A stretch of 33,574 bases of DNA, from the NCBI GenBank assembly GCA_044869795.1, contig JBIOXT010000191.1, positions 1 to 33,574 on the forward strand. Reading direction: 5' to 3'. This document shows positions 1-33,574 of the stretch, piece after piece. Each line of letters opens with the position of its first letter. The first letter of the stretch is position 1. The DNA is from a bacterium (GTDB lineage Bacteria > Sysuimicrobiota > Sysuimicrobiia > Sysuimicrobiales > Kaftiobacteriaceae). Position numbers and translations under genes: made by a program. Below the pieces are notes generated by a model, which was not told the origin of the DNA, did no database searches, and saw only the letters and a program-made list of their open reading frames with translations.

Positions 1-9
1 GTACACTCT

Positions 10-1164
10 CTAACCCATCGTGCGTTTGTAGAAGGGTAGTTTCACAACCACGGCGCGCGCCGCGCGGCCGCGGATTTCGACGTCGAGCGCCGTGCCCGGC
101 TTGGCAATCGCCCTCTCAACATACCCCATCCCGATGCTCTTGTTCACCCAGGGGCCAAACGTGCCGCTGGTCACGGCCCCGACCGGCGCGCCTTCGGCGG
201 CGAGCGGGTAGCCGTGGCGCGCGATCGCGCGGTCGATCACCTCGAAGCCCACCAGTTTGCGCGTCACTCCCCTCGTCTTCTGCTCCTCCAGCGCGGCCCG
301 GCCGGCGAAGTCGCCCTTCTCCCATTTCACCGTCCAGCCCAGCGGCGCTTCCAGCGGTGTCGTCGTTTCGTCGATGTCGTTCCCGTAGAGCATGAATCCG
401 GCTTCCAACCGCAGCGTGTCCCGCGCCCCCAGCCCCACCGGCACCAACCCGTCGGCGCGGCCGGTCTCGATCATCGCGCGCCAGACCGCCGGGGCCGCGT
501 CCCATGGGCAGGCGATCTCAAACCCGTCCTCCCCCGTATACCCGGTGCGGGAAATCAGCGCCCGCACACCCGCCACCTCGACCCCATCCAGCATCATGAA
601 CGCGCGCGCCGCGGCCAGGTCCGTGGGCGTCAGGCGCTGCAGGATTGACGGCGCCAGCGGGCCCTGCAGCGCCAGCAGGGCGAACTCCTCCGACCGGTTC
701 AGCGCCTCGGCGCGCCGGGTATGGCCGGCGATCCAGCGAAAATCCCCTTCCGTCGTCGCCGCGTTGACGATCAGCAGGAAGCGATCACCCTCCAGACAGA
801 ACGCGGTGAGATCGTCGAGTATCCCGCCGTGCGGCGCGCACATCGGCGAGTACAGACCTTCCCCCGGACCCAGCCGCGCGACGTCGTTGGTCAGCAGCCA
901 CTGCACGGTCTCACGGGCCCCGGGACCGGCGACTTCCACTTCTCCCATGTGGGACACGTCGAACAGGCCGGCGCGCGTGCGCACCGCGCGGTGCTCTTCC
1001 ACGATGCCGGCGTACTGCACCGGCATCTCCCACCCTGCGAACGGCACCATTCGCGCTCCCGCGGCGAGGTGCTCGTCGTAGAGACTCGTGCGCCGGAGCC
1101 CAGCCACACCGGGACCTGAGGCCCGTGGGCCTTTGGCCCACGGCCTGGGGCTTGAACTGGTCAT
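10..1164 (-). CDS. gcvT: Glycine cleavage system aminomethyltransferase (T protein)
   Basis: 384-aa ORF with family hallmarks LYDEHLAAGARMVPFAGWEMPVQY, FDVSHMGE, GYTGEDGFEI and ARDTLRLEAG. The start is uncertain. The ATG at 1164 overlaps the upstream stop (ATGA), but homology only begins near residue 24, and an in-frame GTG at 1107 lies just past a GC hairpin (1120-1145). Confidence 0.9.
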   Translation of the reverse strand: MTSSSPRPWAKGPRASGPGVAGLRRTSLYDEHLAAGARMVPFAGWEMPVQYAGIVEEHRAVRTRAGLFDVSHMGEVEVAGPGARETVQWLLTNDVARLGPGEGLYSPMCAPHGGILDDLTAFCLEGDRFLLIVNAATTEGDFRWIAGHTRRAEALNRSEEFALLALQGPLAPSILQRLTPTDLAAARAFMMLDGVEVAGVRALISRTGYTGEDGFEIACPWDAAPAVWRAMIETGRADGLVPVGLGARDTLRLEAGFMLYGNDIDETTTPLEAPLGWTVKWEKGDFAGRAALEEQKTRGVTRKLVGFEVIDRAIARHGYPLAAEGAPVGAVTSGTFGPWVNKSIGMGYVERAIAKPGTALDVEIRGRAARAVVVKLPFYKRTMG

Positions 1165-1841
1165 GGCTTTCCCGTTTCCCGGTTCCCGGTTCCCGGTTCC
1201 GTCAGTTCCCGTTCCCGCTGGCGCAGCAGGCTCACGACCTCGTCATCGTCGGTTTGACCGAAGTCGATGTAGAACTGGCCGACCGCGTAGAAGATCGTCG
1301 GCGTGTGCAGGCAGACGACATCGTCGGCCTCATCCCGCAAGCGCATCACCGTGTCCGCGGGGGCCACCGGAATGGCGGCGACGACTGCGGCAGGACCCAT
1401 GCCCCGCACCGCGCGCAGGGCCGCGATCATCGTCGAGCCCGTGGCGATCCCGTCATCGGCGACGATGGCGGTCGCGCCGGCGAGGGACGGCGACGGGCGC
1501 TCACCGCGATACGCCACCATCCGGCGGCGGATCTCTTCCAGCTGCTCGGCGGTCTCCTCGCGCAGGTAGAAATCGCTCACACCCAGGTTGGCGATGAGGG
1601 GCGCGTCAAGGAAGACGGTGCCGTCATAGGCGACCGCGCCGACCGCGAGCTCGGGATTGTGCGGCGCGCGGAGCTTGCGAGGAACGACGACGTCGAGGGG
1701 CGCACCCAGACCGCGGGCCACCTCGTACCCCACGACCACGCCGCCGCGCGGGATCGCCAGGACGACGGGCCGGCGGTCACGGTATCCCCGCAGCACCGCC
1801 GCCAGCTGTCGTCCCGCATCCCGTCGGTCCTGGAAGATCAC
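1161..1841 (-). CDS. Phosphoribosyltransferase-family protein
   Basis: 226-aa ORF with a PRPP-binding loop (AIVADDGIATGSTM) and a type-I PRT-like N-terminal half. The last ~15 codons are encoded by a (G/T)TTCCCG heptamer array. The stop overlaps the gcvT ATG. Confidence 0.8.
   Translation of the reverse strand: MIFQDRRDAGRQLAAVLRGYRDRRPVVLAIPRGGVVVGYEVARGLGAPLDVVVPRKLRAPHNPELAVGAVAYDGTVFLDAPLIANLGVSDFYLREETAEQLEEIRRRMVAYRGERPSPSLAGATAIVADDGIATGSTMIAALRAVRGMGPAAVVAAIPVAPADTVMRLRDEADDVVCLHTPTIFYAVGQFYIDFGQTDDDEVVSLLRQRERELTEPGTGNRETGKP
1168..1217. repeat. Heptamer microsatellite (G/T)TTCCCG x ~7
   Basis: TTTCCCG TTTCCCG GTTCCCG GTTCCCG GTTCCG tca GTTCCCG TTCCCG. It lies within the last codons of the PRT gene, directly abutting the gcvT ATG. 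Confidence 0.85.
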
Positions 1842-1845
1842 GGCC

Positions 1846-2400
1846 CTACAGTCCCAAGCGCCCCGCGACGGTCCGCAGCGCGCCGAGCACGAACTCGATG
1901 TGCTCGTCCAGCGGCACCCCCAATTCGTCCGCGCCGCGGAGGACGTCCTCGCGGTTCACGCCCCGCGCGAAGGCTTTGTCTTTCATCTTCTTGCGCACCG
2001 CGGCGGCATCGACTTCGGCGAGCGTCTTCCCCGGACGGACCAGCGCCACCGCCGTGATCAGCCCGACCAGCTCGTCGACGGCGAACAGCGTGTGCTCCAT
2101 CGTCGACCCGCGGGCGACGCCGGAGTAGTCCGCGTGCGAGAGCATCGCGCGGGTCCAGCTCTCGGGCACCCCGCGCCGCCGCAATTCGTCGACGCCGACA
2201 AACGGGTGGCCGGATTCCTGCGACGGATGGCGCTCGTAGTCGAGATCGTGGAGCAGCCCGACGGCGCCCCAGACCTCCTCGTCTTCGCCGAACTTCCGCG
2301 CATACGCACGCATCGCCGCTTCCACGGCGATCATGTGCCTGCGCAGGTTTTCACTCTGGATCCATTCGCAGACGAGGACCCAGGCGTCCTCGCGGGTCAT
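1846..2400 (-). CDS. HD-domain metal-dependent phosphohydrolase
   Basis: 184-aa ORF with the H...HD signature (NLRRHMIAVE ... GLLHDLDYERH). It is tightly packed with the downstream PRT gene (4-nt gap). Confidence 0.75.
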   Translation of the reverse strand: MTREDAWVLVCEWIQSENLRRHMIAVEAAMRAYARKFGEDEEVWGAVGLLHDLDYERHPSQESGHPFVGVDELRRRGVPESWTRAMLSHADYSGVARGSTMEHTLFAVDELVGLITAVALVRPGKTLAEVDAAAVRKKMKDKAFARGVNREDVLRGADELGVPLDEHIEFVLGALRTVAGRLGL

Positions 2401-2438
2401 ACGAGGACTGTTCCCGCGGCCGGGGTTGGTTCCCTACT

Positions 2439-3332
2439 CTAGGAGCGCTCGGCGACCGTGACGCTCATCTCCGCGACGGCGCCGGCGCGGACGAGGCGGA
2501 CCGGAACCGGTTTGCCGATCGCGTCGGGTCCAAGGCGGCTGAGCACGTCATCGAGGTGCCGCACGGGGGCGCCGGCGATGGCCACCAGCACGTCGCCGAG
2601 GACCAGACCGCTCCGATCGGCGGGGCTGCCCGGCTCGACGGAGACGATGATCACACCGGTGCGCTGGCCCAGCTGCTCCCGCAGCGCGGCGGGGAGGCGA
2701 ACCGGATGGGCCCCGATCCCCAGGTAGCCGCGGCGCACGCGGCCGTGCGTGAGCAGCATCTCGACGACCCTCCGCAGCGTCGCCGCGGGCACGGCGAGCG
2801 CCGTGCGGCGGAGCAGTCCGGCCGTGTTCATGCCCAGCGCATTCCCGGCCGCATCGAGCAGCAGGCCGCCGGAGAACCCGAACGCCATGCCGACATCGGT
2901 TTCGAGGTAGCGATCGAACTCGCCGCCGGTCGGAGCGCGCCACGCGTCACCCAGCGCGCTGATGATCCCCAGGCGCGCGCGCACCGTCTTGCCGGGGCGC
3001 GCCAGCGCGAGCACGAGATTCCCGACCTTCGCGGTGCCGCCGTCGGACCACGGGGCCGGCGCGAGACCGGCGCCCTGCGCCCGGAGCACGGCGATATCGG
3101 TCGTGGGATCGCGGCCGACCAGCGTCGCTGCCACGGACTCCCCCGACGGGAGGCCGATCTGGACGTCTTCTTCGCGTTCAACCGCGTGATCGGCCGTGAT
3201 GATGGCGCCGTCGGCGGACCACACCACTCCGCTGGACGGCATCCGGTGCCGTGCTTCAACCCGCACGACCGACGCGGCGCGGTCGGCCGCGACCTTCGAC
3301 AATTCATCCGATACACTAGCCAACATGGACAT
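2439..3332 (-). CDS. Trypsin-like (S1C/HtrA-type) serine protease with C-terminal PDZ domain
   Basis: 297-aa ORF with catalytic-triad contexts ITADHAV (His), TDIAVLR (Asp) and GFSGGLLLD (Ser). A PDZ-like segment GVIIVSVEPGSPADRSGLVLGDVLVAIAG follows. A GAGGAG Shine-Dalgarno lies 8 nt upstream of the ATG. Confidence 0.8.
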   Translation of the reverse strand: MSMLASVSDELSKVAADRAASVVRVEARHRMPSSGVVWSADGAIITADHAVEREEDVQIGLPSGESVAATLVGRDPTTDIAVLRAQGAGLAPAPWSDGGTAKVGNLVLALARPGKTVRARLGIISALGDAWRAPTGGEFDRYLETDVGMAFGFSGGLLLDAAGNALGMNTAGLLRRTALAVPAATLRRVVEMLLTHGRVRRGYLGIGAHPVRLPAALREQLGQRTGVIIVSVEPGSPADRSGLVLGDVLVAIAGAPVRHLDDVLSRLGPDAIGKPVPVRLVRAGAVAEMSVTVAERS

Positions 3333-3445
3333 AACGTCTGCTCCTCAGTCGCAATGAGATGGTCATCCCTCGGTCCCATGATCGCGTGATTCCATCGCAA
3401 CGGCCTCACCCATTCGGCCGGGGAAGGATCGGAAGAGCGGGCAGG

Positions 3446-4084
3446 TCAGAGGATGAGCAGACCTGATCGGGCCGCGCGCGTGACGGCCTCCGTGCGGCTG
3501 TGGGCGTCGAGTTTGCCCATGATCGCGGTAATGTGGAACTTCACGGTGTGCTCGCTGATGGCCAGCCGCCGGGCAATGGTCTTATTGGGCAGGCCTTCGG
3601 CCATCAGCCGCAGGACGTCGAGTTCCCGCGGGGTGAGATCCTCAAAGACAGGCTGCTCGGCTCTCCGCCCGATCGGCTCGTCGTGCGCGCGGACAGTTGG
3701 TTCGCTGACCTGGAGGCCCGCCGCAACGGCCGCCAGGGCCGCGGCGATCCGCTCGCCGGATGCGTCGCGGTGCACATACCCCGCAGCGCCGGCGGCCAGT
3801 GCCACGCCGCCCAGTCCCCTGTCCGCCAGCAGCACCAAGACCGGCGCGTTGAACGCTTCCAGCGCGGCGATGTGCTCGCCGAACACCCCGCTCCCACGAC
3901 CGAGATCGGCAACAATCACGTCGGGGCCGGCCGCCAGCGGAACGGAACTGCGCTGGTCCAGACCGATCTCACCGATCACCTCACAGCCGGGCTGGGCCAG
4001 CAGCAGGGCGCTGAGGCCGGCCCGCGCCAGCGGATCATCGGCGGCGACCACCACGCGCAGGGCTTCTCGTGCCTCTACACCCAC
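3446..4084 (-). CDS. NarL/LuxR-family response regulator (receiver + LuxR HTH)
   Basis: 212-aa ORF. The receiver has an acidic pocket (VVVAADDP) and a putative phospho-acceptor Asp (DVIVADLG). The C-terminal LuxR HTH reads LTPRELDVLRLMAEGLPNKTIARRLAISEHTVKFHITAIMGKL. No histidine kinase is present in the window. Confidence 0.85.
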   Translation of the reverse strand: MGVEAREALRVVVAADDPLARAGLSALLLAQPGCEVIGEIGLDQRSSVPLAAGPDVIVADLGRGSGVFGEHIAALEAFNAPVLVLLADRGLGGVALAAGAAGYVHRDASGERIAAALAAVAAGLQVSEPTVRAHDEPIGRRAEQPVFEDLTPRELDVLRLMAEGLPNKTIARRLAISEHTVKFHITAIMGKLDAHSRTEAVTRAARSGLLIL

Positions 4085-5160
4085 GCACTCTTCTCCCAGT
4101 TATCCCGCAGCGCGGGTGGTGCGATCCACCGTGGCAGCGGCATCACCAGTCTCCGCGACAGTGCGTAGGCATAGGGTTCGTACATCTTTCTCAATTCGGC
4201 CAGACGCGCGTCGGCATCGGATCCCTGGCGGAGCCGGACCCCGGCATCAGCCAACAGCGCCCGCAGCTCAACCAGCTCCTCCGGCGGGAGGCGGTCCTGC
4301 TCCGGCCCCCGAGGCGGGGTGTTCAAGACCTGGCATAGATCGACGAGCGCGTGGCGCGCAATCGCAAACGTCAGCCAGGCCTCGCGCCGCGCGGCTCCGT
4401 CGATGCCGACCAGCACGAGGGCGCAGGTATCGAGGATGGCGGTCAATCCGGCCAGCCACGACTGATTGCCGTGCTGCGAGCGGAACCCGGCCAGAATGGG
4501 GTACGAGATGTGGCTCTCCATCAGGTCGGCGGTCCACTGCTCCCAGCGCGTGAGAAATCCGCTCAGCGCCCCGAGATCCTGCCACCGTCCCAGACGGCTG
4601 AGCAGCGCCCCGGCGGTGGGCGGCGACCCGGCCCACTCGTCGAGCATCGACACCTCCGTCTCTCGCCGGGCGAAGGACTGGTAGAAGACCGGCAGATAGC
4701 CGAAAGCCAGCGCCAGCAGGGCAAATCCCAACCCGGCTTCGACAACGGTCAAGAAGCGGCCGGTGCCGGTCGTCGGTGCAATGTCCCCCAGCCCCAGTGT
4801 GAACAGCGTCGTGCCGCTGAAATACAGCGTGGTCACGAAGCTCGTCCGCGACTCCGGCGCGGCGAGGTGGGCGCCCAACCCCCAATGCATCATCGCAAAG
4901 CCGAGGATCAGCCCACCCGCCCACGTCGCCAGCAGCAACATCAGCGACAGCGGCGCGTAGAGACTGAGGAAACTCTCGCGCCGTCTGGGATTGCGCACGC
5001 CCCGCAGCCCCAGCGACCACAAGAGCCAGAGCAGGCGGATCTGGATCACGGTCAGGCGCGCGCGGCGGACCACGCGCCGCGGAAGGACCACCGCTTCAAA
5101 GGCGTCCCAGAGGATGAGAACGACCAGCAGTGCGCCGGCGACAGCGACCAAGGATGTCAT
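4075..5160 (-). CDS. Ion-channel protein with K+-channel-like pore (Ion_trans_2-like) and uncharacterised C-terminal domain
   Basis: The start is trimmed to the ATG at 5160 (MTSLVAVAGALLVVLILW...), because the longer ORF would overlap dinB. It has hydrophobic helices and a pore-helix/filter-like motif YFSGTTLFTLGLGDIAP (TxGxGD). The ~190-aa C-terminal soluble part has no motif I recognise. Its 3' end overlaps the response-regulator start by 10 nt. Confidence 0.7.
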   Translation of the reverse strand: MTSLVAVAGALLVVLILWDAFEAVVLPRRVVRRARLTVIQIRLLWLLWSLGLRGVRNPRRRESFLSLYAPLSLMLLLATWAGGLILGFAMMHWGLGAHLAAPESRTSFVTTLYFSGTTLFTLGLGDIAPTTGTGRFLTVVEAGLGFALLALAFGYLPVFYQSFARRETEVSMLDEWAGSPPTAGALLSRLGRWQDLGALSGFLTRWEQWTADLMESHISYPILAGFRSQHGNQSWLAGLTAILDTCALVLVGIDGAARREAWLTFAIARHALVDLCQVLNTPPRGPEQDRLPPEELVELRALLADAGVRLRQGSDADARLAELRKMYEPYAYALSRRLVMPLPRWIAPPALRDNWEKSAWV

Positions 5161-5203
5161 TTGACCAGTCGAACGGCCCGCTGGAAAACGGTATTCCGGG
5201 CTG

Positions 5204-5638
5204 TTACTCCAGCGGGGGAAACCCCTGCAGGGCGCGCACGTACATGATCTGCCCAATGTGGTAACTGTCATGGGGCAGGTGGTAGACGAGTCGATCGAGC
5301 GTCTGGGCGCTCTGCATCGCCGCCAGCATCTTTTGGTGAGACTCCGCAAAGCGCGCCCGCGTTTCCTCCCATGCCCGTTCGCTCACGTCGTCGGGCTCTT
5401 CCCAATTCCGCCGATCGACCTCATCCTGGGTCGGCCTGTCGCCGGCCGCCAGGCGCAGCGTGTACTCCTGCCAGAACATGATGTGGCTAACGATCTGCCA
5501 GATCGAGTGCCGCGCAGGGTCCGGCTTCCACGCCGCCTGTCGGGCGGACAGACCGTCAACCGCGCCGCGCCAGGACGCGAACCAGATGCCTTCGGTCCAC
5601 GCCTCCGTCCACATCCGCACCAACGTCTCGCGGTCCAT
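5204..5638 (-). CDS. DinB-family (four-helix bundle, metal-binding) protein
   Basis: 144-aa ORF with DinB_2-like His-containing motifs (IWQIVSHIMFWQEY and LPHDSYHIGQIMY). Confidence 0.65.
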   Translation of the reverse strand: MDRETLVRMWTEAWTEGIWFASWRGAVDGLSARQAAWKPDPARHSIWQIVSHIMFWQEYTLRLAAGDRPTQDEVDRRNWEEPDDVSERAWEETRARFAESHQKMLAAMQSAQTLDRLVYHLPHDSYHIGQIMYVRALQGFPPLE

Positions 5639-5644
5639 CGCTGT

Positions 5645-5899
5645 CTACTCTGTTGCGGGAGGCGGACTAGACCGTTCGGTTCGCTCACGGGTAGCCGTCT
5701 GGGCCCTGACCTTCAAATCGCGGATCTGTGCAACGGTCGTCGAGATGCGGTCGAAGAGATCCCCCTGCGCCTCCACCCCCGCCTGCATCAGCCAGGCCGC
5801 CGCCGCGCTGCGAGTGGCAAACGCACCCGATTCGATGAGCAGATCGAGGGCGCCGACCAGCTCCCGGCTGATACGAACGCCAACCACATGGTCCCTCAT
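5645..5899 (-). CDS. Ribbon-helix-helix (CopG-like) DNA-binding protein
   Basis: 84-aa ORF. The N-terminal beta-strand plus two helices pattern (VGVRISRELVGALDLLIESGAFATRSAAAAWLM) is typical of RHH repressors. It lies 6 nt upstream of dinB and is preceded by an AT-rich region. Confidence 0.6.
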   Translation of the reverse strand: MRDHVVGVRISRELVGALDLLIESGAFATRSAAAAWLMQAGVEAQGDLFDRISTTVAQIRDLKVRAQTATRERTERSSPPPATE

Positions 5900-5977
5900 A
5901 GCAGCATTTGTGGGCCCACTCTGCCGTTTCGTCTTGTTACGAGTAAACTATATCATGAATGACATGTTATCTAAACA
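5900..5977 (-). promoter_or_regulatory. AT-rich putative promoter/operator region for the RHH-dinB pair
   Basis: This is the only strongly AT-rich stretch on this side of the window. The minus-strand reading contains TATAAT- and TATAGT-like hexamers and repeated CATG/TAAAC motifs. No confident -35/-10 pair could be assigned. Confidence 0.3.
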
Positions 5978-6856
5978 TTATAGTCCTGTAATGGCGTCCA
6001 GGATCCTCTGGAGGTCCTCCTCAGAGTAGAAATCGATGGCAATCGCTCCGCGGGTTCTCGTCCCCTGAAAGCTCACTTTCGTTCCGAGCCGCCGTGACAG
6101 ATCGCCGGCGATAGCGTCGAGTTCAGGGTCCTGGAGCCGCCCGTGGCCCTTCGGGCCTATTTCACGTGAAATAGCGCCCCTGGCGAGCCTCTCTGTTTCC
6201 CTCACCGAAAGCCCGCGCCGCTCGACCCTCTCCCATAGTCTCACCCTGGCCGCGTCTCCCTCGACGCCGAGGATCGCTCGGGCATGGCCTTCTGTGATCC
6301 GCCCGGCCTCAAGACTGGCCTGGATCTGCGAGGGAAGGGTGAGGAGCCTGAGCGCGTTGGCCACCGAAGGCTGGCTCTTGCCCACCTGATCTGCGACCTG
6401 CTCCTGGGTCAAGTGGAACTCCTCGACCAACGCCCGGTATGCTCTCGACCGTTCCATGGGGTTGAGATCTTCGCGCTGAAGGTTCTCAACGAGTGCCAGC
6501 TCGAGGGCTTCCCGGTCACCCATCTGCCGGATGACGACGGGCACCGACGAGAGTCCGGCCGCCTCAGCGGCTCGCCAGCGCCGCTCGCCGGCGACAACTT
6601 CGTACCCATCACCGGCCGGTCTGACCACGATGGGTTGGAGAACACCGTGTTTGCGAACGGATTCGGCCAATCCTGCCAGCTCCTCCGGATCGATCGCCTG
6701 CCTGGGCTGGAACGGGTTGGCCCTCAGCGTCGACACTGAGACCTCCCGGGGGATAAGATCGCGTGGCTCCGCACCCGGGATGAGGGCCCCGAGGCCGCGG
6801 CCCAGGCCTCCCCTACGCTTTCCTGGATCACTCAACGGCGGCGGGCTGCCCGGCAC
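5978..6856 (-). CDS. parB: Chromosome partitioning protein ParB/Spo0J
   Basis: 292-aa ORF with ParB boxes GLGRGLGALI, LQPIVVRP and VAGERRWRAA, and an HTH (LTQEQVADQVGKSQPSVANALRLL). The GTG start at 6856 overlaps parA by 29 nt. An in-frame TTG at 6835 is an alternative start. Confidence 0.9.
   Translation of the reverse strand: MPGSPPPLSDPGKRRGGLGRGLGALIPGAEPRDLIPREVSVSTLRANPFQPRQAIDPEELAGLAESVRKHGVLQPIVVRPAGDGYEVVAGERRWRAAEAAGLSSVPVVIRQMGDREALELALVENLQREDLNPMERSRAYRALVEEFHLTQEQVADQVGKSQPSVANALRLLTLPSQIQASLEAGRITEGHARAILGVEGDAARVRLWERVERRGLSVRETERLARGAISREIGPKGHGRLQDPELDAIAGDLSRRLGTKVSFQGTRTRGAIAIDFYSEEDLQRILDAITGL
6158..6173. other. parS centromere-like site inside parB
   Basis: TATTTCACGTGAAATA is a perfect 16-bp palindrome matching the TGTTTCACGTGAAACA consensus at 14/16 positions. 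It lies within the parB coding region, as in Bacillus spo0J. Confidence 0.75.
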
Positions 6857-7610
6857 GGCTTCTTACCTCCTCTGCCAAAGCGGTGTATGATTGCGATCCC
6901 CTCGAAGCCGGATCATACGTCACGGCCGGCTGGCCGAAGCTCGGCGCTTCCGCAAGCCGCACGCTCCTGGGAATGATCGTCTGAAAGACCTTGCCTCCGA
7001 AGTGCCTGCGCACCTCCGCGGCCACCTGCTCTGAGAGGTTCGTCCGGGAATCGTACATCGTCAGCAGGATGCCGGCGATTTCCAGGCGGGCATTGAGCTG
7101 GGGCCGGATCAATTCAATCGAATCGACGAGTCTGGCCAGCCCTTCCAGCGCGTAGTACTCGCACTGAATCGGAATGATGACCTCGTCGGCGGCGACCAGG
7201 GCGTTGACGGTCAGCAGCCCCAGCGACGGGGGGCAGTCGATCAGGACGAGTTCATACCAATCCCGCACGCCCCGCAGGGCCTCGCGGAGGCGGAACTCGC
7301 GCGAGGGAAGCCCCGCCAGCTCCACCTCACCTCCGGCAAGATCGATCGAGGAGGGAGCCAGGTCCAGCCCGAGGACCTGAGTGGGGAGGAGGACGGATTG
7401 CAGCATCAGCCCGTTGATCAGCACATCGTAGATGGACGTGTTGACATCCGTGCGGCTGATGCCAACCCCGCTGGTGGCGTGTGCCTGGGGATCGAGGTCT
7501 GCCAGGAGGACGTGGACGCCGCCTAACGCCAGAGCCGCTGCCAGGTTGACGGCTGTTGTCGACTTGCCGACCCCGCCCTTCTGATTGGTAATCGCGAGGA
7601 CGCGGCCCAT
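6828..7610 (-). CDS. parA: Chromosome partitioning ATPase ParA/Soj
   Basis: 260-aa ORF with a deviant Walker A (ITNQKGGVGKSTTAVNLA) and ParA motifs (DLDPQ, LIDCPPSL). Confidence 0.95.
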   Translation of the reverse strand: MGRVLAITNQKGGVGKSTTAVNLAAALALGGVHVLLADLDPQAHATSGVGISRTDVNTSIYDVLINGLMLQSVLLPTQVLGLDLAPSSIDLAGGEVELAGLPSREFRLREALRGVRDWYELVLIDCPPSLGLLTVNALVAADEVIIPIQCEYYALEGLARLVDSIELIRPQLNARLEIAGILLTMYDSRTNLSEQVAAEVRRHFGGKVFQTIIPRSVRLAEAPSFGQPAVTYDPASRGSQSYTALAEEVRSRAGQPAAVE

Positions 7611-7668
7611 ACTACCAAACCCTCATTCGGTACCACCGGTGGCTATCCTCCGATTGGCGCGCGGGCCT

Positions 7669-8376
7669 CTACCTGAGGGGAGACTTCGAGATTTGCCGGG
7701 GATACGCCGCCGGTGTCGACGATACCTTGCGAAGTGAGACGATGGATCTCCGCTCGCCTCCAGGGAGTGCGACCGACACCGTCGGGAAGAGTTCGCCTCC
7801 CAGCGCGCTCAGGATCCGGGTGGCGGCCGACACCTCGCCGGCGACGGCGGGGCCTTTCAGCAGGACAGCGAGACCGCCCACCTTCACCAATGGCAGCGTC
7901 AACTCGGACAGGCGGGGGAGGGCCGCGACGGCCCGCGCGACGGCTATGTCGAACTGCTCCCGGAACCGGGGATTTCTCCCGGCGATCTCGGCCCGCTCGC
8001 GCACGACTGAGCAGCGCAGGTCCAGCTCCCCGACGGTGAGTTCCAGAAATGCCGCCTTGCGGCCGTTGGCCTCGAGCAGGACGACCTGCAGGTCGGGCCG
8101 CGCAATCGCCACCGGAACGCCCGGAAACCCCGCGCCGCTCCCGACGTCGATCACCGCCGCGCCGCGAGGAAACGAGATGCGCAGACACAGCAGTGAGTCG
8201 ACGAAGTGCAGCCGGACGACCTGCAGGGGATCGACCAGCGCGGTCAGGCGCGCGCGCGAGTTCCAGTGTGCGATCAACTGTTGGTAGCGGAGCAGCAGCG
8301 CGATCTGGGGCTCGGTCAGGGGGACGCCGACGGCGGCCGAGTCGGCGGCGAGCGCCGCGGCGAGATCAGCCCTCAA
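7669..8376 (-). CDS. rsmG: 16S rRNA (guanine527-N7)-methyltransferase RsmG (GidB)
   Basis: 235-aa ORF with LLRYQQLIAHWNSRARLTAL and the SAM-binding motif VIDVGSGAGFPGVPVAI. The TTG start at 8376 is uncertain. Confidence 0.85.
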   Translation of the reverse strand: MRADLAAALAADSAAVGVPLTEPQIALLLRYQQLIAHWNSRARLTALVDPLQVVRLHFVDSLLCLRISFPRGAAVIDVGSGAGFPGVPVAIARPDLQVVLLEANGRKAAFLELTVGELDLRCSVVRERAEIAGRNPRFREQFDIAVARAVAALPRLSELTLPLVKVGGLAVLLKGPAVAGEVSAATRILSALGGELFPTVSVALPGGERRSIVSLRKVSSTPAAYPRQISKSPLR

Positions 8377-9007
8377 CGGGCTGGCTGCGCGGGGTCACGA
8401 CGACGTGGCGGTTCTCGCCCTCACCGCGGCTGAACGTCGTCACGTGCGGGTGGTCCGCCAGCGTCGTGTGCACGATCCGGCGCTCGCGCGGATCCATCGG
8501 GGCCAGCGCAATTTCGCGCTGCTCCCGCAGTGCGCGCTCGGCCATCCGGTGTGCCATCTCTTCCAGGGTCAAGCGGCGGCGGTCACGGTATCCTTCCACA
8601 TCGACGGCGATGCGGGCCCGCACGCCCGCGCTGCGCGCAACCATCACTCCCAGCAGGAGCTCTACGGCTTCCAGCGTGCTGCCGCGGTGACCGATCAGCG
8701 CCCCGAGGTTCTGGCCGCGGATTTCCACCGATACGATGCCTTCCTGCTCGCGGGCGTGCACGCTGGCGGCAAACCCCATCAGGCGCAGCAGCCGCTCGGC
8801 AATGTGGTGGGCCACGGCGGCCGGACTGGCGACAAGGCTGACACGCACCCGCGCGTCCCGGGCACCAAGGCCCAGCATGCCGCGCGTCCCGGGATCGATG
8901 ACCTCGACGGTCACGTCCTCGCGCGAGGCCCCCAGGGCGTTCAGCGCCCGATCGACCGCTTCATCAACCGTCTTGCCCGTCTCTTCGACGGCCTTCATCT
9001 CACGCAT
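8366..9007 (-). CDS. jag: Jag/KhpB-type RNA-binding protein (Jag_N + KH + R3H)
   Basis: 213-aa ORF with a Jag N-domain (GKTVDEAVDRALNALGASREDVTVEVID), a KH-like IGHRGSTLEAVELL, and an R3H-like C-terminus (RRIVHTTLADHPHVTTFSRGEG). It sits directly downstream of yidC. Confidence 0.85.
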   Translation of the reverse strand: MREMKAVEETGKTVDEAVDRALNALGASREDVTVEVIDPGTRGMLGLGARDARVRVSLVASPAAVAHHIAERLLRLMGFAASVHAREQEGIVSVEIRGQNLGALIGHRGSTLEAVELLLGVMVARSAGVRARIAVDVEGYRDRRRLTLEEMAHRMAERALREQREIALAPMDPRERRIVHTTLADHPHVTTFSRGEGENRHVVVTPRSQPVEG

Positions 9008-9013
9008 GCCCTG

Positions 9014-9754
9014 TCAGCGCTTCTTCGCGCCTTTCGGACGCTGCGACAGCACCGTCGGAGCCTTCGCGGGTACCGGACCGGCCCCATCTCCCGCCGGCGC
9101 GGCGGGCGCGAGCAGCGGCTTGACCGCCGTTGGCAGACCGACCACGATGAAGTACTCCAGGATGTACGCCAGCGTCGAGGTGATCCAGTACAAGGAGAGC
9201 CCGACGGGGAACGCCGTGGCGAAGTACATCACCATCAGCGGCATCAGCAAGAACAGCTTTGCCTGTTGTGGGTCGGTGATCGCCATGCGCTGCTGGAAGA
9301 ACGTGGTCGCGCCGACGGCGAGCGGAAAGATCGCCAGGAGCGGGTTGTGCAGCATGTTGGCGAAGCTCGGAATGGCTTCCAGCGAGAACCCCAGGAACAT
9401 CGCGCCGTGAAAGATCCCCTGCCGGCGCAGCACCGCGAACAGTCCGTACAGCACGGGGAGCTGCACGAGCATCGGCAGGCAGCCGCTGAGCGGGTTCACC
9501 CCGTTGGCCCGGTAGAGATTCATCATCTCGACGTTCATCTGCTGGGGGTTGTCTTTGTACTTCGCGCGCAGGACATTGATCTGCGGGGTCAGCGCCTGCA
9601 TCTGCTTCATCGAGCGCAGCTGCCGGCGGGTCAGCGGATGCAGGACCATCTTGATGGCCAGCGTCAACAGGATGATGGCGGCGCCGGCGCTGCCGGTCAC
9701 CCTGATGAAGAACTCCAGCACCTGCCACAGGACATCCGCGATCGCGTTGATCAC
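9014..9754 (-). CDS. yidC: Membrane protein insertase YidC/Oxa1 (short, SpoIIIJ-like)
   Basis: 246-aa ORF with conserved PLTRRQLRSMKQMQALTPQINVLRAKYKDNPQQMNVEMMNLYRANGVNPLSGCLPMLVQLPV and multiple TM helices. Confidence 0.9.
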   Translation of the reverse strand: MINAIADVLWQVLEFFIRVTGSAGAAIILLTLAIKMVLHPLTRRQLRSMKQMQALTPQINVLRAKYKDNPQQMNVEMMNLYRANGVNPLSGCLPMLVQLPVLYGLFAVLRRQGIFHGAMFLGFSLEAIPSFANMLHNPLLAIFPLAVGATTFFQQRMAITDPQQAKLFLLMPLMVMYFATAFPVGLSLYWITSTLAYILEYFIVVGLPTAVKPLLAPAAPAGDGAGPVPAKAPTVLSQRPKGAKKR

Positions 9755-9786
9755 TGGTCTAAACTCCCCCTAGTCCGCATTCTTGG

Positions 9787-9999
9787 TCAAGGTACCGGAT
9801 CGTAGCCGCCAGGATGAAATGGATGGCAGCGCAGCACCCGCCGTGTGGCCAGCATCGCCCCGCGCCACGGCCCGTGGCGCTGGATCGCCTCCACGGCGTA
9901 GGCGGAACACGTCGGGTAGAACCGGCAGGTCGGCGGCGTATACGGAGAGACAAAGCGCTGGTAGCCTCGGATCAGCAGCACCAACACGCGTTCCATCAT
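9787..9999 (-). CDS. yidD: Membrane protein insertion efficiency factor YidD
   Basis: Trimmed to [43 protein letters not shown]... (70 aa), which is the YidD signature. The ATG overlaps the rnpA stop (ATGA). Confidence 0.85.
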
Positions 10000-10334
10000 A
10001 CCGGCCGGCTCGAGATTCCTGCCTCTGTCAGCGCGCGCCGGAGCGACGCAATCAGTTCCAGAAAGGATGCGCCGGCCGCGTTCGCGCGAGGCGTACACAC
10101 GACATCGATACCCATCGGCAGCCCGCCCTCAAGGTCCCGCATCGCTTCCCGCAGCCGCCGGCGCAGGCGGTTGCGTCGCACGGCATTGCCAAACCGCCGT
10201 CCAACCGTCACCCCGATGCGCCGCATGCCCACTCCATTCGGCCGCACGTAGACGACGGCGAACTCGCCGATCCCGCGCGCCCCTTCCCGGAAGGTTGCCT
10301 TGAACTGCTCGCTGGTGAGGGACCGCGCGGTCAA
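9996..10334 (-). CDS. rnpA: Ribonuclease P protein component
   Basis: The basic RnpA-like sequence has the RNR-type motif ([17 protein letters not shown]). The proposed TTG start at 10334 overlaps the rpmH stop (TTGA). The longer 192-aa ORF would run through rpmH and is rejected. Confidence 0.75.
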
Positions 10335-10465
10335 ACGGTCAGGCGGTGCCGGCCCTTGGCCTTGCGCCTCTTCAGCACCGTCCGACCCCCCGGGCGGCGC
10401 ATGCGGCTGCGAAATCCGTGCGTTTTCTTCCGGCGATGTGCCTTCGGCTGGTACGTGCGCTTCAC
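10331..10465 (-). CDS. rpmH: 50S ribosomal protein L34
   Basis: The 44-aa product (V/M)[43 protein letters not shown] is the L34 signature. It has a GTG start at 10465, with GGGAGG 5 nt upstream. Confidence 0.9.
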
Positions 10466-10529
10466 AGATGCCTCCCGCGGAGAGTCGGCTTCCACTATAA
10501 CATATGAGAAATCGCCGCCGGGAGCCCAC

Positions 10530-10875
10530 AGCGGGAGTGGACAAACTGGGCACAACGGCCCGCGCTGTCCACATCTTTCACACCTCAGCCTGTCAGGCCG
10601 TGCCCGCCGGGCGGGGCACCGGCGGGTGAGGCGGTGGTGGATACGCCGCCATTATCCACAGGGTTCTGCACAGCTGTGGGTAAGTCGCCCGCCCCCGCGT
10701 CCAGCGAGGCGTTTGCGCACTGACGTTCGGCAGGACAGTCCGCCGATGCAATCGAACTTCCCTGCGCTTCCCCAGAACTGTTGTCCACAATTGTGGTCAT
10801 CACGCGGCCGTCCCTGGCCGGTCATGGAATTGGCGCCGCCGGGCGACCGGTCGTAGGAGTTGTGGAGATGGCGGA
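10530..10875. other. oriC part 1: DnaA-box cluster between rpmH and the GHKL-wHTH ORF
   Basis: Matches to TTATCCACA or its complement: 10652-10660 (9/9), 10675-10683 (TGTGGGTAA, 8/9), 10782-10790 (TTGTCCACA, 8/9), and 7/9 matches at 10536-10544, 10565-10573, 10636-10644 and 10861-10869. Confidence 0.7.
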
Positions 10876-10905
10876 TAAGTTACGAGTCCATCGCGCAGGG
10901 CAGGC

Positions 10906-11697
10906 ATGGCAGTGATCCCGGACTTTCCGCGGCCGGCGGGCCCGCAACAGGGCGCTGCATCCGGAAGCGCATCTGAGCCCGAGGTCCGCGTGGCCGTCTA
11001 CGACACCCCGCTCGCCAGCCCGCGCGTCGTTTCGATCCGGGCAACGGATTTCCATGAATTCGTCGGCGACCTGGCGGCACGCACGTACAACTATTCCCGT
11101 GAGCGCGGCGGGCGTATTCCGTTTGTCGTGATCCGTGAAATCGTCGAGAACCTCATCCATGCGACCTTCGCCGGAGCCGTGATCAGCATCCTCGACGGCG
11201 GGAACACCATCCGCATCTCCGACCAGGGTCCGGGGATCGCCGACAAACTCCACGCGCTCCTTCCGGGATTCACAACCGCCACGCCGGAGCTCCGGCGGTT
11301 CATCAAAGGCGTCGGATCCGGACTGCCCGTGGCGAGGGAAACGCTCGCCGTGATGGGCGGGGCCATGTCCATCGAGGACAACCTGGTGCGCGGTACCGTC
11401 GTCACCCTGCGCCTCGGACCGGAACCCGCCGCCCGCCCGGCCATTCCGGCGCGGGTCGAACCGTCACGTCCCCGCCACGAGTTGACCGCGCGGCAGAAAA
11501 AGGTCCTGCTGCTGATCGCGGAACTCGGTGCGGCCGGCCCCTCAGAGGTCGCCAAAGCCCTGGAGATGAGCCAGAGTACCGCCTACCGCGAACTGCAGCT
11601 GCTGACCAGCGCAGGGCTCATCGCCACCAAGCGGTACGGCAAGCGCACCCTTACCGAAGAAGGCATCGCTTCCCTCGACAGCGTGTTCTTGGACTAA
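10906..11697 (+). CDS. Uncharacterised GHKL (histidine-kinase-like) ATPase domain fused to a winged helix-turn-helix
   Basis: 263-aa ORF with high GC3. It has an N-box-like [10 protein letters not shown], a G1 box SDQGPGI, a G2 box [10 protein letters not shown] and a closing strand GTVVTLRL. There is no DHp/phospho-His region. The C-terminal MarR/ArsR-like wHTH reads [47 protein letters not shown]. It ends 32 nt before dnaA. The exact start is uncertain. Confidence 0.6.
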
Positions 11698-11729
11698 ATA
11701 CCCGGCGGGCGAACGGGCAGGAGGCCATC

Positions 11730-13076
11730 ATGGTCATTAACGCATCATCGGCAACACAGGCCACGCAGGTGTGGCAGGAGGCGCTGCGGCGGATCGAGCC
11801 GCGGCTGAGCAAACCCAGCTATGAATCGTTTGTGAAGGCCATGGCGCCCATCACCCTCACCGACGGTGTGTTTGTCTTTGCCGTCCCCACGCGCCTCGCC
11901 AAAGAGTGGGTGGAGACGCGGTATGCGGGTTTGATCCATGGTGCGCTGCAGGAAGTGCTCTCCCGCGACGTCGCGATCCAGGTCACGGTATCCCAGGAGG
12001 CGGCGCCTCCGCTTCCGGCCGCGGCCCCCGCACAGCGGACCCCCGAGGGGCTGCCGCTCAGCGCGAAGTACACGTTCGATACGTTCGTAATCGGCTCGGG
12101 CAACCGATTCGCCCATGCCGCCGCGCTGGCCGTCGCCGACGCTCCGGCCCGTGCCTACAATCCGCTCTTCATCTACGGCGGCGTCGGCCTGGGGAAGACG
12201 CACCTGCTGCAGGCTATCGGCCACCACGTCGTCCACCGCCACCACCTGCACCGCGTCGCGTACATCAGCAGCGAGAAGTTCACCAATGAACTGATCAACG
12301 CAATCCGCGACGACCGCACGCTGGACTTCCGCAGCAAGTACCGGAATGTGGACGTCCTGCTCATCGATGACATCCAGTTCCTCGCCGGCAAGGAACGGAC
12401 CCAGGAAGAGTTCTTCCATACGTTCAATACGCTGCACGAAGCGAACCGGCAGATCATCATTACCAGCGACCGGCCGCCGAAGGAGATCCCGACGCTGGAA
12501 GATCGTCTGCGCTCCCGGTTCGAGTGGGGCCTCATCGCCGACATTCAGCCCCCCGACGTGGAAACGCGGATCGCGATCCTGCGGAAGAAGGCGGAACTCG
12601 ACGGCACCGGCGTTCCCGACGAGGTCGCGGAGTTCATCGCCCAGCGGATTCAATCCAACATCCGTGAGCTGGAGGGGGCGCTGGTGCGCGTGGTGGCCTA
12701 TGCGACGCTGACCCGGGCGACGATCACGGTTGACCTTGCCGCCGAGATCCTGAAAGAGCTTCTGCCGTCCGGCAGCGGCCGTCCGCTGTCGATCCCAGTG
12801 ATCCAGAAGGCGGTCGCCGAACACTGGGACCTCCGCGTCGAGGAAATGCGGGCCAAGCGGCGGACGAAGGGGGTCGCCTTCCCCCGCCAGGTCGCGATGT
12901 ACCTCTCGCGCGAGCTGACCGACGCGTCACTCCCTCGGATCGGCGAGGAGTTCGGCGGGCGCGACCACACCACCGTGATGCACGCGTGCGAGCGGGTGAA
13001 AGAGGAGCTCGCGCGGGATGCCAACCTCGCTGCGCGGATCAAAAAACTTGTCGAGAGTCTGCGCGCCGGGCTGTAA
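11730..13076 (+). CDS. dnaA: Chromosomal replication initiator protein DnaA
   Basis: 448-aa ORF with Walker A ([16 protein letters not shown]), Walker B (LLIDDIQFL), sensor motifs and the domain IV DNA-binding signature ([16 protein letters not shown]). An AGGAGG Shine-Dalgarno lies upstream. Confidence 0.97.
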
Positions 13077-13257
13077 CCGACCGACGCCGGTTGTGGATGC
13101 TGGGGACAGATACGCGAGTCTTATACCAAGCATACCCACACCGGCAAAGGCCTGTTATCGTTAGACCGAATACCATCCATCCACTCTATGCACACGCGTA
13201 TTACGACTACGACGAATTTGTATTAATACTGAATAAGAACACTGCCGGAGGATTGTT
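13077..13257. other. oriC part 2: DnaA boxes plus AT-rich unwinding element between dnaA and dnaN
   Basis: DnaA-box-like 9-mers lie at 13092-13100 (TGTGGATGC, 7/9) and 13132-13140 (ATACCCACA, 7/9). The most AT-rich run in the window is at 13213-13240 (CGAATTTGTATTAATACTGAATAAGAAC). The position matches the Bacillus-type bipartite origin. Confidence 0.65.
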
Positions 13258-14367
13258 ATGTGGGTAACGTGCGCGCAGACAGATCTTTCACGAAGCGTCC
13301 AACTGGTAGGGCGCGCAATTTCAACGCGCACAACCATGCCCATTCTCGGCAATATCCTGTTGGAAACGCAGAAAAATGGGCTCCGGCTGACGGCCACAGA
13401 TCTGGAGCTGGCGGTCCAGGTCGATTTACCGGCGGACGTGCAGGAGGGTGGACAGATTACGCTGCCGGCGCGAATTTTCACCGAGATCGTGGGAAACCTA
13501 CCCGAAGCTCCGGTGGCGTTGAGAACAGAGAAGAACTCAACGCAGGCTGAGATCACGTGCGAGAACAGCGTATTCGAGATCCTTGGCCTGCCCGCTGATG
13601 ACTTTCCCTCTATGCCGGACAACACGCCCGAGTCGATGGGAACCCTCGATGCGGAGACCGCGCGGATGATGATCCGGCAGACGATTTTCGCGGTGTCGAC
13701 GGATGAAACACGTCCGTTCCTGACCGGGGTCTATGTGACGATGGAAGACAACGAGGTCCGGTTTGTCGCCACCGACGGCGGGCGGCTGGCGCTGCGCAAG
13801 ACGACGCTGCCGGCCGCGGCGAAGCAGAAGGTCGGCGTGATCGTCCCGGCCAAGGCGCTGCAGGAGCTGAACCGCGCGCTCGCCGCCGTCGAAGGCGATG
13901 TCGAACTCTCGACGGCGGGGAATCAACTGCTGTTCGCGGTGCCGGGGCTGCGGCTGTACTCGCGGTTGATCAGCGGCCAGTTTCCCAACTATCAGCAGGT
14001 CATCCCGCAGGATTTCAAACAGCGCGTGCGGGTCGACACCGATCGCTTCCTGCGGGCCGTGCGGCGCGTCTCGATCACCGCCAGGGACTCCGCGAACGTC
14101 GTACGCTTCAACGCCGGCGGCAAGAAGATGACGATTACGTCCAACACGCCGGAAGTGGGCCGCGCGCGGGAAGAGATCGACGTCGTCGCGGAGGGGGAGA
14201 CCGTCGAGGTGGCGTTCAACGCCCGGTACCTTATCGATTGTTTGAACAACATCGATGCCGACGAGCTGTCCCTCGAGTTGACCGGACCGCTCAGTCCCGG
14301 TGCGATCCGCCCGGCCGCCCACACCGACTACGTGTACGTGCTCGCGCCGGTGAGAGTGTACGGCTAA
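13258..14367 (+). CDS. dnaN: DNA polymerase III beta sliding clamp
   Basis: 369-aa ORF with MPILGNILLE near the N-terminus and a three-domain length. GGAGG lies 6 nt upstream of the ATG. Confidence 0.95.
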   Translation: MWVTCAQTDLSRSVQLVGRAISTRTTMPILGNILLETQKNGLRLTATDLELAVQVDLPADVQEGGQITLPARIFTEIVGNLPEAPVALRTEKNSTQAEITCENSVFEILGLPADDFPSMPDNTPESMGTLDAETARMMIRQTIFAVSTDETRPFLTGVYVTMEDNEVRFVATDGGRLALRKTTLPAAAKQKVGVIVPAKALQELNRALAAVEGDVELSTAGNQLLFAVPGLRLYSRLISGQFPNYQQVIPQDFKQRVRVDTDRFLRAVRRVSITARDSANVVRFNAGGKKMTITSNTPEVGRAREEIDVVAEGETVEVAFNARYLIDCLNNIDADELSLELTGPLSPGAIRPAAHTDYVYVLAPVRVYG

Positions 14368-14383
14368 ACTTCGCACGCGACCG

Positions 14384-14614
14384 ATTCTCATCAGGACACA
14401 GACGATCGGCCTCGGGGCCTTCCTCAAATGGGCTCAGGCGGTTTCCACCGGCGGCGAGGCGAAACAGGCGCTCGCCGTCGGACGGGTGCAGGTCAACGGG
14501 ACCCCGGAAACCCGCCGCGGCCGGCAGCTCCATGACGGCGACCGCGTTCGGTTCGGTGCCGAGGAGTTCGTGGTACGCTATGAGCCGAAGCGTTCAGACC
14601 GCCGATGCGATTGA
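14384..14614 (+). CDS. S4-domain RNA-binding protein (YaaA/RlbA-like), start codon unclear
   Basis: The frame is open from 14354 and ends at TGA 14612-14614. It translates to ILIRTQTIGLGAFLKWAQAVSTGGEAKQALAVGRVQVNGTPETRRGRQLHDGDRVRF..., which matches the small S4-like protein found between dnaN and recF in Firmicutes. There is no in-frame ATG/GTG/TTG upstream of the conserved part; ATT at 14384 is used here as a provisional start. Confidence 0.55.
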   Translation: MLIRTQTIGLGAFLKWAQAVSTGGEAKQALAVGRVQVNGTPETRRGRQLHDGDRVRFGAEEFVVRYEPKRSDRRCD

Positions 14615-15726
14615 CCCGCCTGCGCCTGGTTCAATTCCGCAATCACGTCCGCACTGAAATCACGCCGGGCGCCGGCATCAACCTGTTTGTGGGCGCCAAT
14701 GCCCAAGGCAAATCCACGCTGCTGGAAGCCGTGCAGGTCGCGGCGACGGGCCGCTCGCACCGCAGCGGGCGCGATCTCGAACTGATCCACTGGGGCGATA
14801 CGTGGAGCCGTGTGCGCGCACACACGCAGCGGCGCGACCGCGAAGAGGAAATCGATGTCGGCCTGCGTACCGACATCGTCGGCCAGCCGGCCGGCCGGGC
14901 GGCCAAGGAGTTCCGGGTGAACGGCGTTCCGGTGAGTCGCGGCGACGTGTTTGGACACCTGCTGGTCGTAACCGCCTCGCCGATCGACGACCTCATCGTT
15001 ACGGGTGCACCGTTCTTCCGGCGCCGCCTGCTGGACCTGCTGCTGTCGCAGCTCAGCCCGGCCTACTACTACGCGGCGCAGCGATACGGCCGGGTCCTGG
15101 TTCAGCGCAACCGTGTCCTGCGGGGGCGCCGGGCCCAAGACCTCGCGGGCTGGGATGAGCAGGCGGCAGTGTTGGGGGCGTCGTTGATTGCGCGCCGGCG
15201 TGACGTCGCCTCGCGGCTGGCGGCGTCGGCGCAGACGATCTACGCGCAGCTCTGCGGCGGGCGGGAAACGCTCGCCCTGGAGTACGCCCCAGGGTTGCCG
15301 GGTCGGACTGAGGACGAACTCTTTGACGCAGCGATGAAGGCATTCGAGAACCGCCGCGCCGCGGAACTCGCCCGCGGGGTGACGCTGGTAGGACCGCATC
15401 GCGATGAGCTGCGGCTGCTGCTGGATGGACGCGAGCTTCGCGTCTACGGATCGCGGGGACAGCAGCAGATGGCGATGCTGGCCGTCAGGCTGGCGGAACG
15501 CCGGCTGCTCGCGGAGGAGACCGGCGAACAGCCCGTGCTGCTGATGGACGACGTGCTGATGGCGCTGGACGAGGTGCGCCAGCAGTACCTCTTGGACCAC
15601 TTGCAAGACGGGCAGTCCCTGCTCACCGTGACCACGCTGGCGACGCTGCTGGTCTCGCCGGCGGCGGCGACGGTGTTCCAGGTCACGGGCGGGGCGGTGG
15701 AGGCGCGGCGTGCTCACACATCTTAG
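14605..15726 (+). CDS. recF: DNA replication and repair protein RecF
   Basis: 373-aa ORF with Walker A (GANAQGKSTLLEA), an SMC-like signature region, and Walker B (LLMDDVLMALD). Confidence 0.95.
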   Translation: MRLTRLRLVQFRNHVRTEITPGAGINLFVGANAQGKSTLLEAVQVAATGRSHRSGRDLELIHWGDTWSRVRAHTQRRDREEEIDVGLRTDIVGQPAGRAAKEFRVNGVPVSRGDVFGHLLVVTASPIDDLIVTGAPFFRRRLLDLLLSQLSPAYYYAAQRYGRVLVQRNRVLRGRRAQDLAGWDEQAAVLGASLIARRRDVASRLAASAQTIYAQLCGGRETLALEYAPGLPGRTEDELFDAAMKAFENRRAAELARGVTLVGPHRDELRLLLDGRELRVYGSRGQQQMAMLAVRLAERRLLAEETGEQPVLLMDDVLMALDEVRQQYLLDHLQDGQSLLTVTTLATLLVSPAAATVFQVTGGAVEARRAHTS

Positions 15727-16198
15727 AACCATCCTTCGCTCCGCCGCGAAATCGCTGGGCGTGGAGCGGGCCGCCTACGCGGCACTGGCCGAGGAGCTCT
15801 GGCCGGAGGTCGTCGGCGCGGAGGCCGCGGCGGCCACGCGGGTCACCGGGCTGCGCGCGGGCGTCCTCCTGGTGGACGCCCAGCCGGGAATGTGGGCGCA
15901 GGAACTGTCGGCCCGGCGCTCCCAGCTGGCGGCGAGCCTCAACCACATCCTCGGCGAAGCGATCATCAAGGAAATTCGGATCCGCCAACACGCATTTCAT
16001 CCGCGACCGTCCACGCCGGCCCCGAGCACTCCGGCGCGTCCCGCCGCCGAGCTGAGCGCAGGTGATCTGGCAGCGATCGAGCAGGCCGCCGCGGAAATCG
16101 AGGACCCGGAGCTGCGCGAGATCACGCGGCGGGCCATGATCAGCCAGGCTCGGTGGCGCCACAGACAGGGGGACCCGGGACCCGGGACCGGGGACTGA
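15710..16198 (+). CDS. DUF721-domain protein (DciA-like)
   Basis: 162-aa ORF with a GTG start overlapping the recF end. The DUF721-like core reads LWPEVVGAEAAAATRVTGLRAGVLLVDAQPGMWAQELSARRSQLAASLNHILGEAIIKEIRIR. A Pro/Ala-rich and acidic tail ends in a GGGACCC repeat. Confidence 0.7.
   Translation: MLTHLRTILRSAAKSLGVERAAYAALAEELWPEVVGAEAAAATRVTGLRAGVLLVDAQPGMWAQELSARRSQLAASLNHILGEAIIKEIRIRQHAFHPRPSTPAPSTPARPAAELSAGDLAAIEQAAAEIEDPELREITRRAMISQARWRHRQGDPGPGTGD
16168..16195. repeat. Heptamer microsatellite GGGACCC x ~4
   Basis: ggGGGACCC GGGACCC GGGACC GGGGAC is followed immediately by the DUF721 stop (16196-16198). The next gene's ATG is at 16204. Confidence 0.8.
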
Positions 16199-16203
16199 AA
16201 CCC

Positions 16204-16479
16204 ATGTACGTGCACCTCGGCGGCAATCAGGTGGTGGCGATCCGGGACGTTGTCGCGGTCGTAGACAGCCGGGCTCTGGGGCAGTCAGAGATCAACCAGG
16301 AGTTTGTGGATCTGGCAAGGAAAGGCCGACGGATCCACGGCGGGGACCAGCCTGCGGAGTGGAAAGCCCTGGTGGTAACGGTCGACGGTATCTATCCTTC
16401 AGGGATCTCCGCGGCCACCCTCGCCAGGCGAATGACGCACTTTCGGCAAAGTGCAGCATCCTGGGAGGCCGAAACATAA
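16204..16479 (+). CDS. DUF370-domain protein (RemB/YaaB-like)
   Basis: Trimmed to MYVHLGGNQVVAIRDVVAVVDS... (91 aa). The pattern and the position between recF and gyrB match the Bacillus remB family. Confidence 0.7.
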   Translation: MYVHLGGNQVVAIRDVVAVVDSRALGQSEINQEFVDLARKGRRIHGGDQPAEWKALVVTVDGIYPSGISAATLARRMTHFRQSAASWEAET

Positions 16480-16502
16480 GGCAGGACAAGGGGTTTGCGC
16501 GT

Positions 16503-16531
16503 TTGACGGGTCCCAGACCCCGTGATAAACT
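16503..16531 (+). promoter_or_regulatory. Putative sigma-70-type promoter for gyrB
   Basis: TTGACG (16503-16508), a 17-nt spacer, then TAAACT (16526-16531) preceded by a TGn extended -10 motif. It lies ~150 nt upstream of the gyrB ATG. This is a sequence match only. Confidence 0.4.
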
Positions 16532-16667
16532 GAGTTGTGCTGCATTTGCACCGGCCTACGCGCAATTCTAGGCCCGAATTTCGAAGGAAATGCCGCTAAT
16601 CTCGAGGAGGGGGCGCCGCCTTGGCGGCCCCCTCCGTGTGTCGATAAGCCATCGGCTTGGCGCATAA

Positions 16668-21071
<4,404 letters not shown>

Positions 21072-21087
21072 CAAGCGGAGGCGATCC

Positions 21088-21729
21088 GTGTTCAAACGAA
21101 TACTGACCGCGCTGGGGGTCATCGGCGCCACCGTCGCGATCCACGAAGCCGCGCATGCGGTGGTCGCGGTGCGCAGCGGCGGCAAGGTCAAAGAACTCGG
21201 CATCGGGTTCGGTCCGGCGCTGGCGCGCACGCGGCTGGGCGACATTCCCGTCGTGCTGCGCGCGCTGCCGCTGGGCGGCTACGCCGCGATCGACATCGAG
21301 CAGCTCCCGCCGCGCCGGCGCCTTCCGCTGCTGCTGGCCGGTCCCCTCGCCAACATCGCCGTGGGCGCGCAGCTGCTGTCCGCGACGCGGCGCCAGCCAC
21401 TGGTGCTCATCGGCGACGGCCAACCCGTGGGCTTCACAGGCATCCTCGGGACGATGAACGCCCTGATCGAAGCGGCCGGTCAAGGACCCGGAGCCGTGGC
21501 GCGCCTGGCCGGGGCCGTCAACCTCGGGGTGGGATTGATGAACCTGCTCCCGATCTATCCGCTGGACGGCGGGCACATCGCCATGAGCGCGTTGGAAGCC
21601 GGCGGAGCATCACCGCGCCTCCGCGCCGTGTTTGCGCGCGTCAGCTTCGCGATCTTCTTCCTCATCGCACAGATGGCCATGGTCGGCGACGTGCGGCGGT
21701 TGGCGGCGAACAGGGAACGGCGACGATAG
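21088..21729 (+). CDS. M50-family (site-2 protease-like) membrane metalloprotease, short form without PDZ
   Basis: 213-aa ORF with HEAAHAVVA (HExxH) in the first TM helix and NLLPIYPLDGGH (the NxxPxxxLDG motif). A GGAGG Shine-Dalgarno precedes the GTG start, 16 nt after the gyrA stop. Confidence 0.75.
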   Translation: MFKRILTALGVIGATVAIHEAAHAVVAVRSGGKVKELGIGFGPALARTRLGDIPVVLRALPLGGYAAIDIEQLPPRRRLPLLLAGPLANIAVGAQLLSATRRQPLVLIGDGQPVGFTGILGTMNALIEAAGQGPGAVARLAGAVNLGVGLMNLLPIYPLDGGHIAMSALEAGGASPRLRAVFARVSFAIFFLIAQMAMVGDVRRLAANRERRR

Positions 21730-21737
21730 ATCAGACG

Positions 21738-22634
21738 GTGAGCGTTACCGTCCGCGCGGCCAGGCCCTCAGACGAGCAACTCCCCCGAACCGTCAGCGGC
21801 CGCGATGCGGCGCCGCCGGAGTGGGACGCGTGGTCGGAGGAACCGGGCCATGCGCTCGTCGCCGAAGACGGCGGCCGGGTCGTCGGCGCGATTCACGTCT
21901 CGATGACCGGCCGGACCGAGGCGTGGATGGAAAACCTCCGTGTGCTGGCCGACGTTCAGGGGCGCGGGATTGCCGGCCGGTTGGTGCGCGAGGCGGAGCA
22001 TCTCGCGATCCGCTACGGCGCGGCAAAACTGCGCACCGCGATCCCTGCCCACGACTACGCGGCGCTGGCCGTCGCGCACCGCGGCGGATACTACCGTATG
22101 CTGCAGTCCGTTGTGCTGCAGACCCTGATCACGACCGATCCCCGCCACGTGCCGTACGACGCTCCCGTCGAAGCGCCGCACACGTCTTCCGCGTCGGAAC
22201 TGACCGCTTTTGTCTCCGCGACCCAGACCCTGCAGGGGTGGGACCACCTGCTTCCGCTGGGCTGGCGCTTTCGCCGGATCGTGCCGGAATTGGTCCGCGG
22301 GCTGATCAAGGACAAGCGGGCGTTCGTGGCGGTGCGCCCCGATGCGGTTCGGCCCGGCGCCCGGGGCCAATGGCGGGCCGATGACCTCCAGGGCGCCGTG
22401 CTGTTCGCGGAGCGCCCGCCCGCGCTGGTGATCTCCCTGCTCGACGGCAGCAGCCCCGCGATGCAGGCGCTGTACGGAACGGTCACGGAACGATCGAGCC
22501 GCCGTGGGATCTCGCAGGCCGTCATCTTCGCTCCCGCGGCCGCATCCGTGGCGCCGCTGGGCGGCGGGGAATGGACGCCGCACGCGTGGTGTCCGGACGG
22601 CGTCGTGGTGGTCGAAAAGAGCGTGGCCTCATGA
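21738..22634 (+). CDS. GNAT-family N-acetyltransferase with ~170-aa uncharacterised C-terminal extension
   Basis: 298-aa ORF. The acetyl-CoA binding motif A context is LRVLADVQGRGIAGRLVREAEHLA. I do not recognise the C-terminal half. Confidence 0.65.
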   Translation: MSVTVRAARPSDEQLPRTVSGRDAAPPEWDAWSEEPGHALVAEDGGRVVGAIHVSMTGRTEAWMENLRVLADVQGRGIAGRLVREAEHLAIRYGAAKLRTAIPAHDYAALAVAHRGGYYRMLQSVVLQTLITTDPRHVPYDAPVEAPHTSSASELTAFVSATQTLQGWDHLLPLGWRFRRIVPELVRGLIKDKRAFVAVRPDAVRPGARGQWRADDLQGAVLFAERPPALVISLLDGSSPAMQALYGTVTERSSRRGISQAVIFAPAAASVAPLGGGEWTPHAWCPDGVVVVEKSVAS

Positions 22635-23341
22635 CCCAGCTGCTCTACCTGCACGACAGTTACCTCCGGGAGTTCGACGCCGTGGCGAGTGCGGTCGAGG
22701 GCACGGCCGTGATCCTGGATCGCACGGCGTTCTACGCGGGCGGCGGCGGACAACCCGCCGATCGCGGGACCCTGTCCTGGACCGGATCGTCCGTCCGGGT
22801 CGGTGAGATGCAGCGTGCCGGATCCGATGTCGTGCACGTGGTCGACGGGACGCCCCCGCCGGTGGGAGCGCAGGTCCGGGGCGAACTGGACTGGGATCGC
22901 CGCTATGCCATCATGCGCCATCACTCGGCGCTGCACGTGCTGGTCGGCGTCATCTACAAAGTCTTCGGGGCAATGGTCACCGGCGGGGCGATCTATCCGG
23001 ACCGTGCCCGCATGGACTTCTCGCTGGAGGACCTCAACAAGGAGCGCGTGGCGACCATCGAGCAAGAGGCCAACCGCGTGATCGCGGAGTGCCATCGCAT
23101 CATGGTTCGGTACATCCCGCGCGAAGAATTCGAGCGGTCCGACCTCACCCGGCTGGCGAACGTGGCGCTGCCCTCCGACATCACCGAGGTCCGCGTCATC
23201 GATATCGAGGGATTCGATGCGCAGGCCGACGGCGGGACCCATGTGGCCAATACGCTCGAGATCGGAGGTCTCCGTGTCACCAAGACAGAGAACAAGGGGA
23301 AAACGAATCGCCGGCTCGAGATCGCACTGTCGGCAGGATAA
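22631..23341 (+). CDS. alaX: AlaX-type (alanyl-tRNA synthetase editing-domain-like) trans-editing protein
   Basis: Trimmed to MTQLLYLHDSYLREFDA... (236 aa), with the ATG overlapping the GNAT stop (ATGA). It has the HxxxH motif (RHHSALHVL) and the GGTHV motif (here ADGGTHV), characteristic of the tRNA_SAD/AlaX family. Confidence 0.75.
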   Translation: MTQLLYLHDSYLREFDAVASAVEGTAVILDRTAFYAGGGGQPADRGTLSWTGSSVRVGEMQRAGSDVVHVVDGTPPPVGAQVRGELDWDRRYAIMRHHSALHVLVGVIYKVFGAMVTGGAIYPDRARMDFSLEDLNKERVATIEQEANRVIAECHRIMVRYIPREEFERSDLTRLANVALPSDITEVRVIDIEGFDAQADGGTHVANTLEIGGLRVTKTENKGKTNRRLEIALSAG

Positions 23342-23418
23342 CAGAGAGAAGAGGGGTTTCATGTTGCAGGAGGCCTCGACTCAGGAGCAAACCCAACTAG
23401 TACGCCAGGGTCTGCGTC

Positions 23419-23832
23419 ATGCAGTGGCATCCCGCCGGTGATATCCAGGTTCGGCTGCGAGCGGTCATTCGAGCCCTTGGTCTTCAGCATGTCGACGCGC
23501 TGCGCGTGCACTGCGTACGGGTGTGCGGCTCCAGGGCCAACGCCCTTGCCCGGATCTGGGGACTGCCCCCCGTGTTCCAAGATGCGCTGAAGCTGAAGCC
23601 GCACTACGTCATCGAGTTCATGGTGCCGGCATTCGACCGGCTGCCGCGCGCGGAGCAGGATCGCGTGCTGATCCACGAACTCCTGCACATCCCCCGCACG
23701 TTCAGCGGCGGCATCCGGCCGGAACGGTCGCCGTCGCTGACCATCAACAACCGCACCGTCGAACGCTACTATCGCCAGTACCGCGCGGCGATGAAGCGGC
23801 GCAATACCGAGCCCCGATTCGCAGCGAAGTAA
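23419..23832 (+). CDS. Small predicted zinc metallopeptidase (HExxH)
   Basis: 137-aa ORF with LIHELLHIP (HExxH). The overall pattern resembles the small 'putative metallopeptidase' (SprT/COG4900-like) proteins. The family assignment is tentative. Confidence 0.5.
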   Translation: MQWHPAGDIQVRLRAVIRALGLQHVDALRVHCVRVCGSRANALARIWGLPPVFQDALKLKPHYVIEFMVPAFDRLPRAEQDRVLIHELLHIPRTFSGGIRPERSPSLTINNRTVERYYRQYRAAMKRRNTEPRFAAK

Positions 23833-23951
23833 ACGCAGCCCCTTCCTTCGCCATCTGCAAGCCGGGTTCGAATCCAGGTGCGCTACCCTTCTGCACTTGA
23901 GCGAGGAAGGACGGGGTAGACTGGGAAGACAGGGAAACTGGGAAGACGGTC

Positions 23952-24815
23952 ATGGATATCGACGGCCAGACGAGAGCCGTGGCAATCCTCGGCGATCCGG
24001 TGGCGCATTCGCTGTCGCCGCGGATGCACAACGCCGCGTTCGCGGCCGTCGGATTGAACTGGCGGTATCTTCCCTTCCGCGTCGGCCGTGGGGACCTCGC
24101 GACGGCGCTGCGCGGTCTTGCCGCGCTGGGGTTCGCCGGCTGCAACATCACCGTCCCGCACAAGCAGGCGGCCGCGGCGACGATGGACGCCGTTGATCGC
24201 GCGGCGCAGGTAATCGGTGCCGTGAACACCGTGCGCGTCGTGGACGGGCGATTGGAGGGTTTCAATACCGATGCCCCCGGCGTGGTCGATGCGCTTGCCG
24301 GCGGCACGGATGCGCATGGGCGGCAGTGCGTCGTGATCGGCGCCGGAGGAGGCGCGCGGGCGGCGGCATTTGCGCTCGCCGGCGGGGCGACCCGCCTGGT
24401 GATCCTGAACCGCACCGTCGCGCACGCCCGCGGTCTGGCCCAGGCTGTCGCGGCCGCGCATCCATCCTGCGCGGTCGATGCCGGCGATCTCTCCGCCGAC
24501 AGTATCGCCGCCGCGCTGGACGGCGCGGACGCGGTGATCCACGCGACCAGCGCGACGATGTCGGCAGCAATGGGCGGGGCAGGAGGGCGCGAGGAGTGGC
24601 TGGCGACGATTGCCGGACACCTCCGCCCCGGGATGGCGGTGCTCGACATGGTGTACACACCGGCGTGGACCGACCTGCTGACCGCGGCGCAGCGGGCCGG
24701 GGCGACCGCCATCAGCGGGCTGGCGCTGTTGGTCTATCAAGGGGCGCGCAGCTTTGAGGTGTGGACCGGCCGGCCGGCGCCGGTCGACGTGATGCGCAAG
24801 GCGGTTGGGCTGTGA
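23952..24815 (+). CDS. aroE: Shikimate dehydrogenase
   Basis: 287-aa ORF with ILGDPVAHSLSPRMHNAAF, GCNITVPHK, NTDAPG and a Rossmann motif (VIGAGGGARAAAFAL). Confidence 0.9.
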   Translation: MDIDGQTRAVAILGDPVAHSLSPRMHNAAFAAVGLNWRYLPFRVGRGDLATALRGLAALGFAGCNITVPHKQAAAATMDAVDRAAQVIGAVNTVRVVDGRLEGFNTDAPGVVDALAGGTDAHGRQCVVIGAGGGARAAAFALAGGATRLVILNRTVAHARGLAQAVAAAHPSCAVDAGDLSADSIAAALDGADAVIHATSATMSAAMGGAGGREEWLATIAGHLRPGMAVLDMVYTPAWTDLLTAAQRAGATAISGLALLVYQGARSFEVWTGRPAPVDVMRKAVGL

Positions 24816-25315
24816 GGCGCCTGCCGCGGCTGACGGACTTCTCGATCCCCCTGGGCCTGGCGGGGATCATGCTCATCGCGTGGTTTTGGGGCTGGCGCCT
24901 CGCCCTCATCGTGGTGCTGGTGATCGTCGGGATCGGTGTGGCCGGCATCCTCCTGCCGCTGCCGTGGCAGGAACGGCTGCGCGGCACGACGATGGACGTC
25001 GGCGACCGGCCGATGCTCATCTACCTCTACTCGCCGTACTGAGCGGGCTGCGCAGCGGCGAAACCTATCGTGGATAGGCTGATCAACATGGAGCATGACC
25101 GGGTCGACGTGAAACGCGTCAACGTGCTCAGCGCCGCGGGGGAAGATCTGGCCTGGCGGCTGCAGGTGGACATCGTGCCGCTGGTTCTCCTCTACGATCT
25201 CGACGGCGCCGAGCGCTACCGCGTGTCGGGCATCTGGGTGCGTCCCGGCACGGTGGCGCGGAAGGTGGACGACATCCTCCGCGGCGCGGGGAGCAACCCG
25301 GGAAGCCGATGCTGA
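24812..25315 (+). CDS. Membrane-anchored thioredoxin-fold protein with in-frame TGA at the first CxxC position (candidate selenoprotein, or a pseudogene)
   Basis: Two same-frame ORFs (24812-25042 and 25070-25315) are separated only by the TGA at 25040-25042. The joined translation is ...DRPMLIYLYSPY[TGA]AGCAAAKPIVDRLINMEHDRVDVKRVNVLSAAGEDLAWRLQVDIVPLVLLYDLDG.... This gives a beta1-[U/C]xxC-alpha1 ... cis-Pro (VP) thioredoxin layout after two hydrophobic helices. GC3 is high on both sides of the TGA. Confidence 0.5.
25064..25078 (+). promoter_or_regulatory. Candidate bacterial SECIS-like hairpin downstream of the in-frame TGA
   Basis: CCTATC-GTG-GATAGG is a perfect 6-bp stem with a GUG loop. 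The stem starts 21 nt after the UGA, inside the distance window expected for bacterial SECIS apical loops, and the loop begins with GU. Confidence 0.3.
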
Positions 25316-26430
25316 GATTTCTGACGGCGGGCGAGTCGCACGGACGGGCGCTGCTGGCAATCCTCGAAGGCGTCCCGGCGGGTCTCGCGCTGTCGGAAGA
25401 TGACATCGCCGAGCAGCTGCGCCGCCGGCAGCTGGGATACGGCCGCAGCGTCCGCATGAAGCTGGAAACCGACAGGGCGGAGCTGGTCTCCGGCGTGATC
25501 CGCGGCCAGACCATCGGCGGACCGGTCGGGGTGCGCATCGAGAATCGAGATGTCCGTCTCGACGAACCAGAACTCACACGGCCGCGCCCAGGACACGCCG
25601 ATCTCGTCGGCGCAATGAAGTTTGGCTTCACCGACGTGCGGCTGGCGCTGGAGCGCGCCAGCGCCAGGGAAACGGCCGCGCGGGTTGCGGTGGGTGCCGT
25701 CTGCCGCCGGCTCCTCGCAGAGTTCGGCATCCGCATCTTCAGTCACGTCACCGACATCGGCAACGTGGCCGTCGTGAGCCGCCCGCCCAACTGGGAAGAC
25801 ATTCCGGAGATCGCCGAGCGGTCCGAGCTGCGCTGCGTGGACCCCGACGCCGACGCCGCGATGCGCCGCGCGATCGAGGAGGCGAAGAAGCGCGGTGACA
25901 CGCTGGGCGGGGTGTTCGAGGTCGTCGCCCTCGGTGTGCCGGCGGGTTTAGGCAGCTACGTGCATTGGGACCGCAAGCTGGACGGCCGCCTGGCCCAGGC
26001 GGTGATGTCGATCCATGCCGTCAAGGGCGTCGAGGTCGGCCCCGGATTCAGTATCGCGCGGACGAGCGGATCAGAGGCGCACGATGAGATCTTCTGGTCG
26101 GCCGGCCGGGGATTCTACCGTGAAACGAACCGTGCCGGGGGCACCGAGGGCGGGGTGACGACGGGCGGGCCTGTCGTCGTGCGCGGCGGCATGAAGCCGC
26201 TGTCCACGCTGATGTCGCCCTTGCATTCCGTGGACATCAAAAGCAAAGAACCGGCCGCCGGCGCCGTGGTCCGCAGCGACGTCAGCGCCGTGCCGGCCGC
26301 CGGGGTCGTCGGCGAGGCGATGGTGGCCTTCGTCCTGGCCGACGCCTTTCTGGAGAAATTCGGCGGCGATTCAATTTCAGACATTCGAGTTTCATACGAG
26401 GCCTATATGCGACGTATCAAGGAAATGTAG
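25309..26430 (+). CDS. aroC: Chorismate synthase
   Basis: 373-aa ORF with MLRFLTAGESHG, RRQLGYGRS, RPGHADL and SARETAARVA signatures. The start overlaps the preceding ORF by 7 nt. Confidence 0.95.
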   Translation: MLRFLTAGESHGRALLAILEGVPAGLALSEDDIAEQLRRRQLGYGRSVRMKLETDRAELVSGVIRGQTIGGPVGVRIENRDVRLDEPELTRPRPGHADLVGAMKFGFTDVRLALERASARETAARVAVGAVCRRLLAEFGIRIFSHVTDIGNVAVVSRPPNWEDIPEIAERSELRCVDPDADAAMRRAIEEAKKRGDTLGGVFEVVALGVPAGLGSYVHWDRKLDGRLAQAVMSIHAVKGVEVGPGFSIARTSGSEAHDEIFWSAGRGFYRETNRAGGTEGGVTTGGPVVVRGGMKPLSTLMSPLHSVDIKSKEPAAGAVVRSDVSAVPAAGVVGEAMVAFVLADAFLEKFGGDSISDIRVSYEAYMRRIKEM

Positions 26431-26434
26431 TGTA

Positions 26435-26544
26435 TTCGTCTTGTCGCGTCCTATTGCGTCCTGTTGCGCCCTATAGCGTCCTCAAAGGCAGCCTTAGTGG
26501 ACACAACGAGACGCGATAAGACGCAATAAGACGAACGAGGACGG
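26435..26544. repeat. Inverted arrays of tandem 10-mers (GCGTCCTATT-type x5, spacer, ATAAGACGC-type x4)
   Basis: Left arm, 26435-26483: tCGTCTTGTc, GCGTCCTATT, GCGTCCTGTT, GCGCCCTATA, GCGTCCTC. Right arm, 26505-26544: AACGAGACGC, GATAAGACGC, AATAAGACGA, ACGAGGACGG, which are the reverse complements of the left units. The element lies in the aroC / aroK-aroB intergenic gap. Confidence 0.85.
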
Positions 26545-26562
26545 ATCCGCGAGCGTACAGAT

Positions 26563-28191
26563 GTGAGGAACATTGTCCTGATAGGGTTCATGGGGACCGG
26601 GAAGAGCGAGGTGGGCCGGCTGCTGGCGCGCCGGCTGGGCTGGAAGTTCGTCGACACGGACCGGCGCGTCGAGGCGCGCGAGGGCGCCTCGGTCGCGCAG
26701 ATCTTTGCCCGTCGCGGCGAGTCCTACTTTCGTGAGGCGGAAGCCAGGGTCGTAGCCAAGGTCGTGATGGAGCGGGACACGGTCATCGCGAGCGGCGGCG
26801 GAGTCGTGCTGCGCCCCGACAATATGCTCCGCCTGCGGCGTCACGGCTGGATCGTCTCCCTGACCGCTCCGGTGGAAGTCATCCTCTCGCGTTTGGGCGA
26901 AGGCGAAGGGCGGCCGCTGCTGAAGGCCGCATCCGGGACCGCGCGGCGCGTCGATCTGCGCCAGACGGTGACGCGGCTGCTGTCCGAGCGGCGGCCGCTG
27001 TACCGGGATGCCGATCTGATCCTCGACATCTCCGCCACGACGCCTGCCCGCGCGGTGGAAGCGATCGTCGCGTTCTTGGGCCGTCGTGAGCGGCAGGTCA
27101 TTCCGGTGCGCATCGACGACCGCGCGTACTCCATCTACGTCGGGGATGGCATCCTTCCGCTGCTGCCGGCCGATCTGGGAACGCTCGAGGCCGGCACGCA
27201 CACGGCGATCTTGTCGCACCGGCCGCTGCTGCGGGTGACGGGTCGGAAACTCGCCAAGACACTGGCGGCCTGGGGGTTCGACCCGCTGGTCCTCGAGGTG
27301 CCGGCCGGGGAGCGCGCCAAGAGCCTGGCCGTGGCGGCGCAGCTGTTCGCGCGCCTTGCCCGTGCACGGTTCGATCGCAACTGCACGGTCGTGGCGCTGG
27401 GCGGCGGCGTCGTCGGCGACGTGGGAGGATTTGTTGCCGCGTCGTACATGCGCGGCGTCCGCCTGGTCCAGATCCCCACGACCCTGCTGGCGATGGTGGA
27501 CAGCAGCATCGGCGGGAAGACCGGCGTCAATCATGCCGGGGTGAAGAACCTGGTCGGCGCCTTTCATCAGCCCGCCGAAGTGCTGGCCGACGTGCGGCTG
27601 CTGTCGACGCTGCCCGCGCGCGAACTGCGCAGCGGCATGGCCGAAGTCATCAAGACCGCCGTCATCGGCGACCCCAGCCTGTTCGAGTATCTGGAACGAG
27701 AACTCGAGTCGGTGCTGGGCCGCGAGCCGCGCGCGCTGGTCGAGGTGATCACGCACTGCGCCGCCTACAAGGCGCGGATCGTAGAGCTGGATGAGCGCGA
27801 GCGACGCCAGCGGATGGTGCTCAACTACGGCCACACGATCGGTCACGCCGTCGAGGCCGCGGCCGGGCTCAGCCGCGTGACCCACGGCGAAGCGGTCGCC
27901 ATCGGGATGGCACTGGAAGCGCGGATCGCGCAGCAGCTGGGCCTCGCGGCGGCGGACATCGTGCGGCGCCAGAACGAATTGCTGCGCCGGACCGGGTTGC
28001 CGGTCGGTCTTCCGCGCATCAACACGCACACGCTGTGGCGGGCGATGGCCTTGGACAAGAAAGTGCGCAACGGGAAGGTCCGCTTCCCGCTGCTCAAAGG
28101 CATCGGTGAAGTGATGCTCGAACAGGAAGTGCCTGAGACGCTGCTGCGGGAGGTGCTGGCCGGTGCGCGTGCTGGTCGTGTACGGTCCTAA
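26563..28191 (+). CDS. aroK-aroB: Bifunctional shikimate kinase / 3-dehydroquinate synthase
   Basis: 542-aa ORF. The N-terminal ~175 aa are shikimate kinase (VLIGFMGTGKSEVGRLLA, FVDTD, ASGGG). The remainder is DHQ synthase (LGGGVVGDVGGFVAASYMRG, VDSSIGGKTGVN, LNYGHTIGHA, HGEAVAIGM). Confidence 0.9.
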   Translation: MRNIVLIGFMGTGKSEVGRLLARRLGWKFVDTDRRVEAREGASVAQIFARRGESYFREAEARVVAKVVMERDTVIASGGGVVLRPDNMLRLRRHGWIVSLTAPVEVILSRLGEGEGRPLLKAASGTARRVDLRQTVTRLLSERRPLYRDADLILDISATTPARAVEAIVAFLGRRERQVIPVRIDDRAYSIYVGDGILPLLPADLGTLEAGTHTAILSHRPLLRVTGRKLAKTLAAWGFDPLVLEVPAGERAKSLAVAAQLFARLARARFDRNCTVVALGGGVVGDVGGFVAASYMRGVRLVQIPTTLLAMVDSSIGGKTGVNHAGVKNLVGAFHQPAEVLADVRLLSTLPARELRSGMAEVIKTAVIGDPSLFEYLERELESVLGREPRALVEVITHCAAYKARIVELDERERRQRMVLNYGHTIGHAVEAAAGLSRVTHGEAVAIGMALEARIAQQLGLAAADIVRRQNELLRRTGLPVGLPRINTHTLWRAMALDKKVRNGKVRFPLLKGIGEVMLEQEVPETLLREVLAGARAGRVRS

Positions 28192-28624
28192 CCTGAACCT
28201 GCTCGGTGAACGTGAGCCCGAGGTGTACGGGACCGACACGCTCGAAGACGTCAGCGGCGCCCTGAGTGCACTCGCCCGCAGCGAGGGCATCGACGTTGAA
28301 TTCTTCCAGTCCAGCAGCGAAGGGGCGATCATCGACCGGCTGCACGCCTCCCGCCACACCCACGACGCCGTCGTGCTGAATCCCGGCGCGCTCGCCCATT
28401 ACAGTTACGCGCTGCGCGACGGGATCGCCGCGATCGCCATCCCGGTCGTCGAAGTCCACATGTCCAATGTTGCCGCGCGCGAGCCGTTCCGCGCCGCGTC
28501 GGTGATCTCTCCGGTCTGCCGCGGCGTGATCTACGGTTTTGGCGTGGAGAGTTTTCTGCTCGGTCTGCGGGCCGCGATGGCTCTGACGAAGCCCGGAGCC
28601 CGAAGCCCGAAACCCGGCAGGTGA
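28163..28624 (+). CDS. aroQ: Type II 3-dehydroquinate dehydratase
   Basis: 153-aa ORF with VLVVYGPNLNLLGEREPEVYG, QSSSEGAIIDRLH, LNPGALAHYSYALRD and EVHMSNV signatures. Confidence 0.9.
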   Translation: MRVLVVYGPNLNLLGEREPEVYGTDTLEDVSGALSALARSEGIDVEFFQSSSEGAIIDRLHASRHTHDAVVLNPGALAHYSYALRDGIAAIAIPVVEVHMSNVAAREPFRAASVISPVCRGVIYGFGVESFLLGLRAAMALTKPGARSPKPGR

Positions 28625-28627
28625 CCC

Positions 28628-28996
28628 GTGCACGTCCGCGGCATCCGGGGCGCCACGACAGTTGCGGCCAACACCGAAGGCGAGATTCTCGCGGCGACGC
28701 GCGAGCTGCTGCAGCGGATGGTGGCCGAAAACGACGCGGAACCCGACGAGATTTCGGCCATCCTCTTCACGTGTACGCCTGATCTCAACGCGGCGTTTCC
28801 GGCCGAAGCCGCCCGGCACCTGGAGTGGACGGCCGTGCCGCTGCTGTCGGCGACGGAGGTCGCCGTCCCGGGTGCGCTGCCGCGGTGCATCCGCGTGCTG
28901 ATGCTCTGGAACTGCGCCCGGTCCCAAGAGCAGGTGCAGCACGTGTACCTGCGTGATGCCGCCGGCCTGCGGCCCGACCTGAAACCCCAGAAATGA
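28628..28996 (+). CDS. aroH: Chorismate mutase, AroH class
   Basis: 122-aa ORF. VRGIRGATTV...CTPDLNAAFPAEAAR...CIRVLM...VQHVYLRDAAGLRPDL aligns by eye along its whole length with the Bacillus AroH-type monofunctional mutase. Confidence 0.85.
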   Translation: MHVRGIRGATTVAANTEGEILAATRELLQRMVAENDAEPDEISAILFTCTPDLNAAFPAEAARHLEWTAVPLLSATEVAVPGALPRCIRVLMLWNCARSQEQVQHVYLRDAAGLRPDLKPQK

Positions 28997-29009
28997 GAAG
29001 CGAATTTCG

Positions 29010-30281
29010 ATGCACGTCACCGTAGAGCCGGCCAGGAAGCTCATCGGCAGGATCCGCGTCCCCGGCGACAAGTCCATCTCGCACCGGGCGGCGATGATGG
29101 GTGGGATCGCCACCGGCATCACGCCGATCGCGAACTTCTTGTGGGCGGACGACTGCAGATCGACGCTGTCCTGTCTGCGGGCGTTGGGGGTGGGCATCGA
29201 TGAGCGGGATCGCGCCGTGGTCGTCCATGGACAGGGCCTCCGTCTGCGGCCGACCGCGGACATGCTCGACGCCGGCAATTCCGGGACGACGGCACGCCTG
29301 ATGGCGGGGCTGCTGGCCGGCCAGGATTTTGCCACCGAGATCACCGGTGACGAGTCGCTACGCTCGCGCCCGATGGAACGCGTCGCCGCTCCGCTGCGAT
29401 TGATGGGGGCAGCCGTGGAGACGTCCGCGACCGGCGGACTCCCGCTGCGCGTCCGTGGGGGGACCCTCCGCGGCATCACATATACGCTGCCGGTGGCCAG
29501 CGCCCAGGTGAAATCGGCCGTGTTGCTGGCCGGGCTGTACGCGGACGGGGAAACGACGGTGGTCGAACCGATGGCCACCCGCGATCACACGGAGAGAATG
29601 CTCGAGGTCTTTGGTGCGGAGGTGGATCGGCGGGGGGACCAGATCACCGTTGACCGCAGCACCCTGCGCGGTGTCCCGGTCATGGTGCCCGGGGACATCT
29701 CGTCCGCGGCATTCGTCCTTGCCGCCGCCGCCGCGCTGCCCGGGTCGGAAGTGACGGTCGCCGATGTGGGGCTCAACCCGACCCGCACGGGAGCCCTCGA
29801 CGTCCTGCGGGCGATGGGCGCTGAGGTGGACATCCGGCAGGAAGACGTCTGGGCGGGCGAGCCCGTCGGGACGGTCACCGTGCGCGGGCAGGGTCTGCGC
29901 GGCGTGGCGATCGGCGGCGCGATGGTCCCGGGGGTGATCGATGAACTGCCCGTCCTCTGCATTGCGGCAACGGCGGCTGCGGGATCGACCGAGATCAGCG
30001 GCGCAGCGGAATTGCGCGTGAAGGAGTCAGACCGGATCGGGGCGATCGCGACGGCGCTGAGAGTGCTCTCCGGAGAAGTCGAGGAGCGCCCGGACGGCTT
30101 GACGATCCACGGCAGCCGGCTGCGCGGGGGCGTGGTGAACGCTGCCGGTGATCACCGTCTCGCGATGGCCTTTTCCGTGGCGGGACTGCTCGCCTCCGCT
30201 CCGGTCACCGTCGAGGGCGCCGAGGTCGTCGCGGTATCCTTCCCAGGGTTCTTCGAGACCTTGGGGGAGGTCCGCGCGTGA
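29010..30281 (+). CDS. aroA: 3-phosphoshikimate 1-carboxyvinyltransferase (EPSP synthase)
   Basis: 423-aa ORF with VPGDKSISHRAAMMG, LDAGNSGTTARLMAGLLAG, LRSRPMERV, KESDRI and GDHRLAMAFSVAGL signatures. Confidence 0.95.
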   Translation: MHVTVEPARKLIGRIRVPGDKSISHRAAMMGGIATGITPIANFLWADDCRSTLSCLRALGVGIDERDRAVVVHGQGLRLRPTADMLDAGNSGTTARLMAGLLAGQDFATEITGDESLRSRPMERVAAPLRLMGAAVETSATGGLPLRVRGGTLRGITYTLPVASAQVKSAVLLAGLYADGETTVVEPMATRDHTERMLEVFGAEVDRRGDQITVDRSTLRGVPVMVPGDISSAAFVLAAAAALPGSEVTVADVGLNPTRTGALDVLRAMGAEVDIRQEDVWAGEPVGTVTVRGQGLRGVAIGGAMVPGVIDELPVLCIAATAAAGSTEISGAAELRVKESDRIGAIATALRVLSGEVEERPDGLTIHGSRLRGGVVNAAGDHRLAMAFSVAGLLASAPVTVEGAEVVAVSFPGFFETLGEVRA

Positions 30282-31219
30282 GCGTCCAGGAGAGCGCACA
30301 GCGCATCCGCGCCAACATCGAACGGGTGCTGGTGGGAAAGGGCGCGGTCATCGATCTCGCGCTGGTGGCGATGCTGTGCGAGGGTCATCTGCTGATCGAA
30401 GACGTCCCCGGCATCGGCAAAACCATGCTCGCGAAGACCCTGGCGCGCTCACTCGGCTGCGCGTTCCGACGCCTGCAGTGCACCCCCGACCTGCTGCCGA
30501 CCGACATCACCGGGGTCCTGTTCTTCAATCAGAAGAGCCAGGAGTTCGAGTTTCGCCCTGGACCGGTGTTCACCAACGTGCTGCTCGCCGACGAGATCAA
30601 CCGCGCGACGCCGCGGACGCAGGCCGCCCTGCTGGAGTGCATGGAGGAGCACCAGGTCACGCTGGAGACCGGGACGGTGCCGCTGCAGCGGCCGTTCATG
30701 GTGATCGCCACACAAAACCCGATCGAGCTCCAGGGGACGTTCCCGCTGCCGGAGGCGCAGTTGGACCGGTTTCTGCTGCAGCTGCCGGTGGGCTATCCGG
30801 GCGCGGACGATGAAGTGGAGATGCTGCGCCGGTTCCGCACGGAGAACCCGCTCGACGATCTGGGCACGGTCGCGGCGGCCGAAGAAGTCATCGCCCTGCA
30901 GCGGGCGGTGCGGGACGTGCACGTCAGCCCGGCGGTCGAAGGCTACATCGTCGAGATCGTGCGGGCCACGCGCGTGCATCCGGAGATCGACCTCGGGGCC
31001 AGCCCTCGGGGCAGCCTCGGACTGTATCGGACCTCACAGGCGCTGGCGGCCATCCGTGGGCGCGGCCATGTCCTCCCCGACGACGTCAAAGCGATGGCCC
31101 CCTACGTCCTGCCGCACCGGCTGATCACGACCGCCCAGGCGCGCCTGCGTGAGCGCGGCGCCCGCGAGATTGCGGACGAAATCCTCAGGTCGGTGGCGGC
31201 GCCGGTCGAAGCTGAATGA
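30278..31219 (+). CDS. moxR: MoxR-family AAA+ ATPase
   Basis: 313-aa ORF with Walker A (IEDVPGIGKTMLAKTLA), Walker B (VLLADEINRATPRTQAALLECMEE), and the MoxR-typical LDRFLL and ASPRGS motifs. The GTG start overlaps the aroA stop. Confidence 0.9.
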   Translation: MSVQESAQRIRANIERVLVGKGAVIDLALVAMLCEGHLLIEDVPGIGKTMLAKTLARSLGCAFRRLQCTPDLLPTDITGVLFFNQKSQEFEFRPGPVFTNVLLADEINRATPRTQAALLECMEEHQVTLETGTVPLQRPFMVIATQNPIELQGTFPLPEAQLDRFLLQLPVGYPGADDEVEMLRRFRTENPLDDLGTVAAAEEVIALQRAVRDVHVSPAVEGYIVEIVRATRVHPEIDLGASPRGSLGLYRTSQALAAIRGRGHVLPDDVKAMAPYVLPHRLITTAQARLRERGAREIADEILRSVAAPVEAE

Positions 31220-31316
31220 CGGGATAAGAGCGATAAGAGGGATAAGAGGGATAATGAGCAGTGCATCACGAGGGGTTCCGGTTATCCCCTTTATCCCCCT
31301 TATCCCTGTTATCCCG
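31220..31316. repeat. Inverted arrays of tandem 9-10-mers (GGGATAAGA-type x4, spacer, CTTATCCCC-type x4)
   Basis: Left arm, 31220-31257: CGGGATAAGAG, CGATAAGAG, GGATAAGAG, GGATAATGAG. Right arm, 31280-31316: GGTTATCCCC, TTTATCCCC, CTTATCCC, TGTTATCCCG. The outermost 8 nt (CGGGATAA / TTATCCCG) are perfectly complementary. The element fills the moxR / DUF58 gap and ends 5 nt before the ATG. Confidence 0.85.
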
Positions 31317-31321
31317 TAGTC

Positions 31322-32557
31322 ATGTACTCGCAGGGTTGGCTCGCCATCGGCTGGCTGCTGGTCATCGTCGGCGTCCTCACGCGGTCGGCGTTTGCGTTTC
31401 TGCTCGGGTTCGCGATCTTCCTCAGCGCCGGCGCGTCGTATCTGTGGGACCGGTACTGCCTGGCGCGTGTCGAGTACCGCCGCGCGTTCACGCCGCGCCG
31501 CGCCTTCTACGGGGAGACCGTGACCCTGACGATGGAGGTCACCAACCGCAAGCCGCTCCCGCTGGCCTGGCTGGAAGTGGTCGACGAGCTGCCGGAAGAA
31601 CTCGTGCCGCTGACCGGGCGGATCATCCCCAGCGTGCGCCAGCGCCGCCAGCACCTGGTCAACATGTTCACCATGCGCTGGTACGAGCGGGTGCGCCGGC
31701 GCTTCACGCTGCGGTGTGATGCACGGGGATTCTTCCCGCTGGGCCCCGCGCGGCTGCGTTCGGGCGACATCTTCGGATTTACCGTCCGCGGCAAGGACCT
31801 CGAGCACATTGACTACCTGCTCGTCTACCCCCGGGTCGTTCCACTCGCCGCCCTCGGACTGCCCGCCCTGCATCCGATCGGCGACGTGCCGATGCGCCAA
31901 CTGCTTGAAGATCCGACGCGGATCGCCGGCGTGCGGGCCTACGTATCCGGGGATCCACTGCGGCGGATCCACTGGAAGGCGACGGCGCGGGCCGGCGAGC
32001 TGCGGGCCAAGCAGTACGAGACGACCACCAGCCACCGGCTGGCGATCTTCTTGAACCTCGACACGCTGGGCCGCTGGGCCGAGTACCGCGGGTTCGTGCG
32101 TCCGCTGCTGGAATTGTTGATGGTCACCGCGGCGTCCGTCGCCAATTGGGCGGTGCAGAACGGCCACCTCATCGGGATGTACGCCAACGGGTATCTGCCC
32201 CAGGGTCTGCGCTGGGTCCGGATTCCGCCCGCCCCAGGCAGCCGGACGCTGTCGATGATCCTGGAGTCGCTGGCCAAGCTGTTTGCGACCCCGGTGATGC
32301 CGCTCGGGGATCTGCTCCAACTCGAGGCGCACACGCTGCCGTTTGGGACCACCGCGGTGGTCATCACGGCAGTCGTCGACTCCGCGCTGGCCGCCGGGAT
32401 TACCAGGTTCCAAGAGAGCGGCGGCGGCGTGGTCGTGATCGTGGTCGGCGACGAGGCCGCGGAGATCGATCTACCGGTGCCCACCTACCGTGTTCCGGCT
32501 GTCCGCGCCTGGCAGGCGATGGACGGCATCGATCTCCGGCGTGCGGGGTCGGCATGA
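31322..32557 (+). CDS. DUF58-domain protein (MoxR-associated, vWA-like fold), N-terminal membrane anchor
   Basis: 411-aa ORF with two N-terminal hydrophobic helices and the DUF58 signature RAYVSGDPLRRIHWKATARAGELRAKQYE. Confidence 0.85.
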   Translation: MYSQGWLAIGWLLVIVGVLTRSAFAFLLGFAIFLSAGASYLWDRYCLARVEYRRAFTPRRAFYGETVTLTMEVTNRKPLPLAWLEVVDELPEELVPLTGRIIPSVRQRRQHLVNMFTMRWYERVRRRFTLRCDARGFFPLGPARLRSGDIFGFTVRGKDLEHIDYLLVYPRVVPLAALGLPALHPIGDVPMRQLLEDPTRIAGVRAYVSGDPLRRIHWKATARAGELRAKQYETTTSHRLAIFLNLDTLGRWAEYRGFVRPLLELLMVTAASVANWAVQNGHLIGMYANGYLPQGLRWVRIPPAPGSRTLSMILESLAKLFATPVMPLGDLLQLEAHTLPFGTTAVVITAVVDSALAAGITRFQESGGGVVVIVVGDEAAEIDLPVPTYRVPAVRAWQAMDGIDLRRAGSA

Positions 32558-33574
32558 TCGCGGAGCGCCGTGGGTTCGGCTTGCTGCAGGCGGCGCTGCC
32601 GCTTGTCGCGGTCGTCATCGAATTCTGCTGGCTCTTTCCCTGGCTGCTGCTGCTGACCGGCATCCTGTACGGCCGCGCTCCGATGCCGCTGCTGCCGGCC
32701 TGGCCGGCGTTCCTGCTGCTGATGCTGGGGGCGGTCACCGTCCGGCGCGTCGCGACGACGGAATGGTCGCTGCGCGCCATCCGGGCCACGGGTGTGGGGA
32801 TCGGCCTGCTGGCCGGATTGCTTGCCGTAAAAGCAACGTACTATCCCGGATACCCGGTTGCCGACGTGCGCTGGGTCGCGGTGCTGCTGCGGGCGGCGCA
32901 CGACGCGCTGCCCGTCGTCCTGCCGCCGGTGGCGGCGGCCATCACGGCGGCGCTGCTGTGGTGGCGCGGGGTGGTGCTGGGGGAGCGCGAGTTCACCTAT
33001 TACGACATCGACCGGCTGTTCCGCAACGGGATCGGATGGAGCGTGTTCTACGTCGTGCTGTCCGCCATCTACCACGATACCGTCGGGTTCAGCCTTGCCG
33101 GCGATGCCCCGACCTACCTGCTGGCGTTCTTCTCGCTCAGCCTGATCGCGCTCGCGATCGCCCGCCTCGTCGATCTGTGGACGCAGGGCCAGACCGACGA
33201 GCAGCAGGCGCTGGCAATGAACCGGCACTGGCTGCTGCTGCTGCTCGGCGTTGTCGGACTGATTTTGTTGGCCGCCCTGCTGATCTCGGGAACGATGCCG
33301 GGCGATCTCCGTCCCACAGTTGTCCGGATCGTGGCGCCGCTGGGACCCGTGGCCGAAGTCGTCTTCTATGTCATCTTCGCGGTCGCGCTGGCCGTCGCGC
33401 GGATCATCCTCTACGTGCTGTCCCTCATCCCACGGCGGAGCCGGATTCTTCCGCCGCCGGTACAGACCGACCCGCTGGGCGACCTCCTCAAGCAGCTGCA
33501 GCAGTGGCAGGTGCACCCCGGGGTCGTAGTCAGCGAGCGGCGGTCGAGATCGATGCGCAGCACGTCGGCGACCA
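32554..33574 (+). CDS. Polytopic membrane protein, partial (probable transglutaminase/DUF3488-type partner of MoxR-DUF58)
   Basis: The ATG at 32554 overlaps the DUF58 stop (ATGA). My own translation (MIAERRGFGLLQAALPLVAVVIEFCWLFPWLLLLTGILYG...) stays open to the window end, with many hydrophobic helices and high GC3. It is absent from the ORF track because there is no stop in the window. The product name is inferred from operon context only. Confidence 0.5.
   Translation, partial: MIAERRGFGLLQAALPLVAVVIEFCWLFPWLLLLTGILYGRAPMPLLPAWPAFLLLMLGAVTVRRVATTEWSLRAIRATGVGIGLLAGLLAVKATYYPGYPVADVRWVAVLLRAAHDALPVVLPPVAAAITAALLWWRGVVLGEREFTYYDIDRLFRNGIGWSVFYVVLSAIYHDTVGFSLAGDAPTYLLAFFSLSLIALAIARLVDLWTQGQTDEQQALAMNRHWLLLLLGVVGLILLAALLISGTMPGDLRPTVVRIVAPLGPVAEVVFYVIFAVALAVARIILYVLSLIPRRSRILPPPVQTDPLGDLLKQLQQWQVHPGVVVSERRSRSMRSTSAT

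What the first reader, a model, noticed from the sequence alone, without database searches (positions are those of the whole stretch)
24812..25315. Thioredoxin-fold membrane protein with TGA in place of the first CxxC cysteine: candidate UxxC selenoprotein inside the aro operon
The ORFs 24812-25042 and 25070-25315 share one frame and are separated by a single TGA (25040-25042). Reading through gives MLIYLYSPY-[TGA]-AGC-AAAKPIVDRL..., so the TGA sits exactly where a thioredoxin-fold protein has the N-terminal Cys of CxxC. The beta1 strand precedes it, and alpha1 and the cis-Pro strand (DIVPLVLLYD) follow it. Neither half is a plausible protein alone: the downstream half lacks a Shine-Dalgarno and half the active site. 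A perfect hairpin (CCTATC GTG GATAGG, 25064-25078) starts 21 nt after the UGA, which is compatible with a bacterial SECIS. Sec/Cys pairs in the redox motifs of thioredoxin-like proteins are a known theme, but this one is embedded between aroE and aroC with overlapping start and stop codons, which is unusual. TGA is a genuine stop elsewhere in the window (rpmH, aroE, moxR), so wholesale recoding is unlikely.
Basis: partly seen in the sequence, partly recalled or inferred. Interest (0 to 1): 0.7.

Follow-up and report, generated by a model that had tools for sequence, protein, structure and literature searches.

The report
Membrane-anchored thioredoxin-like selenoprotein gene
What gene callers split into two small ORFs between aroE and aroC is almost certainly one gene for a membrane-anchored thioredoxin whose first active-site cysteine is selenocysteine, encoded by TGA; this is a genuine but familiar kind of selenoprotein that databases split in two in every member I checked.

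Summary
Window 24812-25315 is a single reading frame with one TGA (25040-25042), giving ...LYSPY-U-AGC-AAAKPIVDRL....

The selenocysteine reading is strongly supported:
- The same in-frame TGA sits at the same column in all 11 loci examined (22-97% protein identity).
- Cys-containing homologues align Cys exactly there (YSPYCAGC). One of them occupies the same aroE-x-aroC slot.
- Both halves evolve as coding sequence.
- A hairpin with a G-first triloop lies 27 nt after the UGA. It is perfect in 8 of 11 Sec forms and 0 of 5 Cys forms, and it shows a compensatory U-A to C-G switch.
- A relative's contig carries selA 2.4 kb away.

The domain is a TrxA-type thioredoxin fold behind an N-terminal hydrophobic anchor.

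Weak points: the window is the whole contig and holds no sel genes or tRNA-Sec, so the organism's own Sec machinery is untested. The window's hairpin is also energetically weak (-4.8 to -5.9 kcal/mol).

UxxC thioredoxin-fold selenoproteins are a long-known kind, so this is a new member rather than a new mechanism. The family appears mostly Sec-containing and has no dedicated NCBIfam model. All eight short database entries I traced to DNA follow a TGA split, and most of the others look the same.

The parts
24812..25315 (+). Complete selenoprotein gene (167 codons including Sec77): N-terminal hydrophobic anchor plus a thioredoxin-fold domain
   Evidence: One frame with a single TGA. Pfam Thioredoxin is above its cutoff with U read as C. 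Orthologues have the same architecture.
24812..24815 (+). GTGA overlap: the GTG start of this gene overlaps the TGA stop of aroE (translational coupling)
   Evidence: The same junction is ATGA in L004 and L005 and GTGA in L001.
24839..24967 (+). Hydrophobic anchor, residues ~10-52 (two predicted helices)
   Evidence: Kyte-Doolittle segments 10-26 and 24-52. The AF2 model of Cys orthologue P0005 has helices 11-24 and 29-48.
25040..25042 (+). UGA read as selenocysteine (U77), the first residue of the U-A-G-C redox motif
   Evidence: TGA at the same column in 11 of 11 loci. Cys at that column in homologues.
25049..25051 (+). TGC, resolving cysteine C80 of UxxC
   Evidence: Invariant column C80 in alignment A4.
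25062..25080 (+). SECIS-like hairpin. Core is CCUAUC-GUG-GAUAGG (25064-25078) with an outer A-U pair. It overlaps codons K-P-I-V-D-R-L.
   Evidence: In register, 87.5% of cells pair against 44% or less when partners are slid. Pair 27-37 is UA in 6, CG in 3 and GC in 1. The stem is perfect in 8/11 Sec forms and 0/5 Cys forms. The codons used, CCT and AGG, make up 3.8% and 4.5% of their families in the window.
25178..25180 (+). CCG, conserved cis-proline (P123) of the thioredoxin fold
   Evidence: Invariant column P123. It precedes strand 123-127 in the AF2 model of the orthologue.
25309..25315 (+). ATGCTGA: the aroC start codon overlaps this gene's TGA stop
   Evidence: aroC is identified by Pfam Chorismate_synt, E 1e-115.
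23952..24815 (+). aroE (shikimate dehydrogenase), the upstream operon neighbour
25309..26430 (+). aroC (chorismate synthase), the downstream operon neighbour. It is followed by aroK-aroB, aroQ, aroH and aroA up to 30281.

Best explanation
Window 24812-25315 is one gene for a ~167-residue membrane-anchored thioredoxin-fold oxidoreductase with the active site Y-U-A-G-C.

Proposed mechanism:
- During translation, the UGA at 25040 is decoded as selenocysteine (inferred).
- SelB carrying Sec-tRNA(Sec) is recruited by the small hairpin 27 nt downstream (25064-25078, G-first triloop) and outcompetes RF2 (inferred).
- The product has a hydrophobic N-terminal anchor of two predicted helices. This is followed by a minimal TrxA-type fold (beta-alpha-beta-alpha-beta-beta-alpha). 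Sec77 sits at the N-terminus of helix alpha1, Cys80 is the resolving residue, and Pro123 is the cis-proline.
- Sec77 would be the attacking nucleophile on substrate disulfides or oxidised thiols. It would form a selenenylsulfide with Cys80 that an upstream reductase recycles (inferred).

Shown here: the frame, the recurrent TGA, the Sec/Cys pairing, coding constraint on both halves, the fold (on the Cys orthologue), conservation and covariation of the hairpin, and operon coupling.

Inferred: actual Sec insertion, the SelB-hairpin interaction, the redox chemistry, the partner and substrate, and which side of the membrane the domain faces.
For: 1. Recurrent TGA. Every one of 11 loci read at the DNA level has TGA, never TAA or TAG, at the first-Cys column, although TGA is only 13 of 30 stops in the window. 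Protein identity to the window ranges from 22% to 65%.

2. Sec/Cys pairs. L002 and L003 have YSPYCAGC. There are nine full-length CxxC forms of about 160 aa.
- Cys orthologue P0005 (CTGC) sits in the same aroE-x-aroC slot.
- Cys form P0038 shares the TPMT-methyltransferase context of Sec form L007.

3. Both halves are under coding constraint. Downstream-half differences by codon position are 12/11/33 for window vs L001. For L004 vs L005 there are 18 synonymous and 5 non-synonymous changes.

4. Thioredoxin identity.
- Pfam PF00085 is above its cutoff.
- The family profile matches classical thioredoxins in the PDB at E 1e-17, with U/CxxC aligned on CGPC.
- The AF2 model of P0005 has pLDDT about 90 in the domain. 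It matches spinach Trx-m with TM 0.78 and rmsd 1.8 A.
- Invariant columns are U/C77, C80, P85, R102 and P123.

5. SECIS-like hairpin.
- It has a 3-nt loop GUG, a 6-8 bp stem and 27 nt spacing. This meets criteria i-iii of the published bSECIS model (PMC13188914).
- In register, 87.5% of cells are paired against 44% or less when slid, and the covariation score is 0.253 against 0.135 for shuffles (0 of 500 reach it).
- Pair 27-37 switches CCU/AGG to CCC/GGG, linking a synonymous Pro site to an Arg/Gly change.
- L014 and L007 have different hairpins in the allowed range.
- The stem is perfect in 8/11 Sec forms and 0/5 Cys forms.
- The stem is built from the rarest Pro and Arg codons of the window.

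6. Sec machinery in a family member's organism. L017 carries selA (TIGR00474, 505.8 bits against a cutoff of 267.9) 2.4 kb from its Sec-form gene.

7. No restart signal. In the window, L004, L005 and L017, no ATG/GTG/TTG start codon follows the TGA, and no SD precedes the next GTG.
Against: - No selA, selB, selD or tRNA-Sec is present in the 33.6-kb window, which is the whole contig. The organism's own Sec trait is therefore unverified.
- The window's hairpin is weak. It scores -4.8 kcal/mol for the perfect stem and -5.9 for the local fold, above the -7.5 threshold.
- The 61-nt region does not fold better than shuffles (z = 0.24).
- 12-13% of all window positions pass the bSECIS rule set.
- The peptide motif P-I-V-D-R by itself encodes much of the stem: the five Cys forms still keep 21 of 30 core pairs.
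- The loci are not phylogenetically independent. There are about 7 lineages, so the covariation rests on few events.
- 7 of 11 Sec forms have ATG or GTG directly after the TGA. This could allow reinitiation, though it is probably ascertainment through gene callers.
Confidence: 0.85

Rival explanations
1. The TGA is a true stop and the locus makes two polypeptides: a 76-residue membrane peptide ending in ...LYSPY, and a soluble ~80-90-residue fragment made by termination-reinitiation or an internal start. The two might reassemble into a split thioredoxin.
For: Seven of 11 loci have ATG or GTG immediately after the TGA. Gene callers everywhere predict two genes. The downstream half is under purifying selection either way.
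Against: - The window, L004, L005 and L017 have GCG, GCA or CTG after the TGA, and no Shine-Dalgarno precedes the next GTG at 25070.
- The split would fall exactly on the catalytic Cys column, between beta1 and alpha1 of one fold.
- The stop is always TGA, never TAA or TAG.
- Syntenic orthologues are unsplit and carry Cys there.
- The excess of start codons is expected from ascertainment, because the downstream halves were found through gene calls.
Confidence: 0.05
2. The UGA is read through without selenocysteine. This could be near-cognate decoding (Trp or Cys) or a lineage-specific reassignment of UGA, giving a WxxC or CxxC protein.
For: The Sec machinery of the window's own organism was not seen. 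The window's hairpin is energetically weak.
Against: - UGA terminates 13 of 30 well-supported genes in the window at their expected ends, so there is no reassignment.
- Leaky read-through would give little product for a conserved enzyme.
- A conserved, covarying hairpin at SECIS distance is specific to the Sec forms.
- A family member's contig encodes SelA.
- Sec at the first position of UxxC in thioredoxin folds is the commonest selenoprotein pattern (PMC13188914).
Confidence: 0.06
3. The gene is a pseudogene, or the TGA is an assembly or sequencing error of TGC/TGT.
For: A single nucleotide separates TGA from TGC or TGT. The window comes from a metagenome-type contig.
Against: - The same TGA occurs in 10 other independent assemblies from different projects and lineages.
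- The reading frame is intact on both sides, with third-position-biased substitutions and more synonymous than non-synonymous changes downstream.
- No other stops or frameshifts are present.
Confidence: 0.02

Closest known systems
Sec-containing thioredoxin (Trx, PF00085, UxxC; experimentally verified in Treponema denticola, listed in Table 1 of PMC13188914)
   Same: TrxA-type thioredoxin fold. Sec replaces the first, attacking Cys of CxxC. Cys homologues are widespread. A SECIS hairpin lies just downstream inside the coding region.
   Different: - This protein has an N-terminal hydrophobic anchor of about 55-65 residues.
- The motif is SPY-U-x-G-C rather than W-U-G-P-C.
- It scores far below the NCBIfam thioredoxin equivalog cutoff (28.6 vs 96.8 bits).
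- It is only 20-36% identical to solved thioredoxins.
- No direct sequence comparison with the T. denticola protein was possible here.
'Trx-like 1/2/3' and 'thiol:disulfide interchange' UxxC selenoprotein subfamilies from the Sargasso Sea and GOS metagenomes (PMC1088965, PMC2398784)
   Same: Thioredoxin-fold proteins with a UxxC motif, found as Sec/Cys pairs in environmental sequence. In 'Trx-like 3', Sec forms are as numerous as Cys forms (212 vs 183). In the family here, short halves outnumber Cys or Ser forms by about 24 to 12 among 50%-identity clusters.
   Different: - Those subfamilies are defined from marine reads by COG/CDD labels.
- No membrane anchor or aro-operon context is mentioned in those papers.
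Membrane-anchored thioredoxin-like proteins such as TlpA/ResA/CcmG (cd02966) and cyanobacterial TxlA/HCF164 (recalled from memory, not tested)
   Same: An N-terminal membrane anchor followed by a thioredoxin-fold CxxC domain. Some distant subfamily members here look C-terminus-out by charge distribution.
   Different: - The domain here matches classical TrxA/Trx-m/Trx2 best, not the Redoxin or AhpC-TSA type.
- There is no extra TlpA-type insertion; the fold is minimal (4 strands, 3 helices).
- Most members have two hydrophobic helices rather than one.
- The active site uses Sec.
E. coli fdhF-type bacterial SECIS / consensus bSECIS model (Zhang and Gladyshev, as summarised in PMC13188914 Fig. 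2)
   Same: A stem-loop inside the ORF just 3' of the UGA. It has a small apical loop starting with G followed by U, and 27 nt spacing (allowed range 16-37).
   Different: - The stem is very short: 6 bp with a triloop in the window, and no obvious conserved lower stem.
- The energy is above the model threshold in the window.
- The stem is interlocked with a conserved peptide motif (K-P-I-V-D-R/G), so protein and RNA constraints are confounded.

Membership tests
Bacterial selenoprotein gene | In-frame UGA aligned with a conserved (catalytic) Cys in homologues (Sec/Cys pair) | tested here: met
   YSPY-TGA-AGC in the window against YSPYCAGC in L002 and L003. CxxC is present in 9 full-length homologues. 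Syntenic Cys orthologues are L015/L016 and L018.
Bacterial selenoprotein gene | TGA-containing homologues in other organisms, with conserved sequence on both sides of the TGA | tested here: met
   11 of 11 loci carry TGA. Third-position-biased substitutions occur on both sides.
Bacterial selenoprotein gene | bSECIS criteria i-iii: 3-9 nt apical loop and 4-16 bp upper stem; G in the first two loop positions; 16-37 nt between UGA and loop (PMC13188914, Fig. 2) | tested here: met
   Loop GUG, stem of 6 bp (8 bp in L001, L004 and L010), spacing 27 nt. The hairpin is conserved with covariation.
Bacterial selenoprotein gene | bSECIS criterion iv: MFE of -7.5 kcal/mol or lower | tested here: inconclusive
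   Window -4.8 (perfect stem) and -5.9 (local fold). L001, L004 and L010 give -8.5, L006 and L017 -8.1, L011 -10.7, L014 -9.2 to -12.2. The rule set has a 12-13% background pass rate in this window.
Bacterial selenoprotein gene | selA, selB, selC (tRNA-Sec) and selD present in the same genome | not testable with these tools
   None is present in the window, which is the whole 33,574-bp contig. The window's aroC is not on record elsewhere. Indirect support: selA lies on the contig of family member L017.
Bacterial selenoprotein gene | Selenium actually incorporated at the UGA position | not testable with these tools
   This needs 75Se labelling or mass spectrometry.
Thioredoxin family (Pfam PF00085, thioredoxin fold) | Profile match above the curated threshold | tested here: met
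   26.7 bits against a gathering score of 23.5, with U read as C. The family profile matches PDB thioredoxins at E 1.2e-17.
Thioredoxin family (Pfam PF00085, thioredoxin fold) | CxxC at the N-terminus of alpha1, a cis-Pro before beta3, and beta-alpha-beta-alpha-beta-beta-alpha topology | tested here: met
   Invariant U/C77, C80 and P123. The AF2 model of Cys orthologue P0005 shows E67-72, H77-92, E97-103, H107-116, E123-127, E132-138 and H144-159. Foldseek gives TM 0.78 to 1fb0. The window protein itself could not be submitted for modelling.
Canonical thioredoxin TrxA (NCBIfam TIGR01068 equivalog) | Score above the equivalog cutoff; WCGPC motif; soluble protein of about 105 aa | tested here: not met
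   28.6 bits against a cutoff of 96.8. The motif is Y-U-A-G-C. There is an extra hydrophobic N-terminal region of about 60 residues.
TlpA/DsbE/ResA-type membrane thiol:disulfide oxidoreductases | Redoxin or AhpC-TSA type domain (PF08534, PF00578, cd02966) | tested here: not met
   No Pfam hit to these models at E of 1 or lower. DsbE models give only E of about 1e-3 to 7e-3, far below cutoff, for relatives.
Named NCBIfam selenoprotein 'exception' families (e.g. SaoT, TsoB, HUIPC, VPGUxxT) | Match to a dedicated selenoprotein model | tested here: not met
   No such model is hit by the joined window protein. Relatives hit seleno_TsoB only at 15-21 bits against a cutoff of 805.

The most novel reading that the evidence does not exclude
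This may be an undescribed, predominantly Sec-containing family of membrane-anchored thioredoxins that is split into two 'hypothetical proteins' across public databases. Its SECIS stem is built from, and co-evolves with, the codons of the conserved K-P-I-V-D-R/G motif at the start of helix alpha1.

In the window's clade the gene is translationally coupled into the shikimate/chorismate operon between aroE and aroC. That position is kept even in the Cys orthologue, which hints at a redox role tied to aromatic or quinone biosynthesis at the membrane.
Probability: 0.3. Interest if true: 0.55.

Novelty: new member of a known kind. Interest (0 to 1): 0.42.

Why it matters
- **Annotation:** one real gene is currently called as two hypothetical ORFs. 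All eight short database entries I traced back to DNA follow a TGA split, and most other short hits (68-100 aa) have the same appearance. No NCBIfam selenoprotein model rescues the family.
- **Selenium use in soil lineages:** the gene implies that the GC-rich soil lineage carrying this contig uses selenocysteine. That adds to recent indications that some soil and groundwater lineages have large selenoproteomes (PMC13188914).
- **Study material:** the family offers two clean syntenic Sec/Cys orthologue pairs (the aro-operon context and the TPMT-methyltransferase context). It also has a minimal 6-bp triloop SECIS candidate interlocked with a peptide motif. Both are convenient for studying Sec-to-Cys exchange and minimal SelB recognition.
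- **Limits:** it does not change what is known about how selenoproteins work.

Tried and rejected
- **Joined protein not accepted.** The joined protein (TGA read as C) could not be submitted to the search of protein representatives or structure prediction. I used the exact downstream half plus P0001 for the exhaustive search, and Cys orthologue P0005 for modelling.
- **First genome scan.** The search for related loci on genome contigs found nothing because one of its two patterns required a Cys codon. The second scan used a DNA pattern that demands the TGA and found L004 and L005.
- **Fold energy as SECIS evidence: rejected.** z-scores were 0.24 and -0.67, and 12-13% of window positions pass the bSECIS rules.
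- **Synonymous-site conservation just after the TGA.** Window vs L001 gave 11 of 13 identical codons against a 60% background. This is suggestive only.
- **Walking to the rest of the genome.** The window's aroC is not on record. P0063 shows the longest contig is 33,574 bp, which is the window itself.
- **Missing RNA evidence.** No tRNA-Sec was found in the window or in 14 loci. There were no Rfam hits in the window.
- **Taxonomy.** The organism could not be identified. The related MAG records are titled only 'bacterium'. Methylomirabilota was considered only as a guess from GC content and the review's remark, and it was not tested.
- **Topology.** The positive-inside rule gave conflicting answers between the window clade and distant subfamilies, so no side of the membrane is claimed.
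- **Identity with published 'Trx-like 3'.** This could not be tested because no sequences are given in the paper text.
Full report
**1. The observation**

- Window 24812-25315 (+) is one reading frame interrupted by a single TGA at 25040-25042. Read-through gives VRRLPRLTDFSIPLGLAGIMLIAWFWGWRLALIVVLVIVGIGVAGILLPLPWQERLRGTTMDVGDRPMLIYLYSPY-[TGA]-AGCAAAKPIVDRL...GSRC.
- The GTG start overlaps the aroE stop (GTGA, 24812-24815). The TGA stop overlaps the aroC start (ATGCTGA, 25309-25315).
- The hairpin CCTATC-GTG-GATAGG is at 25064-25078.
- The neighbourhood is a full shikimate/chorismate operon: aroE, this gene, aroC, an aroK-aroB fusion, aroQ, aroH-type chorismate mutase and aroA.
- TGA is a normal stop in this contig. 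It ends 13 of 30 Pfam-supported genes; TAG ends 9 and TAA 8.
- A control scan for same-frame ORF pairs split by one TGA, with coding-like composition on both sides, found only three cases in the window. The other two are trivially explained: yidC followed by jag, and an antisense frame.

**2. What the protein is**

- With the TGA read as Cys, the protein passes the Pfam Thioredoxin gathering threshold (26.7 vs 23.5 bits).
- A 19-sequence family alignment has these invariant columns: U/C77, C80, P85, R102 and the cis-proline P123.
- The family profile matches classical thioredoxins in the PDB at E of about 1e-17, with U/CxxC aligned on CGPC.
- An AlphaFold2 model of the closest Cys orthologue (P0005) has pLDDT of about 90 over the domain. 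It shows two N-terminal helices followed by beta-alpha-beta-alpha-beta-beta-alpha, with CxxC at the N-terminus of alpha1.
- Foldseek places that model on spinach thioredoxin m (TM 0.78, rmsd 1.8 A).
- It is not a canonical TrxA: TIGR01068 gives 28.6 bits against a cutoff of 96.8. It does not match TlpA/DsbE-type models or any dedicated NCBIfam selenoprotein model.
- The first ~55 residues are hydrophobic, with two predicted helices.

**3. Is the TGA selenocysteine?**

*Close relatives.* The word-indexed protein search found a single close relative, P0001. Its called gene starts at M-G-C-A-A-A-K-P directly after the end of another 94-aa gene. The DNA (L001) reads ...LYSPY-TGA-MGCAAAKPIVDRL, downstream of an aroE 3' end. 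A genome scan with a DNA pattern demanding the TGA inside Y-x-P-Y-TGA-x-G-C-x3-K-P-x-V-D found two soil MAG contigs, L004 and L005. Both have the same aroE-gene-aroC arrangement and the same TGA.

*Exhaustive search.* An HMM search of 1.84 billion representative proteins with the downstream half returned 37 hits. About a dozen are longer Cys or Ser forms, nine of them full-length CxxC proteins of about 160 aa. About 24 are proteins of roughly 61-100 aa (most 67-88) beginning MGC/MAC/MPC/VAC...KP or slightly later. Including P0001 and P0044, which came from the two word-indexed searches, every one of the eight short proteins I traced to DNA is preceded, base-adjacent and in frame, by an upstream ORF that ends in TGA at the first-Cys column:

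| Locus | Junction |
|---|---|
| L001 | LYSPY-TGA-MGC |
| L006 | FFTNT-TGA-VGC |
| L007 | FQSAY-TGA-MGC |
| L010 | VYSNW-TGA-VVC |
| L011 | FYSNF-TGA-VGC |
| L012 | FFSNG-TGA-MPC |
| L014 | YQSEY-TGA-MAC |
| L017 | FFGNT-TGA-LGC |

A second profile search returned 29 hits. About 25 of them are again 68-100-aa halves, including the window's own upstream half (P0063) and a 97%-identical strain (P0058).

*Cys forms.* Cys-containing relatives align Cys exactly at the TGA column:
- L002 and L003 read YSPYCAGC.
- P0005 reads SSPLCTGC and lies between aroE and aroC, exactly like the window gene.
- P0038 shares the downstream TPMT-like methyltransferase and metalloenzyme genes of Sec form L007.

This gives two syntenic Sec/Cys orthologue pairs.

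*Coding constraint.* Both halves of the window gene evolve as coding sequence. Downstream-half differences between the window and L001 fall 12/11/33 on codon positions 1/2/3. L004 vs L005 show 18 synonymous and 5 non-synonymous codon changes.

*Sec machinery in a relative.* The 41-kb contig of family member L017 encodes SelA 2.4 kb upstream of its Sec-form gene (TIGR00474, 505.8 bits against a cutoff of 267.9).

**4. The hairpin**

The published bacterial SECIS model has four requirements (PMC13188914, Fig. 2):

| Requirement | Window hairpin |
|---|---|
| 3-9 nt apical loop on a 4-16 bp stem | GUG triloop on a 6-bp stem (8 bp in L001, L004, L010) |
| G in the first two loop positions | met |
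| 16-37 nt from the UGA to the loop | 27 nt |
| MFE of -7.5 kcal/mol or lower | -4.8 (perfect stem) or -5.9 (local fold) |

Relatives reach -8.1 to -12.2 kcal/mol.

Energy is not informative here. The 61 nt after the UGA fold no better than shuffles, and 12-13% of all window positions pass the whole rule set.

The comparative evidence is better:
- On a 10-sequence ungapped alignment, the helix (columns 23-30 with 34-41) has 87.5% of cells paired, against 44% or less when partners are slid by 1-3 columns.
- Three pairs have changes on both sides, and the covariation score of 0.253 exceeds all 500 shuffles.
- The clearest case is pair 27-37. CCU...AGG (Pro...Arg) occurs in six sequences and CCC...GGG (Pro...Gly) in three, so a synonymous Pro site tracks an Arg/Gly replacement.
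- In the window, CCT and AGG are the rarest codons of their families (3.8% and 4.5%). This is what one expects if single steps toward the preferred CCG or CGG are blocked by the pairing.
- In the aro-operon Cys orthologue, Pro has drifted to CCC while Arg remains AGG, which breaks the pair.
- L014 and L007 have different hairpins at 23-24 nt spacing.
- The in-register 6-bp stem is perfect in 8 of 11 Sec forms and 0 of 5 Cys forms.

Caveats:
- The peptide P-I-V-D-R intrinsically encodes a near-palindrome (CCN AUC GUN GAU NGG). The five Cys forms still keep 21 of 30 core pairs, against 61 of 66 in the Sec forms.
- The 11 loci represent about seven lineages, so the number of independent events is small.

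**5. Rival explanations**

- **True split gene with reinitiation.** This is suggested by ATG or GTG directly after the TGA in 7 of 11 loci. That excess is expected from ascertainment through gene calls. The window, L004, L005 and L017 have GCG, GCA or CTG there, and no Shine-Dalgarno precedes the next GTG. The split would also fall exactly on the catalytic residue inside one fold, always with TGA.
- **Code reassignment.** Excluded by normal TGA stops.
- **Pseudogene or read error.** Excluded by recurrence in independent assemblies with intact, constrained frames.
- **Non-Sec read-through.** Cannot be formally excluded for the window's own organism, because its Sec machinery could not be examined. 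The window is the whole contig and carries only an origin-region gene set plus the aro operon. Those genes are gcvT, parB, parA, rsmG, jag, yidC, yidD, rnpA, rpmH, dnaA, dnaN, recF, dciA, gyrBA, an M50 protease, a GNAT, AlaX, moxR and DUF58. It has no tRNA and no Rfam hit.

**6. Mechanism proposed**

- *Shown:* one ORF with Sec-UGA at the attacking position of a TrxA-type UxxC motif; a conserved downstream hairpin; translational coupling to aroE and aroC.
- *Inferred:* SelB carrying Sec-tRNA(Sec) binds the hairpin when the ribosome reaches the UGA and inserts Sec77. The mature protein is tethered to the membrane. Sec77 attacks substrate disulfides and forms a selenenylsulfide with Cys80, which is recycled by a reductase.
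- *Unresolved:* which side of the membrane the domain faces. In the window clade, the N-tail (+3 to +4) and the segment after the second helix (+3 to +4) are both positively charged. That suggests a cytoplasmic-face domain. Single-anchor or loop-positive distant subfamilies look C-terminus-out.
- *Unknown:* any functional tie to the shikimate pathway. The position is conserved in the window clade and its Cys orthologue, but other subfamilies sit next to unrelated genes.

**7. Comparison with what is known**

- Thioredoxin-fold UxxC selenoproteins are the archetypal bacterial selenoproteins. Sec-thioredoxin (PF00085) is experimentally verified. Several 'Trx-like', 'thiol:disulfide interchange' and 'thiol-disulfide isomerase-like' UxxC subfamilies have been catalogued from metagenomes since 2004-2008.
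- The kind is therefore known.
- I could not find a description of this subfamily: an N-terminal double-helix anchor, an SPY-U-x-G-C motif, a KPIVD[R/G]-embedded hairpin, mostly Sec forms, and soil or groundwater origin.
- No NCBIfam model names it, and source annotations say at most 'thioredoxin-related protein'.
- It may be the same as one of the published 'Trx-like' groups; that cannot be tested with the text available.

**8. Verdict**

- My confidence that this is a genuine selenoprotein gene is about 0.85.
- Novelty: a new member of a known kind.
- Interest is moderate (0.42). It is a solid annotation correction and a tidy Sec/Cys family with a minimal SECIS candidate, but a selenoprotein specialist would not be surprised by it.

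Noticed in passing
window 16680-21071 (+): A single 1463-aa ORF carries all GyrB domains (HATPase_c, DNA_gyraseB, Toprim, GyrB_C; residues ~37-625). These are followed by all GyrA domains (DNA_topoisoIV 681-1108, six GyrA_C blades). This is an apparent natural GyrB-GyrA fusion downstream of dnaA-dnaN-recF-dciA.
   Followed up: partly
window 26563-28191 (+): Shikimate kinase (SKI, residues 10-171) is fused to 3-dehydroquinate synthase (244-501) in one 542-aa ORF, an aroK-aroB fusion.
   Followed up: no
window 23419-23832 (+): A 137-aa ORF matches Pfam 'Putative phage metallopeptidase' (PF18894, E 1.8e-17). It sits between an AlaX-like editing-domain protein (22571-23341) and aroE.
   Followed up: no
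L007 2033-4297, L008, L009 (Sec forms) and L018 291-2285 (Cys form): In this subfamily the thioredoxin-like gene is followed, with overlapping stop and start, by a TPMT-family methyltransferase and then a 'Metalloenzyme' superfamily protein. In L007-L009 a flavin reductase comes next. From memory, bacterial TPMT enzymes methylate selenium and tellurium species, so the link to a selenoprotein is curious.
   Followed up: no
L017 6107-10222: selA (TIGR00474) is followed by ychF, tRNA-Pro(TGG) and a HigB-like toxin/HTH antitoxin pair, immediately upstream of the Sec-form thioredoxin-like gene.
   Followed up: partly
P0011 and P0031 (family members): P0011 has Ser at the Sec/Cys column (YSNY-S-VAC), an SxxC variant. 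P0031 (278 aa) carries two tandem thioredoxin-like domains of this family (FFSPFCQTC and EGPDCEDC).
   Followed up: no
11 Sec-form loci, the codon after the TGA (window 25043-25045): 7 of 11 Sec forms have ATG or GTG as the codon immediately after the Sec-UGA (x1 = M or V). Cys forms mostly have L, A, I or T there. This is probably ascertainment through gene callers, but a real context preference cannot be excluded.
   Followed up: partly
window 10906-11697 (+): A 263-aa ORF just upstream of dnaA combines a histidine-kinase-type ATPase domain (HATPase_c) with a TrmB-like HTH, an unusual pairing at an origin region.
   Followed up: no
window 9783-10856 (+) versus the minus strand 9787-10574: The long 357-aa + strand ORF has no Pfam match and is probably spurious. 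The minus strand holds the expected rpmH (…MKRTYQPK…), rnpA and a yidD-like gene next to yidC.
   Followed up: partly
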